Shown: positions 1 through 64,000 of the stretch, one piece after another
Position numbering within the stretch: position 1 is the stretch's first letter
How the letters are laid out: the number at the start of each line of letters is the position of its first letter
Assembly (NCBI GenBank): GCA_047602405.1
Contig: JASGHJ010000001.1
Span: 2,016,001-2,080,000 of the forward strand
DNA: 64,000 nt
Reading direction: 5' to 3'
Source of the DNA: Anaeromyxobacteraceae bacterium
GTDB lineage: Bacteria > Myxococcota > Myxococcia > Myxococcales > Anaeromyxobacteraceae
The notes under the pieces: model-generated
Databases searched by the model: none
What the model saw: the letters and a program-made list of their open reading frames with translations, nothing else
Told to the model about the DNA's origin: nothing
Position numbers and translations under genes: made by a program

Positions 1-58
1 TGAGCTCGAGGCCGGTGTAGCCGGAGGCGCCGACCACCGCGACTGCATGTTCATTCAT
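1..58 (-). CDS. argC: N-acetyl-gamma-glutamyl-phosphate reductase, 5' end (runs off the window)
   Basis: Minus strand reads MNEHAVAVVGASGYTGLEL, the ArgC GASGYTG Rossmann motif; ARG boxes overlap the start. Confidence 0.8.
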   Translation of the reverse strand, partial: MNEHAVAVVGASGYTGLEL

Positions 59-94
59 GCGGGCGAATAGATATGCATTCGGCCCGGATGTCAA
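44..94 (-). promoter_or_regulatory. Tandem ArgR (ARG) boxes and sigma70-like promoter of argC
   Basis: TGCATGTTCATTCA (44-57) and CGAATAGATATGCA (64-77) resemble TGMAT-N4-ATKCA; TTGACA on minus strand at 89-94. Confidence 0.65.
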
Positions 95-136
95 CCTCGC
101 CCGCGTCGCCGCCGCCTGTGGCACCATGGCGGCCCC

Positions 137-991
137 GTGAAGAACCTCGTCCTCGCGACCGCCGGTACGCGCTCCCTCCACCGCCAGTGGATGGGTGACC
201 CCGCCACGCGGAGCTACGACGTCTGGCTCAACTGCTACGAGCCCGCGGCCCTCGAGGCCTTCCGCGACGACCCGGTGCGCCGCTTCGACGCCCGGGGCAC
301 CATGAAGTGGCCCGGCATGGCCCGCACGCTCGACGCGGTGGGACCCGAGGTCGATCGCTACGACGCGGTCTGGTTCCCGGACGACGACGTCGCCATCGAC
401 GCCGCGGGGATCGAGGCGCTCTTCTCCCACGTCCACGCCCTCGGCCTCGCGCTCGCGCAGCCGGCGCTCTCCGACGCCTCCTACTTCTCGGCGGCGCTCA
501 CGCTCCGCTGCCCCGGGTTCACGGTGCGCTTCACGAACTTCGTGGAGGTGATGGCGCCGGTGTTCTCCCGCGACGCGCTCGCGCGCTGTCGCGCCACCTT
601 CCCGCGGAGCCAGTCGGGCTGGGGGCTCGACTGGGTCTGGCCGCGGCTCCTCGGCGACCCGCTCGACCGCGTCGGCGTCCTCGACGCGGTCGAGATGACC
701 CACACGAAGCCGGTCGCCCAGGGTGACTGGTACAAGGCGCTCGCGGTGAGGCCGTCCGACGAGGCGGGCGCGCTCGCGTCGGAGCACGGCGTGGCGCTGC
801 CCTTCGAGTTCCGGCAGTACGGCGGCATCCCCGCGGCGGCCGGCCTCGACCGCGGCGCGCTCCTCCGCGCGGGCCCGGCGTTCCTGTGGCGGCTCCTCGC
901 CGGCGCACCGCCCTCCCAGCGCTGGCGCGGCCCGTTCCTGCGCCGGCAGTGGCGGAGCGTGCGGGCCGGGCGGCGCAGCCGCGCCGGGTGA
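137..991 (+). CDS. DUF707-family glycosyltransferase-like protein
   Basis: Motifs YDAVWFPDDD, LAQPAL, TNFVEVMAPVFSR, GWGLD. Confidence 0.75.
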   Translation: MKNLVLATAGTRSLHRQWMGDPATRSYDVWLNCYEPAALEAFRDDPVRRFDARGTMKWPGMARTLDAVGPEVDRYDAVWFPDDDVAIDAAGIEALFSHVHALGLALAQPALSDASYFSAALTLRCPGFTVRFTNFVEVMAPVFSRDALARCRATFPRSQSGWGLDWVWPRLLGDPLDRVGVLDAVEMTHTKPVAQGDWYKALAVRPSDEAGALASEHGVALPFEFRQYGGIPAAAGLDRGALLRAGPAFLWRLLAGAPPSQRWRGPFLRRQWRSVRAGRRSRAG

Positions 992-1080
992 CGTCCGGCG
1001 GGTCCCCGGCCCGCCGGCCGGGCCCTCGCCCGGCCGCGGCCGGGGCTGCAGCCGGCGCCGCCCGCCGCTAGACGGGCGCG

Positions 1081-2643
1081 ATGCCCCGCGCGCCCCTCGC
1101 GATCTCCCTCGTGCTCGCCGCCGCCTCGTGCGGCGCGGCGGTCGTCCCCACGGCCACGGCGCCCGCGCCCGCCGGCGTCGGCGCGCCAGCGCTCCTCTGG
1201 TCGCGCGGCGGCTGCGAGGCGTGGGGCTGCGACGTGGGGTGGTATGCGTCCCCCGCCGTCGCGGACCTCGACGGCGATCCCGCGACGAAGGAGGTCGTGT
1301 GGGGCGCCCACGACCTCGTCGCGCTCCGCGCCGACGGGAGCGTGCTCTGGCGCGCGGAGGGCGGCGCGCGCGTCTGGGCGTCGCCCGCGGTCGCCGACCT
1401 CACGGGCGACGGGCGGCCCGAGCTCGTGGTCGCGCGCGACGGCGGCGTCACGGTGCACGGCCCCGGCGGCGCGGTGCTGTGGACGGCGGCGTTCGGGCCC
1501 GGCGAGCTCCGCACGCTCGCCATCGCCGATCTCGAGGGCGACGGTGCGCCGGAGGTGCTGGCCGGCCGCGCCGCGCAGGAGGCCGACGGGCAGGTGATGG
1601 CGTGGCGGGGTGCGAACGGCGCGCCGGTGCCGGGCTTCCCCGCGCGCCACGCCGGGGCGCCGGGGTACGGCTGGGGCATGTTCCACGAGAACCTCGCCGC
1701 GGCCGACCTCGACGGCGACGGCGCGCTCGAGCTCGTCGCCCCCACCGACGTCCACTACGTGACCGTGCTCGACCACCGCGGCGAGCAGGTGGGCGTGAAC
1801 CCGCGCTTCGGCGCCGGCAAGGTCTGGAGCGAGGTCGGCGTGCACCTCACCGACGCCGTCGACCTGCGCGGCTACGCGGTGTGCGGCGTCGACCCGCGCC
1901 CGAACTTCTCCGACTCCTCGCCGGTGGTCGCCGACCTCGACGGCGACGGCACGCCGGAGGTCGTCCTGGTGGGCAACGTCTACGACTGCGGGACGGATCC
2001 CTACCGCGACCTCTACGAGGTGCCGTTCGTCTTCCGGGCGGACCGCACCCGCTTCGCGGCGGGCGGGTTCGACTGGTCCTCGGCGCCCGCGCCGGCGCCG
2101 GGCGCGGCGCCGCGCTCCGAGGACTACCGGGTCATCGAGGACGCGATGCCGGCGCCCGCGGTCGCGGACCTCGACGGCGACGGGCGGAAGGAGGTCGTGT
2201 ACGCCTCGTACGACGGCCGCGTGCACGCGTACTCGCTCGACCGGACCGAGCACGGGAGCTGGCCGTTCCGGCTCCCGGGCGCGGGCACGCGGTTCGCCTC
2301 CGAGCCGGCGGTCGTGGACCTCGACGGCGACGGGAAGGCGGAGGTGATCGTCGGGACCTGGGGCGAGAAGGCCCGCCGGGAGCCGGGCCAGCTCCTCGTG
2401 CTCGATCACCTCGGGCGGCTCGTCTTCGCGGTGGACCTCCCGCCGGCGGCCGACGGGGGCTGGAACGGCGCGCTCGGCGCGCCGACGGTCGCGAACGTCG
2501 ACGCCGACCCGGACCTCGAGATCGCGGTGGGCACCGCGGCGGCGGGCGTCGCGCTCTACCGGGTGCCGGGCACGGCCCACGCGCGGGTGCTCTGGGGCAC
2601 GGGGCGCGGCGGGTTCGCGCGGAGCGGGACGCTGGCGCGGTAG
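1081..2643 (+). CDS. Secreted/lipoprotein FG-GAP (VCBS) repeat beta-propeller protein
   Basis: Signal peptide ending LAAASC; many SPAVADLDGDG Ca-binding repeats. Confidence 0.8.
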   Translation: MPRAPLAISLVLAAASCGAAVVPTATAPAPAGVGAPALLWSRGGCEAWGCDVGWYASPAVADLDGDPATKEVVWGAHDLVALRADGSVLWRAEGGARVWASPAVADLTGDGRPELVVARDGGVTVHGPGGAVLWTAAFGPGELRTLAIADLEGDGAPEVLAGRAAQEADGQVMAWRGANGAPVPGFPARHAGAPGYGWGMFHENLAAADLDGDGALELVAPTDVHYVTVLDHRGEQVGVNPRFGAGKVWSEVGVHLTDAVDLRGYAVCGVDPRPNFSDSSPVVADLDGDGTPEVVLVGNVYDCGTDPYRDLYEVPFVFRADRTRFAAGGFDWSSAPAPAPGAAPRSEDYRVIEDAMPAPAVADLDGDGRKEVVYASYDGRVHAYSLDRTEHGSWPFRLPGAGTRFASEPAVVDLDGDGKAEVIVGTWGEKARREPGQLLVLDHLGRLVFAVDLPPAADGGWNGALGAPTVANVDADPDLEIAVGTAAAGVALYRVPGTAHARVLWGTGRGGFARSGTLAR

Positions 2644-2650
2644 GGACCGC

Positions 2651-2687
2651 AAAAGAAGAGCGCCGGTGACCTTGCGGTCACCGGCGC
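2651..2687 (-). terminator. Rho-independent terminator after tRNA-Leu
   Basis: 12-bp stem GCGCCGGTGACC/GGTCACCGGCGC, GCAA loop on minus strand, followed by TCTTCTTTT. Confidence 0.8.
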
Positions 2688-2694
2688 GCGAATG

Positions 2695-2778
2695 TGCCCA
2701 GGAGAGGATTCGAACCTCCACGGTTTTGAAGCCGCCAGACCCTGAATCTGGTGCGTCTACCAGTTCCGCCACCTGGGC
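2695..2778 (-). tRNA. tRNA-Leu (anticodon CAG), CCA not encoded
   Basis: GCCCAGGTGGCGGAACTGGTAGACGCACCAGATTCAGGGTCTGG...GGTTCGAATCC...CTGGGCA; long variable arm. Confidence 0.97.
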
Positions 2779-2796
2779 AGGTTGCGAAGGGGCTAC

Positions 2797-2826
2797 CTCA
2801 TATGCCGCGCCCGGCGGGGGTGTCAA
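2797..2826 (-). promoter_or_regulatory. sigma70-like promoter for tRNA-Leu
   Basis: TTGACA-N18-TATGAG on minus strand just upstream of the tRNA. Confidence 0.5.
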
Positions 2827-2882
2827 CCGCGCAGATCTTCCCACCTGTCGCGCGGGCCGGGGCTGCCCTACCATGCCCGGCC

Positions 2883-3524
2883 ATGCTCGCCCTCGCGCTC
2901 GTCGCCCACCTCGCCCTCGCCCAGGCCGGCGACGGCCCCACGGTCGGGGCGGAGCCCGCGGTGCCGTCGATCTGGTCCGCGAAGCCGCTCGAGGGGGGCT
3001 CGGTCGGCGCGGCGTGGGCAGGCTTCGCCTCGCTCGGGATCGCGTACGCGCAGGGCGTCACCGACGTGGACGACCTCGGGATCCAGCTCGACCTCGACTG
3101 GGCGACGACCGAGCTGCGCCTCTCCAGCCTCTACCGCAGGCCGCTCGGGACGCTCGGCGGCTGGGACCTCGGCGCCCGGATCACCGCGGGCTGGTACGCC
3201 GGCTTCGGGTCGACCTGGGTGGAGGACGGCAACCGGAGCGACCGCGGGATTGACGTCGCGCCGGCGGCGGTGATCTCGCACCCGCTCGCGGGCGGCGAGC
3301 TCTCGGTCACGGCCGAGCTGCCGTTCACCTTCACCCTCCGGCGGAACGGCGGCGTGCTCCTGCGCCCACAGGCCTGGGTCGGCTACGAGGTCGGGCTCTG
3401 GTCGGACGTCGCGCTCGGCGCGCGGGCCATGGTCGGGTGGAGGAAGGGGCTCGGCGACGCGCCGCTGCCGGAGCCGGCCGCGCAGCTCGCGTTCCTCGTC
3501 ACCGCCACGTACCGCGTCTTCTGA
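2883..3524 (+). CDS. Putative outer-membrane beta-barrel protein
   Basis: Signal peptide MLALALVAHLALAQA, alternating beta-strand pattern, C-terminal aromatic residue (TATYRVF). Confidence 0.55.
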   Translation: MLALALVAHLALAQAGDGPTVGAEPAVPSIWSAKPLEGGSVGAAWAGFASLGIAYAQGVTDVDDLGIQLDLDWATTELRLSSLYRRPLGTLGGWDLGARITAGWYAGFGSTWVEDGNRSDRGIDVAPAAVISHPLAGGELSVTAELPFTFTLRRNGGVLLRPQAWVGYEVGLWSDVALGARAMVGWRKGLGDAPLPEPAAQLAFLVTATYRVF

Positions 3525-3530
3525 GTTCCA

Positions 3531-3610
3531 CGGGGGGCGTAGCCCCCCGCCCCGACCAGCAAAGCTGGATCGGGGCCCCACCCCCGGATCAGCTCCGCTT
3601 CGCTTCGCTG
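3531..3610. repeat. REP-like hairpin cluster between convergent genes
   Basis: GGGGGGC-GTA-GCCCCCC and CCCCGA-CCAGC-AAA-GCTGG-A-TCGGGG stems, then (GCTTC)n. Confidence 0.45.
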
Positions 3611-3612
3611 GG

Positions 3613-4947
3613 CTACTGGATCGCCCGCAGCTTCTTCACCATCTCGTCCGGCCCGATCGCGGTCATCACGCGCTCGGGGTGCTCCTTGCCGGACGAGTCG
3701 ATGAAGATCACCGTCGGCATGCCGACGATGCCGTACTTCTCGTAGGCCGCCTGGAACGCGGGCGTCTCCTCCGAGCCGTCGAGCTTCACGGCGACGAAGC
3801 GCGACGCCTCCTCGCGGACCGCCGGGTGCGACCAGGCGATCTTGTCGAGCTCCTTGCAGGCGGTGCACCAGTCGGCCCAGAAGTCGACGATGACCGGCCG
3901 CCCCTCGGCGCGCGCCTTCGCGAGCGCCTCCTCCTCGGAGTGCAGCCAGGCGAAGCTCGCGGCGACCCGGGCGCGATCGCGCGCGCCGGCCGCGCCGACG
4001 CCGTAGACGATGCCACCGACGAGGAGCGCGACGCCGAGCCCCTTCGCGAGGCGCGGGCCCCAGGCGGCGTGGAAGCTGCCCGAGAGGGCGCCGAGCAGCA
4101 CGCCCGCCGCGGCCGCGCCGGCGGCGACGAGCGCCGCGCCGCGCGCGGCCGAGAAGAGCGGCTTCACGGCGGGGAAGGCGTCCTTGAGGAAGACGCCGGC
4201 CGCGGCGAGGAGCGCCACGCCGAAGAACGACTTCACCGTGTCCATCCACGGGCCGGACTTCGGGAGCGAGACCGAGAACGCGCCGATGAGGAAGAAGAGG
4301 AGCCCCATCCCGAGCGCGTAGGTGAACATGATGCCGAGGCCGAAGGCGACCGAGCCCTTGGCCGCCACGAAGGTGAGCGCGGCGGCGAGCACCGGGCCGG
4401 TGCAGGGCGCGGCGATGATGCCGGAGACGAGCCCCATCGCGAACGCGCCGAGGTAGCCCGCGCCGCCGACGGTGTTGAGCCGGGCCTGCCACGCGCCGGG
4501 CAGCTGCAGCTCGAAGGCGCCGAACATCGAGGCCGCCATCGCGGCGAGCACGATCGCGACGAAGCCGATCACCCAGGGGTTCGACATCACGCTGCCGAAC
4601 GCGGCGCCGGTGAGCGCCGCGCCCACGCCGAGCGCCGAGTACATCGCGGCGATGCCGAGGACGTACAGGCCGGAGAGGGCCATCGCCTCGCCGCGGCCGG
4701 AGGCCTTCCGCGCGCCGAAGATGGAGACGGTGATGGGGATGAGCGGGTAGACGCAGGGCGTGAGGCTCGTGAGGACGCCGCCCGCGAAGGCGACCGCGAA
4801 GGCGAGGACCGAGCCCGCGCCGAGGAGGGCCCCGAGGCCGAGGTCGCTCGCGGCGCCGGAGGGTCCGAGGCCGACGAGATTGGGGAGCCAGGCCACGCCG
4901 GCGAAGGCGAGGGCGGCGACGAGGAGGCGGACGGCGAGCGATTTCAC
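3613..4947 (-). CDS. dsbD: DsbD/CcdA-family thiol:disulfide interchange protein with C-terminal thioredoxin domain
   Basis: LTPCVYP and APCTGP transmembrane cysteines; DFWADWCTAC. Confidence 0.85.
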   Translation of the reverse strand: MKSLAVRLLVAALAFAGVAWLPNLVGLGPSGAASDLGLGALLGAGSVLAFAVAFAGGVLTSLTPCVYPLIPITVSIFGARKASGRGEAMALSGLYVLGIAAMYSALGVGAALTGAAFGSVMSNPWVIGFVAIVLAAMAASMFGAFELQLPGAWQARLNTVGGAGYLGAFAMGLVSGIIAAPCTGPVLAAALTFVAAKGSVAFGLGIMFTYALGMGLLFFLIGAFSVSLPKSGPWMDTVKSFFGVALLAAAGVFLKDAFPAVKPLFSAARGAALVAAGAAAAGVLLGALSGSFHAAWGPRLAKGLGVALLVGGIVYGVGAAGARDRARVAASFAWLHSEEEALAKARAEGRPVIVDFWADWCTACKELDKIAWSHPAVREEASRFVAVKLDGSEETPAFQAAYEKYGIVGMPTVIFIDSSGKEHPERVMTAIGPDEMVKKLRAIQ

Positions 4948-5055
4948 GGAGGCTTCCTAACCGAAAACGGGCGGGCGGGCCAGACCGGCGGGGCCCGGAC
5001 GGAGACCGGCAGGGTGGCCCGCGGCGGCCCTCCACGGTAGAGACAGGGGAGCCGC

Positions 5056-6261
5056 ATGAAGATTCCCATCTACATGGACCACCACGCCACGACCCCGGTC
5101 GACCCCCGGGTGCTCGAGGCGATGCTGCCTTACTTCTCCGAGCACTTCGGCAACGCCGCCTCGAAGAGCCACTCCTTCGGCTGGCGGGCCGAGGAGGCGG
5201 TGGAGGAGGCCCGGGAGCGGGTGGCGGCCCTGGTGGGGGCGACCGCGCGCGAGATTGTCTGGACGAGCGGCGCGACCGAGTCGGACAACCTCGCGGTGAA
5301 GGGCGCGGCCCACTTCCACGCCGGGAGGGGGAAGCACCTCGTCACCTGCACGACCGAGCACCCCGCGGTCCTCGACACGATGGCGGCGCTCGAGCGCGAG
5401 GGCTTCACCGTGACGCGCGTGCCGGTGGGCCGCGATGGGCGGCTCGACCCGGAGCGCGTGAAGGCGGCGCTGCGCCCGGACACGACGCTCGTCTCGGTGA
5501 TGCACGCGAACAACGAGACCGGCGTCGTCCACCCGATCGAGGAGATCGGCAAGCTCACCCGCGCGGCCGGGGTGCTGTTCCACTGCGACGCGGTGCAGTC
5601 GGTCGGGAAGCTCCCGTTCGACGTGGAGGCCGCCCAGGTCGACCTCGCGTCGCTGTCGGCGCACAAGATGTACGGGCCGAAGGGCGTGGGCGCGCTCTAC
5701 GTGCGCCGGCGTCCCCGCGCGCGGATCGTCGCGCAGCTGGACGGCGGCGGCCACGAGCGCGGGTACCGCTCCGGCACGCTCAACGTGCCGGGCATCGTCG
5801 GGTTCGGGAAGGCGGCCGAGCTCGCGAGGGCGGAGGGGACCGCGGAGGCGGAGCGGCTCCTCGCGCTCCGGGAGCGGCTCCGCCAGGGCATCGTCTCGCA
5901 GGTGGAGGCGGTGGCGCTGAACGGCAGCCTCGAGCACCGGCTCCCCGGCAACCTCAACCTCTCGTTCGAGGGCGTCGAGGGCGAGGCGCTCCTGCTCGCG
6001 CTGCGCGACGTGGCGCTCTCGTCGGGCTCCGCCTGCACGAGCGCGTCCCTGCAGGCGTCGCACGTGCTCCGGGCGATGGGCGTCTCCGAGGCGCTCGCGC
6101 ACGCGTCGCTCCGGTTCGGCCTGGGCCGGTTCAACACCGAGGAGGAGGTGGACCACGTGGTCCGCCTCGTCGTCGAGAAGGTGGCCCGCCTGAGGGCCCT
6201 CTCCCCGGTGTGGGAGGGGCGGCCCCGCGCCGGGGCTGCGCCGGAGCCCGCGCCCGGTTAA
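5056..6261 (+). CDS. iscS: IscS-type cysteine desulfurase
   Basis: [20 protein letters not shown] (PLP Lys), SSGSACTS. Confidence 0.95.
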
Positions 6262-6272
6262 GAGCGAGGGTC

Positions 6273-6596
6273 ATGATCGAGCTCACCGAGAAGGCCGCCG
6301 TCCGCATCCGCGCGATGATCGCCGAGCGCGGCACGCCCGCGGGCGGGCTGCGCCTCGGCGTGCAGGGCGGCGGCTGCTCCGGCCTCGAGTACGTCGTGGC
6401 CTGGGCGGACGCGCCCACCGAGAAGGACCTCGTCGTCGAGCGCGACGGGGGCCGGCTCGTGGTCGACCGGCGCAGCGCGAAGTTCCTCGCCGGCACCGTC
6501 GTCGAGTGGAAGTCGAGCCTCATGCAGAGCGGGTTCGTGTTCCAGAACCCGAACGTCAAGGGCTCCTGCTCCTGCGGCGAGTCGTTCTCGGTCTGA
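6273..6596 (+). CDS. iscA: IscA/HesB Fe-S cluster assembly protein
   Basis: GGGCSGLEY and CSCGESF. Confidence 0.92.
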   Translation: MIELTEKAAVRIRAMIAERGTPAGGLRLGVQGGGCSGLEYVVAWADAPTEKDLVVERDGGRLVVDRRSAKFLAGTVVEWKSSLMQSGFVFQNPNVKGSCSCGESFSV

Positions 6597-6677
6597 CGCG
6601 TTGCCGCAGGTGGGGCCGGGCGTCCGCCCCGGTCTGGGGGCGCCGCTGCCGGGTCCGCATTGGGTATCCTTCTCCCG

Positions 6678-7268
6678 ATGAGCCTCCCGGCCGCCCCGGC
6701 CTCGCTGCCCGCCCCGTCGCCCACGCCCGCGTGGCGGCGGCTCGTGGCGCCGGTCGCCGTGACCCTCGCGGTCGCGCTCGCGGCCCGGGCCCTCGGGCTC
6801 GACGCCTCGCTCGAGCGGCTCGCCGCCGTCGCGCGGTCCTTCGGCGCACCCGGCGTCGCCCTGCACGCGTTCCTCTACGTCCCCGCGATGCTGCTCGGGC
6901 TGCCGGTCGCGCCGCTCACCGCGGCGGCCGGGCTCGCGTACGGCCCGCTCGCCGGCGCCGCGCTCGCGGTCCCCGCGTCCACCCTCGCCTCGACGCTCGC
7001 GTTCCTCGCCGGGCGCCGGGGCCTCGGCCCGGGCGCGCTCGCGGGCGGCACGTGCCTCGTCTCGAGGGCCGCGCGCGCGGCGGCGGCCGGGGGCGTGCGG
7101 GCCGTGTTCCTCCTGCGCCTCGTGCCGGTCGCGCCCGGCGCCCTGCTCAGCTTCGCGCTCGGCGCGACCGCGTGCCGGACGCGCGACTTCGTCGTGGGCT
7201 CGCTGCTCGGCTCGGTGCCGGTCGCGCTCCTCTACGCGTGGCTGGGCGCGCTGCTCGGCGGGGGCTGA
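6678..7268 (+). CDS. TVP38/TMEM64 (VTT/DedA-like) membrane protein
   Basis: Hydrophobic; AAGLAYGP...LLRLVPVAP...SFALG pattern. Confidence 0.8.
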   Translation: MSLPAAPASLPAPSPTPAWRRLVAPVAVTLAVALAARALGLDASLERLAAVARSFGAPGVALHAFLYVPAMLLGLPVAPLTAAAGLAYGPLAGAALAVPASTLASTLAFLAGRRGLGPGALAGGTCLVSRAARAAAAGGVRAVFLLRLVPVAPGALLSFALGATACRTRDFVVGSLLGSVPVALLYAWLGALLGGG

Positions 7269-7276
7269 GGCCGGGC

Positions 7277-7558
7277 TTACAGGAACTCGCAGAGGTAGGC
7301 GGCGGGCGCGGTGGCCTTCACGTCGAACCCGCTCTTCGCCGGCACCTCGAACGCGGTGCCCGCGGGGAACGCGCGGAAGGCCGCCTCGCCCGGGAGCTTC
7401 GCCCAGAGCTCGCCGGAGACGACGGTCATCCGCTCCGCCGCGTCGGTGCCGAAGTGGAACTCGCCGGCGTCGCAGACGCCGACGGTCGCGCGGCGGCCAT
7501 TCCGCTCGAAGCCGACGCTCTGGACCTTCCCCTCGAAGTACGTGTTGTGCTTCAGCAT
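7277..7558 (-). CDS. ppnP: Pyrimidine/purine nucleoside phosphorylase (DUF1255)
   Basis: MLKHNTYFEGKVQS...FGTDAAERMTVVSG...YLCEF. Confidence 0.9.
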   Translation of the reverse strand: MLKHNTYFEGKVQSVGFERNGRRATVGVCDAGEFHFGTDAAERMTVVSGELWAKLPGEAAFRAFPAGTAFEVPAKSGFDVKATAPAAYLCEFL

Positions 7559-7649
7559 GGCCCGACGTGACCACGCGCGCCGCGCGCGGTCAACCTGCGA
7601 CGGCGCATCCCTCGACGGCGAGCTGCGGGCGTGCTCCCCTCGCGGCACC

Positions 7650-8366
7650 ATGACCGCCCACGAGCTCCTCCTCATGGCCATCCCGGCGGTGGTCGCCCTC
7701 GCGGGCGGCGTGCTCGCCGCGCTCTGGCACCCCGGGCGGCAGGCCCGCAGCCTCATCCAGCACTTCGCGGCGGGGGTGGTGCTCGCGGCGCTCGCGGTGG
7801 AGCTGCTGCCCGAGATCGAGCGCGAGCACGCGCCCGCCCTCGTCCTCGCGGGCTCCTTCGCGGCGGGCGCGCTCTTCATGTTCGGGCTCAAGCTCGTGAC
7901 GGAGCGGCTCGAGCACCGCGCCGGCCCCGGGGGCGGGAGCGCCGGCCTGGTCACGGCGGTGTTCGTCGACGTCGCGATGGACGGGTTCATCATCGGCGCC
8001 GGCTTCGCGGCCGGGGGCGAGACCGGCCCGGTGCTCGCGATCGGCCTCTCCGTGGAGCTCCTGTTCCTCGGCCTCGCGCTCACCTCCGAGCGCCCCGGAG
8101 GGCTGCGCATCGTCGGGCTGTCGGCCGGGCTGGGCGTGACCGTGCTCGCCGCGGCCATCGCCGGGAAGCTCCTCCTCGCCGGCGCGTCCATCCACGTCAT
8201 CGCCGGCGCGCTCTCGTTCTCGGCCGCCGCGCTCCTCTACCTCGTCACCGAGGAGCTCCTCATGGAGGCCCACGAAGGCGACCACCCCGAGACGCCGGCC
8301 TCCACGCTCGTGCTCTTCGCGGGCTTCCTCGCGTTCTGGGCGGTGCAGCTCGCCGGCCGGGGCTGA
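7650..8366 (+). CDS. ZIP-family metal transporter
   Basis: QHFAAGV, VELLPE, DGFIIG, LLYLVTEELL motifs. Confidence 0.8.
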   Translation: MTAHELLLMAIPAVVALAGGVLAALWHPGRQARSLIQHFAAGVVLAALAVELLPEIEREHAPALVLAGSFAAGALFMFGLKLVTERLEHRAGPGGGSAGLVTAVFVDVAMDGFIIGAGFAAGGETGPVLAIGLSVELLFLGLALTSERPGGLRIVGLSAGLGVTVLAAAIAGKLLLAGASIHVIAGALSFSAAALLYLVTEELLMEAHEGDHPETPASTLVLFAGFLAFWAVQLAGRG

Positions 8367-8402
8367 GACGGCCCGCGACCACCGCGGGTGGGGCGGCGTC
8401 GC

Positions 8403-9263
8403 TCACGCGCCCTCCCCGGCGGGGTGGAGCGGCGCGTAGACGCTCGGGATGATGGTGCGGACCTTCGCGGCCGCCTTGCCGGCCGACTCGGCGCCGCCGA
8501 GGAACAGGTAGCCGTCGGGCTCGAGCTTCCCGAGGAGGCGGTCGACGACCTTCGCCCGCACGTCCGGCTCGAAGTAGATGAGCACGTTCCGGCAGAAGAT
8601 GAGGTCGAACTGCGGGATGGGCCAGCCGCCGCGGATGAGGTTCACCCGGTCGAAGTGCACGAGCCGCCGGAGCGAGTCGCGCGCGACGAGCGCGCCGTCG
8701 GCGTCCTCGTCCCAGTGCAGGAGCAGCTTCTCCGGCGGGATCTGGGGCTTCTTGAGCGCCGGGTAGCGGCCCTCGCGGGCGCGGGCGAGCGCCTTCGAGG
8801 AGAAGTCGGTCGCGAGGATCGCCAGGTCCCAGCTCGCGCCGCCGGGCAGGCAGCCGGGCGGGAACGCCGCGAGGAGCGCCATCGCGAGCGACCACGCCTC
8901 CTCGCCGGTGGCGCACGCGGTGCTCCACAGCCGGGCCTTCGGCGGCCGGCGCCCCTGCGCGACCTCCGTGCGCCAGCGCGGGAAGACGTCGGACTCGAGG
9001 AGCGCCCACTGCTTCGGCTCCCGGAAGAACGAGGTCTCGTGCGTGGCGATGGCCTCGAGGAGCCGGGTGCGCTCGTCCACGTCGCGCTGGCAGAGGTCGA
9101 GGTAGTCGCGGTAGCTCGCGAGCCCGAGCTCGCGGACGCGGCGGTCGAGGCGCCCGGTGAGGAACGGCGCCTTCACCTGGGGGAGGAAGATCCCCGTCTC
9201 CCGCTCGATCAGCGCCTGGAAGAGCGTGAAGTCGAGGTCGGAGAGGGCCAGGGGTCCGCTCAT
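8403..9263 (-). CDS. cheR: CheR-type methyltransferase (orphan, near frz)
   Basis: HETSFFRE, WSTACATGEE, FDLIFCRNVLIYF, GYLFLG. Confidence 0.9.
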   Translation of the reverse strand: MSGPLALSDLDFTLFQALIERETGIFLPQVKAPFLTGRLDRRVRELGLASYRDYLDLCQRDVDERTRLLEAIATHETSFFREPKQWALLESDVFPRWRTEVAQGRRPPKARLWSTACATGEEAWSLAMALLAAFPPGCLPGGASWDLAILATDFSSKALARAREGRYPALKKPQIPPEKLLLHWDEDADGALVARDSLRRLVHFDRVNLIRGGWPIPQFDLIFCRNVLIYFEPDVRAKVVDRLLGKLEPDGYLFLGGAESAGKAAAKVRTIIPSVYAPLHPAGEGA

Positions 9264-9408
9264 TCGCGGCCGAGCGTACCAGCCGCGGGGGGCCCGCGGG
9301 GAGGACCACCGTCCGGCGCGCGGACCCTCTCGCGCGGGTGGCCCGGGCCGAACCCCGCGAAACCCCGGGGTCCGGGCGCTGGCCCGCTCCGTGCTCTCAC
9401 GGGCCCAC

Positions 9409-10032
9409 ATGCTCGCCCACCTCCTCGCCGGCGCCCTGCTGGGCGCCCAGCCGTCGGTCCCGCTCGCTCCGCCGCCACCGCCGCGCGCCGTTATGCCGGT
9501 GTCGCCCGCCCTGCAGCCTTCCGCGCCGGAGCCGGACCCGCCGCGCGCGGTCCAGCGGGCGCTCGCGCTCGCCGCCACGGGAGACCCGGACGTCACCCGG
9601 GTCCAGCTCGCGGCCGCCCGCCACGCGGCGACCGCGCCCGAGGGCCACAGCGCGCTCGAGGCGCTCCTGCCCCACCTCACCGCCGAGGTGCGCCACGCCG
9701 ACGCGTCGAACCGGGTGGTCGGGCTGCAGGGCTCGGGCGAGGTCGATTACCTCCGGCTGTCGCCGGCGCTCACGCTGACCGTGCGGGCCACCTGGGATCT
9801 CGGGAAGCTCGCGCCGCCCCCGCCGCCGGGGCTGCTCGAGGTGGCGCGGAGGCGAGAGGAGGCGGTCGCGAAGGCGACGAAGGTGTACTTCACGCGCCGC
9901 GCGCTCCGGGCGCGGCTGCTCCTCGAGCCGCCCGCGGATCCCGCCGCCCGGGCGGAGGCGGAGCTCGACGTGGACCGGATGACCGCGGAGCTGGATGCGC
10001 TGACCGGAGGGGCGTTCCGGTGGGTGCGGTGA
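9409..10032 (+). CDS. Secreted hypothetical protein, weak TolC-like features
   Basis: Signal peptide; LLPHL...VRATWDL...ELDALTGG. Confidence 0.5.
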   Translation: MLAHLLAGALLGAQPSVPLAPPPPPRAVMPVSPALQPSAPEPDPPRAVQRALALAATGDPDVTRVQLAAARHAATAPEGHSALEALLPHLTAEVRHADASNRVVGLQGSGEVDYLRLSPALTLTVRATWDLGKLAPPPPPGLLEVARRREEAVAKATKVYFTRRALRARLLLEPPADPAARAEAELDVDRMTAELDALTGGAFRWVR

Positions 10033-10982
10033 GGGGCCCGCTGGGACCCGGCGCGGGCACGCGGACCGGGCTCCTCCTCGCGGCCGCGCTCGCCGCCTCC
10101 TGCGGGCCGTCGCCGCCCCCGCCTCACGTCCGCGTCGTCGCCATCTCGCCCTCCGGCGCGGGCGTCCCGGTCGACGCGGTCGTGGAGGTCCGGTTCACGG
10201 GGCCCGTCGAGCCCGGCGCGCTCGCGCGCATCGCGCTCGTGCAGGCCGGCGAGCTCGCCGCCGCGCGGGCGGCGGTCGAGGCCGACGCGGGGTCCTCCTC
10301 GCTCACCGCCGGCGTCGCGCTCGAGGCCGCGCTGGTCGACGGCGGGCGCCGCGCGGTCCTCACGCCGGCGGGACCCCTCCGCGGCCGGGTCACCTACGCC
10401 GTCGTGGTCGCCGCGCGCCTGCGCGACCCCGAAGGTCGTCCCGTGCTCGACGCGAGCGGGAAGACCCGGGCCAGCGTCACCGAGTTCACCACCGCGAGGA
10501 CCCCCGGCCCACCGCCGGTGCCCGTGCTCACCGAGGTGCGCGCCGACGCCGACTCCCCGGAGGCCGGGGGCGAGTACGCCGAGGTCGCGAACCTCGGCGA
10601 CGGGGTCCTCGACCTCCTCGGCTGGCGCCTCGCGAAGCGCACCGCGTCCGGCGCGACCTCGTCCTGCGTGCTCGCGCCCGGCCCGGACGAGCTCGTGCCT
10701 CCCTTCGGCGTCGTGCTGGTCGCCGGCGGCGCGTGGGACGACCGGTACCCGCTCCCCGCGAGCGTCCCCGTCCTCCGCTGCGGCGCCTCCGCGCTCCTCG
10801 GCGGCCTCTCGAACGAGGCTCCACCCGCGCTCGCCCTCATCGACCCGGACGGCGCGGTCGCGACCACCCTCGGCGCCGGCGGCCCCGCGCCGGTCTGCCC
10901 GGAGGCCATCGTGCGCCTGGACCCCTGGGCCCCGGACCTGCCGTGGAACGTGGACTGCGACTCCGGGTCGCCGGGGTGGTGA
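10029..10982 (+). CDS. Lipoprotein with Ig-like and lamin-tail-like domains
   Basis: Lipobox ALAASC; VVAISP...VEVRF; LTEVRAD...GEYAEVANLG; GTG overlaps the upstream stop. Confidence 0.65.
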   Translation: MRGPLGPGAGTRTGLLLAAALAASCGPSPPPPHVRVVAISPSGAGVPVDAVVEVRFTGPVEPGALARIALVQAGELAAARAAVEADAGSSSLTAGVALEAALVDGGRRAVLTPAGPLRGRVTYAVVVAARLRDPEGRPVLDASGKTRASVTEFTTARTPGPPPVPVLTEVRADADSPEAGGEYAEVANLGDGVLDLLGWRLAKRTASGATSSCVLAPGPDELVPPFGVVLVAGGAWDDRYPLPASVPVLRCGASALLGGLSNEAPPALALIDPDGAVATTLGAGGPAPVCPEAIVRLDPWAPDLPWNVDCDSGSPGW

Positions 10983-11074
10983 GGGGGAGGGGTAAGGGAG
11001 AGGGGGTGCTCCGTTCACGCGGAGACGATCTCCGCATCCCATCCGGACCCTCGGTCCGGACAAGGCCGCTTCGA

Positions 11075-11764
11075 TCACGAATGCTCGACGATCCACTTCC
11101 CCAGGAGCTCGTCCTTGGGGATGAAGCCGTCGGCGCCGCACTCCTGCACGAGGCGCTCGACCTTCGCGCGGTCCTCGCCGGAGCAGAAGATCACCTTGAT
11201 CGACCGGAACATCTCGTTGCGCTTCACGAAGCGGCAGAACTGCGCACCGTCGACCTTCGGCATGTTCACGTCGAGGAGGATGAGCTCGGGGCGGGTCTGC
11301 CGGCGAAGGATGATCGTCGCGGCCTTCTCGGCGTCGGGCGCCCACTGCACGTCGAAGCCCTTCGCGGTGAGCTCGTCGGACAGGAGCCGCGCCACGACCT
11401 CCGAGTCGTCCACGATGAGCACGCGCCGCCGCTGGCCGATCGCCGCGACCAGCCGCTCGCCGATGTCCTCCTCGGGCGAGAGGGAGAGCACGCCGTCGAG
11501 CTCGAGCGCCTTCGCCTGCGCCCGGAGGTCCTCGTCGTCGCTGGTCCCGAGGAGCAGCGCACGTCCGGTGAAGCCGCGGTCGCGCAGGAGCCGCGAGGCC
11601 TTCTGGGCGAGGTTCGCGTCGACGAGCAGGGCGGACGCGACCGGGGCGCTGGCCGCGAGGGCGGCGGGCTCGCGCCCGGCATCGACCTCCACCCCGGAGG
11701 CGGTGAGGGCCAGGGCCGCGAGGTCGCGGACCAGATCGGAGTCGGTGCACACGATGACCTTCAT
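11075..11764 (-). CDS. frzZ: FrzZ-like tandem receiver protein (first domain degenerate)
   Basis: Divergent from the frzA-F operon; second domain VLIVDDS...LLDVNMP...FIPK. Confidence 0.75.
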   Translation of the reverse strand: MKVIVCTDSDLVRDLAALALTASGVEVDAGREPAALAASAPVASALLVDANLAQKASRLLRDRGFTGRALLLGTSDDEDLRAQAKALELDGVLSLSPEEDIGERLVAAIGQRRRVLIVDDSEVVARLLSDELTAKGFDVQWAPDAEKAATIILRRQTRPELILLDVNMPKVDGAQFCRFVKRNEMFRSIKVIFCSGEDRAKVERLVQECGADGFIPKDELLGKWIVEHS

Positions 11765-11842
11765 CTCGATCGCTCACCCCGGAGATATCATGCAGCCGTC
11801 GGCTTGCTCCATGCGCGTGCCAGGGCTGATAATCGCGCCCCG

Positions 11843-12340
11843 ATGGCCGAGGCGCCCGTACCGAATCGCAAGGACCCGACCGCGGTCGACGCGTGGTTCT
11901 TCTGCATGCGTCTGCTGGGGGGCCGGTATGCGTTCGAGGCCCACCTCGTCACGGAGGTGGTGCGCCTCGGGCCGCTCACCCGCCTGCCCGCCGCCCCCTC
12001 CTTCCTGCCCGGCGTCTTCACGCACCGGGGCGAGGTACTGCCGGTCCTTGACGTGGGACAACTCGTCGGCCAGGCGTCGGTGACGCTGCGGCCCGCGACC
12101 CGCGCCGCGCTGGTCCAGTGCGGTCCCTGGAAGGTCGCGGTCGTCTCGGATGGGATCGAGGGGCTCGTCTCGATCCCGCGCAGGCTCCTGGAACCCGCCC
12201 CGGCCGAGTCGTCGGGGGTCGCCGAGTTCCTCTCGGGGGTCGGCCGCGACCGGCAGGGCTCGGTCGCCATCCTGGACCTCCCCAGGCTCGTCGAGGTCGC
12301 GCGCGCCCGCGCGGTCCCGGCCGGGGGCACCTCCGCGTGA
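11843..12340 (+). CDS. frzA: CheW-like FrzA
   Basis: LTRLPAAPSFLPGVFTHRGEVLPVLD; first gene of frz order. Confidence 0.85.
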   Translation: MAEAPVPNRKDPTAVDAWFFCMRLLGGRYAFEAHLVTEVVRLGPLTRLPAAPSFLPGVFTHRGEVLPVLDVGQLVGQASVTLRPATRAALVQCGPWKVAVVSDGIEGLVSIPRRLLEPAPAESSGVAEFLSGVGRDRQGSVAILDLPRLVEVARARAVPAGGTSA

Positions 12341-12723
12341 CCGGCCCGAGGGACCTCCTCCTGTTCCAGGTGGGCCTGCGGATCTTCGCGACCGCCGTGG
12401 AGGACGCCGTGCGCATCGGCTCGGTGCGGGACAGCCCGGCCGACTCGCTGGTGCTCGACTCGGCGCTCGGCCGGCCGTTCTCCCGCGAGCGCGGCATCAT
12501 CGTCGCGGGCGAGCAGGATCACGAGGAGCACACGCTCGTCATCGACGAGGTGCTCGGCGTGAGGCACGTCGGCGACCACGAGCTGAAGCCGCTCCCCGCC
12601 TTCGCCGAGGCCTGTCTCGGCCTGGGCGCCGTCCGCGGCTTCGTGCTCCTCGACGAGTCCCCGCTGCCCATCGTCGACCTCCCCACCGTGGTGCGCGAGC
12701 GCCTCGTCGCGGCCCACCCCTAG
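12337..12723 (+). CDS. frzB: CheW-like FrzB
   Basis: LLLFQVG...LVIDEVLGV...PIVDLP; GTGA overlap with frzA. Confidence 0.75.
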   Translation: MTGPRDLLLFQVGLRIFATAVEDAVRIGSVRDSPADSLVLDSALGRPFSRERGIIVAGEQDHEEHTLVIDEVLGVRHVGDHELKPLPAFAEACLGLGAVRGFVLLDESPLPIVDLPTVVRERLVAAHP

Positions 12724-12753
12724 TCTCGAAGAGACGCAGCTCGGAGAAAGACC

Positions 12754-13671
12754 ATGCAGAAGCCCACCACCGCGAAGAGGAAGGCCGCGCCCCCCCGCAC
12801 GAACGGCGCGAAGGGGACCGTGGCCGGCGAGTTCGTCCAGGAGATCCGCGAGGCGGCCCTCCAGCTCTCGTCCTCGTCGACCGAGGTGCTGGCCGCCGCC
12901 ACCCAGAACGAGTCCTCCACGGCGACCCAGGCCTCGGCCATCCACGAGACCACCGCGACCATGGAGGAGCTGAAGGGCGCCTCGCACCAGATCGCCGAGA
13001 ACGCCCAGATGGTCGCGTCGATCGCCGAGCAGACGCTGGCCGGCGCGAAGCAGGGCGAGGGCGCCATCAAGCTCTTCATGGGCTCGATGGAGAAGGTCCG
13101 GCACAACGCCGTCGAGGTCGACGACGCGATCGCCAAGCTCTCGAAGCGCGTCGAGCGCATCGGCACCGTGGTGGACGTGATCGACGAGATCGCCGACCGC
13201 TCCGACCTGCTCGCCCTCAACGCCGCGCTCGAGGGCGCGAAGGCGGGCGAGGCGGGCCGCGGGTTCTCGATCGTCGCCGCCGAGATGCGGCGCCTCGCCG
13301 AGAACGTCATGGAGTCGACCAAGGAGATCAAGAACCTCATCACCGAGATCCGGGAGGCGACCCACGCCGCGAAGGAGGCCTCCGACGGCAACAAGCGCGA
13401 GGCGGCCGAGGGCGAGAAGGTGGGCAACACCGCCATGCAGAGCGTCTCGGGGCTGCTCTCCGGCATCCAGGAGACGAGCGACGCCGCGCGCGTGATCCAC
13501 CTCGCGACCCAGCAGCAGCGCACCGCGACCGAGCAGGTCGTGCAGTCGATGTCGGAGATCGAGGAGGTCACCCGCCAGGCGCAGACCGGGTCGAAGCAGG
13601 CCACCGGCGCGGCGGCCGAGCTCACGAAGCTCGCCGAGCACCTCGCCGATCTCGTGCAGCGGTTCAAGTAG
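12754..13671 (+). CDS. frzCD: Cytoplasmic MCP FrzCD
   Basis: IADRSDLLALNAALEGAKAGEAGRGFSIVAAEMRRLAE; no TM helices; basic N-terminus. Confidence 0.9.
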   Translation: MQKPTTAKRKAAPPRTNGAKGTVAGEFVQEIREAALQLSSSSTEVLAAATQNESSTATQASAIHETTATMEELKGASHQIAENAQMVASIAEQTLAGAKQGEGAIKLFMGSMEKVRHNAVEVDDAIAKLSKRVERIGTVVDVIDEIADRSDLLALNAALEGAKAGEAGRGFSIVAAEMRRLAENVMESTKEIKNLITEIREATHAAKEASDGNKREAAEGEKVGNTAMQSVSGLLSGIQETSDAARVIHLATQQQRTATEQVVQSMSEIEEVTRQAQTGSKQATGAAAELTKLAEHLADLVQRFK

Positions 13672-13698
13672 CCGGCCGGACGGGGCCTGGGGGGAGAA

Positions 13699-15954
13699 GT
13701 GTCCGCGTCCGACGAGATCCGCCAGAAGCTCCTGCCGCGCTTCCGCGAGACCACCGCGGACCGGCTCGAGCGCATCTCGGCCCAGCTGCTCGCGCTCGAG
13801 CGGGGCACGGCCTCGGCGGACTCGCGCGAGGAGCTCGCCCGCGAGCTGCACACGCTGAAGGGCGAGGCGAACGCCATGGGGTTCCGCGGCATGGCGACCG
13901 TCGTGCACGCGGCGGAGGACCTGCTGCGCGGCCTCGGGCCGGACCAGCCCGCGCGGATCCAGGCGCTGCTCGAGGCCTGCGACGCGATCCCGCCGATGCT
14001 CGACGCGCCACCCGCGGGAGACGAGGCCGCGGCGAAGCTCGCGACCGCCCTGCGCGCGCTGCTCCCGCCGAAGCCGGCCGCCGCCCCGGCCGCGCCCGCT
14101 CCTTCCGCCGCCCCGGCGCCCGCCGGCACCCCGCCCGCCGCCACCCCGGCCGCGCCCGCCGCCACCCCGGCCGCGCCCGCCGCCACCCCCGCGGCACCGG
14201 CCCCCCCGAGGCCGCGCTCCGAGCCGCGGCTCGACGTCGCCGCCCGCACCACCTCCATCCGCGTCGACGTCGACCGCCTCGACGAGATTGCGGCCCTCGC
14301 CGGCGACGTCCTCGTCGAGGGCGAGCGGGCGCTGCGCCGCTCGCGCGAGCTCAACGCGCTCTTCGCCCGCTGGGCCCGGGTCTCCGATCGCGTGATGGCC
14401 GTCGCCGAGCGCGTCCGGGACCCGCGCACGGCCCGGCTCGTCGAGCAGCTCGAGGGCGACGTCCACCTCCTGCGCTCGGACACCTTCCGCTTCGTGCGCT
14501 CGCACACCGAGGCCTCCTCCTCGGCGCAGGCGCAGTTCTCGATCCTCGCCGACCACATCGGCTCGGCGCGGCTCATCCCGCTCTCCGGCGTCCTCGCCGC
14601 GTTCCCGCGCGCGGCGCGCGACATGGCCCGCGAGCAGGGGAAGGAGCTCGAGGTCGTCGTGCACGGCGGCGAGACCGGGGTCGACAAGGCGATCCTGCTC
14701 TCGCTGAACGACCCGCTCGTGCACCTCGTCCGCAACGCGGTCGACCACGGGGTCGAGACGCCCGAGGAGCGCGAGAAGGCCGGCAAGCCCCGCATGGCGC
14801 GCATCCAGCTCACCGCCGGCGCCGACGGCGACATGCTCGCCATCTCGGTCACCGACGACGGCCGCGGCATCGATCCCGCCCGCGTGCGGGCCGCGGCGGT
14901 CGCGAAGGGGCTCGTCACCGAGGTGCAGGCCGCGGGGCTCTCCGATCGCGCCGCGCTCGAGCTCGTGTTCACGCCCGGGTTCTCGACCCGCGACGAGCCC
15001 GGCGAGACGAGCGGCCGCGGCATCGGCCTCGACGTGGTGCGCAAGCGCGTCACCTCCTTCGGCGGCTCGGTCGCGATCGAGTCCGTGAAGTGGCAGGGCA
15101 CGACCTTCACGCTGCGGATGCCGCAGTCGCTGACCCTCATGAAGGCGCTCCTCGTGCGCATCGACGAGGACGTCTACGGGCTCCCGGCGGCCGACGTCGA
15201 GGCGGTGGGCCGCCTCGAGCCCCGCGAGATCCAGGAGGTGGCCGGCATCCGGGCGGTGCGCTGGCGCCAGCGGCTCCTGCCGGTGGTGGCGCTCGGGCCG
15301 CTCCTCTCGCTCAACGGCGGACCCCGCTCCGCGCGGCCGCACGTGGTCTACGTCTCCCACGGCCAGGACGCCGGGGCGGCGGTGGTGGTCGACGGGCTCT
15401 ACGGCGAGCGCGAGGTGGCGGTGAAGGCGCCCGGCGCGTTCCTGAAGGGCATGCGCTTCGTCACCGGCGCGGCCGCGCTCGAGGACGGGCGCGTGGCGCT
15501 CCTCCTCTCCGTGGCCGACCTCGTGGGCTCGGCGCGCCGGCTCGGGTTCCCGGCCGCGCCCCGTGGCCGCGAGCGGCGGCGCCTGCGGATCCTGCTCGTC
15601 GACGACAGCGTCATCGCCCGCGAGGCCGAGGCCGCGCTGCTCCGCTCGCTCGGCCACGAGGTGGACGAGGCGGCCGACGGCGAGGACGGCTGGCAGCGCC
15701 TGCTCTCCGGCAACCACCAGGTCCTCGTCACCGACGTGCAGATGCCGGTGCTCGACGGCATCGACCTGACCCGCCGCGTGAAGGCGACGCCGCGGTTCTC
15801 GAAGCTGCCGGTCGTGATCATCTCCTCCCTCTCGGCGCCGGAGGAGCGGCGCCGCGGCGTGGACGCCGGCGCCGACGCCTACGTCGTGAAGGGCGAGCTC
15901 GAGCCGGAGAAGCTCGCCGCGACGCTCGAGCGGCTCTGCGGGGTCGGCGGGTGA
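13699..15954 (+). CDS. frzE: CheA-CheY hybrid kinase FrzE
   Basis: Hpt RELHTLKG, HLVRNAVDHG, DDGRGID, GRGIGLD, CheW domain, C-terminal receiver. Confidence 0.93.
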   Translation: MSASDEIRQKLLPRFRETTADRLERISAQLLALERGTASADSREELARELHTLKGEANAMGFRGMATVVHAAEDLLRGLGPDQPARIQALLEACDAIPPMLDAPPAGDEAAAKLATALRALLPPKPAAAPAAPAPSAAPAPAGTPPAATPAAPAATPAAPAATPAAPAPPRPRSEPRLDVAARTTSIRVDVDRLDEIAALAGDVLVEGERALRRSRELNALFARWARVSDRVMAVAERVRDPRTARLVEQLEGDVHLLRSDTFRFVRSHTEASSSAQAQFSILADHIGSARLIPLSGVLAAFPRAARDMAREQGKELEVVVHGGETGVDKAILLSLNDPLVHLVRNAVDHGVETPEEREKAGKPRMARIQLTAGADGDMLAISVTDDGRGIDPARVRAAAVAKGLVTEVQAAGLSDRAALELVFTPGFSTRDEPGETSGRGIGLDVVRKRVTSFGGSVAIESVKWQGTTFTLRMPQSLTLMKALLVRIDEDVYGLPAADVEAVGRLEPREIQEVAGIRAVRWRQRLLPVVALGPLLSLNGGPRSARPHVVYVSHGQDAGAAVVVDGLYGEREVAVKAPGAFLKGMRFVTGAAALEDGRVALLLSVADLVGSARRLGFPAAPRGRERRRLRILLVDDSVIAREAEAALLRSLGHEVDEAADGEDGWQRLLSGNHQVLVTDVQMPVLDGIDLTRRVKATPRFSKLPVVIISSLSAPEERRRGVDAGADAYVVKGELEPEKLAATLERLCGVGG
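14134..14189 (+). repeat. 21-bp tandem repeat encoding the PAATPAA linker of FrzE
   Basis: CCCGCCGCCACCCCGGCCGCG twice plus a partial third copy. Confidence 0.85.
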
Positions 15955-16976
15955 GCCCGCTCGCGGACGACCGGCCGGTCCGCGTGCTCATCGCGGACGA
16001 CTCGGAGCTCTTCCGCGAGATCCTGGCCGGGCTGGTGCGGGCCGAGCCGGGGCTGCAGGTGGTGGGGACCGTCCGGGACGGCGACGCCGCGGCCGAGGCG
16101 GTCGCGCGCGTGAAGCCCGACGTCATCACGATGGACCTCGTGATGCCGGAGGTCGACGGCTTCGCCGGCATCGCGCGGATCATGGCCGAGCACCCGACCC
16201 CGATCCTGGTGCTCTCCGCGGCGCGGGAGGAGTCGGTCGGCTTCCGGGCGCTCTCGCTCGGCGCGCTCGACATCCTCGAGAAGCCCGGCGCGCGCACCGA
16301 CCTCGACGAGTTCGGGAAGAAGCTCCGCTCCCGCCTGAAGCTCCTCGCGGGCGTGCGCGTCATCCGCCACCCGCGCGGCCTGCGCGGGCAGGGCACCGCC
16401 CCGCCGGCGCGCGCGCGCCGGGCCGAGCTCGTCGCGATCGGCGCCTCGCTCGGCGGACCGCGGGCGCTCGCCTCGATCCTCCGGGCCCTGCCCGCCGGCT
16501 TCCCCTCCGCGATCGCCGTCGTGCAGCACATCGCCGACGGCTTCACCGAGGGGCTCGCGGGCTGGCTCGCGAGCGAGGCCCGGCTGCAGGTGCGGGAGGC
16601 GCGCGAGGGCGACCCGATCCGCCCGGGCACGGTGTCCATCGCGCCCACCGGGAGCCACCTCGTCGTGGAGGAGGGCTGCTACCGGCTCTCCGACGCCGCG
16701 CCGGTCGACACCTTCAAGCCCTCGGTCACCCCGCTCCTCGCCACCGCCGCCCGCGCCTACGGCGACCGGGTGTGTGGCGTGCTGCTCACCGGCATGGGGC
16801 GCGACGGCGCCGCGGGCCTGAAGGCCATCCGCGACGCGGGCGGCACCACGCTCGCGCAGGACGAGGCGACGAGCACGGTGTTCGGCATGCCGCGCGCCGC
16901 GATCGAGCTCGACGCCGTCGACCGGGTGCTGCCGCTCGACGAGATCCCCCGCGTGCTCACGGAGCTCACCCGATGA
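15951..16976 (+). CDS. frzG: CheB-type methylesterase FrzG
   Basis: Receiver plus GASLGGP, VVQHI, LLTGMGRDG. Confidence 0.9.
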   Translation: MSPLADDRPVRVLIADDSELFREILAGLVRAEPGLQVVGTVRDGDAAAEAVARVKPDVITMDLVMPEVDGFAGIARIMAEHPTPILVLSAAREESVGFRALSLGALDILEKPGARTDLDEFGKKLRSRLKLLAGVRVIRHPRGLRGQGTAPPARARRAELVAIGASLGGPRALASILRALPAGFPSAIAVVQHIADGFTEGLAGWLASEARLQVREAREGDPIRPGTVSIAPTGSHLVVEEGCYRLSDAAPVDTFKPSVTPLLATAARAYGDRVCGVLLTGMGRDGAAGLKAIRDAGGTTLAQDEATSTVFGMPRAAIELDAVDRVLPLDEIPRVLTELTR

Positions 16977-18529
16977 ACCGCGTCTCCGAGCCCGTGCTCG
17001 CGGACCTGGCGGCGCTCCTCAAGGAGCGGGTGGGCCTGAACGTGCGCGCCGACGGCCACGCGGCGCTCCGGCTCGCGGTGGTCGCGCGGCTCGACGAGCT
17101 GCCGGACGTGCGGGACGGCGCCGCCTACCACGACGTGCTGCGCGGCGCCGGCGGCGACGACGAGCTCCGGCGGCTCCTGCCGCTCGTGACCGTGGGGAAG
17201 ACGAGCTTCTTCCGGGACGAGCGGCAGTTCGGCGCGCTCGAGGCGCTCCTCCCGAAGCTGCTCGCGCGCCCGCGCGGCGGCGGCCGGCGGGTCGCGATCT
17301 GGTCGGCGGGCTGCGCGACCGGCGAGGAGCCGTACTCGATCGCGATGGCGTGCGCCGAGGCCGGCGCCGAGCCGGAGCACGTCGAGCTCGTCGCGACCGA
17401 CGTGAACCCCGAGGCGGTCGCCCACGCGCTGCGGGGCGAGTACGAGGCCCGCCGCCTGCGCGAGGTCCCGGAGCGGATCCGCGAGACGTACTTCGAGGTG
17501 AGCGGCGAGCGGCCCCACGTGCGCCCGCTGCTCCGCCGCTACGTGACGGCGATCCGCGCGCACAACCTCGTCTCGGCCTCGTTCCCGCGCCCGAGCGACG
17601 GCGGCGGCTGGGACGTCATCTTCTGCCGCAACGTCATCATCTACTTCGATACCGCGACCACCCAGCAGGTGCTGACGCTCTTCCACGGCAACCTCTCGCC
17701 GGGCGGGTACCTGTTCCTCGGCTACTCCGAGTCGCTCTTCCGGCTCTTCGAGGGGTTCGAGCTCACCGAGGTGGCCGGCGCGTTCCTGTACCGCCGCCCC
17801 GAGGTGCGGATGACGCCGCTGCCGGTCCGCCGGCCGGTGCGCCCGCAGGTCCCCATCCCCGAGTCGCCGCCGCGGGTCGCGCACGTGGACACCGCGGCCG
17901 ACTTGCCCGGGGGGGCTCGTCCCTCGACCTCGCCGCTGCGCGGCCACGCTCGGGATGAGCGGACCCTCCCCACCCCCGGCAGCGCTCCCACCCCGGCGCC
18001 GAGGAGCCCGCCCTTCGCCCCGCAGGAGTTCCTCGACGGCGCCATCGCGCTCTTCGCCGACGGCCGCTTCGGCGCGGCGCGGGAGCTCCTCGAGCGCTGG
18101 ATCGAGAAGGGCGGCGAGGACCTCGCGGTGCGCCTCACGCTCGCGAACCTCTACGGCATCCTCCGCCAGCCCGGCGAGGCGCGCGCCTGCTACGAGAAGG
18201 CGCTCGCGCTCGAGCCGCTCTCGGCCGAGGCCCACCTCTTCTACGGCATCCACCTCGTCTCCACGGCCGACCACGAGGCCGCCGCCCGGGAGCTCGCCCG
18301 CGCGCTCTTCCTCGACCCCGACCTCGCGCTCGCGCACTACTACCTCGGCCGGTGCCGCGAGGCGCAGCGCGACCCCGACCGGGCGCGGCTCGCCTACCGG
18401 AACGCGCTCGAGGCGTACCGGCGGAGGCCGGACGGCAAGCGGCAGGTGTTCCTGGGCTACTATCCCGACATCCCGGAGGACGGCGGCGCCTTCGCGCGCG
18501 CCGCCGAGTACGCGCTCGCGGCGCTCTAG
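16973..18529 (+). CDS. frzF: CheR plus TPR methyltransferase FrzF
   Basis: KTSFFRD, WSAGCATGEEPYS, IFCRNVIIYF, C-terminal TPRs. Confidence 0.9.
   Translation: MNRVSEPVLADLAALLKERVGLNVRADGHAALRLAVVARLDELPDVRDGAAYHDVLRGAGGDDELRRLLPLVTVGKTSFFRDERQFGALEALLPKLLARPRGGGRRVAIWSAGCATGEEPYSIAMACAEAGAEPEHVELVATDVNPEAVAHALRGEYEARRLREVPERIRETYFEVSGERPHVRPLLRRYVTAIRAHNLVSASFPRPSDGGGWDVIFCRNVIIYFDTATTQQVLTLFHGNLSPGGYLFLGYSESLFRLFEGFELTEVAGAFLYRRPEVRMTPLPVRRPVRPQVPIPESPPRVAHVDTAADLPGGARPSTSPLRGHARDERTLPTPGSAPTPAPRSPPFAPQEFLDGAIALFADGRFGAARELLERWIEKGGEDLAVRLTLANLYGILRQPGEARACYEKALALEPLSAEAHLFYGIHLVSTADHEAAARELARALFLDPDLALAHYYLGRCREAQRDPDRARLAYRNALEAYRRRPDGKRQVFLGYYPDIPEDGGAFARAAEYALAAL
17919..17963 (+). repeat. 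Intragenic palindromic (REP-like) element, copy A, in frzF
   Basis: GTCCCTCGAC...CCGCTGCGCGG...ACGCTCGGGATGAGCGGA; related copy at 25050-25100. Confidence 0.7.
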
Positions 18530-18537
18530 GCAGGGAA

Positions 18538-18924
18538 ATGAACGAGAAGAAGAAACGCATCCTCCTCCTCGACGACTCGCCCATCACGCTCGAGATGGAG
18601 CGCTCGGTGCTCGAGGAGCGCGGCTACACCGTGGCGACCGCGACGAACCTCCTCGAGTTCCAGGCGGCCCTCGACGCCTTCCAGCCCGAGATCATCCTCA
18701 CCGACCTCGTGATGCCGGACATCAGCGGCAAGGACATCGTCCGGGTGCTGAAGCAGGACTTCCACACCGAGCGCATCCCGATCATCATCTTCAGCTCCAA
18801 GCCGGACGACGAGCTCGCCGACGCGGCGGAGCAGGTCGGGGCCGACGGGTTCCTGTCGAAGAGCCACGGGATCGACAAGCTCGGCGACATGGTGGACGAG
18901 ATCGTCGAGTCGATCCTCTGGTAA
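18538..18924 (+). CDS. Single-domain response regulator at the end of the frz operon
   Basis: ILLLDDS, ILTDLVMPD, IFSS, FLSK. Confidence 0.9.
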   Translation: MNEKKKRILLLDDSPITLEMERSVLEERGYTVATATNLLEFQAALDAFQPEIILTDLVMPDISGKDIVRVLKQDFHTERIPIIIFSSKPDDELADAAEQVGADGFLSKSHGIDKLGDMVDEIVESILW

Positions 18925-18934
18925 CCCGCGGCGA

Positions 18935-19690
18935 TCAGGCGGCGCGGGCGCCGCGCCCCAGCCCGCCGATCGAGACGTCCCGGCCGAGCAGCATGTCCTT
19001 CATGCGCCGGCTGCCGCCCTCGTAGAAGCCGGCCTCCGCCGGCGCCTCGGCCGGGTTCGAGAACGTCCCGAACACCTGGTCCCACAGCGAGAGGTTGCCG
19101 AAGTTGCCGGTGTGCACGCCGCGGGCGTGGTGCACGCCGTGGTTCTCGGGGCGCTGCACGAACCAGCCGAGCCAGCGCGGCGTGCGCAGGTTCGCGTGCT
19201 GGAACCACGCGAGCGTGAACGAGACGGCGCCGACGAGCCCGGCGGCCTCCGGGGTGAGGCCGAGCAGCGCGCCGGAGACCAGGAGCGAGAGGCCGATCTG
19301 CAGCAGCATCTCGTTCGGGTGGAAGAAGAACGCGCCGTAGGTGTCGAACCGCTCCGCCGAGTGGTGGACCTGGTGCACCCAGCGCCAGAGGAAGCTCACC
19401 TCGTGGCAGGCGCGGTGCACGCCGTAGGCGGCGAGCTCGGAGACGAGGAGCCCCAGCGCGAGGCCACCCCAGGTGCCGAGGGCCGCGCCGTGGAACAGGG
19501 AGCGCTCGCCCAGGAGCGGGGCGGCCGCGGCGGGGATCACCACGTTGAGCACGAGGGCCAGCCCGGTGAACAGGAGCCCCTTCGCGCGCCACCGCGGGAC
19601 GGGCGCGTACCGCCGCGCGGGGCGGAGCGCGTCCTGCACGAGGAAGAGGACGAACGCCGCCAGGGTGACCAGCATCGCGAGCTCAGCCAT
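18935..19690 (-). CDS. Fatty acid hydroxylase / sterol desaturase family protein
   Basis: His boxes HRACH, HQVHH, HGVHH; NFGNLSLWD. Confidence 0.88.
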   Translation of the reverse strand: MAELAMLVTLAAFVLFLVQDALRPARRYAPVPRWRAKGLLFTGLALVLNVVIPAAAAPLLGERSLFHGAALGTWGGLALGLLVSELAAYGVHRACHEVSFLWRWVHQVHHSAERFDTYGAFFFHPNEMLLQIGLSLLVSGALLGLTPEAAGLVGAVSFTLAWFQHANLRTPRWLGWFVQRPENHGVHHARGVHTGNFGNLSLWDQVFGTFSNPAEAPAEAGFYEGGSRRMKDMLLGRDVSIGGLGRGARAA

Positions 19691-19789
19691 CTTCGAACCT
19701 CCGGTCGAGCGGGCCGGAGGATCCGGCACCGTCACCCCGGAGGCGTGACGGCGGGCGGAACGTCGTGACGCGACGGCGTCCCTTCGGGG

Positions 19790-22700
19790 TCAGGGGTCGT
19801 AGACGCAGACCGCCCCGGTGCGGACCGCCCGGGAGAGGAAGCGGCCGAGCGCCGGGTCGTGCTGGGCGATCCGCGCGATCGCGTCGGCGAGCCGGCGCCG
19901 GACGTTCACGCGGCTCCGCTCCGCGCGGTCTCCCGCGCGCCGTGCGCGGTCGCCGAGCCCGAGCGCCCGGGAGAGCTCCTCCTCGAGGGCCTCGCGCGCC
20001 TCGGCGGCCCGCGCCGCGCGGCCGGCGTCCCCGAGGCGCTCCGCCTCGTCCTGGGCCTCCCGGAGCTCGGCGGCGCGCCGGCGGTAGGCCGCGCGCGCCG
20101 GCGCGTCGAGGAGCTCCCCCGCGTCCCCGGCGCGCGCCGCCTGGGCCCCGCCCGCGGGGAGGTCGAGCTCGAGGGCCGAGAACGGGCGGCCGGGGCTCTC
20201 GACGAGGAGGGCGAGCATCTCGAGCCCCCGCACGTGGCGGACCCGGAGCGTGACCGCGCCGCGGCGGACGGCCCAGACGTCGCCCTCGCGCGCGAGCGAG
20301 AGCGGGGGCGCCGCGCCGGAGGCCGCGGGAGGCGCGGCGTCCGGTGCGCGCGGGGGCGGCGCGGCGGTCGTCGGGGCGAGCCCGAGCGCCTCGCGGCAGG
20401 CGAGGATGCGGCCGGGCTCGAGCGCGAGCGCCGCGCCGAGCTCGGCCGCGCGCGCGTCGTCCTCGCCGGCCTCGCGCCCGCGCCCCGCCCAGCGCAGGAG
20501 CGTGGCGCGCTCGGCGCGCAGGCTCGCCTCGAGCGGCCGCAGGCGCCGCCGGCCGCAGCGCCCCAGCGCGTGCTCGAACCAGGCGAGGGCGCCCTCGAGG
20601 TCGCCGCCGGCCGCCGCCACGAGGGCGAGCGGTCCCGAGAGCGGGCCGGCGTGGATGAGCCCCATCATGCCCCAGGTGACCTCGCGCCCGGCATACGGGC
20701 GCAGGCGTTCCACGAGCTCGGCGCAGGCCTCCCGGGGGCCGGCCGCGGCGGTCACGACGGCGAGGCAGCTCGCGTACTGGAGGTCGGCGAGCGAGGGCCG
20801 GGGACCCGCGGCGGAGAGCGCCTCCTCGTAGAGCGCGCGCAGCCGCTCGACGCGCCCGAGGCGGGCCCGCAGCGCCGCCTCGACGAGCGCGAAGAAGCCG
20901 TGGCCCCCCGCGAGGCGGGCCTCGAGCCCGCGGACGTCCGCCTCGAAGCCGTCGGGCGCGCGGCCGCGCAGGAGCACCGTCGCCCCCAGCCGGTGCAGCG
21001 TGAGCGACACGCCCGCGTCGAAGCCGCCGTCCGCCGCGGCCAGCCGCGCCGCCTCCGCGACGCGGCGCTCGCTCTCCGCGAAGTCGCCGGCCATGAGCGC
21101 GCGCATCGAGCGCAGGAGGGCCGGGCGCCAGCGGTAGGCGGGCAGCGCGAGGCGCTCCCCGAGCACCTCCACCTCGCCGATGGCGAGCTCCGCGTCGGGG
21201 AGCCGGCCGAGCTCGACGAGGTCGATGGCGAGGCGCGCCCGCGCCCGCTGCTCCACCGCGAGATCCCCGAGCGCCGCGGCCAGGCCCGCGCACTCGGCGT
21301 CGAGCGGCTCGCGCACCTCGGGCGGCGCGAGGTCGCCCAGCGCGGAGCACGCCGCGTACAGCGTGGCGAGGAGGGTGGGCCGGTCCCCGGCGCCGCGCGC
21401 GAGCGCGACGGCCTCGAGGGCGAGCGCGATCGGCTCCTCCGGCTCGGCGGCGGGCTGGAGCGCGCTCGCGAGCCGGGCGCGCAGCTGCGCCGAGAGCCCG
21501 GGCTCTCGGTCGCCGAGCCCGGCGAGCGCCTCGCGCAGGGCACGGACGAGCCCCGCGTTCACGACGCCGAGCGTGGTCGTGAAGCCGAGGGCGAGCACCG
21601 CCCGCGCCGTCCGGGCGGGATCGCCGAGGGCCCGGGCGAGGTCGGCGGCGCGCCCGGCCGTCTCGCGCGACCGCTCGCCGAGGCCCGCGCGGGCCTCGGC
21701 CTCGGCGAGGGCGATGCCGACGTCGCAGCGGAGCGCCGGCTCCCGAGTCGGCCCGAGCGCGTCGCGGGCGCGCCGGAGGAGCGAGGCGGCGTCCGCGTAG
21801 GCGCCGAGGCCGAGGGCGTGGCCGGCGGCGGCGCGGGCGAGCGCCACCGCACGCTCGGTGGGACCCTCGGGCAGGCCGAGGAGCGCGTGGTGCGCGACCG
21901 CCGCCGGCGAGGCGCCGGGCCTGGCCTCGAGCCAGAGGGAGTGGGCGTGGTGCAGCGCCGCGCGCCGGGCGGGCGGGAGGCCCGCGTGCACGGCCTCGTG
22001 CACGAGTCCGTGGGAGAACGCGAGGTGGCCGGGGCGCCCGGGCGAAGGCGCGACGATGCCCGTCCCCGCCGCGAGCGCGAGGGCCTCCCGGGCCTGGCCG
22101 CCGGTCGCGTCCGCGCCGAGGGCCTCGAGCGCGTCGAGCTCGAACGTGCGCCCGAGCACGCTCGCGGCCTCCACGGCGCGCCGGGCGGGCCCCGGCAGGC
22201 GCGCGAGCCGCGACCGCACCACCGCCCGGATGCCCTCCGCCACCGGCGCGTCGCCGGCCGTCGCGGCGGCGAGCTCGGCGTGGCGCGCCAGCTCCTCCGC
22301 GAAGAGCGGGTTGCCCTCGCTCGCCGCCACGACGCGGCGGAGGGCCTCGCCCGCGAGGGCCGGCGCGACGCGGGAGGCGAGCGCCTCGAGCTCGCCCGGC
22401 CCGAGCGGCCGCAGCTCCAGCCGGCGACCCTCGCGGCCGATCCGCGCGAGGGCCTCGTCGAGGCCCGGCGAGGCGCGCGCCTCCGCCGGGCGGAAGGTGG
22501 CGAGGAGCGCGAGGCGCGCCCCGCGGAGCCCGCGGGCGACGAACAGGAGGAGGTCGAGCGTGGCGTCGTCGGCGGCGTGGAGGTCGTCGAGCACGACCAG
22601 CACCGGCCGCTCCTCGCCGAGCGCCCGCAGCCGGGCCCGGACGCGCGCGAAGGCCTCGAAGCGCGCGGCCTGGGAGGCCTCCGCGCCCGCGAGCGCGTCC

Positions 22701-22963
22701 TCCGCGCCGAGGCCCGCGAGCGCCTCCCGCCAGGGCCAGAGCGGCGGGGCGCCGCCCGCCTCCCACGCGCGGCCCCACACCACGCGCAGGCCGAGGCCCT
22801 GGGCCCGCGCCGCCGCCGCGTCGGCGAGGTGGGTCTTGCCGATGCCCGGCTCGCCGGCGACGAGGCGCACCACCCCGTGGCCCGCCGCCGCCGAGGCGAG
22901 CGCGTCCTCGAGGTCCGCGAGCTCCGCGTCCCGTCCGATGAGCGCCCCCGCCGCGTCCGCCAT
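19790..22963 (-). CDS. Large AAA/STAND-type ATPase, probable transcriptional regulator
   Basis: LIGRDAEL, GEPGIGKT, LDDLHAAD, GNPLF, helical repeats, C-terminal putative DNA-binding domain. Confidence 0.8.
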   Translation of the reverse strand: MADAAGALIGRDAELADLEDALASAAAGHGVVRLVAGEPGIGKTHLADAAAARAQGLGLRVVWGRAWEAGGAPPLWPWREALAGLGAEDALAGAEASQAARFEAFARVRARLRALGEERPVLVVLDDLHAADDATLDLLLFVARGLRGARLALLATFRPAEARASPGLDEALARIGREGRRLELRPLGPGELEALASRVAPALAGEALRRVVAASEGNPLFAEELARHAELAAATAGDAPVAEGIRAVVRSRLARLPGPARRAVEAASVLGRTFELDALEALGADATGGQAREALALAAGTGIVAPSPGRPGHLAFSHGLVHEAVHAGLPPARRAALHHAHSLWLEARPGASPAAVAHHALLGLPEGPTERAVALARAAAGHALGLGAYADAASLLRRARDALGPTREPALRCDVGIALAEAEARAGLGERSRETAGRAADLARALGDPARTARAVLALGFTTTLGVVNAGLVRALREALAGLGDREPGLSAQLRARLASALQPAAEPEEPIALALEAVALARGAGDRPTLLATLYAACSALGDLAPPEVREPLDAECAGLAAALGDLAVEQRARARLAIDLVELGRLPDAELAIGEVEVLGERLALPAYRWRPALLRSMRALMAGDFAESERRVAEAARLAAADGGFDAGVSLTLHRLGATVLLRGRAPDGFEADVRGLEARLAGGHGFFALVEAALRARLGRVERLRALYEEALSAAGPRPSLADLQYASCLAVVTAAAGPREACAELVERLRPYAGREVTWGMMGLIHAGPLSGPLALVAAAGGDLEGALAWFEHALGRCGRRRLRPLEASLRAERATLLRWAGRGREAGEDDARAAELGAALALEPGRILACREALGLAPTTAAPPPRAPDAAPPAASGAAPPLSLAREGDVWAVRRGAVTLRVRHVRGLEMLALLVESPGRPFSALELDLPAGGAQAARAGDAGELLDAPARAAYRRRAAELREAQDEAERLGDAGRAARAAEAREALEEELSRALGLGDRARRAGDRAERSRVNVRRRLADAIARIAQHDPALGRFLSRAVRTGAVCVYDP

Positions 22964-23080
22964 GCTGGCTTCCTATTGCGTCGCACCGGGGCCGTCGATG
23001 CGCAGGGAGGAGCGGTCCGGCGCGGCCCGGAGGGGGTGGGGGGAGTGGGGGAGGGGGCCATCAGGCAGTCCGACTTCGGA

Positions 23081-23150
23081 CCCGCCTCCGCCTCCGCCTC
23101 CGCCTCCGGCTCCGACTCCGCCTCCGGCTCCTCCTCCGACCCCGCCTCCC
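23081..23150. repeat. Hexamer microsatellite (CTCCGN-type)
   Basis: cccgcctccgcctccgcctccgcctccggctccgactccgcctccggctcc... Confidence 0.8.
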
Positions 23151-23232
23151 GCCCCCTTCCGGTCCTGCGTCACCCGGCCGCGTGGCCCCACCCCTCCCGG
23201 AGTGCACATGCTCCGCGGGAGGGGGTCGCCCC

Positions 23233-23745
23233 ATGACGCACCACGCGGAGCACGTGAAGGCTCCGGTCCACGCGGAGGAGGCGCTGTACGAGGGCTACGG
23301 GCCGGGCGGCGTCGCCCTGCTCGTCGAGTGCGTGACCACGAACCGGAACCGGACGGCGGCCGACGTCCGCGCCCGGCTCGAGAAGTCGGGCGGTCACCTC
23401 GCGGAGCAGGGGGCGGTCGCCTGGCAGTTCGAGCGGGTCGGCGCGTTCAAGATCAGGCCCGGGCCCACCCGCGAGGCGGTGGAGACCGCCGCGATCGAGG
23501 CGGGGGCGGAGGACGTGCGGGACCTCGGGGCGGAGGGGTTCGAGATCCGCACCCACCCGGCCGACGTGCACGGCGTGCACGCCGCGATGGCGGGCCAGCT
23601 CCCGGTGGAGCCGGAGCGCCTCGCCTGGGTCCCGAAGGACGCCGTCCCGGTGGACGCCGAGCGGGCCGCCTCCGTCCGGCGGGCGGTCGCGCTCCTCGAG
23701 GAGCTCGACGAGGTGCGGGCGGTCCACGCGAACGTCGCGCCCTGA
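23233..23745 (+). CDS. N-terminally truncated YebC/PmpR-family protein
   Basis: YEGYGPGGVALLVECVTTNRNRT and LEELDEVRAVHAN; the MAGHSKW N-terminal domain is absent. Confidence 0.8.
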   Translation: MTHHAEHVKAPVHAEEALYEGYGPGGVALLVECVTTNRNRTAADVRARLEKSGGHLAEQGAVAWQFERVGAFKIRPGPTREAVETAAIEAGAEDVRDLGAEGFEIRTHPADVHGVHAAMAGQLPVEPERLAWVPKDAVPVDAERAASVRRAVALLEELDEVRAVHANVAP

Positions 23746-23785
23746 GTGACGCCGGGACAGCCCTCCGGGCTACACTGCGGGCGCG

Positions 23786-25141
23786 ATGCGCGCCTACGAG
23801 ATCATCCATGCGAAGCGGGAGGGCAAGGAGCTCCCGCCCGAGGAGATCGCCCGGCTGGTCGAGGGCTACACGCGCGGCGAGATCCCGGACTACCAGCTGG
23901 CCGCCTTCTGCATGGCGGTCTTCTTCCGCGGCATGGCGCCCGCCGAGATCGCCGCCCTCACCGGTGCGATGCTCCGCTCCGGCGACGTGCTCGACCTCTC
24001 CGACATCCCCGGCGCGAAGGTCGACAAGCACTCGACCGGCGGCGTGGGCGACAAGGTGTCGCTCGCGCTCGCCCCGCTCGCGGCCGCGTGCGGCGTGAAG
24101 GTCCCGATGATCTCCGGCCGCGGGCTCGGCCACACCGGCGGCACGCTCGACAAGCTCGAGGCCATCCCCGGCTTCCGGGTGGACCTCCCGGTGGACCGCT
24201 TCCGCGCGCTCGTGCGCGAGGTGGGCTGCTGCCTCATCGGCCAGACCGAGCGCCTCGCCCCCGCCGACCGGAAGCTCTACGCGCTGCGCGACGTGACCGC
24301 GACGGTCGAGTCGATCCCGCTCATCGCCGCGTCGATCATGTCGAAGAAGCTCGCCGAGGGCATCGACGCGCTCGTGCTCGACGTGAAGGTCGGCTCGGGC
24401 GCCTTCATGAAGACGATGGACCGCGCCCGCGAGATCGCGCGCACGCTCGCCGGGATCGGTCGCAGCATGGGCAAGCGCGTCACCGCCCTCGTCACGCGGA
24501 TGGACGAGCCGCTCGGGCTCGCGGTCGGGAACGCGCTCGAGACCGCCGAGGCGATCGCGCTCCTCGGCGGCGGCGGCCCGCCCGACCTGCGCGAGGTCAC
24601 GGTCGCGCTCACCGCGGAGATGCTGCTCCTCGGCGGCGCCGCGCCGGACCGCGCCGCGGCCCGCGCGCGTGTCGAGGGTGCGATCGCCGACGGCTCCGGC
24701 CTCGCGAAGCTCGAGGAGATCGTCCGCGCCCAGGGCGGCGACCCCGCGGCGGTCCGGGATCCCGGCCGGCTGCCGGTGGCGCCGCGCCGGCTGCCGGTGC
24801 CCGCGCCGGAGGGCGGCATCGTGCAGGCCATCGACACCGAGGCGGTCGGGCTCGCCTCCGTCGCGCTCGGCGCCGGGCGCGCCCGCACCGAGGACCGGAT
24901 CGATCCCGCCGTCGGGATCGTGGTCCACAGGAAGCTCGGCGACCGCGTCGAGCGCGGCGAGCCGCTCGCCACGATCCACCACGGGGAGCGCGGCGAGGAC
25001 CCGGCGCGGGTCGCGATGCGCCTCGCGACCGCGTGGCGCATCGGCGTCGGTCCCTCGACTCCGGACCCGCTGCGCGGGTCCTACGCTCAGGATGGGCGGA
25101 AGGAGCGGCCCCTCGTGCTCGAGACCCTGGAGGACACGTGA
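23786..25141 (+). CDS. pdp: Pyrimidine-nucleoside (thymidine) phosphorylase
   Basis: DKHSTGGVGDK, SGRGLGHTGGT, SIMSKK. Confidence 0.93.
   Translation: MRAYEIIHAKREGKELPPEEIARLVEGYTRGEIPDYQLAAFCMAVFFRGMAPAEIAALTGAMLRSGDVLDLSDIPGAKVDKHSTGGVGDKVSLALAPLAAACGVKVPMISGRGLGHTGGTLDKLEAIPGFRVDLPVDRFRALVREVGCCLIGQTERLAPADRKLYALRDVTATVESIPLIAASIMSKKLAEGIDALVLDVKVGSGAFMKTMDRAREIARTLAGIGRSMGKRVTALVTRMDEPLGLAVGNALETAEAIALLGGGGPPDLREVTVALTAEMLLLGGAAPDRAAARARVEGAIADGSGLAKLEEIVRAQGGDPAAVRDPGRLPVAPRRLPVPAPEGGIVQAIDTEAVGLASVALGAGRARTEDRIDPAVGIVVHRKLGDRVERGEPLATIHHGERGEDPARVAMRLATAWRIGVGPSTPDPLRGSYAQDGRKERPLVLETLEDT
25050..25100 (+). repeat. Intragenic palindromic element, copy B, in the pdp C-terminus
   Basis: GTCCCTCGAC-TCC-GGACCCGC-TGC-GCGGGTCC-TACGCTCAGGATGGGCGGA. 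Confidence 0.7.
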
Positions 25142-25983
25142 GCAAGGCCGATCTCCACACGCGGCTCCAGTACGCGCTCGCCTGGGTGCGGGGCCGCGTC
25201 GACGTGCAGCCGGCGGCGGGCGTGATCCTCGGCTCCGGGCTCGCCGGCCTCGCCGAGGGCATCGAGCGCGCCGCCGTCATCCCGTACGACGAGATCCCCG
25301 GCATGCCGGTGCCGAAGGTGATCGGCCACCCCGGCCGGCTCGTCGTCGGCGAGCTCAGCCGCCCCGAGGGGCGGGTGACCGTGGCGGCGCTCCTCGGGCG
25401 CGCCCACGCGTACGAGGGTCACCCGCCGGAGGACGTGGCGTTCGGGGCCCGGCTCCTCTGCGCCCTCGGGGTGAAGGCCCTCCTCACCACCAACGCCGCC
25501 GGCGGGATCAACCCTGCGTTCCAGCCCGGCGACCTCGTGCGGATCACCGACCACCTCGACCTCTCCCGCTCGAACCCCCTCGTGGGCGAGAACGACGACC
25601 GGCTCGGTCCGCGGTTCCCCGACCTCTCCCAGGCCTACGACCCGGAGCTCGGCGCCCTGCTCGACCGCACCGCGTCGGGGCTGGGCCAGACCCTGCGCCA
25701 GGGGGTCTACGCCTGCGTCACGGGGCCCTCTTACGAGACACCCGCCGAGGTGCGGATGCTCAGGGCGCTCGGCGCGGATCTCGTGGGGATGTCGACGGTT
25801 CCGGAGGTCATCGCCGCCCGACACATGGGGGTCCGGGTCGCCGCGGTGTCCTGCGTCACGAACCACGCGGCCGGGCTCTCCGCCCGCCCCCTGTCCCACG
25901 CCGAGGTGGAGGTGGTCGCGGCGGGGGCGCGCGATCGGTTCGCGGCCCTCGCGACTGCCTTCCTGGTCTCCGCGCTCCGCTGA
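25138..25983 (+). CDS. punA: Purine-nucleoside phosphorylase (trimeric PunA/XapA type)
   Basis: ILGSGL, GRAHAYEG, TNAAGG, GPSYETPAE, VGMSTVPE. Confidence 0.92.
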   Translation: MSKADLHTRLQYALAWVRGRVDVQPAAGVILGSGLAGLAEGIERAAVIPYDEIPGMPVPKVIGHPGRLVVGELSRPEGRVTVAALLGRAHAYEGHPPEDVAFGARLLCALGVKALLTTNAAGGINPAFQPGDLVRITDHLDLSRSNPLVGENDDRLGPRFPDLSQAYDPELGALLDRTASGLGQTLRQGVYACVTGPSYETPAEVRMLRALGADLVGMSTVPEVIAARHMGVRVAAVSCVTNHAAGLSARPLSHAEVEVVAAGARDRFAALATAFLVSALR

Positions 25984-26063
25984 GGTGACGACGCCGCAAC
26001 GTCCGTTGAACGGCCCGGTTCACGCTGCTAGGCTCGAAAGTACCCCTGCCGGAGGAAGCAGCC

Positions 26064-26411
26064 GTGAATTCCGCCATCGAGGCCCTGAGCGAGGAGCGCG
26101 CGGCGGACCGCCGCGAGAGCGACCGCGTCCCCATCTCGCTCTTCGTCCGCGACGCCGCCGCCGGTGGCTCGTTCGAGGAGCACGACGGGAACATCGCGCT
26201 CGGCGGCTTCTACTTCGCGGCGCAGCACCCCCCCGGGAGCGACCGGTTCGACGTCCGCGTGCTGCTCCCGGGCACGAAGGACGAGTTCACCGCCACCGGC
26301 GAGGTGCTCCGCATCTCCCGCGACGGCGTGCTGTACGGCACGCACCTGCGCTTCAGCGACATCGGCCTCGAGGCGGAGCTCGCCCTCGCCCGCTGGCTGC
26401 AGCGGGGCTAG
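26064..26411 (+). CDS. Stand-alone PilZ-domain protein
   Basis: RRESDR (RxxxR), NIALGG, GEVLR...GTHLRF. Confidence 0.75.
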   Translation: MNSAIEALSEERAADRRESDRVPISLFVRDAAAGGSFEEHDGNIALGGFYFAAQHPPGSDRFDVRVLLPGTKDEFTATGEVLRISRDGVLYGTHLRFSDIGLEAELALARWLQRG

Positions 26412-26413
26412 CC

Positions 26414-26845
26414 GTGGCGGCCGCGGGTCCTGCATCCCCGGGCGCCCGGCGGCGCCTCGTCGCCGCCGCCCGCGCCGCGCGCGCGAACGCCCACGCCCCG
26501 TACTCGCGCTTCCGGGTCGGCGCGGCCGTCCTCGCCGGCCGCCGGGTGCACGCGGGCTGCAACGTCGAGAACGCGAGCTACGGGCTCACCACCTGCGCCG
26601 AGCGGAACGCGATCGCCGCGGCGGTCCTCGCGGGCGCGCGCCACGTCGACGCGGTGGCGGTCGCCTCGGGCACCGACGAACCGACCCCGCCCTGCGGCGC
26701 CTGCCTGCAGGTGCTCGCGGAGTTCGGCGGGCCGGACCTCGTGGTCGTGCTCGCCGGCCTCCGCGGCGAGGTGGTGCGGACGCTCGGCGAGCTCATGCCG
26801 CACGGGTTCGGGAAGGCGTTCCTCGGCAAGGGCCAGCGGGGCTAG
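26414..26845 (+). CDS. cdd: Cytidine deaminase
   Basis: APYSRFRVGAA, NVENASY, CAE, PCGAC. Confidence 0.93.
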   Translation: MAAAGPASPGARRRLVAAARAARANAHAPYSRFRVGAAVLAGRRVHAGCNVENASYGLTTCAERNAIAAAVLAGARHVDAVAVASGTDEPTPPCGACLQVLAEFGGPDLVVVLAGLRGEVVRTLGELMPHGFGKAFLGKGQRG

Positions 26846-27805
26846 ATGCGGACGGTCGGCGGCATGAAGGTGCTCGGCTCCATCGAGGAGGCCAGGGAGA
26901 CCGGCGCGGTCCGCGGCGGGGCGGTCGCGATCGGCAACTTCGACGGCGTCCACCTCGGCCACCAGGCGCTCATGCGGCTCGCCAGGGAGCGCGCCGCCGC
27001 GCGGGGCGCGCCCTCGGCGGTGCTCACGTTCGACCCGCACCCGGTCCGCGTGCTGCGCCCCTCGGTGGCGCCGCCGGTGCTCACCGCGCTGCCGCGCAAG
27101 CTCGAGCTCCTCGCCGGGCTCGGCCTCGACGCCACGGTCGTGCAGCCCTTCGACCTCGCCTGGGCCCGGACCACCGCCGAGGTCTTCGTCGAGCGCGACC
27201 TCGCCGGCGGGCTCGGCGTGAAGGACGTCGTCGTCGGCCACGACTTCACGGCCGGCAACCAGCGCGCGCGCGTCGACGCGCTCCGCCCCATGCTCGAGGC
27301 CCGCGGGATCGCGCTCCAGGTCGTCGCGCCGGTCGCCTCCGACGGCCTCGTCGTCTCGTCCACGAAGATCCGCGAGCTGCTCCTCGAGGGGAACGTGGAG
27401 GACGCCGCCGCGCTCCTCACCCGCCCGCACGACGTCACCGGCGAGGTGGTGCGCGGCGCCGGGCGGGGGCGGGGGTTCGGGTTCGGCACCGCGAACGTCG
27501 CGACGCCGTGCCTGCTGCCGCGGAACGGGGTCTACGCGGTGCGGGCCGTGGTCGGGGCGCGGGCCGAGCAGGGCGGGGTCTGCAACGTGGGCGTGAAGCC
27601 CACGGTCGAGGCGGCGGGCGGGGTCACCTGCGAGGTGCACCTGTTCGATCACGACGGCTCGGACCTGTACGGCGAGGCGATCCGGGTGGCCTTCGTGGCG
27701 CGGCTGCGCGAGGAGCGCCGGTTCCCGTCGGTGGACGCCCTGCGCGCCCAGATCGCCGAGGATGCGGCGAAGGCGCGCGCGCTCGTGGGCCCGGGGTCGA
27801 TGTAG
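26846..27805 (+). CDS. ribF: Bifunctional riboflavin kinase/FAD synthetase
   Basis: GNFDGVHLGH, SSTKIR, GRGRGFGFGTAN, EVHLFD; true start may be ATG 26864. Confidence 0.93.
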   Translation: MRTVGGMKVLGSIEEARETGAVRGGAVAIGNFDGVHLGHQALMRLARERAAARGAPSAVLTFDPHPVRVLRPSVAPPVLTALPRKLELLAGLGLDATVVQPFDLAWARTTAEVFVERDLAGGLGVKDVVVGHDFTAGNQRARVDALRPMLEARGIALQVVAPVASDGLVVSSTKIRELLLEGNVEDAAALLTRPHDVTGEVVRGAGRGRGFGFGTANVATPCLLPRNGVYAVRAVVGARAEQGGVCNVGVKPTVEAAGGVTCEVHLFDHDGSDLYGEAIRVAFVARLREERRFPSVDALRAQIAEDAAKARALVGPGSM

Positions 27806-27861
27806 GACGGCCGGACGGGCTTTTTCGGTGTGGTATCGCGGGGTTCCAGCAGGCCCCTTCC

Positions 27862-27891
27862 TTGACCCTCCGAGGAACCGCCTGTTAAGGT
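27862..27891 (+). promoter_or_regulatory. Candidate sigma70 promoter of the pilB operon
   Basis: TTGACC-N18-TAAGGT with TG extended -10; GC hairpin at about 27906-27932 in the leader. Confidence 0.45.
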
Positions 27892-27962
27892 CGTAGGGCT
27901 GTGGGCCCCGCTCGTCCCCCCGACGAGCGGGGGCGCCCGACAGCCCTCGGAGAGACCACACC

Positions 27963-29670
<1,708 letters not shown>

Positions 29671-29678
29671 GACCCACC

Positions 29679-30785
29679 GTGGCGAACCTTCATCAGCTCC
29701 TCAAGGCGATGGTCGAGAAGGGGGCGTCCGACCTCCACATCACGACCGGCTCGCCGCCGCAGCTCCGCATCGACGGGCGGCTCGTGCCGCTCAAGACCCC
29801 GCCGCTGTCGCCCGTCGACACGAAGCAGCTCTGCTACTCCATCCTCACCGACGCGCAGAAGCACAAGTTCGAGGAGGAGAACGAGCTCGACCTCTCCTTC
29901 GGGGTGAAGGGGCTGTCGCGCTTCCGCTCCAACATCTTCATGCAGCGTGGCGCCGTCGCCGGCGCGTTCCGCACCATCCCCTTCAAGATCCTGACCTTCG
30001 CCGAGCTGGGCCTGCCCGCCATCGTGCAGGACCTCGCGAAGAAACCGCGCGGCCTCGTGCTCGTCACCGGCCCCACCGGCTCCGGCAAGTCGACGACGCT
30101 CGCCTCCATCATCGACAAGATCAACACCGACCGGCACGAGCACATCCTCACCATCGAGGATCCGATCGAGTACCTGCACCCGCACAAGAACTGCCTCGTG
30201 AACCAGCGCGAGGTGGGGGCGGACACGCAGAGCTTCAAGAAGGCGCTCAAGTACATCCTCCGCCAGGACCCGGACGTCGTCCTCATCGGCGAGATGCGAG
30301 ACCTCGAGACCGTCGAGGCGGCGCTCGTGATCTCCGAGACCGGCCACCTCGCCTTCGCGACCCTGCACACGAACAGCGCGGTGCAGACCATCAACCGCAT
30401 CCTGGACGTGTTCCCGCCCTACCAGCAGCCGCAGGTGCGCGCGCAGCTCTCGTTCGTGCTCGAGGGCGTGCTCACCCAGAACCTCCTGCCGCGCGCGGGC
30501 GCGCCGGGCCGCGTCCTCATCGTCGAGGTCATGGTCCCGAACCCCGCCATCCGGAACCTCATCCGCGAGGACAAGGTCCACCAGATCTACTCGCAGATGC
30601 AGGTCGGCCAGGCGAAGTTCGGGATGCAGACGTTCAACCAGGGCCTCGCCGCCGCCTTCGCGCGCCGGCTCGTCACGATGGAGGAGGCGCTCGGCCGGTC
30701 GTCCGACCCCGAGGAGCTCAAGAACCTGCTCGCCGGCAGCGCCGCGGCGGCCGGACAGGCGCGCGGGGCCCCGCCCGCCCGGTAG
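29679..30785 (+). CDS. pilT: Retraction ATPase
   Basis: ASDLH, GPTGSGKST, TIEDPIE, AIRNLIRE. Confidence 0.96.
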   Translation: MANLHQLLKAMVEKGASDLHITTGSPPQLRIDGRLVPLKTPPLSPVDTKQLCYSILTDAQKHKFEEENELDLSFGVKGLSRFRSNIFMQRGAVAGAFRTIPFKILTFAELGLPAIVQDLAKKPRGLVLVTGPTGSGKSTTLASIIDKINTDRHEHILTIEDPIEYLHPHKNCLVNQREVGADTQSFKKALKYILRQDPDVVLIGEMRDLETVEAALVISETGHLAFATLHTNSAVQTINRILDVFPPYQQPQVRAQLSFVLEGVLTQNLLPRAGAPGRVLIVEVMVPNPAIRNLIREDKVHQIYSQMQVGQAKFGMQTFNQGLAAAFARRLVTMEEALGRSSDPEELKNLLAGSAAAAGQARGAPPAR

Positions 30786-30843
30786 CCGATTCGACCGGCG
30801 GGGGACGCTCCGCTAGGATCGCCGAGGAACGAGGACCGACCGA

Positions 30844-32095
30844 ATGGCCCAGGCAGCTGCCGTCAAGACCAAGGCCCCGACCGCGAAGCCGCTCGTCTTC
30901 CGCTGGACCGGGAAGACGAAGAACGGCGACGTGCGCTCGGGCGAGATGGAGGCGACCGAGAAGGCCAACGTCGAGGCGCGCCTGCGGCAGATGGGGCTCG
31001 AGCCGACGAAGGTCGCCCGCAAGCTGCCCGAGCTGAAGCTCCGGCTGCCCGGCGCCGGCGGCGTCTCGATCAAGGACCTCGTCGTCTTCACCCGCCAGTT
31101 CTCGGTGATGATCGACGCCGGCCTGCCGCTCGTGCAGGCCCTCGACATCATCGGCAACCAGGCCGAGAACGCGAACTTCCGCAAGATCCTCCTCACCGTG
31201 AAGTCGAAGGTCGAGGCGGGCTCCACCTTCGCCGACGCCCTCGCCGAGCACCCCAAGGCGTTCGACGAGCTGTTCGTCCAGCTCATCCGCGCCGGCGAGG
31301 TGGGCGGCATCCTCGACACCATCCTCCAGCGCCTCGGGGCCTACCTCGAGAAGAACGACAAGCTGAAGCGGCGCGTGAAGGGCGCGATGAGCTACCCGAT
31401 CATCGTGCTCCTCGTCTCGGTGGCGGTCGTCGGCGTCCTCATCGGCAAGGTCGTCCCGACGTTCGAGAAGATGTTCAAGGACATGGGCGGCGCGCTCCCG
31501 GCCCCGACCCAGGCGCTCGTCGACCTGTCCCACATCTTCACGGACAGGTGGTACCTGTTCTTCGGCGTGCCGGCGGCGATCGCCTTCGCCTTCGGCGCGG
31601 TGACGCGCAAGGGCCGCGGCCAGGAGGTCTGGCACGCGACGGTCCTCAAGCTCCCGCTCTTCGGCCCGCTCGTGCAGAAGACCGCGGTGGCCCGCTTCAC
31701 CCGCACGCTCGGCACCATGCTCTCCTCCGGCGTGCCCATCCTCGACGCGCTCGAGAATCGTGGCCCGCTCGGCCGGCAACCGCGTCGTCGAGAAGGCCAT
31801 CCTCTACGTCCGCGCCAAGATCTCCGAGGGCAAGAACATCGCCGGCCCGCTCGCCGAGACCAAGGTGTTCCCGCCCATGGTCGTGCAGATGATCGGCGTC
31901 GGCGAGGCCACCGGCGCGATGGACACCATGCTCAACAAGGTGGCCGACTTCTACGACGACGAGGTCGACGTCGCGATCGGCTCCCTCACGAGCATGATCG
32001 AGCCGCTCATGATGGTCTTCCTGGGCGGCACGGTCGGGTACTTCATGATCGCGATGTACCTCCCGATCTTCACGATGGCGAGCGGCGTGAAGTAG
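30844..32095 (+). CDS. pilC: Inner-membrane platform protein (apparent +1 frameshift at about 31756)
   Basis: FTRQFSVMIDAGLPL, AGEVGG, VGEATG, IEP; LE-IVARSAGN restored by deleting one A. Confidence 0.95.
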
Positions 32096-32097
32096 CC

Positions 32098-33720
32098 GTG
32101 GACTCCCCCGCGGTGGCCGGGCCGGCGCGCGAGGCCGCGGCGGCCGGTCCGGGCGACGGGCTGTACCGGCGCCTCGTCTGGCTCACCTTCTTCCGGATCG
32201 TCGCCGTCACGGTGCTGCTCGGCGGCGCCGCGCTCGCGGGCCTGCGGGGCGGCGAGGACGTCGTCGAGGCGCTGGCGCCGTTCTTCGGTCTCGTCGTCGC
32301 CACCTACGCCTCGGCGCTCGTCGCCTCCATGCTGCTTCTGCGCCGGCGGGCGCTGGCCGCGACGGCGTGGGGCCACGTCGTCATCGACGTCGCGGTCGCC
32401 TCGGCGCTGGTGGGCTACACGGGCGGCACCGACAGCGTCTTCGTCTTCCTGTACTCGCTCGCCATCGGCTCCGGCGCGATCCTGCTCCTCGCCCGCGGCG
32501 CGGTGGTCGCCGGCGTGCTCGCGATCCTCACGCACGTGACCGTGTCGATCGCCTTCGCGCCGCCCCACGCGAAGGGCATCGCGTTCGCGCTCTTCACCCA
32601 GTCCGCGGCGCTCGCGGGCACCGCCGCCCTCGCCGGCTACCTCGCCACCCAGCTGCGCCGCGCGGGCGAGCGCCTGGCGGCCCGGGAGAGCGACCTCGCG
32701 GTGATCACCGCGCTGCACGAGACCATCGTGCAGTCGATGACCTCCGGCCTCCTCACCCTGGACCCGGCCGGGCGGGTCACCTTCCTCAACCGCGCCGGCG
32801 AGCTCATGTTCGGCGTCACCTCCGACGCCGCGCGGGGGCGGCGCTCGGCCGAGCTCTTCCCGGCCTTCCAGGCCGAGACCGGCCGCGGCGAGCTCGAGTA
32901 CGCGAACCAGCGCGGCGAGAGGCTGCGCCTCGGCTACTCGTCCTTCCCGCTGGTGGTCGAGGCGGGCGCGCGGGTCGGCACCGCGGTCATCTTCCAGGAC
33001 CTCACCCGGCTGCGCAGCATGGAGGAGGCGGTGCAGCGCTCGGCGCGGCTCGCCGACCTCGGGCGCGTGGCCGCCGGCCTCGCCCACGAGCTGCGCAACC
33101 CGCTCGCCTCGATGTCCGGCTCGCTGGAGCTCCTCGCCGGCCAGGCGGCTGCCACCGAGGAGGACCGCAAGCTCATGGGCATCGTGCTCCGCGAGGCCTC
33201 GCGCCTCGAGGAGCTCGTCTCCGACTTCCTGCGCTTCGCTCGCCCCCCGCCGATCCGGCGCGCCCCGGCCGACCTCGCCTCCATGCTCGACGAGATGCTG
33301 CGGGTCTTCGCCTTCGACCCCGCCGCGGCGGGCGTCACGGTCACCCGCGAGCTCACGCCCACCCAGGCCGAGTGCGACCTGGACCAGATCCGGCAGGTGG
33401 CGTGGAACCTGGTCGTGAACGCCGCCCACGCGGTGCGCGCCGCCCACCCGGACGGCGGCGGCACCATCCGCGTCCGCTGCGCGCCGGAGGGTGACCTCGT
33501 GCGCTTCGTGGTCGAGGACGACGGCGGCGGCATCCCGCCGGACGACCTCGAGAAGATCTTCATGCCGTTCTTCACCACCAAGGAGCGCGGCTCCGGGCTC
33601 GGCCTCGCGGCCGTGCACCGGGTGGTCGACGCCCACGGCGGCAGCGTGTCGGTCGAGTCCGCGCCGGGCGAGGGCGCCCGCTTCACCGTGCGCCTGCCCG
33701 CGCGCGAGGTCGCGGTCTAG
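32098..33720 (+). CDS. pilS: Sensor histidine kinase PilS
   Basis: Multi-TM N-terminus, PAS, AHELRNPL, N/G1/F/G2 boxes; follows pilC. Confidence 0.88.
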   Translation: MDSPAVAGPAREAAAAGPGDGLYRRLVWLTFFRIVAVTVLLGGAALAGLRGGEDVVEALAPFFGLVVATYASALVASMLLLRRRALAATAWGHVVIDVAVASALVGYTGGTDSVFVFLYSLAIGSGAILLLARGAVVAGVLAILTHVTVSIAFAPPHAKGIAFALFTQSAALAGTAALAGYLATQLRRAGERLAARESDLAVITALHETIVQSMTSGLLTLDPAGRVTFLNRAGELMFGVTSDAARGRRSAELFPAFQAETGRGELEYANQRGERLRLGYSSFPLVVEAGARVGTAVIFQDLTRLRSMEEAVQRSARLADLGRVAAGLAHELRNPLASMSGSLELLAGQAAATEEDRKLMGIVLREASRLEELVSDFLRFARPPPIRRAPADLASMLDEMLRVFAFDPAAAGVTVTRELTPTQAECDLDQIRQVAWNLVVNAAHAVRAAHPDGGGTIRVRCAPEGDLVRFVVEDDGGGIPPDDLEKIFMPFFTTKERGSGLGLAAVHRVVDAHGGSVSVESAPGEGARFTVRLPAREVAV

Positions 33721-33754
33721 GGCCCCGGCCGGGCCCGGGTTAGTATCCCCGCCC

Positions 33755-35125
<1,371 letters not shown>

Positions 35126-35148
35126 GCTGGCCCGTTCGGGCCGGCTCC

Positions 35149-35480
35149 ATGGGCAAACGGTACCTTGGGGGCGAAACGCGCCTCCGCGACGGCGCTTGCT
35201 CGGACGGGTTTGAGACGGAAGAGATCGCCGGAACCGTGGCCGTTCCATGGCGGTGATCGTGGCAGCAGGCCTGCACGCGAGTTGCGCGTGACGACGCCGT
35301 GCGCTTCGCGCACGTCACCGTCACACGCCCTCGTCGCTTGGCCTGCATTGCCCCGATGTGGAGGCGGTACCTCGCCCGTCGCTCGCTGCGCGCCGCTGCG
35401 GAGACGCGTTTCGCCCTCGGGCGTGACGGACGGAGGTCGGCCGTGGATGCCGGGTGCTGGTGTTGAACTGATGGTGAGAT
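35149..35480 (+). repeat. Structured fold-back element, copy 1 (MITE/REPIN-like or ncRNA)
   Basis: Conserved blocks match the reverse complement of 35710-36039; 83-nt core 81/83 identical; internal ~25-bp inverted repeats. Confidence 0.85.
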
Positions 35481-35709
35481 CGGGGTGAGGGTGACGCTGA
35501 CGCTGACGGTGGTGATGATGAGCGTGAGACCGATCGCTCACGCTTTCCGGCGTTCGAGCATCAACTGTCGTAGAGCGACAGGATTACTGACCCCCTCACG
35601 ACACCAATTCTGACCCCCCCCACTCCCCTACCGCCTTTGACGCCCAACGCGTAACGCGTAACCCCTGACGCGTAACGCGTAACCCCCAACCCCCAGCGCC
35701 CCACCTTCT

Positions 35710-36039
35710 TCACCATCAGTTCATTACCAGCTACCCAGCAACATCGGCCGACCTCAGTCCGGTACGCCCGAGGGCAAAACGTGCCTCCGCAGCGACGGCC
35801 GGCGGAGGTCGGGCTCTCCACGTCTCCAGGATCCTAGCGATTGCAGGCCAAGCGACGAGGGCGTGTGACGGCGACGTGCGCGCAGCGCACGGCGTCGTCA
35901 CGCGCAACTCGCGTGCAGGCCTGCCGCGGCCTATGCGATCGCAGCTACCCCGGTTCCGGGCGTCTGCACCATACACAGACCGACGCAGCCGGCCGGCGTC
36001 GCGGAGGCGCGTTTTGCCCGCAAGGCACCGTCTGCCCAC
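35710..36039 (-). repeat. Structured fold-back element, copy 2
   Basis: Inverted homolog of 35149-35480. Confidence 0.85.
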
Positions 36040-36077
36040 ACGGGCGGGCCCCTGCCCAGAGGGGGAGGAGGGGAGGG

Positions 36078-36108
36078 GGCCCGCGGACGCAAGGAGCGTC
36101 CGCGGGCC
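36078..36108 (-). terminator. Hairpin directly after the pilY1 stop
   Basis: 13-bp perfect stem GGCCCGCGGACGC/GCGTCCGCGGGCC; no clear U-tract. Confidence 0.55.
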
Positions 36109-36115
36109 GTGGAGG

Positions 36116-39100
36116 CTACTCGCAGACGCTGGCCGAGGTGGCCACGTCGTGGCGGCAGGCGTGGGCCTGGCGCGGGATCTCCAGCCAGAAGGCGCCGGAG
36201 CCACCGAGCTTGCGGGTGCCCGCGCCGGTGGTGTTGGCCTGCGAGTTGTTGATGGCCTGGCTCGAGTAGGACACCGTCTTCTTGTTGGTGTTCACACCCA
36301 CGATCACCTGCGAGGCGTTGGGCGCCGCGGTGACGTTGGAGAGGGCCGCCACCGCGTCGATGCCGCCGGAGCAGGAGGTGGTCGGGGAGCCGGAGAGGTA
36401 GTCGGTGCCGTAGGCGTAGGCGACCGGCGTGCCGAGGGTGCCGGAGCACGGGTCCACCGTGGTGGTGGTGCCGACCGGGCGGAACGAGCTCCAGAACGTG
36501 CAGCCGAGGACGACGGTGGCGTTGGAGCCGGTCTTCTCGTCGACCCAGGGCGGCGTGTCGGTGCAGGCCGAGAGCGGGCAGACGTCGCCGTACTGGTAGT
36601 ACCAGCCCGGGCCGGTGGCCGAGGAGCGGCAGGAGGTGGCGGCGCCGCCGCCGAGGCAGGTGCCGTCCTTCTGCGCCTTCGTCACGTCGGTCAGGGCGCA
36701 CGGGCCGCCGGCGCAGGTGGTGGCGCCGCCGAAGGCGATGTCGGTGAAGCGGTGTTGGTCGAACGTCTTCGCCGCCGCGAGGGTGTCGAAGGTCTTCGTG
36801 GTCGCGGTGGTGGGGCCGGAGCCGTACGACCAGAAGCCGAAGAAGCGGGCGTGCGTCGGCCCCGTGAAGGCGACGTTCGACACGGTCCGCTCGCCGATGG
36901 GCGTGACGGTGCAGAGGCCGCTGCCGCTGCAGGAGGTCGTGCCGATGGCGTCGGGGAGCGCGCCGATGCCCGGGCAGTTGAGCTTCACGGTCTCCTTCGC
37001 GAGGTACGTGTCCGCGCCCGCCGAGCAGGTGGTCGCGGTGAGGCTGCCGCCGTGGGCGTAGGTGAGCACGCCGCCGTTGCAGACGAACTTGTCGGTGCGG
37101 TTGTAGCCGGTGGAGTAGCTGCGCTCGAGCTGCGACTCCGTGGTGCAGCCCGCCTTGCAGCAGCCGAGCAGGTCGTCGTTCTCGCAGTTCGCGGTCGTCG
37201 TCATGAGGCGCTCGCGGTTGCCGGAGCCGAGGTAGGTGCGCAGCGAGCGGGTCGAGGCGTCGTAGACGTTGCTCGTCATGTAGAAGAACTCGTTGCGGCC
37301 GGCGATCCGCTGCGCGTCGTCGGCCTGGCGGCGCTGCTCGAACGTGCGGCTCGCGAACCAGTTCGTGACCTTGCCGCTCGTGACGTCGAGCGTGCCGGGG
37401 CTCCAGAAGCGCGCCACCCAGACGTTGCCGCCGAGGTCGCCCCAGGTCGCGGTGTCGAAGAACCCGTCGTTGTCGATGGTGCGCTTCGACGAGTCGCCCA
37501 CGTCGAGGAGGGAGATGCCGGCGGGGACCGGGAACATGTGCCCGGGGCGGGCGTAGGTCGAGCCCCAGTCGTCGTCGGTGAAGCGCCAGATCGACTTGCC
37601 GGACCAGACGTCGACGAAGAAGACCGCGCGGCCCTGGTTGAGCGAGGGGTCGTAGCCGCCGTTGATCGCGACGATCCACTTCTCCGCGAAGCCGCGCAGG
37701 CTGTCGTTCGCGGTGGGGGTGGTCTCGACCACCCGCACCGGGCCGATGGGCGGCGGCTTCGGCGCGAAGTCGGACCAGGTCTGCCCGATGAGGTCGGCGT
37801 CCTCGGCGCAGCCCTCGGGGTAGTTCCACAGGAGGGCCGGGCGGCCCTTCGTGGTCGCGGTGGCGGAGCCGGAGCCCTGGGGCTTGCCCGGGGCGGTCAC
37901 GTCGAGCGCGGTGTACTGGTTCCCGCCCGTGCGGCGGCCGAACACGATGATGGTGTGGAACTCGTGCGCCTGCTTCACGCCGTCGCGGTCGGTGGTGACG
38001 GAGAGGTCGGTGGTGGCGCCGTCCTGCTGGACGCTCCCGTCCACCCAGACGTCCTGGGCCATGACCGAGGCGTCCACGAGGTACTGGTGGCCGTCGAGCA
38101 GGTTCTTGAGGCGCGGCAGGACGTCGATGGGGATGAAGCCCCAGATCTCCTCGCCGGTGCCGGGGTTGTACTGGTCGGTGGAGAGCTCCGCGGAGGTCGA
38201 CAGGTAGGTGCCGGCGTCGAACGCGTGCAGGATGCCGTCGTTGCCGCCGACGAAGAGCACGCGGTTGCGGTTGAGCGCCGCGGCGCGGAACACGTTGTAG
38301 GTGTCGAGGGTGACCGTGCCCGAGGTGGGCATCGGCGTCATCTTCGGGAACAGCGGGGTCGAGAAGAGCGTGGGCTTGCACTGCTTCTCGAGGCCCGTCG
38401 CGCACAGGAACTCGTGGACCGGCGCCGCGACCACGGCCGGGGAGCTGTGGGCGATGTCGCCGAGCTTCCAGAAGAGCGGGGTGGTCCGCCCGTCCTGGGC
38501 GCGGTCGCGCTCCTCGCCCTTCGTCCCGCGCTGGCAGCCGGCGGCGTTGGTCTTGCCCGGGCCGGCGCAGCCGTCGCCGTCCTGGTCGAGGACGTCCCAG
38601 CCGCGCACGAAGTAGATGACCTCCCGGGCGCACTCCTGGAGCGGCGCCGCGCTCACGATGCCGAGGCGCGCGAGCAGGGTCGTGCACCAGGGCCCGTCCA
38701 TGTTCAGGTACGGCAGGAGCGTCGCCGCGTTCGCCGCGGTGAACTCGACGCGGTTGCCCGCGACCCAGGTGAACAGGGTGCGGGCGTTCGTCGCGGTCTC
38801 GTCTGCCGAGCGGTAGCCGGTCTTGGTCGAGTCGGAGAGGACGCGGCCGGCGTCCCAGGGCAGGTTCGCGGCGGTGGTCGTGCCGGCCTTGAGGAAGTCG
38901 CCGGTGGCGGCGTCCTCGGCGATGCGGTTGCAGTCCTTGTCGACGAGGAACGTGCTCGTGCACTTGTCGTCGCCGTCGAGGTCGGAGGAGACGACGTGCC
39001 CCTGGCAGGTGACGTCGGGGGCCGCGCCGCCCTCCTTGCAGCCGTTCAGCTTCTCGTCGAACACGAAGGCCTCGAACACGTGGCCCTCCCACGGGAAGGA

Positions 39101-41107
39101 CTCGTTCGGCTTGAAGCGGGTGACGAAGGCCTCGGAGGTCGTGTACTGCGTCGTCTGCAGGGAGTTCGCGCTCGCGACCGAGAACGAGTTCAGCTTCGGG
39201 ATCACCGAGCGGACCGCGTTGTAGACGGCGTTCGAGAGCTCGTCCTCGCTGCCGGCCACCGCGAAGGTGCCGCCGCCCATGTTGGCGGTCGCGTGGAGGA
39301 TGTTGTACGCGCGCGGGTCGAGCTGGCTCATCGTGTTGAAGCCGATGGTGTGGATCGTGAGCGCCTGCTTCGAGCCGGTGGAGAAGTCGGTGCGCAGCTG
39401 GGTGTTGTGCAGCCAGGAGGCGATGCGCGGGAGCGGGCTCAGCTTCGTCGTCTCCGACGGCGAGTAGCAGCTGCAGCTGGCGATCGTGCTGCAGGCCGCG
39501 CCCGCGGCCGTGCACGCGGCGCACGGGCAGGTCGTGCAGGCGCTCGTGTCGGTGGCCGGGTCGGCCGCGGCGTAGCACGCCGCGCAGCTCGCGCGACCGC
39601 AGTTGGTGGTCAGGTTGTAGGTGGTGGAGTCCCAGTTCGTGACGGCCGTGGGGAACGTGATCTCGCTGTTCGGCGAGCCGTCGGTGACCGCGATGATCGT
39701 GCTGTTCTGGCAGGCCCAGCAGAACGAGCACTGGACGTTGCCGGGCTTCGTCACCCAGGCGGCGTTCACCTTCCCGGCGCTCTTCTCGTTGAAGGCGGCG
39801 AGCTCGTAGGTGGCGCCGAACTTGTTCTTGTAGAGATCCTTCGAGGTGAAGTACTGGCCGACGTTGAAGACGGCGCTGCCGAGCGGCGTGCTCCCCGAGG
39901 CCGGGTTGAAGAAGCCGCCGGTGATGGTGGTGCCGTCGACGACGGTGTTGAGGGCAATGTCCTTGTAGTGGGTCTGGTCGTAGTTCAGCGTCGAGAGGAT
40001 GTACTGCCGCGACTGCCGGAAGCCGTCGAAGGTGGGCGGGTAGGACGAGGCCTTGTCCGGGCCGAGCGGGACGATGAGCTGGGCGCGCTGGTTGCCGCCC
40101 GCGCCGGAGTCGAGGATCGCGAGGCCGAGGCGGACCTGGTCGAGCTGCAGCTGCTCGCCCGTGTCGGCGCGGTCCATCCAGGCGAGGTTTTTCACCACCG
40201 TCTTCGCCGACATGAACTTCGGCGGGTTCGCGTTCAGGAAGGTGCCCTTGAAGAGCGGCACGCCGGTCGCGCTGGAGAAGCCGCCGGGCGACCACTTCGA
40301 GGTCCCCGCGTTGTACGTGCAGGTCCCCTCCGCGGCCCACTTGATCCGGTAGAAGTAGAACCCGCGGGTCGACATGCAGGTCGAGCACGCGGCGCCGAGG
40401 TCGATGGGGTTGCCGGCGCAGTCCTTGATGACGTTGCCGCTGCCGTCGACCGCGGTGCAGGTCTTCGCGAGCGTGGCGGCGGTCGCGTCGGACGCCGGGT
40501 CGTCGTGCTGGAAGCGGGTCGCCTTGAAGCTCGCGGCGGTGCTGCCCACCGTCCAGCTCGCGTAGCGGTAGACGGCCTTCGGGTCGAACATGCACCTGTC
40601 GCCCGTGCACTTCGTCGCGCAGGCGGCCCCGCCGTTGCCCCACGGCGGGCAATCCCAGAGGAGGTCGTTCGTCCGGCCCGGGTCGGCGTAGGTCGTCTTG
40701 GGCGTGACGTTCTCCATCCACTTCAGCTGCGGCCCGGTGCCGTCGGTCGCGGGCGTGCACGTGCCCTTGATCGACACGAACAGCGGGGAGACCTGGGCGG
40801 TCGTCGACGGGTTGACCGGCGAGGTGAGCGAGGGCGACTTGCAGGTGCCGGGCGCGCTGCCGTCGTTCCAGCTGTAGTCGCCGCACTGGGTGAAGTCGTA
40901 CATCGACCCCGAGGTGTCGAGCGTCAGCATGACCGACGCCGGGCCCGACGGCAGCTTGAAGAAGGCCTCGTCGCCCACGACCGGCGCGGTGAGCTGGGAG
41001 GCGAGCGAGGTGGTGTTCACGCAGCAGGTGGTCGTCGCGCCGTCGCCCGCGAGGGGCAGGAGGGCGAGGAGGGCCGCGAGGGGCAGGATGGCGCTGAGCT
41101 TCTTCAC
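36116..41107 (-). CDS. pilY1: PilY1 tip adhesin, Cys-rich, vWA-like plus beta-propeller
   Basis: Signal peptide; LDTSGSM/TPL/VTDG MIDAS; KLGDIAHSSP, GGNDGILHAF, GEEIWGFIP; last gene of the minor pilin operon. Confidence 0.9.
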   Translation of the reverse strand: MKKLSAILPLAALLALLPLAGDGATTTCCVNTTSLASQLTAPVVGDEAFFKLPSGPASVMLTLDTSGSMYDFTQCGDYSWNDGSAPGTCKSPSLTSPVNPSTTAQVSPLFVSIKGTCTPATDGTGPQLKWMENVTPKTTYADPGRTNDLLWDCPPWGNGGAACATKCTGDRCMFDPKAVYRYASWTVGSTAASFKATRFQHDDPASDATAATLAKTCTAVDGSGNVIKDCAGNPIDLGAACSTCMSTRGFYFYRIKWAAEGTCTYNAGTSKWSPGGFSSATGVPLFKGTFLNANPPKFMSAKTVVKNLAWMDRADTGEQLQLDQVRLGLAILDSGAGGNQRAQLIVPLGPDKASSYPPTFDGFRQSRQYILSTLNYDQTHYKDIALNTVVDGTTITGGFFNPASGSTPLGSAVFNVGQYFTSKDLYKNKFGATYELAAFNEKSAGKVNAAWVTKPGNVQCSFCWACQNSTIIAVTDGSPNSEITFPTAVTNWDSTTYNLTTNCGRASCAACYAAADPATDTSACTTCPCAACTAAGAACSTIASCSCYSPSETTKLSPLPRIASWLHNTQLRTDFSTGSKQALTIHTIGFNTMSQLDPRAYNILHATANMGGGTFAVAGSEDELSNAVYNAVRSVIPKLNSFSVASANSLQTTQYTTSEAFVTRFKPNESFPWEGHVFEAFVFDEKLNGCKEGGAAPDVTCQGHVVSSDLDGDDKCTSTFLVDKDCNRIAEDAATGDFLKAGTTTAANLPWDAGRVLSDSTKTGYRSADETATNARTLFTWVAGNRVEFTAANAATLLPYLNMDGPWCTTLLARLGIVSAAPLQECAREVIYFVRGWDVLDQDGDGCAGPGKTNAAGCQRGTKGEERDRAQDGRTTPLFWKLGDIAHSSPAVVAAPVHEFLCATGLEKQCKPTLFSTPLFPKMTPMPTSGTVTLDTYNVFRAAALNRNRVLFVGGNDGILHAFDAGTYLSTSAELSTDQYNPGTGEEIWGFIPIDVLPRLKNLLDGHQYLVDASVMAQDVWVDGSVQQDGATTDLSVTTDRDGVKQAHEFHTIIVFGRRTGGNQYTALDVTAPGKPQGSGSATATTKGRPALLWNYPEGCAEDADLIGQTWSDFAPKPPPIGPVRVVETTPTANDSLRGFAEKWIVAINGGYDPSLNQGRAVFFVDVWSGKSIWRFTDDDWGSTYARPGHMFPVPAGISLLDVGDSSKRTIDNDGFFDTATWGDLGGNVWVARFWSPGTLDVTSGKVTNWFASRTFEQRRQADDAQRIAGRNEFFYMTSNVYDASTRSLRTYLGSGNRERLMTTTANCENDDLLGCCKAGCTTESQLERSYSTGYNRTDKFVCNGGVLTYAHGGSLTATTCSAGADTYLAKETVKLNCPGIGALPDAIGTTSCSGSGLCTVTPIGERTVSNVAFTGPTHARFFGFWSYGSGPTTATTKTFDTLAAAKTFDQHRFTDIAFGGATTCAGGPCALTDVTKAQKDGTCLGGGAATSCRSSATGPGWYYQYGDVCPLSACTDTPPWVDEKTGSNATVVLGCTFWSSFRPVGTTTTVDPCSGTLGTPVAYAYGTDYLSGSPTTSCSGGIDAVAALSNVTAAPNASQVIVGVNTNKKTVSYSSQAINNSQANTTGAGTRKLGGSGAFWLEIPRQAHACRHDVATSASVCE

Positions 41108-41116
41108 GGGATCCTC

Positions 41117-41689
41117 CTAGAGGCCGTAGCGGATGCCGAACTCGACCTCGAGCTGGCGCCCACCCTGGACCACGCCGTCCTGGCAGCGGACGATCACCTT
41201 GTACGGCTTGCCGCCGAGCCCGCCGGTGGCGCTGATCACGTTGGAGATGTCGGACGGGGTCGCGCCCGCGGAGCCGAACGCGGTGTCGCCGAGCGCGGTC
41301 ACCTGCGTGATGCGGACCTGCTCGATCTCGGTCGCGGTGCCCACCGGCTGGTCGTAGTGGCCGCCGATCACCCGGGTGGCGCCGTTGCCGGTGGTCGTGC
41401 CGAGCTCGACGTTGAGCGCCTGCACGTTGGCCGGGAACCCCAGCAGGTGGAACTGCGAGACGAGCATCTGGCGCGCGGCCGCGGCGCAGGCCACGAGCGC
41501 CTGCTCCTGCTTGAGCGCGGTCGCGCCGGCGACCTCGCGCGACGCGAAGCGGACGATGCCGACCGCGAGGACCATGACGACCATGATCACGATCACCGCG
41601 GTGAGCAGCGCGCTGCCCCGCGGCGACGACCGCCGGAGGGACGCGAGGGTGGAGCGGCCGGTGGCCGGCCTCGGTTCGTTGGTGCGCAT
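41117..41689 (-). CDS. pilX: Minor pilin PilX-like
   Basis: RG/SALLTAVIVIMV class III signal lacking E5; just upstream of pilY1. Confidence 0.75.
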   Translation of the reverse strand: MRTNEPRPATGRSTLASLRRSSPRGSALLTAVIVIMVVMVLAVGIVRFASREVAGATALKQEQALVACAAAARQMLVSQFHLLGFPANVQALNVELGTTTGNGATRVIGGHYDQPVGTATEIEQVRITQVTALGDTAFGSAGATPSDISNVISATGGLGGKPYKVIVRCQDGVVQGGRQLEVEFGIRYGL

Positions 41690-41697
41690 GGCGTTCC

Positions 41698-42984
41698 TCA
41701 CCCTCCGCCCGCGTTGAGCGCGGTGGCGCCGGTGATGTCGTACGTCGGGTAGTACGGGACCTCGGCCGCGAGGTTCTGGACCGGGACCGTGGTCTGGACC
41801 GTGAGCCGCTTGAAGTTGTCGCCCGGGTTCACGGTCGCCGCGCGGTTGCCCAGCGCGGGGAGATCGTCGCCCGGGATGGCGATGTCGGGCGTGGGGGCCC
41901 GGACCACGAGGCTGACCTGGACCGCCCGGATGTTGCCGGGGTGGTGGCTGGACTTGTTCGTGACCGGGGTGTCGACCGTGGGCTCGGGATCGCCGAAGAC
42001 GGGCGCGGTGGCGGCGAGGTCGATGCCCGCCGCGTCGGCGGTGATCGCCGTGTTCGCCACGGTGCCGACCATCCGGTTCGCGGTGGCGAGCGGGAACACG
42101 TACGCGAGCTGCAGGTCCTCGACGTCCGGCGAGATCACGCTCTCGATGCGTGCGCCGTCGGCGCCGAAGAGCCCCTGCTCGAGCATGAGGAAGGGGCGCG
42201 AGCCGGCGGTGCCCCAGGGGACCTCGACGCCGAGGGCGGAGTAGTTGCGGATGAAGTAGTGGTAGCGGTCGACCTTGAAGACCTTGGCGGCCGCGTCGAA
42301 GGTGGCGGTGGCGACCTTCGGGTAGGTGGTGGCGGCGCTGTCGACGGTGGCCACCGTCGAGAAGCACGCGTCCCCGAGGACGCCGGCCTGGTTCGGGAAG
42401 CCGGTCCCCCCGTTCGCGATCGTGAGCGTGACCTCGTCGGCCGTGGTGGCGGGGGCCTCCGCCGTGAGGGTGACGTACGCCCACCGGTAGGTCCCCGAGT
42501 AGCACATGACCTGCAGGAGCTGGCCGGCGCGGAGCGGCTGCTTGAGGGGGCCGGAGATCTTCATCGTGCCGCCGCCGTAGCCCTGCGTGACGACGTGCGG
42601 GCCGAAGATGGTGTCGCGGGTGATGAACGAGACCTCGTCGGGGCCGTCGGTCCGGTCGCGGCAGAGCGCGAGCGCGGCGTTGCAGTTCGCGCCCGCCACC
42701 GCGAAGGTGAAGTTCGCGGGGCTCGCCTCCATGCGCGCGGCGGCCTGGTCCCCGAAGTCGAAGGCGACGGCCGGGTCGACGCCGTAGCCGGCCCGGCGCA
42801 GGTTGCCCGAGATCTCGGAGAGCGCGATGCGGGCCGCCTCCTGCAGTGCCCGGTCCTGCGTGCCGGTCTGGAACGAGCGCATCTGCCCGTTCAGGAGCGC
42901 GATGGCGCCCGCGATGATGACGAAGGCGACGGCGATGGAGATCAGGAGCTCGACGAGCGAGTAGCCACGGGGGGAGCGGATCAT
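41698..42984 (-). CDS. pilW: Minor pilin PilW-like
   Basis: RG/YSLVELL, LRRAGYG, VEDLQLAY, IRAVQVSL. Confidence 0.85.
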   Translation of the reverse strand: MIRSPRGYSLVELLISIAVAFVIIAGAIALLNGQMRSFQTGTQDRALQEAARIALSEISGNLRRAGYGVDPAVAFDFGDQAAARMEASPANFTFAVAGANCNAALALCRDRTDGPDEVSFITRDTIFGPHVVTQGYGGGTMKISGPLKQPLRAGQLLQVMCYSGTYRWAYVTLTAEAPATTADEVTLTIANGGTGFPNQAGVLGDACFSTVATVDSAATTYPKVATATFDAAAKVFKVDRYHYFIRNYSALGVEVPWGTAGSRPFLMLEQGLFGADGARIESVISPDVEDLQLAYVFPLATANRMVGTVANTAITADAAGIDLAATAPVFGDPEPTVDTPVTNKSSHHPGNIRAVQVSLVVRAPTPDIAIPGDDLPALGNRAATVNPGDNFKRLTVQTTVPVQNLAAEVPYYPTYDITGATALNAGGG

Positions 42985-42988
42985 GGGG

Positions 42989-43537
42989 TCAGGCCCTCGC
43001 CGGGTTGAGCTTCACCGCGTGGAGGACGACGCGGCGCCAGCCGGCGCCCTGCCGCCACCGGACCACCACCGCGATCTGCACCGCGTCGTTCGTGCCGTCG
43101 CCGTTCGTGTCGCTGTAGAGCACGTTCCAGTAGCGCTCGTAGACGCCGTTCAGGGCCGCGGTGGGGAGGCCGTACCAGCCGGTGCCGAGGGCGTCGAGGT
43201 CGTCCTCGCCGTGATCGGCGAGGCCGGTGCCGACCGGATCGGCCACGCGCTCGAACTGCTGGGCGAGGTCGCCGATGTCGGTCGAGTTCGAGGTGGAGAC
43301 CTTCTGGAGCGGGCCGCCCTCGTCGTAGTTCCAGGCCTCGATGTTGCCGACGAGGTCCTGGGCGATGGCGGTGGCGCGCGTGACGCGCAGCGCGTCGCCG
43401 TTCATCGTGACGCCCATGTTGTGCAGGCCCATGAGCCCGAGCGCGCCCACGAGCATGACCCCCATCGCGATCATGTTCTCGATGAGCGTGAAGCCGCGCG
43501 GGGTGGACGTCGCCTTCCTGTCGTCGCTCTTCGCCAC
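42989..43537 (-). CDS. pilV: Minor pilin PilV-like
   Basis: RG/FTLIENMIAM...ATAIAQDLV...YERYWNV. Confidence 0.8.
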   Translation of the reverse strand: MAKSDDRKATSTPRGFTLIENMIAMGVMLVGALGLMGLHNMGVTMNGDALRVTRATAIAQDLVGNIEAWNYDEGGPLQKVSTSNSTDIGDLAQQFERVADPVGTGLADHGEDDLDALGTGWYGLPTAALNGVYERYWNVLYSDTNGDGTNDAVQIAVVVRWRQGAGWRRVVLHAVKLNPARA

Positions 43538-43545
43538 GTGCGCTC

Positions 43546-44196
43546 CTATTTCTTGAACGACATGACCGCGCCCGCGGGCGTGGTCACGACCACCGACAGC
43601 ACCGAGCCGAGGTCCGCGTGGGTGAGGCTCACGCTCGCGCCGCCCTGCACGGCGACGGGCCCCGCGGTGTCGTAGAAGGTCGGGAAGCCGCGGGCGTCGT
43701 ACCGGATCGCGCCGCGGTGGTCGCCGCCGGTCTCGCAGAAGCTGCAGGACCGGTTCACGACGATCGTGGCGAGCGGCGGCTGCAGCGTGGTGCCGAGCCC
43801 GGTCGACGGGCCGAAGGTCACGCCGCGCGGCAGGTCGAGCGTGCCGAGGATCTCGCTCTGCCCGGTGAGCGGCTGCGCGACGGGGTCGTAGGCGGCGAAC
43901 GTCGACCCGAGCGCGCCCACGAAGAGGTCGAACGCGCGGTCCTGGTACACGATCACGCGCCCCGCCGAGTCGGACGTCGCCTGGTCGGGGAAGAACATCA
44001 CCACCACGTCGTCGCCGGACGCGAGCGCGGTCTGCCGGGCGAGGTGCAGGAGCGCCTGGAGCTCGCCCGACGCCGAGTCGTAGTTCGCGCGGGGACGCAG
44101 CCGCTGCAGCCCCGTGTACGCGAGCGTCGTCAGGACGGCGATGATCCCGAGCACGACGGCCATCTCGATGAGCGTGAAGCCTCGGGTTCGTCTCAC
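43546..44196 (-). CDS. fimU: Minor pilin FimU/FimT-like
   Basis: RG/FTLIEMAVV...LHLARQTA; GAGGGG SD before GTG. Confidence 0.8.
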   Translation of the reverse strand: MRRTRGFTLIEMAVVLGIIAVLTTLAYTGLQRLRPRANYDSASGELQALLHLARQTALASGDDVVVMFFPDQATSDSAGRVIVYQDRAFDLFVGALGSTFAAYDPVAQPLTGQSEILGTLDLPRGVTFGPSTGLGTTLQPPLATIVVNRSCSFCETGGDHRGAIRYDARGFPTFYDTAGPVAVQGGASVSLTHADLGSVLSVVVTTPAGAVMSFKK

Positions 44197-44222
44197 GGTG
44201 TTCCCCTCCGCGGGCCTTGCGT

Positions 44223-44239
44223 CGCAAGCCGCGTGCCCC
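44223..44239 (-). promoter_or_regulatory. sigma54 promoter of the minor pilin/pilY1 operon
   Basis: Minus strand GGGCACG-CGGC-TTGC matches -24/-12 TGGCACG-N4-TTGC. Confidence 0.7.
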
Positions 44240-44364
44240 GCCCGGACGGGCGGAATCCCGAGTCGAATCGCGGACCTGGCTCCCTCGGTGACGCTCCTCG
44301 GCCGACAATCCTTGGCTGGATTCTCCAAAGATTCTCGGTGGGTGCGGGGCGCACACCCCTCAGC

Positions 44365-45141
44365 TCAGGGCGCCTTCACGCCGACGTACAGGACCGAGGT
44401 CCCGACGGGCGGCGCCCGGAGCGCGCGCGTCTCGAGGCGCATGAGCCCCGCGAGCGCCGCGTTGACCGCCGGGTGCGGCGGCACGAAGCCCCGCTCGATC
44501 GTGCGCGGCCCGCCGCCGGCGAGCACCGCCTTGCGCACCCACAGGAGCGGCACGAGCGAGAGCCCCCAGTACCGGATCACCCGCTCCTCGACGCCCTGGC
44601 CGGCGAGCTCCGCGGACAGCGTGCGGGTCGTGTAGCGGCGCAGGTGCCCCGCGGCCCGGTCGTACGCGCTCATCAGCGAGGGGAGCGCGGGCACGTTCAC
44701 GAGGAGGAGCCCGCCCGGCCGGACGTGCCGGAGCGTCGCGCGCAAAATCCGGCCGGGATCGGGGAGGTGCTCGAGCACGTCGAAGAGCACCGCGCCGTCG
44801 TAGCGGCCGAGGAGCTCGGGCCGCTCCTCCGTGACGTCGTAGTAGAAGGTCCGGCCGCGCCGCGGCGCGCAGCGCTCGAGCGCGGGCAGGTTGAGGTCGG
44901 TGCCGTCGACCCTCCAGCCGCGCGCCGCCTCGAGCTGGGCCGCGAGCACGCCCGACCCGCAGCCCACGTCGAGCAGGGTGAGCGGCCCGCCGGGCAGCGG
45001 CCCCGCGTCGGCGAGCGCGCGCTCGAGCGCGGCGAGGCGCCAGCGGAACCAGAAGTGCGAGGCCGCCGAGGCGTCGTACCACTCGTCCGGGAAGTCCTGC
45101 CCCCGGACGACCGAGAGGAGCTCCACCGGCGCGCCGCTCAC
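44365..45141 (-). CDS. Class I SAM-dependent methyltransferase
   Basis: HFWFRWR, LLDVGCGSG, FDVLEH, NVPA...D...GHLRRY. Confidence 0.85.
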   Translation of the reverse strand: MSGAPVELLSVVRGQDFPDEWYDASAASHFWFRWRLAALERALADAGPLPGGPLTLLDVGCGSGVLAAQLEAARGWRVDGTDLNLPALERCAPRRGRTFYYDVTEERPELLGRYDGAVLFDVLEHLPDPGRILRATLRHVRPGGLLLVNVPALPSLMSAYDRAAGHLRRYTTRTLSAELAGQGVEERVIRYWGLSLVPLLWVRKAVLAGGGPRTIERGFVPPHPAVNAALAGLMRLETRALRAPPVGTSVLYVGVKAP

Positions 45142-46125
45142 GGCTTCCCCCCGGCGGCCGGCCGATCCACCACCTCGAGGAGCAGGTACGGCGGGCGCCC
45201 CTTCACCTCGAGGTAGGTGCGCGCGACGTAGGCCCCGAGGATGTAGAGGCAGAAGGCCTGGACCGCGTTGCCGGTCGCGATGAGCACGTAGGTGAGGAGG
45301 AACGGACGCGGGATGGCCTCGGAGAACGCGCCGCCGAGGAGCATGCCGAGGAAGGCGAGCGTCATGAACCCGAACACGAAGCTGCCGAGCTGGGCCGCCT
45401 GCAGGGGGCGGGTGCTCATCGAGGCGATGCCGTCGGTCGCGAGCCGGTAGAGCTGGCGCCAGGCGTACTTCGTCGACCCGGCCTGGCGCTCCGGGCGATC
45501 GTACTCGAGGGGCTCCTGGCGGAAGCCGACCCACGCGCGCAGGCCGCGCTGGAACCGCAGCCGCTCGGGCAGCGCGCGGAGCGCCTCGAGCACGCGCCGG
45601 TCCATCAGGCCGAAGTCGCCGGTGTCGAGCGGCAGCGCGATCTCCGACAGGAAGGCGACGAGCCGGTAGAAGCCCCAGTACGCGAGCCGCTTCAGCGGAT
45701 TGCCCTTCCTCTTGCGGCGGCGGCCGTACACGACGTCGGCGCCCGCGCGCCAGCGGCCCACCATCTCGAGCACGAGCTCGGGCGGATCCTGGAGGTCCGC
45801 GTCGAGGATGGCGATCACGTCGGCGTCGGCGTGGTCCAGCCCGGCGCACACCGCCGCCTGGTGGCCGAAGTTGCGCGAGAAGCGCAGCAGGCGCGCGTCG
45901 AGCCCCGCCCGGATCCGCGCCGAGACGAGCTCGGCGGTCCGGTCGCGGCTGCCGTCGTCCACGAACAGGAGCCGCACCCGGCCGATGCCGTGCGCGGCGC
46001 ACGCCTCGGGCGAGAAGGTGGAGGCGAGCCGATTCGAGCAGGAGCCCCAGCACCTCCTCCTCGTTGAAGACCGGGAGCACGAGCTCGAGGACGGCGGGGC
46101 GCGGGCGGGTGAGGGCGGTGGTCAC
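45138..46125 (-). CDS. GT2 polyprenyl-phosphate glycosyltransferase (GtrB/ArnC-like; apparent +1 frameshift at about 46033)
   Basis: LPVFNEE, VDDGSRD, SRNFGHQ, DADLQDPPE, two C-terminal TMs. Confidence 0.88.
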
Positions 46126-48017
46126 GGCGTACCTCCGGTGGCCGGGGCGGGCGGCTGGCCCCGGCCGCCGTCGAGCTCCTGGACGAGCTGGGCCGCGGCC
46201 GGGCGGCCGGGCTCCTTCGCGAGCGCCGCGCGGGCCTTCTCGAGCGCCTCCGCGGTCCGGCCGACGCGGGCGAGCACCACGGCGTGCAGCTCGAGGAGGC
46301 GGGCGGAGTCGAGCGTGCGCGCGGCCGCCTCGACGTGGCGGAGCGCCTCGCCGGGCTCGCCGGAGAGGAGCAGGGCCCGCGCGAGGTGGGCCTCGACCTG
46401 GGGGTCACCCGGCGCGAGCGCGAGCGAGACCTCGAGGTGGAGCGCCGCGAGCGCGTACTCCTCGCGCGCGGCGTACACCTGGCCGAGGCGGGCGTAGTTG
46501 ACCACGGCCGCCTCCCGGACGATGCCGGGCGGCAGCGCGGTGGCCCAGGTGAGGTACGCCGCCGTGCCGAGCGCCGCCGCGCCGAGCGCCACCGCCCGGC
46601 GCGCGCGCGCCCAGGCCAGCAGCCGCACGAGCCCGGCGCCCGCGAGCGGCAGGAGCGCCGTGGTGAGCGGGGCGCGGTAGCGCGAGAGCGCCGAGGAGAG
46701 CACGATCGACGCGAGCGTGCCCGCCACGGCGACGCCGAGCGGCCAGGCGCGCCGGGCGGCGTCGCGCCCGGCGAGGCCCACGGCCGCGAGCGGCGCGATC
46801 ACCGCGAAGGTGGCGGGCAGGAGGCGCAGCGCGGGCGCGCCGCGCATGAACACGTTCACGTCGACGTTGTTCGAGCCCTCGAAACCGTGGAACGCGTAGA
46901 GGAGCTTCGAGAGCTCGAGCGTGACGAGCGAGCCGAGGGACGGGTGGGTGCGCGCGGCCGCGAGGAGGCCCGCGAGCGGCCGCCCGTCGCCTGCCACGAT
47001 GACCGGGCCGATGAGGTCGGGGAGCGCGAGGCCGAACGGCGGGGCGCCCACCACGTGGTAGATCGGCAGCATCGCCGCCGCCGAGCCGTTGAGCGCGAGC
47101 GGCGGGACGCCCACGGCGAGGTTGCGCAGCACGACCGGGGCGAGGCCGGCCGCGACGCCGCCCGCGACCAGCGCCGCGGCCCGCAGGCGCCCGGCGGGCG
47201 CCGGCCGCGCGGAGGCGAGCCGCCACAGCCCCATCAGCACGGGGAAGGCGAGGAACGAGGTCTTGAGGAGCGCGGCCGCGCCGAACGCCACGCCGAGGCC
47301 GAACCAGCGCCGCGCGCCGCCGCGCGCGACGGCCTCGTGCATCGCGAGCGCGAGCGCGAGCGTCACCACCGCCGCCGGCCCGTCGCGGAGCAGCGTGAGC
47401 TCGTACAGAAGCGGGAACGGCGCCAGGATCGCGAGGAGGCCGGCCGCGAGGCCGGCGCTCTCCGAGAAGAGGCGGCGGCCGAGCGCCGCGGCGAGGAGCA
47501 CGCCCGCCACGCCGAGCAGGAGCTGCAAGGCGAAGACCGCCCAGACCTGCGGCCCCGCGAGCGCGTAGGTGAGCCCGACGAGGTAGGGGTAGGCCGGCTC
47601 CTGGTAGAAGGTCGCCCCCCCGAGCCAGCGATCCCAGAGGCGGGCGGAGAGCGCGCTCCGGGAGAGCCCGGCGGCCGGGAGCTCCAGGCGCTCGGGTAGG
47701 CCCGGATCGGCCTCGAGCGCCCGCTCCGCGACCCGATCCATCCAGCTCGCCATGGGGTGCCAGGGCCCGCGCTGGAGGAGGTCTCCCCCCGCGACGCGCT
47801 TGCCCCACGCGTCGAAGAAGAAGCTGTCGCTGTCCCGGACGACCTCGTGGTTGCGGGGGAGCGGGGAGCCGGCGGCCTGCGCCGCGACGACGAGGCGCAC
47901 GGCGACGGCGAGCCCCGCGAGGGCGAGCGTCACCCGCCCGCGCCGCGCGGCGAGCCAGGCCTCGGCGGCGGGATCGGCGAGGTCCACCTTCGGGGTCGTG
48001 TCCGGTCGATCGTTCAA
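46122..48017 (-). CDS. GT-C (ArnT/PMT-like) membrane glycosyltransferase with C-terminal TPR
   Basis: DSDSFFFD, FYQEPAYPY, many TMs, SRYRAP, TPR-like tail. Confidence 0.7.
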   Translation of the reverse strand: MNDRPDTTPKVDLADPAAEAWLAARRGRVTLALAGLAVAVRLVVAAQAAGSPLPRNHEVVRDSDSFFFDAWGKRVAGGDLLQRGPWHPMASWMDRVAERALEADPGLPERLELPAAGLSRSALSARLWDRWLGGATFYQEPAYPYLVGLTYALAGPQVWAVFALQLLLGVAGVLLAAALGRRLFSESAGLAAGLLAILAPFPLLYELTLLRDGPAAVVTLALALAMHEAVARGGARRWFGLGVAFGAAALLKTSFLAFPVLMGLWRLASARPAPAGRLRAAALVAGGVAAGLAPVVLRNLAVGVPPLALNGSAAAMLPIYHVVGAPPFGLALPDLIGPVIVAGDGRPLAGLLAAARTHPSLGSLVTLELSKLLYAFHGFEGSNNVDVNVFMRGAPALRLLPATFAVIAPLAAVGLAGRDAARRAWPLGVAVAGTLASIVLSSALSRYRAPLTTALLPLAGAGLVRLLAWARARRAVALGAAALGTAAYLTWATALPPGIVREAAVVNYARLGQVYAAREEYALAALHLEVSLALAPGDPQVEAHLARALLLSGEPGEALRHVEAAARTLDSARLLELHAVVLARVGRTAEALEKARAALAKEPGRPAAAQLVQELDGGRGQPPAPATGGTP

Positions 48018-50254
48018 CGTTCACCTGCCCCGAGCGTACCCGCGTCCACCTCGGCGCCCGCCCGGACGTCCGCCTCCGTGATGGAGAGCTCGCGGGCGGG
48101 GCCTTCCCCGGCCCGGAGCCGGCCGGGGCCGGTGCTCACCGCGCCCGCCGAGGAGGTCGCGAGCGGCACCCGCAGCGAGAACCCACCGTCCGCCCCCGCG
48201 TCGGCGAAGGCCGCCCAGAGGTGCCGCCGTCCGTGCTCGCCGAGCTCGATCTCGAGGACCACCCGCGCGCCCGGCGCGGCCCGGCCGTGCACGCGCGCGC
48301 CCGCCACGACCTCGTAGGTCCAGAGCACCGGCAGGACGTCGTCGATCCCGCCCACCGTGCGCGTCGACGCGAAGACCGGGCGCAGCCGCTCGAAGTGCCT
48401 GAGGCCGATCGCCGGGTACCCCGACCCGCCGAGGAGCGCCGGCGCGGCGCCGACCTCCTGCAGCCACCGCGCGGAGATCCGCCTCGAGGCGAACGGGGCG
48501 GGCGCCGTGGCGCCCCTCACGCGGATGTGGAGGTTGGCGGGGCCGGAGATCACCCAGCCCACCCCGCGCTGCGCGAGCCAGGGCACGAGCTCGTCCTCGC
48601 CGCGCCGGAGCGCGAGCTCACCCTGGGTGTAGGCGGCGGGATCCGGGTAGGGGCCGAAGCCGTTCGTGACGACGGGCCGGTCCGCGAGCACGAGCACCTC
48701 GTTGCCGAGGTCCCAGGCCGTGAGGACGCCGGGGGCGGGGCCGGGCGGGCGGGTGCGCAGGTCGAGCGCGGCCTCGACCGAGGCGCCCGGGATCGGGTCG
48801 AGGTTCGGGCCCATCGCGAGCCGGACGCGCGGGTCGAGCGCGGCGAGGGCGAGGGCCGCGGCGGCCGGGAGCGCGGCCGCGAGGCGGGGGAGCCGCCCGA
48901 GCCGCGCGGCGAGCCAGGAGAGGGCGAGCCCGCCCGCGGCGGCGAGGAACCACGTGAACACCCGCCCGAACCGGACCTGGTGCACCGCGAGCGCGCCGAG
49001 CGCCAGGCAGGGCCAGAGGAAGGAGAGTCCGCGGGCCCGGCCGGCGGGCGCGAGCGCGAGCGCGGCGGCCCCGAGGACGAGCGGCGTCGCGAAGCCGAGC
49101 GCGCCGAGGTACTTCGTGATCCCGTAGGCGAGCGTGGGGCGCCAGATCGGCTGGAACTCGTCGATGGTCTTGAGCCACGGGTCGCCGCGCAGCAGCCACT
49201 CGCGCAGGCCGAGCACGACCTCGGCCGCGCCCGGGACGACCGGGAAGGCGAGGAGCGCGAGGGCCACGCCGCCCCCGGCGGCGAGCACCACGAGGCGCGC
49301 CCGGGGCGACGGCACGCGCGCGGCCAGGCCGACCGCGGCGCACACGGCCGCGCCCGCCGCCGCGAGGAGCAGGGGCTGCAGCCAGGAGGGGAAGCCGAAC
49401 GCGAGCGCGCCGCCCTGCGCGACGACGGCGGGGTGCGCGCCGATGGCGGCCACCGCGGGGGCGGAGGCGAGCGCGGCGAGGGCCGCGCCGCCGAGGAGCC
49501 CGGGGCCGCCGGAGCCCACGAGGCGCGGCCGCGGCGCGGCGAGCGCGGACGCGAGCAGCACGGGCAGCACGAGCGCCACGTAGAGGGGGGAGCCCGTGAA
49601 CACCGCCACCGCGCCCCCCGCGACGAGCGCCCCGGCCGCCTCGAGGGCGAGCCGCCCTCGCGCGTCGCGCTCCTCGCCGGGATCGGCCACGGCGAGCGCC
49701 CAGCGGGCGAGGAGGAGCATCGCGAGCCCCTCGGCGACGTGGTGATCGAGGATGCCGAAGCGCGAGGAGACGACGGACTGGGGGAGCACGCAGGCGAGGA
49801 TGCCCGCCGCGAGCGCCGCGCCCGCGCGGTGGGGGCGGCCGCGCGCGAGCGTCCAGACGAGCTCCATCGTCGCGGCGACGCAGGCCATCCCGAGGAGCGG
49901 GCAGAGCGCGGCCGCGAGGAGGTCGCCGCCGAGTTCCCCGGCCGCGGCGCGGCCGGCGAGCACGAGCAGCCCGCCGAGGAGGTCGAAGCCCGCCGCCCAC
50001 GGCACCGGTCCGCCCGCGGGCCAGGCGATCATCGGGTCGAGCCAGGGGACGCGCGGGAACGCGTCGGCCACCTGGTGCATGCGGTGGAGGTGATATCGGC
50101 TGTCGCCGTCGAGCAGCACGAGCTCACCGCCGTGGAAGGCCTCGACCGCGCCGATCACGCGGAACGCGACGCCGGCCGCGAGCACCGCCGCGAGGCCGGC
50201 GAGCGGCAGGATCCGCTCGCGCCGCAGCGCGCTGGAAGACGAGGTGAGGTCCAC
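48014..50254 (-). CDS. STT3/AglB/PglB-like oligosaccharyltransferase
   Basis: DGDSRYH, DPMIAWPAG, DHHVAE, TIDEFQP, AWDLG (WWDYG-like), many TMs; start codon uncertain. Confidence 0.75.
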   Translation of the reverse strand: MDLTSSSSALRRERILPLAGLAAVLAAGVAFRVIGAVEAFHGGELVLLDGDSRYHLHRMHQVADAFPRVPWLDPMIAWPAGGPVPWAAGFDLLGGLLVLAGRAAAGELGGDLLAAALCPLLGMACVAATMELVWTLARGRPHRAGAALAAGILACVLPQSVVSSRFGILDHHVAEGLAMLLLARWALAVADPGEERDARGRLALEAAGALVAGGAVAVFTGSPLYVALVLPVLLASALAAPRPRLVGSGGPGLLGGAALAALASAPAVAAIGAHPAVVAQGGALAFGFPSWLQPLLLAAAGAAVCAAVGLAARVPSPRARLVVLAAGGGVALALLAFPVVPGAAEVVLGLREWLLRGDPWLKTIDEFQPIWRPTLAYGITKYLGALGFATPLVLGAAALALAPAGRARGLSFLWPCLALGALAVHQVRFGRVFTWFLAAAGGLALSWLAARLGRLPRLAAALPAAAALALAALDPRVRLAMGPNLDPIPGASVEAALDLRTRPPGPAPGVLTAWDLGNEVLVLADRPVVTNGFGPYPDPAAYTQGELALRRGEDELVPWLAQRGVGWVISGPANLHIRVRGATAPAPFASRRISARWLQEVGAAPALLGGSGYPAIGLRHFERLRPVFASTRTVGGIDDVLPVLWTYEVVAGARVHGRAAPGARVVLEIELGEHGRRHLWAAFADAGADGGFSLRVPLATSSAGAVSTGPGRLRAGEGPARELSITEADVRAGAEVDAGTLGAGER

Positions 50255-50337
50255 GGTAGGTCGCACGCAAGGGAGCGGAGCGGCCCGATAATCGGGCCAC
50301 CTCCTGCCCGAGTCAAAAGAGGGACCCCCTACCCGGG

Positions 50338-50352
50338 TGACGAGAATCGTCA
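50338..50352. promoter_or_regulatory. Palindrome, candidate PilR enhancer site
   Basis: TGACGA-GAA-TCGTCA about 90 bp upstream of the pilA sigma54 promoter. Confidence 0.45.
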
Positions 50353-50438
50353 GCGAGGCCGACCCGCATGGCCCCGCCGCGTCAGGGATCACCTCCGCCC
50401 ACGCACCCGAGTTACGGCGGGTTAGCCGGGCGGTCGGC

Positions 50439-50454
50439 TGGCATCTCCCATGCT
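50439..50454 (+). promoter_or_regulatory. sigma54 promoter of pilA
   Basis: TGGCATCTCCCATGCT with correct GG-N10-GC spacing. Confidence 0.7.
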
Positions 50455-50558
50455 ACGTGGCCCTGGCGTACCAGGCCGGGCGCGAGGTGCTGTCGCGAGC
50501 CCGGACACATCGCCGCCGGCCGCCCCGCGCGCACCCGGCCTGACACCGGAGGAAACAC

Positions 50559-51203
50559 ATGAAGAAGCTGGCCAAGGGCTTCACCCTCATCGAGCTCATG
50601 ATCGTCGTCGCCATCATCGGCATCCTCGCCGCGATCGCGATCCCGAACTTCGTCAAGTATCAGCTCCGCTCGAAGTTCTCCGAGGCGTCCTCGAACGTCG
50701 AGGGCATCCGCAAGGCGCAGGAGGCCCTCCGCCAGGGCGAGCGCAACGTCGTGTTCGCCGGCACGCCGGACGCGCAGTACGTCGCGGGCACCTACCACGC
50801 GCTCGGCTCGACTCCCTACCCCGCCACGGCCGCCACCCCGGGTACGCAGAAGGCCCCGTGGACGACGCAGGAGCTCGCGGCCGCGAGCGCGATCGACTGG
50901 CAGATCGAGGGCGCGACGTACTTCAACTACCAGGTGAGCGTCGCGAACTGCCTCACGCCGTCGGCCGTCACCAACTCGGGCATCTGCTACACGGTCGGCG
51001 CGGTCTCCGACATCGACGGCGCCGGCAGCCTCGGCGAGGTCGCGCTCGTGAAGCTCGCGCTCGACGGCACCACCCAGGCGACCGACCCCGGTAACCTGAC
51101 GGCGGCCGGCGTGGGGTTCCCCGGCACGCTCGGCAGCTGCATCATCGGCACGAACGCCGTCTACGGCACGCCGTGCACGATCACGGGCCCGGACGAGTTC
51201 TAG
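50559..51203 (+). CDS. pilA: Major type IVa pilin (large, 207 aa mature)
   Basis: [33 protein letters not shown]; sigma54 promoter; own terminator. Confidence 0.93.
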
Positions 51204-51236
51204 TCCGTCCCCGCACCGCAGCCTGAAGCTCACCGG

Positions 51237-51270
51237 AGGGCGCCGCGGCGACGCGGCGCCCTTCGCCTTT
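51237..51270 (+). terminator. pilA terminator/attenuator hairpin
   Basis: AGGGCGCCGCG-GCGA-CGCGGCGCCCT then TCGCCTTT. Confidence 0.7.
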
Positions 51271-51314
51271 CGCCCGTTCGACTTTTTCTGGGCTGCGGCT
51301 ATGCTCCCCTGCCG

Positions 51315-52195
51315 ATGCTCGAACGGCGCGCCACCCTCGCGGCCCTCGCCCTCGCTGCCCTCGGACTGACCGCCGCCGCCCGGTACCAGCTCGAGGATCT
51401 CGGCGTCCCGGCGGGACGCGGTGCGCGATCCCGCCTGGCTCCCCTCCGGGAAGCTCCTGCGCGCGGTCTCGTTCGGTCAGCGGCTCCTCCTCGCCGACGT
51501 GTACTGGCTCGAGACGGTGCAGTACGTCGGCGAGACGGTGCTGGCGAAGGCCGTGCGCTGGGACGCGCTCTACCCGCTCGGCGAGATCGTCACCGACCTC
51601 GACCCGCGCTTCGGCTACGCGTACCAGATCACCGGGTCCAACCTGGCCGGGCTCGCGCACAGGTACCCGGAGGCGGAGCGCATCCTCAAGAAGGGCATGC
51701 GCAACCTGCCCGACCGCTGGTCGCTCTACTTCGCGCACGCCACGAACAAGTTCCTCTACGAGCAGGACTACGCCGAGGCCGCGAAGTACGCGCGGCTCGC
51801 CGCGCAGATCGGCAAGAAGCCCCACCTCGCGCTCCTCGCCGCCAACCTCTCGGCCCTCGTCGACAGCGACGCGGAGTACGGCGCGGCCATCGCGTTCCTC
51901 GACGAGAGCCTCGCCGCCACCGACACGGCGGAGCTCCGCGACGAGCTCGTCGCCCGCAGGACACGCATCCAGACGTTCCAGGCGCTCTCCCGGCTCGAGC
52001 GGGCGATCGCCGGGTTCCGGGCGCGCACGGGGCGGGTGCCCTGGACCCTCGACGAGCTCGTGCCGATCGAGCTCCCGGAGCTCCCTGGCGACCCCTCGGG
52101 CGGCGAGCTCCAGTACGATCCGTCGACGGGCCGCGTGAAGAGGCAGCAAGCTCGGGCCGCGCGCGCCTCTGCGGATAACCGGAGGAAAGCCGTGA
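51315..52195 (+). CDS. Pilin-associated TPR-like membrane-anchored protein (PilG/XapA-like; apparent +1 frameshifts at about 51395 and 52142)
   Basis: N-terminal TM; ADVYWLETVQY, TDLDPRF, LPGDPSGG; corrected frame ends at a TGA overlapping the next GTG. Confidence 0.7.
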
Positions 52196-52965
52196 TCGCC
52201 CTCACCATCGCCTCCGCCACCGTCCGCGAGGCGCTCCGTGAGCGCCTCCTCCACAACCTGCTCGTGTTCGCGGTGCTCCTCGTGGTCGCTGCGCTCACCA
52301 TCTCGCAGCTCACGCTCGGCGAGCAGTTCCGAATCATCGCCAACGTGGGCCTCTCGGCGACGCAGATCTTCGGGACGCTCATCGCGGTGTTCCTCGGGGT
52401 CGGCCTCGTGAGCCGGGAGCTCGACCGCCGCACGTGTTACCCCGTGCTGGCGCGCCCCGTCTCGCGGGCGGGCTTCGTCGCGGGCAAGTACCTCGGGCTG
52501 CTCGCGACGCTCGCGCTCAACGTCGCGCTCATGTCGGTCGCCACCGCGCTCGTGCTCGCGTTCTACGAGGGCTCCCCGTCCTGGTTCGGCGCGGCGTACC
52601 TCGCCACCTTCTTCCTGACCTTCGTCCAGCTCGCGGTCTGCGCGGCGTTCGCGGTGCTCTTCTCCACCTTCTCCACCGCGACGCTCGCCTCCATCTACAC
52701 GCTCGCCATCGTCGGGGCGGGCTGGCTCTTCGGGGAGGTGCGCTGGTTCTGGCTGCAGGCTCAGCAGACCGAGATGAAGGGGCTCGTGAAGGTCCTCGAC
52801 TACGTGCTCCCCAACATGACCCTCCTCGACTCGAAGGAGGCGCTCGTGTACGGCGATCCCATCACCCTCGCCTCGGTGGCGGGCCGGGCCTCGTACGGCC
52901 TCGCCTACGCGGCCACCCTGGTGGCCTTCGCCACCCTGGTGTTCACGAAGCGGGACGTGCGCTGA
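52192..52965 (+). CDS. pilI: ABC transporter permease (PilI-like)
   Basis: ATVREALRER, ELDRRT...LARPVSR...GKYLG. Confidence 0.8.
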   Translation: MIALTIASATVREALRERLLHNLLVFAVLLVVAALTISQLTLGEQFRIIANVGLSATQIFGTLIAVFLGVGLVSRELDRRTCYPVLARPVSRAGFVAGKYLGLLATLALNVALMSVATALVLAFYEGSPSWFGAAYLATFFLTFVQLAVCAAFAVLFSTFSTATLASIYTLAIVGAGWLFGEVRWFWLQAQQTEMKGLVKVLDYVLPNMTLLDSKEALVYGDPITLASVAGRASYGLAYAATLVAFATLVFTKRDVR

Positions 52966-52967
52966 CC

Positions 52968-53936
52968 ATGGACACCCTCGCGATCGAGGCCCGCGGGCTC
53001 GGCAAGGTCTACCGGCTCGGCTTCCGGGCGCGACGGTTCGTCGCCCTCGAGGGGCTCGACCTCACGGTGACGCCGGGGTCGATCTACGGCTTCGTCGGCC
53101 CGAACGGCGCCGGCAAGTCGACGACCATCAAGATCCTCGTGGGGCTCGTGCAGGCGTCCGCGGGCAACGCGTCGCTCTTCGGCAAGAGCGTGACCGACGC
53201 CGCGGCCCGCCTGCAGGTCGGCTACCTGCCCGAGAACCCGAGCTTCCACGACTTCATGCGGCCGCTCGAGGTGCTGCGCTACCTGGGCCGGCTCTCCGGG
53301 CTCTCCGGGCGCGACCTCGACCGCCGCGCCGAGGCGCTGCTCGAGCAGGTCGGCCTCGGCGACGCGCGCGACCTCACCGTGCGCAAGTTCTCGAAGGGCA
53401 TGGTGCAGCGGCTCGGGCTCGCCCAGGCGCTCATCCACGACCCCCCGCTGCTCGTGCTCGACGAGCCCATGAGCGGGCTCGACCCCATCGGCCGCAAGGA
53501 GGTGCGGGACCTCGTCCTCGAGCAGCGGCGGCGCGGCAAGACCGTCTTCTTCTCCACGCACATCCTCTCCGACGTGGAGAGCATCTGCGACCGCGTGGGG
53601 ATGCTGCTCCACGGCAAGCTCGTCCGCGAGGGCGCGCTCGCGTCCCTGCTCGACGGCTCGGTGCGGGTGGTCGAGGTCCGCTGCACGGGCCTCTCGCCGG
53701 CCGCCGCGGACGAGGTGCGCGCGGTCGCGACCGACGGCGGCCCCTCGGCCGAGGGCCACGCCTTCCTCTTCCCCTCGCTCGAGGCCGCCGACGCCGCGGT
53801 GAAGCTCGTCCTCGCGCGCGGTGGCCGCCTCGTCTCGCTGCAGCCCCACCGCGAGAGCCTCGAGGAGACCTTCGTGCGGCTCGCGACCGCCGCCGGCGCG
53901 GCGGGCGAGGGGCGGCAGCGTGATGCCGTCGGCTAG
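52968..53936 (+). CDS. pilH: ABC transporter ATPase (PilH-like)
   Basis: GPNGAGKST, FSKGMVQR, LDEP. Confidence 0.85.
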   Translation: MDTLAIEARGLGKVYRLGFRARRFVALEGLDLTVTPGSIYGFVGPNGAGKSTTIKILVGLVQASAGNASLFGKSVTDAAARLQVGYLPENPSFHDFMRPLEVLRYLGRLSGLSGRDLDRRAEALLEQVGLGDARDLTVRKFSKGMVQRLGLAQALIHDPPLLVLDEPMSGLDPIGRKEVRDLVLEQRRRGKTVFFSTHILSDVESICDRVGMLLHGKLVREGALASLLDGSVRVVEVRCTGLSPAAADEVRAVATDGGPSAEGHAFLFPSLEAADAAVKLVLARGGRLVSLQPHRESLEETFVRLATAAGAAGEGRQRDAVG

Positions 53937-56279
53937 CCGGGGGCCGCGCGACGCGCTCGTCGCCGCGGCGGTGCTCGCCGCGGCCGGGGCGCTCGTCTTC
54001 GCGCCCGCGCTCCTCGGCGACGGCCAGTTCCTCTACCGCGACGCCGGGCGAATGCACCATCCGGTGAAGCGCTGGTTCGCCGAGGAGCTGCGGCGCGGGC
54101 ACCTCGCCGAGTGGAACCCCTACCAGGGCACCGGCACCCCGCACGTGGCGGGCGCGGTGGACGCACCCCTCCACCCGTTCAACGCGACTCTTCCTCGCGC
54201 TGCCCTTCGAGGTCGCCTTCAAGGCCTGGGTGCTCCTCGCCGTGCTGGGCGCGGGGCTCGGGGCCTGGTGGTGGGCGCGCCGGCTCGGGGGAGGGCAGGC
54301 GGGCGGGGTCGCCGCGGGGCTCGCGTTCATGCTGTCGGGGTTCGTGGTCTCGTCGACCGACAACCCGACGTACCTCACGACGCTCGCGGGCGCGCCGTGG
54401 GTGCTCGCCGCCGCGCACCGCGCGGTCGCGGTCGGCGGCCCGGCCCCGCTGCTCTGGACCGGCCTCGCGTCCTTCGTGGCGCTCGCGGGCGGCGACCCGA
54501 TGGGCTGGGCGCTCGTGCTCGGGCTCGCGGCGGTCCAGGCGCTCGCGCTGGTGCGCGGGCCGGCGCCCGGCGTGCGGGCCGCGCGCGGCGCGGCCGCCCT
54601 CGGCGTCGCCGTGCTCGCCGCGGCCCCCGCGCTGCTCCCGACGCTGCTCTGGGCCCCGCACGCGTCCCGCGCGGCGGGGTTCGATGCGACCGAGCTCACC
54701 CGCTGGAACCTCCACCCCTTGCGGCTCGTCGAGCTCGCGGTGCCCGGGCTCCTGCGGTGGAAGGTCGGCGCGCTCCAGAATCCGCTCTTCGAGGCGCTGG
54801 CAGGGAACGAGCACACCCAGTTCCCCTGGGTGCTGTCGGTCTACTCCGGCGCGTCGGCGCTGGCGCTCGCCGCGCTCGGCGCGCTCCGGGACGTGCGAGC
54901 CCGCTGGCTGCTCGGGCTGGCGCTCGCCTTCGTCTGGGTGGCGCTCGGGCCGAATGCCGGCTTCGGGCAGCTCGCGGCCGCGCTGCCGGTGCTCTCGAGC
55001 TTGCGTTACTGGGAGAAGGCGGTCGTCTGGGTCGCGCTGCTCGTCGCGGTCGCGGCGGGGCTCGGGGTGGATCGCCTCCTCGCGGCCCCGCGCGAGGAGG
55101 GCGGGCGCCTCGCGCGCGTGGCCGGGGCCGGAGCCGCAACGCTCGGCGTCCTGTCCGCCGCGGCGGCGCTCGCGCCCGCCACCGTCGCCTCGCTCGTCGC
55201 GTCGGCGCGCGGCTCCACGCCGGGCCCGCTCGCCGCGGCCCTCGTGGACAACCTCGCCGGCGGCGGCGGGGCGGCGGCGCTGGCGCTCGCGCTGCTCGCC
55301 GGGGTCGCGCTGCTCGTTCGCGGCGAGAAGCTCCGCGGGCTCGCGGCCGGGGCGGTCTGCGCGGTCGTCGCCCTCGATCTGGGCGCCTCGGCCGTGACGG
55401 CTTACGTCCTCGCGCCCCCGGCGCTGCTCGAGGAGCCTTCGCCCATCGCGGCCCGGCTCGCCGCGGAGCCCGGGCTGCCGCGGGTCGTGACGCCCTTCCA
55501 GCTCTCGGGCGAGCGGTGGCGGGAGCTCTCCGAGTACGAGGCGCGGTGGCGGTGGCTCGCGCGCACCTCCGCGCCCGCGCTGCAGGTGCCGCGGCGGATC
55601 GCCAACTTCGACGCCTACACCGGGCTGCTCTCCGCGCGCGTGATCCAGAATCCGCCGCGCCGCCGGCCCGGAGCGCCTGGCGGGCCCCGCGGCACTCCTC
55701 GGGTTCGGCGCCCTGGTCGTGCCGGCCTCGCCGGAGCTCGCCGCGAAGGCAGGCCTCGCGCCGCCGTACCAGGTCCTCGCCACCGACCCGGAGCTGCCGG
55801 TCTTCCTCGTGCGCCTGCCGGCCCGGCCGCGGGTGGGGCTCGCGGGGGCGCTCGAGCGGGGGGACGAGCGGGCCGCGCTCGAGCTCGTGCTCTCTCCCGG
55901 CGCGGCGGCGAGCGGCCGCTCGGTCGTGGAGGGGCCGGTCCCGGACGGATACCGCCCGCCCGTGGGCGAGGCGCGGCTCGCGGAGGACCGGGGCGAGCGG
56001 CTGGTCGTGGAGGCCACCGCCGACGCGCCCGCGCTCGTCGTCGTGAACGACACCTTCGCCCCGGGCTGGCGCGCGCGCGTCGACGGCGCGGAGGCGCCCA
56101 TCCTCCCGGTGAACGTCGCCGCACGCGGGATTCGGATCCCCGCGGGCCGCCACCGTGTCGAGCTCGAGTACCGCACCCCGGGGCTGCGCGCCGGCGCCGC
56201 CCTCGCCGGGGTCACGCTCGCCGCGCTCGCCGCGGCCGCCCTGCTCGCGCGCCGGCGCCGCGCCACGCCGGGAGCGTGA
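53923..56279 (+). CDS. YfhO-like GT-C membrane protein (apparent +1 frameshifts at about 54187 and 55649)
   Basis: YRD...WNPYQGTGTP, many TMs, C-terminal DTFAPGWRARVDG...PAGRHRVELEY. Confidence 0.75.
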
Positions 56280-57121
56280 TGGAGCTCTTGCCCGCGCCGT
56301 TCCTCCTCGGCTGGGTCGCGCTCGTCGGCGCGATCTTCGGCTCGTTCCTGAACGTGGTGATCGCGCGGGTGCCGCTCGGCCAGTCGGTCGTGAGCCCGCG
56401 CTCGCGCTGCCCGCGCTGCGGCACGCCCATCGCCTGGTACGACAACCTGCCGGTGGTCTCGTGGGCGCTGCTCCGCGCGCGCTGCCGGTCGTGCCGGACG
56501 CCGATCTCGGTGCGCTACCCGCTCGTCGAGGCCGCGGGCGCGGCGGCCGCGGCCGGCGCGCTCCTGCGGCACGGGCCCACCGGCGCGGCGGCCTGCGAGC
56601 TCGCCCTCGTCCTCGTCCTGCTCGCGCTCGCGCTCATCGACCTCGACACCTGGCTCCTTCCGTACCCGCTGACCCTCCCGCTCATCGGCGCCGGCCTCGC
56701 CGCCTCGTGGGCGGGGCTCTCGCCCGCCGGCGGGTGGCGCCCCGCGCTGCTCGGCGCGGCCATCGGGTTCGGCGCCTTCGCGGCGGTCTCGTGGCTCGGG
56801 GCGAAGCTCGCGCGCAAGGAGGCCCTCGGCTTCGGCGACGTGTGGCTGCTCTCCGGGCTCGGCGCGTGGTTCGGGGCGCTCGCGCTCCTGCCCATCGTGA
56901 TGCTCGCGTCGATCCAGGGCTCGGGGGTCGGGATTGCGCTGATCCTCCTCGGGAGGGCGCAGAAGGGGGAGGAGGGCGGCGGGGAGGCGCAGCCCGACGG
57001 CTGGGTCCCGCCGCGGAACTCCGTGCCCTTCGGGCCGTTCCTCGTGCTCGGGGCGCTCGAGTGGCTCTACGCGGCCGACCTCCTCGCCTCCTGGGTGCCG
57101 GCCCTCGGGCTGTTCCGGTAG
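56279..57121 (+). CDS. pilD: Prepilin peptidase/N-methyltransferase
   Basis: GSFLNVVIAR, CPRC/CRSC, IDLD, GFGD, PFGPFL. Confidence 0.95.
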   Translation: MELLPAPFLLGWVALVGAIFGSFLNVVIARVPLGQSVVSPRSRCPRCGTPIAWYDNLPVVSWALLRARCRSCRTPISVRYPLVEAAGAAAAAGALLRHGPTGAAACELALVLVLLALALIDLDTWLLPYPLTLPLIGAGLAASWAGLSPAGGWRPALLGAAIGFGAFAAVSWLGAKLARKEALGFGDVWLLSGLGAWFGALALLPIVMLASIQGSGVGIALILLGRAQKGEEGGGEAQPDGWVPPRNSVPFGPFLVLGALEWLYAADLLASWVPALGLFR

Positions 57122-57133
57122 GCTCGGTCCATG

Positions 57134-59064
57134 GTGCGTCGTGGAAGCTGCACCGATCCAGCCGGTGAGAGTCCGGTCCGGGTAATCGCCGGAGAGCCCG
57201 GAAGCAGGCACCAGCTTGTCCGGGAGACCGGGCATGCCGAGCGGTGCGTCGAAAGCCTCACGTACGGAGGAAGCGAAGCGGCGGGCCGCAACAAGGTGAA
57301 CGCTTCAGCCTCGACAGATCCTCAGCCGAAAGGTGTTCGGGAGCGCCGAGCCGGTCATGCCACGGCGAAGGCGATGCACAGCGTCCTTGGTCCGGAACGG
57401 ACGCTGGGGCTCCCCGGGGTAGGGGCGGCGGCACGTCGCGAAGGATCGGTGTGGAACACGAGAGACCCTCGCCGGCAGCCCGCGTCGGGCAGAGACCGAG
57501 CGCATAAGACGGGAGTCGAAAGCGCGAGGAGCCGGAAGGGAGTCCGAGGGGCCCGTAGTACCGGTGAGGCGCGGGATAACCGCGCGGAGGGAAGGGGCCC
57601 TGCTTTGGTCGCGTCGGCACTGGGGGTAAGCGCGAGGGCATGGCCGTGAGGCCCAACACCCCCATCGACAAAGTGCGAGAACTCCAGCGCCGGCTTTACG
57701 TGGCCGCCAAGCGGAGCAGCACGCGGCGCTTTCACGCATTGTACGACCGGATCTGCAGGGGTGACGTCCTGCGGGAAGCGTGGAAGCGGGTGCGCAGCAA
57801 CGGAGGCGCGGCAGGGGTGGACGGCGAGTCCATCCGGGCCATCGAGGAGAGCGGAGTCGAGGCGTTCCTCGAAGGGATCCAGGCCGATCTCCTGGCAGGC
57901 GAATACCGCCCCCTCCCGGTGAGGCGGCGGTACATCCCGAAGGCAGACGGAAAGCAGCGGCCGCTCGGGATCCCGACGGTGCGGGATCGCGTGGCGCAGA
58001 TGGCTGCGAAGTTGGTGCTCGAGCCGATCTTCGAGGCCGACTTCCTGTCGTCGAGCTACGGGTTCCGGCCGAAGCGGAGCGCGACGCAGGCGCTGGAGGC
58101 CATCCGCGAGGCTGGCAACCAGGGTCACAACTTCGTGCTCGACGCCGACATCAAGGCGTACTTCGACAGCATCGACCAGCAGAAGCTGATGGCGATGGTG
58201 GCGGAGCGGATCTCGGACCGCAGGGTGCTGAAGCTCCTGCGGAAGTGGCTGGAGGCCGGGGTGATGGAGGAGGGCACGGTGAGAAACCCCGTGGCGGGAA
58301 CGCCACAGGGTGGAGTGATCTCGCCGCTGCTCGCCAACGTCTACCTGCACGAGCTCGACCGGATCTGGGCGCAGAGGTGCAAGCACCTCGGCGTCCTGGT
58401 GCGGTACGCCGACGACTTCGTCGTGATGTGTGGGACGGAGTCGAAGGTGAACGAGGCGAGGCGGCGCGTCGAGCTCATCATGGCGCGCCTCGGCCTGACG
58501 CTGCACCCGGAGAAGACGCGGATCGTCGATCTGAGGCGAGGAAAGGAAGGCTTCACCTTCCTCGGGTGCGTGAACCGGAAGCGGCGCAGCATCCAGCGGC
58601 GCCCCGACCGGCACTACATGCACCGCTGGCCCTCACCGAAGGCGATGACCCGCGTCCGCGAGCGCGTCCACGAGCTGACGGACGTGCGCAGGAGCGGGGC
58701 GAAGGACGTGAAGGAGGTCATCGCGTCCGTGAACCCCGTCATCCGGGGCTGGGCCAACTACTTCCGGACCGGAACAGCGGATCGGGAGTTCAACCGCGTC
58801 GACTGGTACGTGCACGAACGGATCACGCGCTGGCTCCATCGGCGCGGTGGTCAGCGGACTCGCTATCAGTACGAGGCTTGGCCCTTCGAACGTCTCTTCG
58901 AGCTTGGCCTGCACCGCTGCATGGGCCGCGTCCGCTACCCCGCGCAAGCTGCCGCGCGAAGACCATCGTTAAGCCGTGTGCGGGAAACCCGCACGCACGG
59001 TTTGAAAGGAGGCCCTGGAACCAGGCTGGCCTAACGGCCGGTACTGCGCCAGGATCGACCAATG
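57134..59064 (+). mobile_element. Group II intron inserted directly after the ATG of the pilS2-like kinase
   Basis: 5' GTGCG at 57134; domain V AAGCCGTGTGCGGGAAACCCGCACGCACGGTTT (58971-59003); domain VI with bulged A59058; removal restores ATG CGC GCG. Confidence 0.9.
57640..59034 (+). CDS. ltrA: Group II intron reverse transcriptase/maturase, no endonuclease domain
   Basis: [35 protein letters not shown], domain X IRGWANYF. Confidence 0.96.
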
Positions 59065-60150
59065 CGCGCGGGCCGCGTCCGCCTCCTCATCCTGCTCGAC
59101 CTCGCCGCCGTGGCGCTCCTCGTGGGCGGGCTGGCGTTCGTCGTCCTGACGATCGGCACGCGCGACCTCGGCCGGGCGGCCCTCGCCGCGGCGGCCATCG
59201 CCGGCCTCGGGCTCCTCGTCTCGGCGAGCCTGCTCCAGGGCGCCGTCGTGCGGCCCCTCGAGCGGATGCTGGCGGCCGCCGAGCGGCTCGACGGGGCGCG
59301 GGCCGCCGCGGACCTGCCGGTGCTGGCGCCCGAGGGGGAGGGTGGCCTCTCGCTCACGCGCGCCGCGGTCGCCTTCGAGCGCACGAGCGACGCGCTCGCC
59401 GCCGAGCGGGCCCGCCTCGCCGCGAAGGTGGAGGAGCTCGAGGCGGCGCGGGAGTCGCTGGTGCGCACCGAGAAGCTCGCCACGGTCGGCCGGCTCGCCG
59501 CCGGCGTCGCCCACGAGATCGGCAACCCGCTCGGCGCCATCGCCGGCTACGCGGAGATCGCCCGCGGCCGGGTCGAGCGCGGGCAGGCGGCCGAGGCCGT
59601 CGACTTCCTCGACCGCATCCGGGCCGACGTGCGCCGCATCGACGCCATCGTGCGCGACCTCCTCGACTTCGCCCGGCCCGCGGAGCCCGCGCTCGGCCCG
59701 GTCGGGCTCGGCGGCGCGGTGGAGGCCGCGGTGCGCCTCGCCCGGCCGCAGCCGCGCTTCCGCGACGTCGAGGTGACGGTGCGGGTGCCCCCGGGCCTGC
59801 CGCCGGTCGTCGCCGACGCGCGCCGGCTCGAGGGCGTCGTGCTCAACCTGCTCCTCAACGCGGCCGACGCGATGGGCGGGCGGGGCCCGCTCGAGCTCGC
59901 CGCGGCGGCGGAGGGCGGCGCGGTCGTGCTCGACGTGCTCGACCGGGGCACCGGGATCGCCCCGGAGAACCTGCCGCGCGTCTTCGACCCCTTCTTCACG
60001 ACGAAGCCGCCCGGCGCGGGGACCGGCCTCGGGCTCTCCATCTGCCTGAGGGTGGTCGAGTCCTTCGGCGGGACGCTCGAGGCGGCGAACCGCGAGGGCG
60101 GCGGGGCCCGCCTCCGGGTGCGCCTGCCGGCCGCGGCCGGGCCGGTGTAA
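59062..60150 (+). CDS. Sensor histidine kinase (PilS2-like)
   Basis: Two TMs, HAMP-like, AHEIGNPL, FFTTK, GTGLGL; between pilD and pilM. Confidence 0.88.
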   Translation: MRAGRVRLLILLDLAAVALLVGGLAFVVLTIGTRDLGRAALAAAAIAGLGLLVSASLLQGAVVRPLERMLAAAERLDGARAAADLPVLAPEGEGGLSLTRAAVAFERTSDALAAERARLAAKVEELEAARESLVRTEKLATVGRLAAGVAHEIGNPLGAIAGYAEIARGRVERGQAAEAVDFLDRIRADVRRIDAIVRDLLDFARPAEPALGPVGLGGAVEAAVRLARPQPRFRDVEVTVRVPPGLPPVVADARRLEGVVLNLLLNAADAMGGRGPLELAAAAEGGAVVLDVLDRGTGIAPENLPRVFDPFFTTKPPGAGTGLGLSICLRVVESFGGTLEAANREGGGARLRVRLPAAAGPV

Positions 60151-60162
60151 GGTCGAGGCCCG

Positions 60163-61525
60163 GTGCTCCGGAACGTCCTCATCGTCGACGACGACGCGTC
60201 GATGCGCCACCTGCTCTCGGTGATCCTCGACGATCACGGGTACGTCGCGCGCGCGGTCGCCTCCGGCGAGGCGGCGCTCGAGGAGATCGCGGCCCGCGCC
60301 TACGACCTCGTCGTCACCGACGTGCGGATGCCCGGCATGGGCGGCCTCGCGCTGCTCCGGGCGATCCAGGACCGCGATCCCCTCATCATGGTCATCGTGA
60401 TGAGCGCGTACGGCTCGCACGAGACCGCCATCGAGGCGATGAAGGCGGGGGCGTACGACTGGCTCTCGAAGCCGTTCCGGCCGGACGAGGTGGTGCTCCT
60501 GCTCCGGAAGGCCGAGGAGCGCGAGCGGCTCGCGCGCGAGAACGTGCGGCTGCGCGGCGAGCTCGCGCGGAGCTACCGGCCCGACCAGCTCGTGGGGAGC
60601 TCCGAGGCGATGCGCGAGCTCGACCGGCAGATCGCCCGGGTCGCGCCGCAGAAGACGACCGTGCTCCTCACCGGCGACTCGGGGACGGGCAAGGAGCTCG
60701 TCGCCCGCGCGCTCCACGAGCGCTCGCCGCGCGCGGGCTGCCCGTTCGTGGCGGTGAACTGCGGCGCCATCCCCGAGGCGCTGCTCGAGTCGGAGCTTCT
60801 TCGGCCACGTGCGCGGCGCGTTCACCGACGCGGTCCGCAACAAGAAGGGGCTCGCCGCGGAGGCCGACGGCGGCACGCTCTTCCTCGACGAGATCGGCGA
60901 GCTCCCGGTGTCGCTCCAGCCGAAGCTCCTGCGCTTCCTCCAGGAGGAGGAGGTCCGCCCGGTCGGCGACACCCGCGCGCGCCGGGTGGACGTGCGGGTG
61001 GTGGCCGCGACCGCGCGGGACCTGAAGCAGGCCGTGCAGGACGGGCGCTTCCGCGAGGATCTCTACTGGCGGCTCGCGGTGGTGCCGCTGCGGATCGCGC
61101 CGCTGCGCGACCGGCCCGAGGACGTCCCGCCGCTCGCCGAGCACTTCCTCGCGCGCCTGGGGAGGCTCCGCCCGGAGCTCGGCGCGCTCTCGCTCTCCGA
61201 CGGCGCGCGGGCGCGCCTCCTCGCCCACCGCTGGCCAGGCAACGTGCGGGAGCTCGAGCACGTCCTCGAGCGCGCGGTGGTCATGGCCGAGGGGCCGGTG
61301 ATCGGCGAGGGGGACCTGCCGGACGAGCTCGCCCGGGCAGGCGAGCGGCCGGGCGCCGCGCCCCCCGCCGAGCTCTCGATCAAGCGGGCGACCCGCCAGC
61401 TGGAGGCGTCGCTCATCCGCGCCGCGCTCGAGCGCACCGGTGGAAATCGGACGAAGGCCGCGGAGCTGCTGGAGATCTCGTACGGGGCGCTGCTCTACAA
61501 GATCCGCGACTACGGGCTGTCCTGA
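60163..61525 (+). CDS. sigma54-dependent response regulator (PilR2-like; apparent +1 frameshift at about 60797)
   Basis: Receiver, [23 protein letters not shown] after correction, HTH. Confidence 0.88.
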
Positions 61526-61706
61526 GCGCGCGGTGGGTGCCAGTGCACGCTGCGATCCGGGCTCCCGGTACGCGCGGTGAAGCCGTCCGTGGACGCATAA
61601 TGACGCATCACTGGATCTCCGCGATACGTCGGTGAAAAGCACACACCGATATCGTCGCGGCCGCTTCCTTGATCGGGTACCGATCGATCGCATAGCGTGG
61701 TCCGGC

Positions 61707-61961
61707 ATGGCCGTCCACCCACCACGCAACCGCGTCGATCTCGGGAGAGCGCCGAACAACGTGCGCCGCCTGCGTGAGTCGCAGCTCCTCACCAAGGCGG
61801 AGCTCGCGCGCAAGGCGGGCATCTCGCCGCTCACCGTCTCCCGCATCGAGAGCGGGCAGGAGTGCCGCGTGGACACGCAGCGGAAGATCATCATCGCGCT
61901 CGGGTTCACGCCCTCCGACCGCGCCAAGGTTTTCGGGGCTCGCAGCCGGGTGGGGAGGTAG
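61707..61961 (+). CDS. Small XRE-family HTH protein upstream of pilM
   Basis: NNVRRLRESQLLTKAELARKAGISPLTVSRIE. Confidence 0.85.
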   Translation: MAVHPPRNRVDLGRAPNNVRRLRESQLLTKAELARKAGISPLTVSRIESGQECRVDTQRKIIIALGFTPSDRAKVFGARSRVGR

Positions 61962-61967
61962 GGCGCC

Positions 61968-63026
61968 ATGGCCAGGAACAAGCCGGTCATCGGCCTGGAC
62001 ATCGGCTCGGCGAGCGTCAAGCTCGTCCAGCTGAAGGAGAAGCGGGGCGGCTACGTGCTGCAGGCCTTCGGGGCCGCGCCGCTCCCTCCCGAGGCGATCG
62101 TCGACGGAGCGCTGATGAACTCCGCCGCGATCGTCCAGGCCATCCAGGAGCTCGTCGGCGAGCACAAGGTGAAGGCCAAGGACGCGGCCATCGGCGTCCG
62201 CGGCCACTCGGTCATCATCAAGAAGATCTCGCTCCCGCGCATGACGCAGGAGGAGCTCGACGAGTCGATCCAGTGGGAGGCCGAGCAGTACATCCCGTTC
62301 GACGTCAAGGACGTCAACATCGACACGCAGATCCTCACGCCCGAGGGCGACGCCGCCGGCCAGATGGACGTGCTGCTCGTCGCGGCGAAGAAGGACATGA
62401 TCAACGACTACACCTCGGTCTGCGCCGAGGCGGGCCTGTCCGCGACGGTCGTCGACGTCGACGCCTTCGCGGTGCAGAACGCCTACGAGGCGAACTACGA
62501 GGTGGATCCGTCGCAGACGGTGGTGCTGATCAACGTCGGCGCGGCGGTGTCGAACATCAACATCATCTCGCGCGGCATCACCACCTTCACCCGCGACATC
62601 ACGATGGGCGGCAACGCCTTCACGGAGGAGATCCAGAAGCAGCTCAACATCTCCTACGACGAGGCGGAGGCCCTCAAGGTGGGCGGGCAGGGCGAGTCCG
62701 ACGCCGTCGTCCCGCAGGAGGTCGAGCGGGTGATCCAGGGCGTCGCCGACCAGATGGGCGGCGAGATCCAGCGGTCGCTCGACTTCTTCTCCTCGACCGC
62801 CGCCGACGCCCGCATCGCCCGGGTGTACCTCTCGGGCGGCACCGCCCGCATCCCGGCGCTGTTCAAGGTCATCGAGTCCCGGGCCGGCGTGCCCGTCGAG
62901 ATCCTGAACCCGTTCAAGAACGTCGAGATCGACAACAAGCGGTTCGATCCCGCCGTCATCCTGGCCGCAGCGCCGTCCGCCGCCGTGGGCGTGGGGCTCG
63001 CCCTCAGGCAGCCGGGGGACAAGTAG
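61968..63026 (+). CDS. pilM: Type IV pilus assembly protein PilM
   Basis: GLDIGSASVK, EAEQYIPF, LSGG, actin-like fold. Confidence 0.96.
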   Translation: MARNKPVIGLDIGSASVKLVQLKEKRGGYVLQAFGAAPLPPEAIVDGALMNSAAIVQAIQELVGEHKVKAKDAAIGVRGHSVIIKKISLPRMTQEELDESIQWEAEQYIPFDVKDVNIDTQILTPEGDAAGQMDVLLVAAKKDMINDYTSVCAEAGLSATVVDVDAFAVQNAYEANYEVDPSQTVVLINVGAAVSNINIISRGITTFTRDITMGGNAFTEEIQKQLNISYDEAEALKVGGQGESDAVVPQEVERVIQGVADQMGGEIQRSLDFFSSTAADARIARVYLSGGTARIPALFKVIESRAGVPVEILNPFKNVEIDNKRFDPAVILAAAPSAAVGVGLALRQPGDK

Positions 63027-63028
63027 CC

Positions 63029-63619
63029 ATGGTCCGGATCAACCTCCTGCCCGTCAGGGTCTCGAAGAAGAAGGAAGCGGGCCAGCAGCAGCTCATCCTC
63101 TTCGTGCTGGTGCTGGTGTTCGGCATCATCGCGAACTGGCTCTGGATCGGCTCCCGCACGTCCGAGCTCGACGGGCGCAAGCGCAAGCTCACCTCCACCC
63201 AGAACGAGATCGCCCAGCTCGAGCGGATCATCGGCGAGGTGAAGAACATCAAGGATCAGCAGAGCCAGCTCCGCGAGAAGCTCGACGTCCTGGGCCAGCT
63301 GAAGCAGGGCCGCACCGGCCCGGTCCGGATGCTGGACGAGCTCGCCACGGTGATGCCGCGCCGGCTCTGGCTCACGAAGCTCGACGAGAAGGGCGGCACG
63401 GTGACGCTCGTCGGCACCGCCGCGACGATCGACGACGTCTCCGAGCTCATGAGCGCGCTGCGCGCCTCGTCGCACTTCCGGAACGTCGAGCTCGCGAAGA
63501 CGAGCTCCAAGGTCGACAAGGGCCTGAGGGTGGTGGACTTCACGCTCAGCACCCAGGTCGCCTACGCGATGGCGCCCGCGGCGGACGCGAAGAAGCCGGC
63601 CGACGGGAAGGGGAAGTAG
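63029..63619 (+). CDS. pilN: Type IV pilus assembly protein PilN
   Basis: RINLLP motif, TM, coiled coil. Confidence 0.93.
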   Translation: MVRINLLPVRVSKKKEAGQQQLILFVLVLVFGIIANWLWIGSRTSELDGRKRKLTSTQNEIAQLERIIGEVKNIKDQQSQLREKLDVLGQLKQGRTGPVRMLDELATVMPRRLWLTKLDEKGGTVTLVGTAATIDDVSELMSALRASSHFRNVELAKTSSKVDKGLRVVDFTLSTQVAYAMAPAADAKKPADGKGK

Positions 63620-63622
63620 GCG

Positions 63623-64000
63623 ATGGAAAAGTTCATCGAGAGGATCGCCAAGCTCCCCACCGGCGTGAAGATCGGCGCCGTCGCCGGCGCGGTCGCGCTG
63701 ACCTCGCTCCTCAACTACTTCGTCATCGGCGTGAACTTCGGGCCGTCCATCTCCGCGACCGAGGACGCCATCCGCCGGACCGTCCGCCAGCAGGAGCAGC
63801 TCGACAAGGACTTCATCGAGAAGACCGCCATCGCGAACAACCTGAACCAGTTCAGGCGCGAGAAGGAGCTGCTCGAGCAGCAGCTCCGCGACGCGCTCGC
63901 CGAGCTGCCCGAGGACAAGAAGATCGACGAGCTCCTGCAGCTGTTCCAGGACCGCGCGCAGAAGTCGGGCCTCGAGATCGGCACCATCGAGCCCGGCAAG
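63623..64000 (+). CDS. pilO: Type IV pilus assembly protein PilO (partial)
   Basis: Follows pilN; TM, coiled coil, LAELPEDKKIDELL. Confidence 0.85.
   Translation, partial: MEKFIERIAKLPTGVKIGAVAGAVALTSLLNYFVIGVNFGPSISATEDAIRRTVRQQEQLDKDFIEKTAIANNLNQFRREKELLEQQLRDALAELPEDKKIDELLQLFQDRAQKSGLEIGTIEPGK

Follow-up and report, generated by a model that had tools for sequence, protein, structure and literature searches.

Inverted fold-back doublets between convergent genes of an Anaeromyxobacteraceae genome, a likely form of large non-autonomous mobile DNA

Two genes that converge in the window, a stretch of 64,000 nucleotides from an Anaeromyxobacteraceae genome, are separated by an intergenic region in which one long fold-back sequence occurs twice, tail to tail (Table 1). 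The question is what such a pair represents. An earlier note on this locus had offered three options, namely an unannotated structured RNA, a REPIN/MITE-like non-autonomous element, or a recombination substrate at the edge of the pilY1 cassette.

The three inverted blocks lie where they had been placed, with 38/43 identical positions in the outer block (35149-35191 against 35997-36039), 81/83 in the core and 44/50 in the third block (35394-35443 against 35745-35794); one of the two differences in the core is in the loop and the other in the stem. The arm length of about 330 nt was nearly right, as a fourth conserved block (35456-35477 and 35710-35731) lengthens the arms to about 335 nt. The segments described as divergent spacers inside the arms do differ between the two copies but are not unique sequence, as they are the family-wide alleles X and Y. 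The gene name pilR is plausible because the upstream gene encodes a sigma54 response regulator adjoining pilC and a sensor kinase, and the PilY1 name is backed by a weak Pfam match (E 0.006). The fold of arm 1 is better than that of its shuffled versions (z -3.57 as DNA and as RNA, with 0/100 shuffles equal). An assembly fold-back artefact is ruled out by the 84 aligned positions at which the two arms differ and by the presence of 29 other arms in the genome.

Table 1. Features of the locus, in window coordinates, and doublets of a second family (x) elsewhere in the genome (G000, contig C2).
Feature	Position	Strand	Remarks
Upstream gene, sigma54 response regulator (pilR-like)	33740..35125	+	context; stop 21 nt before arm 1
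Arm 1, ~333 nt	35146..35478	+	outer shell type 2, middle shell X, core a, A-type tail
Arm 1 outer stem, 5' half	35166..35195	+	partner is 35390-35419; carries the invariant tandem G.T / A.C mismatch
Arm 1 middle shell, 5' half, allele X	35196..35264	+	short stem and side hairpin
Arm 1 core hairpin, allele a	35265..35347	+	closing stem GCAGGCC/GGCCTGC; swapped as a unit at one orthologous locus
3' halves of the arm 1 middle shell (X) and of its outer stem (35390-35419)	35348..35419	+	
Arm 1 tail	35420..35478	+	CT at 35468-35469 is the IS1111 position in four other arms
Spacer, ~230 nt	35479..35709	.	short tandem oligomers; longest IS-free spacer in the family
Arm 2, ~331 nt	35710..36040	-	outer shell type 2 (private A-T pair), middle shell Y, core a, A-type tail
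Arm 2 tail	35710-35771	-	
Arm 2 core, allele a	35842-35924	-	
Small hairpins separating arm 2 from the PilY1-like stop	36044..36108	.	like the genome's short palindromic repeats, by eye
Downstream convergent gene, PilY1-like	36116..41107	-	context; stop ~74 nt from arm 2
Family x doublet	C2:123721-124389		
Family x doublet	C2:278082-279630		
Family x doublet	C2:1207784-1208451		
Family x doublet	C2:2325422-2326081		
Family x doublet	C2:2589504-2590131		
Family x doublet	C2:3114715-3115340		
Family x doublet	C2:3323059-3323726		
Family x single arms (seven)			L254 is one of them

Copy number and placement of the doublets

The pair in the window is one of many. BLAST and profile searches of the genome recovered 31 arms, which form 15 tail-to-tail doublets and one single arm, and the profile search of the whole genome matched nothing else apart from two 5' duplications. 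All 31 arms are intergenic, and all 15 doublets lie between convergent genes, compared with 823 of 5024 predicted gene junctions (16%), where the gene calls come from the author's own codon model. The intergenic short palindromic repeats of the same genome are convergent in 77 of 160 cases (48%), so the convergent bias is stronger for the doublets. The sense orientation after the upstream gene, first noted for the two window copies, holds for 31/31 arms, with a median start 30 nt past the stop codon; it is an automatic consequence of the doublet geometry.

The two arms of a doublet are usually unlike. Exactly one type-1 arm is found in 14/15 doublets (p 0.002, by shuffling), and the window copy is the sole exception. 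The spacers measure 30-233 nt after removal of IS sequence, one doublet is fused, and three doublets have spacer sequence in common. The 5' ends of the arms are ragged, and in 4/31 arms, as also in a second genome of the genus (G010), the first 20-40 nt are tandemly duplicated. The tetranucleotide GTAG precedes 2/31 arms; a YGTC-like start is commoner but has no short stem after it. Hidden protein coding was not detected, as the variation has no 3-periodicity and stops and indels differ among the copies.

The spacer of the window copy has no further match in the genome and contains neither a promoter nor a gene; a spacer motif matches about 25 nt of a site preceding an IS66-like element, a likeness treated as chance. 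A promoter and terminator scan of the region found no sigma70 site and no intrinsic terminator, and a sigma54-like spacing occurs, by eye, only in a few arms with one variant.

Some 180 short CGTC-like palindromic repeats also occur in the genome (e.g. C1:1957050, C2:3293991 and C2:3366232). They adjoin 5/31 arms at the 5' end and seem to serve as insertion sites for a second IS110-family element, present in 4 copies. In the arms at C1:2244292 (-) and C2:518919 (+), a piece resembling the short repeat, identical in both, takes the place of the side hairpin in the Y shell.

Fold, shells and strand of the arms

The structural alignment comprises 30 arms, 27 of the 29 full arms of the genome and three from G010, with two arms that have an inserted segment and two truncated arms set aside. 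In this alignment 97.6% of the cells are paired, compared with 33-49% in slid controls, and 19/70 pairs have changes on both sides. None of 500 shuffles reaches the observed paired fraction or the covariation score, while 7/500 reach the pair count. The covariation that had been proposed from the two window copies is therefore real over more copies and stands above shuffled and slid controls, with the reservation that the copies are related. The change originally seen between the outer blocks is a G-C to A-T replacement at alignment columns 30/277, and this variant is private to arm 2 among the 30 arms.

The variation is organised in four nested shells, each of which has between two and four alleles. 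For the four shells, the 5' half agrees with its 3' half in 30/30, 30/30, 30/30 and 28/30 arms, respectively. At the same time, 5/6 shell pairs fail the four-gamete test, all four allele combinations being present. Linkage correlates negatively with distance in the folded arm (rho -0.27) and positively with linear distance (rho +0.24), in statistics whose column pairs and copies are not independent; in a sister family of the same genome the contrast between folded and linear distance is weak (rho -0.13 vs -0.08).

A clean swap of the core is seen in one G010 arm, in which the 3' middle shell has no differences from its orthologue and the core has 32. The exchange ends at the closing stem on either side, and the new core differs from that of the partner arm at a single position. 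In the window, the cores are 81/83 identical although the middle shells beside them differ entirely, which probably reflects an event of this kind; core a is, however, also widespread in the family. As linear conversion tracts would mostly leave discordant halves, these patterns imply either an exchange in the folded or extruded state or selection against discordant arms. Either could give the concordance of the shells, and the two cannot be separated from sequence alone.

Whether the folded form is DNA or RNA can be approached through the mismatches in the stems. The tandem G.T/A.C mismatch of the outer stem is invariant in 30/30 arms and reads alike on both strands. Counts of G.T vs A.C pairs are 86 vs 47 in the outer stem and 13 vs 48 in the inner core. 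Single-sequence RNA folds are better for the sense strand in 28/30 arms, this strand also being richer in G+T, while the energy of the consensus fold is better for the antisense strand (-108.6 vs -95.8). A search of Rfam 15 gave no match at the gathering score, with nothing beyond sub-threshold miRNA-like hairpin matches at the window locus, and none of eight other loci of the family matched at that score either. Because the stem mismatches favour neither strand and there is no Rfam, terminator or coding signal, folded DNA fits somewhat better than RNA. The structured RNA of the earlier note is thus weakened by mismatches without a consistent strand bias and by the missing Rfam match.

In its fullest form, the RNA explanation would make each arm a structured 3'-UTR RNA under selection, acting as a stabiliser, a terminator-like barrier or an antisense insulator, with shell concordance arising from RNA pairing. 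Strong covariation, the better sense-strand folds and the excess of G.U-type over A.C pairs in the outer stem speak for this, yet the inner core pairs better on the opposite strand and the consensus energy points the same way. The position of all arms in sense after a stop codon, which would be expected of a 3'-UTR, is already given by the doublet geometry, and the region has no terminator-like site. The distribution of the arms is also hard to reconcile with such a function, since they are absent from 35/36 other genomes of the genus and deleted or missing at 9/11 of the sites compared in G010. This explanation is therefore unlikely as the origin of the family, although an RNA role can also hold as a later exaptation beside mobile DNA.

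Probable mobility of the doublets and its alternatives

The window doublet is best explained as one of a group of lineage-restricted inverted fold-back doublets of 450-900 bp that are likely non-autonomous mobile DNA of a giant REPIN/BIME-like type, likely folded as single-stranded DNA or as a cruciform, and likely moved in trans. This was the second option of the earlier note, and it is supported by multicopy, extragenic, heterodimeric inverted doublets that are present or absent at orthologous sites and are hit by an IS110-family element. Against it stand the length of the arms (about ten times that of a REP), the scarcity of GTAG, the absence of a flanked Y1 transposase and the better sense-strand RNA folds in 28/30 arms.

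REPINs are described as inverted doublets with compensatory changes in PMC3116915. Together with PMC3733652 and PMC8266576, this source gives a picture of REPINs and BIMEs to which the window family is similar in many ways: both are extragenic, multicopy, lineage-restricted inverted doublets with a variable spacer and compensatory changes, and both have a bias towards heterodimers, conserved stem mismatches, a preference for the 3' ends of genes and use as a target by the IS110 family. By contrast, REPIN and BIME units are 20-40 bp long, while the window family has arms of about 335 nt with nested exchangeable shells, lacks GTAG at 29/31 arms, has no flanked RAYT, occupies only 16 loci and is strictly convergent. 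Because of its size, the missing GTAG tag and the missing cognate RAYT, the family is set here as a variant of REPIN/BIME and not as a member.

Other known repeats are less similar. The MITE-like hairpin repeats ERIC, RUP and Correia are non-coding, fold back, and are dispersed near gene ends. The window family shares these properties but is doubly inverted (each arm folds, and the two arms are inverted), has no short terminal inverted repeat in common with a transposon, and has no clear target duplication. For a MITE of the DDE type, terminal inverted repeats shared with an autonomous transposon were not found by profile search of the genome or, for the listed ends of other repeat families, by eye. 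The attC sites of integrons have R and L boxes, an unpaired central spacer and extrahelical bases, and stand in a direct-repeat cassette array. The arms resemble them in folding back past a stop codon and, in type 1, in an AAC/GTT pair in the outer stem; unlike attC, the outer stem (columns 23-52) runs on one diagonal without extrahelical bases or a central spacer, and the arms are two to three times too long and occur as dispersed inverted pairs instead of direct arrays.

The unit that is copied would be the doublet and not the single arm, as 14/15 doublets have one type-1 arm and three share spacer sequence. A host Y1/HUH transposase acting in trans and reading the invariant stem mismatches is a tentative first choice for the mover within the preferred explanation. 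The guess stems from these mismatches and the stuttered 5' ends, considered alongside PMC8266576, according to which E. coli TnpA-REP requires conserved stem mismatches. A RAYT or IS200/IS605 transposase with matching ends, which the earlier note had suggested looking for, did not turn up: none of 46 Y1/RAYT loci (six from the genome itself and 40 from family searches) is flanked by the element within about 1.5 kb on each side, although a cognate gene may lie far away or have been lost. The genome's Y1 genes comprise six Pfam matches and two found by similarity, and the profile search puts no arm near the latter two. Short likenesses of the tail to Y1 ends were judged to be chance on a rough estimate. 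At one Y1 locus (L002), 34-bp inverted repeats (837-870 and 1998-2031) enclose the transposase gene and a second small ORF in a TIRtron-like arrangement.

Exchange between arms may proceed by cutting or crossing over of an extruded hairpin at its stem, with the gap repaired from another arm, often the partner. Such a repair would replace both halves of a shell together. Unlike arms would persist because near-identical arms collapse by deletion, and convergent gaps may be where a palindrome of this size can be tolerated or is targeted.

The range of the family is narrow. It is present in 1/36 other genomes of the genus, namely G010, and a core covariance model, which scored 24 candidates in each of 151 genomes of the order, found it only in the genome itself and G010. 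A pattern scan of genome contigs gave five matches, of which three are chance and two are real arms (L049, L051) that may duplicate a genome already counted and are not taken as independent. None of 17 matches in metagenomes and none of seven in viral contigs is real, and the plasmid scan gave no match. As the exact patterns recover only 27/31 of the genome's own arms, diverged relatives would escape these scans.

The genes of G010 are 88-97% identical to those of the genome studied here, and 11/16 sites were compared. One site has a full doublet, one has a full arm next to an internally deleted arm, and three have collapsed to outer remnants; six have no recognisable arm, among them the site of the singleton, which is empty with cleanly abutting flanks. 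The pilR-pilY1 allele of G010 is collapsed and fused at the core start, with the Y arm next to pilR and the X arm next to pilY1, opposite to their arrangement in the window. Contigs from 3/4 DNA sequencing runs have the collapsed allele of this locus, and the full doublet is spanned in none. No clear target duplication is seen at six sites that are empty in G010, the best being a 4-bp repeat with one mismatch at the singleton. As neither a target duplication nor a sharp boundary is seen, gain in the genome studied and loss in G010 look the same at most sites.

By eye, the stop codons at element sites often differ between the two genomes. The last codons of the flanking genes often differ too between filled and empty sites (L035 vs L127, L027 vs L107 and L021 vs L111), as if arrival or departure of the element remodelled the gene ends. 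At one further site (L123, G010 C5:107882-108558) an unrelated small gene with a secreted-looking product stands where the genome studied has a doublet.

A SINE-like retro-copy, in which read-through transcripts that include an arm undergo reverse transcription in trans, for instance by the RT of a group II intron, before insertion past stop codons, would account for the ragged and duplicated 5' ends and for the simple-repeat spacers after the tails. The topology of retron msr-msd is loosely like that of the arm, and the genome has a possible enzyme in the form of eight copies of a group II intron RT. This origin is nevertheless quite improbable, as insertion of single arms does not predict that 15/16 loci should be doublets in which the arms are unlike and the spacers related. 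All eight PF00078 matches in the genome are copies of this one intron; none is a retron RT, none is beside an arm, and intron-like ends were not seen in the arms by eye. One copy of the intron, with an RT frame of 484 codons, lies in the window itself at about 57100-59100 (L055). Two copies that were viewed are a few bases past a stop codon and directly before the start of the next gene, and in one copy (L060) the RT is internally deleted.

The unlikeness of left and right arms could also mean that they are the two ends of a lost autonomous element or cargo cassette whose full form has a gene between the arms. Foreign-looking ORFs between arms of sister families (one of 224 aa and weakly TPR-like in family x, short ones in family y) would fit. 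The only large inserts in the window family are, however, IS1111 copies, and a full-length form was found neither in 37 genomes of the genus and 151 of the order nor in the genome, metagenome, viral and plasmid scans; this idea too has little probability. The last option of the earlier note, taken as a switch dedicated to the pilY1 cassette and working by inversion or recombination, is hardly credible, for in spite of the reversed X and Y arms in G010 the window spacer lacks a promoter or gene, 15 unrelated loci carry the element, and 27/28 other pilR loci of the genus, most of them with a short gap, are without it. The locus is ordinary with respect to pilus biology and tells nothing special about the pilus genes.

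The IS1111 element and further hairpin families

Four doublets contain a 1470-bp element of the IS110 family; these are all four copies in the genome, and all are at one site in the tail. Besides DEDD and Transposase_20 domains, the insert carries subterminal inverted repeats of 13 bp and a CT core, and beyond the gene it ends in a long non-coding stretch. A DEDD recombinase, such repeats, core and non-coding end are described for the IS1111 group in PMC11208160. The predicted guides, which are the segments flanking a hairpin in the non-coding end, match the sequence on either side of the tail site, and the genome has no perfect guide-matching site that is unoccupied. In arm 1 of the window the site is empty, and the bases 3' of the CT mismatch the predicted right guide. 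The element is absent from 27/31 arms and, in a search with this query, from G010. This shows that IS1111 is a parasite of the repeat and not its mover.

Relatives of the element were found in 6/400 other genomes. The left guide matches the left target in the genome's own copy and in 5/5 relatives with both ends readable, out of six found, and it changes along with the target across these five, as read by eye from the printed loops. The insert shares domains, repeats, core and predicted guides with the bridge-RNA elements of the IS1111 group (PMC11208160; ISPpu9 preprint, 10.1101/2025.01.17.633520), while its target is a giant repeat instead of a short REP. The IS1111 element and its relatives are natural examples of bridge-RNA guides retuned to lineage-specific repeats.

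Two targets of the relatives were tested, and both turned out to be multicopy inverted hairpin pairs (families y and z), so that tracing IS1111 targets is a workable route to new repeat families. Family y has 4-25 matches in 4/37 genomes of the genus (L167, L169-L192; G006, G011, G016, G019). It consists of nested hairpins of about 330 nt that are often paired in inverted orientation between convergent genes, and the spacer of some holds short ORFs of low GC content; one copy contains an IS1111 relative, and one weak match (E 0.008) is beside one Y1 locus. Family z has 13 and 8 matches in 2/5 genomes (L163, L193-L206; G097, G141), as inverted pairs of arms of about 190 nt just past stop codons, with tandem 5' duplications and an IS1111 relative in the tail. 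In a 520-nt test the z site folds with z -0.7, and the surroundings of the relatives L162 and L165 fold no better than shuffles.

A further family, x, emerged from self-comparison of the genome. It has 22 arms of 260-310 nt, its doublets measure 667 bp, and 13/14 loci are convergent; one copy contains the weakly TPR-like ORF between its arms. Like the window family, it forms tail-to-tail nested hairpin doublets between convergent genes, and the short motif GGATCCTGGAGACG is common to both by eye. Unlike the window family, it has no IS1111 inside, and profile search could not align the two. None of the four families aligns with any other.

A broader possibility, rather doubtful at present, is that the Anaeromyxobacteraceae carry undescribed giant folded-DNA cassettes with at least four unalignable arm-pair families of 190-340 nt, one-step exchange of whole shells in the folded state, capture of cargo genes between the arms, a mover other than RAYT, and IS1111 guides reprogrammed to each family. 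No description of such repeats in Anaeromyxobacter was found in the literature covered, which includes few subscription papers. The wider question is how REP-type repeats spread and homogenise. Unlike 30-bp REPs, these arms are long enough to have readable multi-base alleles in four nested shells, and folded and linear exchange can therefore be told apart from sequence and tested with reporters. The interest of the system lies in this shell-wise exchange and in a class of giant repeats that is tracked by IS1111. In one of the IS1111 relatives (L165, ~1020-1450, G162) the predicted bridge-RNA region has an extra 190-bp palindromic insert.

Follow-up and report, generated by a model that had tools for sequence, protein, structure and literature searches.

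How does a group II intron come to lie directly behind a start codon, and what becomes of the gene that it interrupts? The question is raised by a 64,000-nt stretch of an Anaeromyxobacteraceae contig (the window), in which such an element separates the first codon of a pilus-associated kinase from the second. The principal features are as follows.

56279..57121, plus strand: pilD prepilin peptidase (Pfam A24_N_bact and Peptidase_A24), the upstream gene
57134..59064, plus strand: group II intron, 1931 nt, one of eight genome copies that are >99.3% identical
57131..57649, plus strand: leader frame of 172 codons, from the host ATG through domains I-III; no Pfam match
57640..59034, plus strand: reverse transcriptase (RT)/maturase, 464 aa, YADD; Pfam RVT_1 and GIIM only
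59062..59064, plus strand: terminal ATG, encoded by the intron and in the kinase frame; present in 8/8 copies, even where the host codon is GTG
59062..60150, plus strand: pilS2-like sensor histidine kinase, 3' exon, a 362-aa HisKA/HATPase ORF

The kinase name is a tentative one, taken from its position between pilD and a sigma54 regulator; pilR2S2 is known from myxobacterial pilus clusters (PMC6060248). The host ATG (57131-57133) runs directly into GTGCG at 57134, which gives the intron a GUGYG 5' end. An Rfam match to group II D1-D4-4 (57159-57296) starts 25 nt past this end, domains I-III total 506 nt, and a match to Intron_gpII is found at 58969. Minimum free energy folding of the whole of 57134-57640 gave a z-score of -1.77. 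The RT/maturase ORF lies in domain IV and its stop falls within domain VI, 27 nt before the terminal ATG. The features that define the 3' end are listed here.

57422, plus strand: EBS3 (G), pairing with C59065, the first base past the terminal ATG
57545, plus strand: gamma (C), pairing with the terminal G59064
58971..59004, plus strand: domain V (Rfam and fold)
59008..59060, plus strand: domain VI with unpaired A59058 (predicted fold)

A sequence-only reading of this locus had placed the intron at 57134-59064, and this is confirmed by an intron-free allele (L082, genome G010) with a single ATG at the pilD-kinase junction. In total five clean empty alleles each have a single start codon, while the G000 locus taken as the empty allele for the G010 copy L112 gave no alignment at the junction. 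The idea that the second ATG is a target-site duplication was rejected, as at one site with GTG the intron nonetheless ends in ATG and the empty allele carries a single GTG; this also bears out the earlier proposal that the terminal start codon is intron-encoded. Nor is G57133 a sequencing error, with TG preceding GTGCG in 8/8 copies. The intron ends in UG rather than the usual AY, and gamma is a compensating C within a J2/3 linker that reads CGA (57545-57547), as had been described. A59058 is indeed the seventh base counted from G59064 and is unpaired in the predicted domain VI. The G-terminal boundary is further supported by EBS3: the base just past the terminal ATG is its Watson-Crick partner in 58 of 73 introns (permutation mean 22.1) and in 21 of 28 held-out cases (permutation mean 7.6); in this genome, that base is C in 7/8 copies. 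Because EBS3 covaries with the base following the terminal ATG, G is taken as the last base of the intron. The gamma/gamma' pair is C-G in 77, G-C in 7 and G-T in 1 of 85 introns, and C-G in 29 and G-C in 5 of 34 in a second set, a tally that is partly circular because the 3' ends there were called by pattern. Homologues do not all share gamma C and a terminal ATG: most have gamma C, but some have gamma G, some end in GTG, and the relative L219 has AAG as its 3' end (at a contig end). Among outgroup introns from Paenibacillus, the 3' end is UAG, and gamma, where it could be parsed (L064), is C.

The eight copies in this genome all follow ATG or GTG, end in ATG and adjoin long in-frame ORFs, and NTG stands at 77/77 5' ends in a survey of homologues, so that the earlier claim of homing to initiation codons stands. 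The host genes are unrelated and include GalT, LysR, RecG, MgsA and kinases. The near-identity of the copies implies that the intron has been mobile recently, and the pilus kinase is likely to be one chance host: the pilD-kinase junction is intron-free in the closest relative and in every one of the 25 relatives that have it. The best plasmid match to the intron is 55%. The copies lie in the leading-strand sense in 32 of 33 cases against a background of 56%, which suggests a single-stranded lagging-strand template at replication forks. At locus L235, one copy is inserted at the terminal ATG of another. Cultured carriers include Nannocystis pusilla Na p29 (L027) and Sorangium sp. So ce176 (L033).

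The sequence-only reading did not include a −10-like box upstream of the start codon, nor the pairing of EBS2 with it. The elements of target recognition are the following.

57119..57124, plus strand: −10-like hexamer TAGGCT, separated from the ATG by 6 nt and with its 3' part as putative IBS2
57130..57133, plus strand: CATG, the IBS1, including the host start codon; end of the 5' exon
57307, plus strand: delta-prime (A), pairing with delta U57355
57318..57322, plus strand: EBS2 (AUCCU), able to pair with all of the last five bases of TAGGAT and with 4/5 of those of TAGGCT
57354..57362, plus strand: EBS1 loop, with EBS1 = CAUG at 57356-57359

At 71/77 sites, a TANNNT hexamer precedes the start codon by 5-8 nt (shuffle mean 1.6), with a spacing of 6 nt in 39, 7 in 21, 8 in 10 and 5 in 1; of the held-out sites, 24/30 have it. 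The empty allele L082 has the identical hexamer and spacing. In this genome, by comparison, TANNNT is found at 0.4% of CRTG sites, and no more than 7.6% of putative genes have it. In a set of 50 pattern matches, which overlaps the earlier sites, the box accompanies 36/39 introns and 0/11 non-intron matches. TANNNT about 12 bp before the start codon is described as a mark of leaderless genes (PMC3160421), and the intron sites show the box at this distance. The site alignment has no signal for a −35 box. The copy at C1:559246 follows GAGGAT, a full EBS2 match in which the T is absent. For the pilus kinase in particular, the first half of the box is the TAG stop of pilD and only 1/25 relatives have the box at this junction, so this gene may be co-transcribed with pilD and hence not leaderless.

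Recognition is of the IIB type, with EBS1, EBS2, EBS3 and a delta-delta' pair that is U-A in 71, G-C in 33 and G-G in 1 of 105 introns. The assignment of EBS1 as CAUG holds, and the loop matches its earlier description. EBS1 CAC accompanies GTG starts, and the fourth EBS1 base tracks the base preceding the codon (69/76, against 54.6). Covariation links the EBS2 loop to the 3' half of the box, and is far stronger in register 0 than in slid registers: Watson-Crick pairs are seen at position 2 in 43/57 (against 17.9) and at position 3 in 28/57 (against 12.3), although related introns and hosts are not independent and permutation values overstate. In the held-out set, position 2 (15/20 against 7.0) and position 4 (11/20 against 5.8) were again paired, but position 3 did not replicate as Watson-Crick (2/20 against 2.9, with 8 G-U); one misparsed intron, L130, is kept in the EBS2 and delta-prime counts. 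The covariation thus shows that EBS1 (CAU plus one base) reads both the start codon and the base preceding it, that the last two to four box bases are read by EBS2, and that EBS3 reads the base with which codon 2 opens. With a leaderless transcription start, the box and the base that precedes the ATG would lie upstream of the transcript, and for this reason the pairings to them would be made on DNA. As TA, the first two bases of the box, is mostly unpaired yet near-constant, either the protein or promoter activity presumably selects it. We therefore give a probability of roughly 0.8 to the reading that this is an endonuclease-free intron that lands behind start codons, likely homing by RNA pairing to the codon and to the 3' half of a probable −10 box at the front of leaderless transcripts.

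The position behind the host ATG also has consequences for expression. The leader frame stops 7 nt after the RT start codon and is intact in 7/8 copies. Among 101 introns, the host-ATG frame is open to the RT in 69, against 1/202 other frames (shuffle 1.6%); 58/101 relatives have it fused to the RT, and in 32/101 it is cut short by an early stop, for the most part on the actinobacterial branch. The sequence-only reading had not included this frame. The 172-codon frame is plausibly a coupling leader, by which the intron would draw on the promoter and start codon of the host for expression of its own RT. The last three intron bases read as a start codon in the host frame, so that unspliced RNA could act as a leader-RT-host polycistron, while splicing would attach codon 2 to a 5' exon that may be no longer than AUG. 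The RT stop 27 nt upstream and the AGGA at 59051-59054 would help translation here. This motif had been taken to re-supply a Shine-Dalgarno sequence, and it is indeed present, but it is not a design of the family: AGGA, GGAG or GAGG occurs at a minority of 3' ends (28/99), 48/99 ends have neither such a motif nor a nearby RT stop, and in this intron AGG 59051-59053 is predicted to pair with CCU 59014-59016 in domain VI.

Several other explanations of these sites were weighed. It is unlikely that the intron simply pairs with any DNA resembling AGGNT-N6-8-CATG, that start codons with a −10 box are the insertions that survive, and that promoter activity is irrelevant. The EBS1, EBS2 and EBS3 pairings do account for much of the site, the C1:559246 site lacks the T and retains a complete EBS2 match, the strand bias favours replication forks over open promoter complexes, and the site at pilD overlaps a stop codon. 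Against this, the unpaired TA is present at 71/77 sites, whereas unoccupied genome sites that obey the pairing rules start with T in only 10 of 120 cases (8%), compared to 7/8 occupied ones; across phyla, EBS2 itself has changed so as to fit the box, and the conserved leader frame implies that the host start is used. Far less probable is the suggestion in the sequence-only reading of pilus regulation through tunable splicing. The intron does interrupt the start of the kinase and then re-supply it, and 3/8 hosts are regulators (two kinases and one LysR), but a pilus-specific control point is unsupported because the eight host genes are unrelated, and the spread of near-identical copies together with the empty junction in relatives fits recent selfish spread.

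The terminal AUG might instead serve ribozyme chemistry more than translation, as a mimic of IBS1 through which EBS1 would bind the 3' end of the intron itself; where the 5' exon has just three bases, such binding could favour ligation of the exons, formation of circles or tandem insertion. We consider this rather unlikely. It gains from the terminal GTG in 3/7 introns with EBS1 CAC compared to 2/95 with CAU (Fisher p 0.002, with small n), from the 48 ends that lack a Shine-Dalgarno motif and have a distant RT stop, and from the nested insertion at L235. However, 4/7 CAC introns nonetheless end in ATG, all variants seen are usable start codons, and L219, a relative at 73% identity that has the box but is inserted after AAT and no longer targets a start codon, ends in AAG rather than a start codon (at a contig end). 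A canonical boundary, with the codon split as AT|G, an extra G at the start of the intron and an AU end, is very improbable. The empty alleles fit ATG|...AATG| and AT|G...AAT|G equally, and the latter retains the usual AY end (PMC4028801), but that register is disfavoured because the base after the intron would then always be G. In addition, EBS3 tracks the base after ATG, gamma is C, EBS1 opens with a C facing the G in 76/76, at the loop position that the outgroup L067 also uses, and some relatives end in CAGTG, which is incompatible with AY.

With the boundary and the start-codon reading retained, the intron can be compared with known classes. The sequence-only reading had cited the Avi.groEL lineage as a precedent, which is sound for the idea of targeting starts and stops but not for the family. 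Avi.groEL and EcKTE56.groEL are described as a specialised IIB1/CL1 clade at initiation or termination codons, whose RT carries a C-terminal endonuclease and whose domain I has a 5'-subterminal insertion of 300-700 nt (PMC12584367, citing Michel et al. 2007). Like this intron, they sit at translation start or stop signals and replace the interrupted one, the groEL stop UAA becoming UAG upon insertion; a promoter box, a terminal AUG and a leader frame do not figure in the parts of that account describing the clade (PMC12584367). The present intron has neither the domain I insertion nor, by Pfam, any endonuclease domain in its 464-aa protein, and because of the latter it is not of the Avi.groEL lineage. 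Class F, g1-g4 and unclassified introns, as described in PMC3552965 and PMC3753933, share its endonuclease-free RT-maturase, IIB-like EBS1/EBS2/EBS3 and length of about 1.9-2.0 kb. Identity is 45% to Rh.sp.I1, 43% to Ni.ha.I1, 41% to Rh.js.I1 and 40% to B.th.I3, and all four fall outside the start-codon group in a quick tree (SH-aLRT only, long branches, and without So.us.I2, Ge.ur.I1 and Pe.th.I2 of the class F core or g4 and class C references). The three of these whose ends were read have an AY 3' end and no preceding start codon, unlike this intron. Assignment to g2 is opposed by YADD in place of FADD and by the position of B.th.I3, and g1 and g3 by the absence of grouping with Rh.js.I1 or Ni.ha.I1 in the quick tree. 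An already catalogued intron may belong to the start-codon clade with its target unrecognised. In some mitochondrial group II introns, translation of the RT begins in the upstream exon and proceeds in frame through domains I-III; those introns have a long coding exon and a fixed homing site, whereas here the exon is a start codon alone, in many unrelated genes.

Class C (IIC) introns resemble this clade in being endonuclease-free, with a short EBS1, low specificity, an expression signal as target and a preference for a lagging-strand template, but they have no EBS2 and lie after rho-independent terminators, where transcription seldom reaches them (PMC8919778). The present sites follow start codons, at probable transcript starts, and EBS2 covaries with the box, which sets the clade apart from class C. 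Our search of largely open-access papers found no description of it. We somewhat favour the wider view that this is a widespread, undescribed lineage, a mirror image of class C, in which EBS2 reads the −10 box and EBS1 the start codon, the intron lands at +3 of leaderless mRNAs, the host AUG is translated through the ribozyme, the 5' exon is pppAUG and the spare terminal AUG saves the host gene. If true, bacterial retroelements would have a further mode of site choice, of promoter plus start codon through RNA-DNA pairing, which differs from both a fixed homing site and terminator targeting. EBS2-IBS2 is reported to be dispensable for splicing in class E/F introns (PMC3753933), and the present clade would be a natural case in which IBS2 cannot be in the transcript, a direct test of whether EBS2 is for homing alone, as has been proposed. 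A further question is whether a group II ribozyme can splice with a three-base 5' exon while ribosomes traverse domain I. The system could yield a programmable tool that places cargo behind native promoters with the start codon of the gene retained, and its insertion sites flag probable leaderless promoters in uncultured phyla.

Finally, public RNA data were consulted. The 24 runs screened share at most 0.13 of words with the intron, and RNA contigs of relatives (seven runs, assembled contigs only) contain no splice joint, lariat or circle. An RNA contig of 1927 nt (X3), with an identity of about 92%, covers 57145-59064 and extends only 3 and 4 letters past these limits, and another (X11) continues 15 letters past 59064 into other sequence; these give a weak hint that intron RNA of a relative exists, which we do not count as evidence.

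The bases around the intron on which the sequence-only reading relied were all present at their positions in a sequence check. The intron lies with pilD upstream and a histidine kinase and then a sigma54 regulator downstream, in a genome of 6.16 Mb with 74% G+C. The arrangement of the pilus cluster points to a myxobacterium, and the kinase would be pilS2 judging from its position there, by comparison with PMC6060248. Features of the locus are as follows.

57119-57124, TANNNT box (TAGGCT), -10-like hexamer
57131-57133, host start codon ATG
57134-59064, group II intron
57159-57296 and from 58969, group II intron domains by Rfam
57318-57322, EBS2 loop, complementary to the 3' end of the box
57422, EBS3 (G), immediately following GGGGTA in domain I
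57640-59034, ORF of 464 aa with domains for reverse transcriptase (RT) and maturase and none for a nuclease
59058, bulged A, unpaired in the predicted domain VI fold, as had been proposed

The genome carries eight copies of the intron at >99.3% identity, of which one lacks 240 nt of the RT. They interrupt genes for the pilus kinase, a second kinase, a GalT-like protein, a LysR regulator, a methylglyoxal-synthase-like protein, a TPR protein, a RecG-like protein and one unknown. The preceding bases are CATG at seven copies and CGTG at one, and all eight end in an identical ATG that continues in frame into ORFs of 148 to >500 codons. The alignment with intron-less alleles, which the sequence-only reading had proposed for the pilD-pilS2 junction, was made for five of the eight sites against the closest relative, and all five were intact there with a single start codon. 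Since the empty allele of the GTG site has GTG while the intron there ends in ATG, the terminal codon must be part of the intron; its origin as a duplication is ruled out. None of 25 relatives having the pilD-kinase junction carries an insertion at it. The idea that splicing might be a control point for the pilus is not borne out, as the intron has seven other hosts besides the pilus kinase and we see no sign that the latter is regulated by it. The deletion-bearing copy, in the GalT-like gene (L143, G000:C1:1300399), has lost its 240 nt in frame and would need RT supplied by another copy. In the copy after GTG in the RecG-like gene (L147, G000:C2, ~1788890, minus strand), a 1-nt insertion near the 5' end closes the leader frame, and the interrupted ORF slips from its frame at around codon 420.

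For comparison across genomes, 80 loci from GTDB, 30 from the same order, 18 extra regions and 50 pattern matches were gathered, with 80 metagenome loci as a held-out set; 7892 of 8000 scored candidates in the protein search were at E 1e-100 or better, including introns outside the clade. Choosing 5' ends by intron-side motifs, and leaving out L132 (a false 5' end), L067 (the outgroup) and loci with <25 nt of flank, gave 77 unique sites. A start codon precedes the intron at all of them (65 ATG, 11 GTG, 1 TTG), and an ORF of at least 100 codons follows the terminal codon at 68/79 sites, vs 49/158 in other frames. Hosts belong to Myxococcota, Acidobacteriota, Actinomycetota, Pseudomonadota, Planctomycetota, Spirochaetota and other phyla. 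For the RT phylogeny earlier suggested, a quick tree was built from 87 proteins (61 of 121 start-codon-type, 22 others and 4 published references; deep branches unresolved); the start-codon label needs 2 changes on it vs 22.6 when shuffled, with which a single origin would be compatible. The exception inside the group, L219 (860-900 and contig end; 73% identical), keeps the box at 6 nt but lies behind AAT, to which its EBS1 has adjusted, and has AAG as its 3' end; its target may be a transcript start other than a start codon. The cultured strain Nannocystis pusilla Na p29 (G363, L172-L188) holds two different introns of the clade, eight copies in total, with differing EBS2 loops.

The empty allele cannot distinguish a G-terminal intron from an AT|G register, but covariation can. 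EBS3 forms a Watson-Crick pair with the first base beyond the terminal ATG in 58/73 introns (2 G-U, 13 mismatches; permutation mean 22.1), where, as in all our covariation counts, related introns are counted as independent and significance is overstated. Independent metagenome loci gave 21/28 (permutation 7.6), and the proposed G-terminal boundary is upheld. The delta/delta' pair is U-A in 71, G-C in 33 and G-G in 1 (n=105). By pattern-called ends, gamma C with a G end occurs in 77/85 and gamma G with a C end in 7/85. Outgroup introns of Paenibacillaceae (L050, L064, L079) end in UAG without a terminal start codon, and L064, where both could be parsed, has gamma C; the C-G swap is thus also found outside start-codon targeting. 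At another locus, L235:1-75, two identical copies appear to stand in tandem, the second beginning right behind the terminal ATG of the first; this could instead be an assembly repeat.

The exon is read through EBS1 and EBS2. Four bases are read by EBS1, in which CAC accompanies GTG starts and the fourth base tracks the base before the codon (69/76; permutation 54.6); positions 5-6 show no covariation. The terminal codon is GTG in 3/7 introns whose EBS1 is CAC (L112, L117, L240 vs L046, L228, L246, L248), compared with 2/95 of those with CAU, and one intron (L279) has CAA at a TTG start. For EBS2, with one site per intron (n=57), position 1 is A-T in 56/57, and Watson-Crick pairs occur in 43/57 at position 2 (permutation 17.9; three pair types) and 28/57 at position 3 (permutation 12.3), while position 4 is not significant (18/57 vs 13.4). 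The register is specific, with 89 vs 43.6 at offset 0 and far fewer (56 vs 46.5) in the best slid register. In the held-out set (n=20), positions 2 (15 vs 7.0) and 4 (11 vs 5.8) covary, and position 3 is not replicated. The EBS2-side positions opposite the TA of the box are mismatched in 47/57 and 56/57, and only 10/120 unoccupied genomic sites fitting the pairing rules start with T. On these alignments the RNA therefore reads part of the box, and TA is selected by something else.

The box stands 5-8 nt upstream of the start codon at 71/77 sites (6 nt at 39, 7 nt at 21, 8 nt at 10, 5 nt at 1), vs 1.6 expected from shuffled flanks, and at 24/30 held-out sites. Among pattern matches, it is present at 36/39 introns and 0/11 non-introns. 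In the genome background, 0.4% of CRTG sites have it upstream, as do no more than 345/4548 putative genes (7.6%), vs 7/8 occupied sites (binomial 1e-7). Upstream stop codons can be dismissed as its source because about one third of hexamers begin TAC or TAT. In PMC3160421 such a box is the signature of leaderless genes; it is probably an active promoter, and the 5' exon would comprise just three bases. No -35 signal is seen in the flank alignment. Counting against a promoter at the pilus-kinase site, the TAG of the box there is the pilD stop, and only 1/25 relatives has a box at that junction.

From the host ATG, a frame of 172 codons runs to 7 nt past the RT start and is intact in 7/8 copies. 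Of 101 distinct introns, 58 have this leader frame fused to the RT; in 10 it stops within -60/+40 nt of the RT start, in 1 it continues beyond that, and in 32 it stops early. The remaining two frames are open in 1/202 (shuffles 1.6%). The RT would be made from the host start. The intron was also said to re-supply both a Shine-Dalgarno (SD) sequence and a start codon; the terminal ATG is indeed intron-encoded, but the AGG of the proposed SD is predicted to be paired in domain VI, and only 28 of 99 3' ends carry an SD-like motif (RT stop within 30 nt in 27; neither in 48). As the window copy has both the motif and the near RT stop, host protein from unspliced RNA is plausible here and not assured across the family.

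Copies lie in leading-strand sense in 32/33 cases in 7 genomes, vs 55-56% of all genes and of box-led genes in the genome under study. The origin was placed at dnaA and the terminus at the opposite point or skew peak; G365, G368, G369 and contigs without dnaA (except G000 C2) were left out, and two copies are near the inferred terminus. This bias matches the insertion of endonuclease-free introns into the lagging-strand template described in PMC8919778 and PMC8643678, and homing could proceed via single-stranded DNA at the replication fork.

The intron is endonuclease-free and IIB-type, near class F/unclassified ORFs (PMC3552965). Avi.groEL introns, previously cited as precedent, likewise replace a translation signal, but the window intron falls outside that clade by its defining tests as given in PMC12584367. 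Class C introns also target an expression signal; the window intron again lies outside by their defining tests. Our literature search found no description of this clade; Michel 2007 and Simon 2008 were beyond its reach, and either could mention members.

Elsewhere in the window, the sigma54 regulator is split relative to the closest relative by a 1-nt insertion at 60795-60800, which is either a genuine frameshift or an error of long-read assembly. Upstream of pilD, a membrane-protein gene (54230-56279) appears to change frame near 55700, and a tRNA gene with a long variable arm lies at 2695-2778 on the minus strand.
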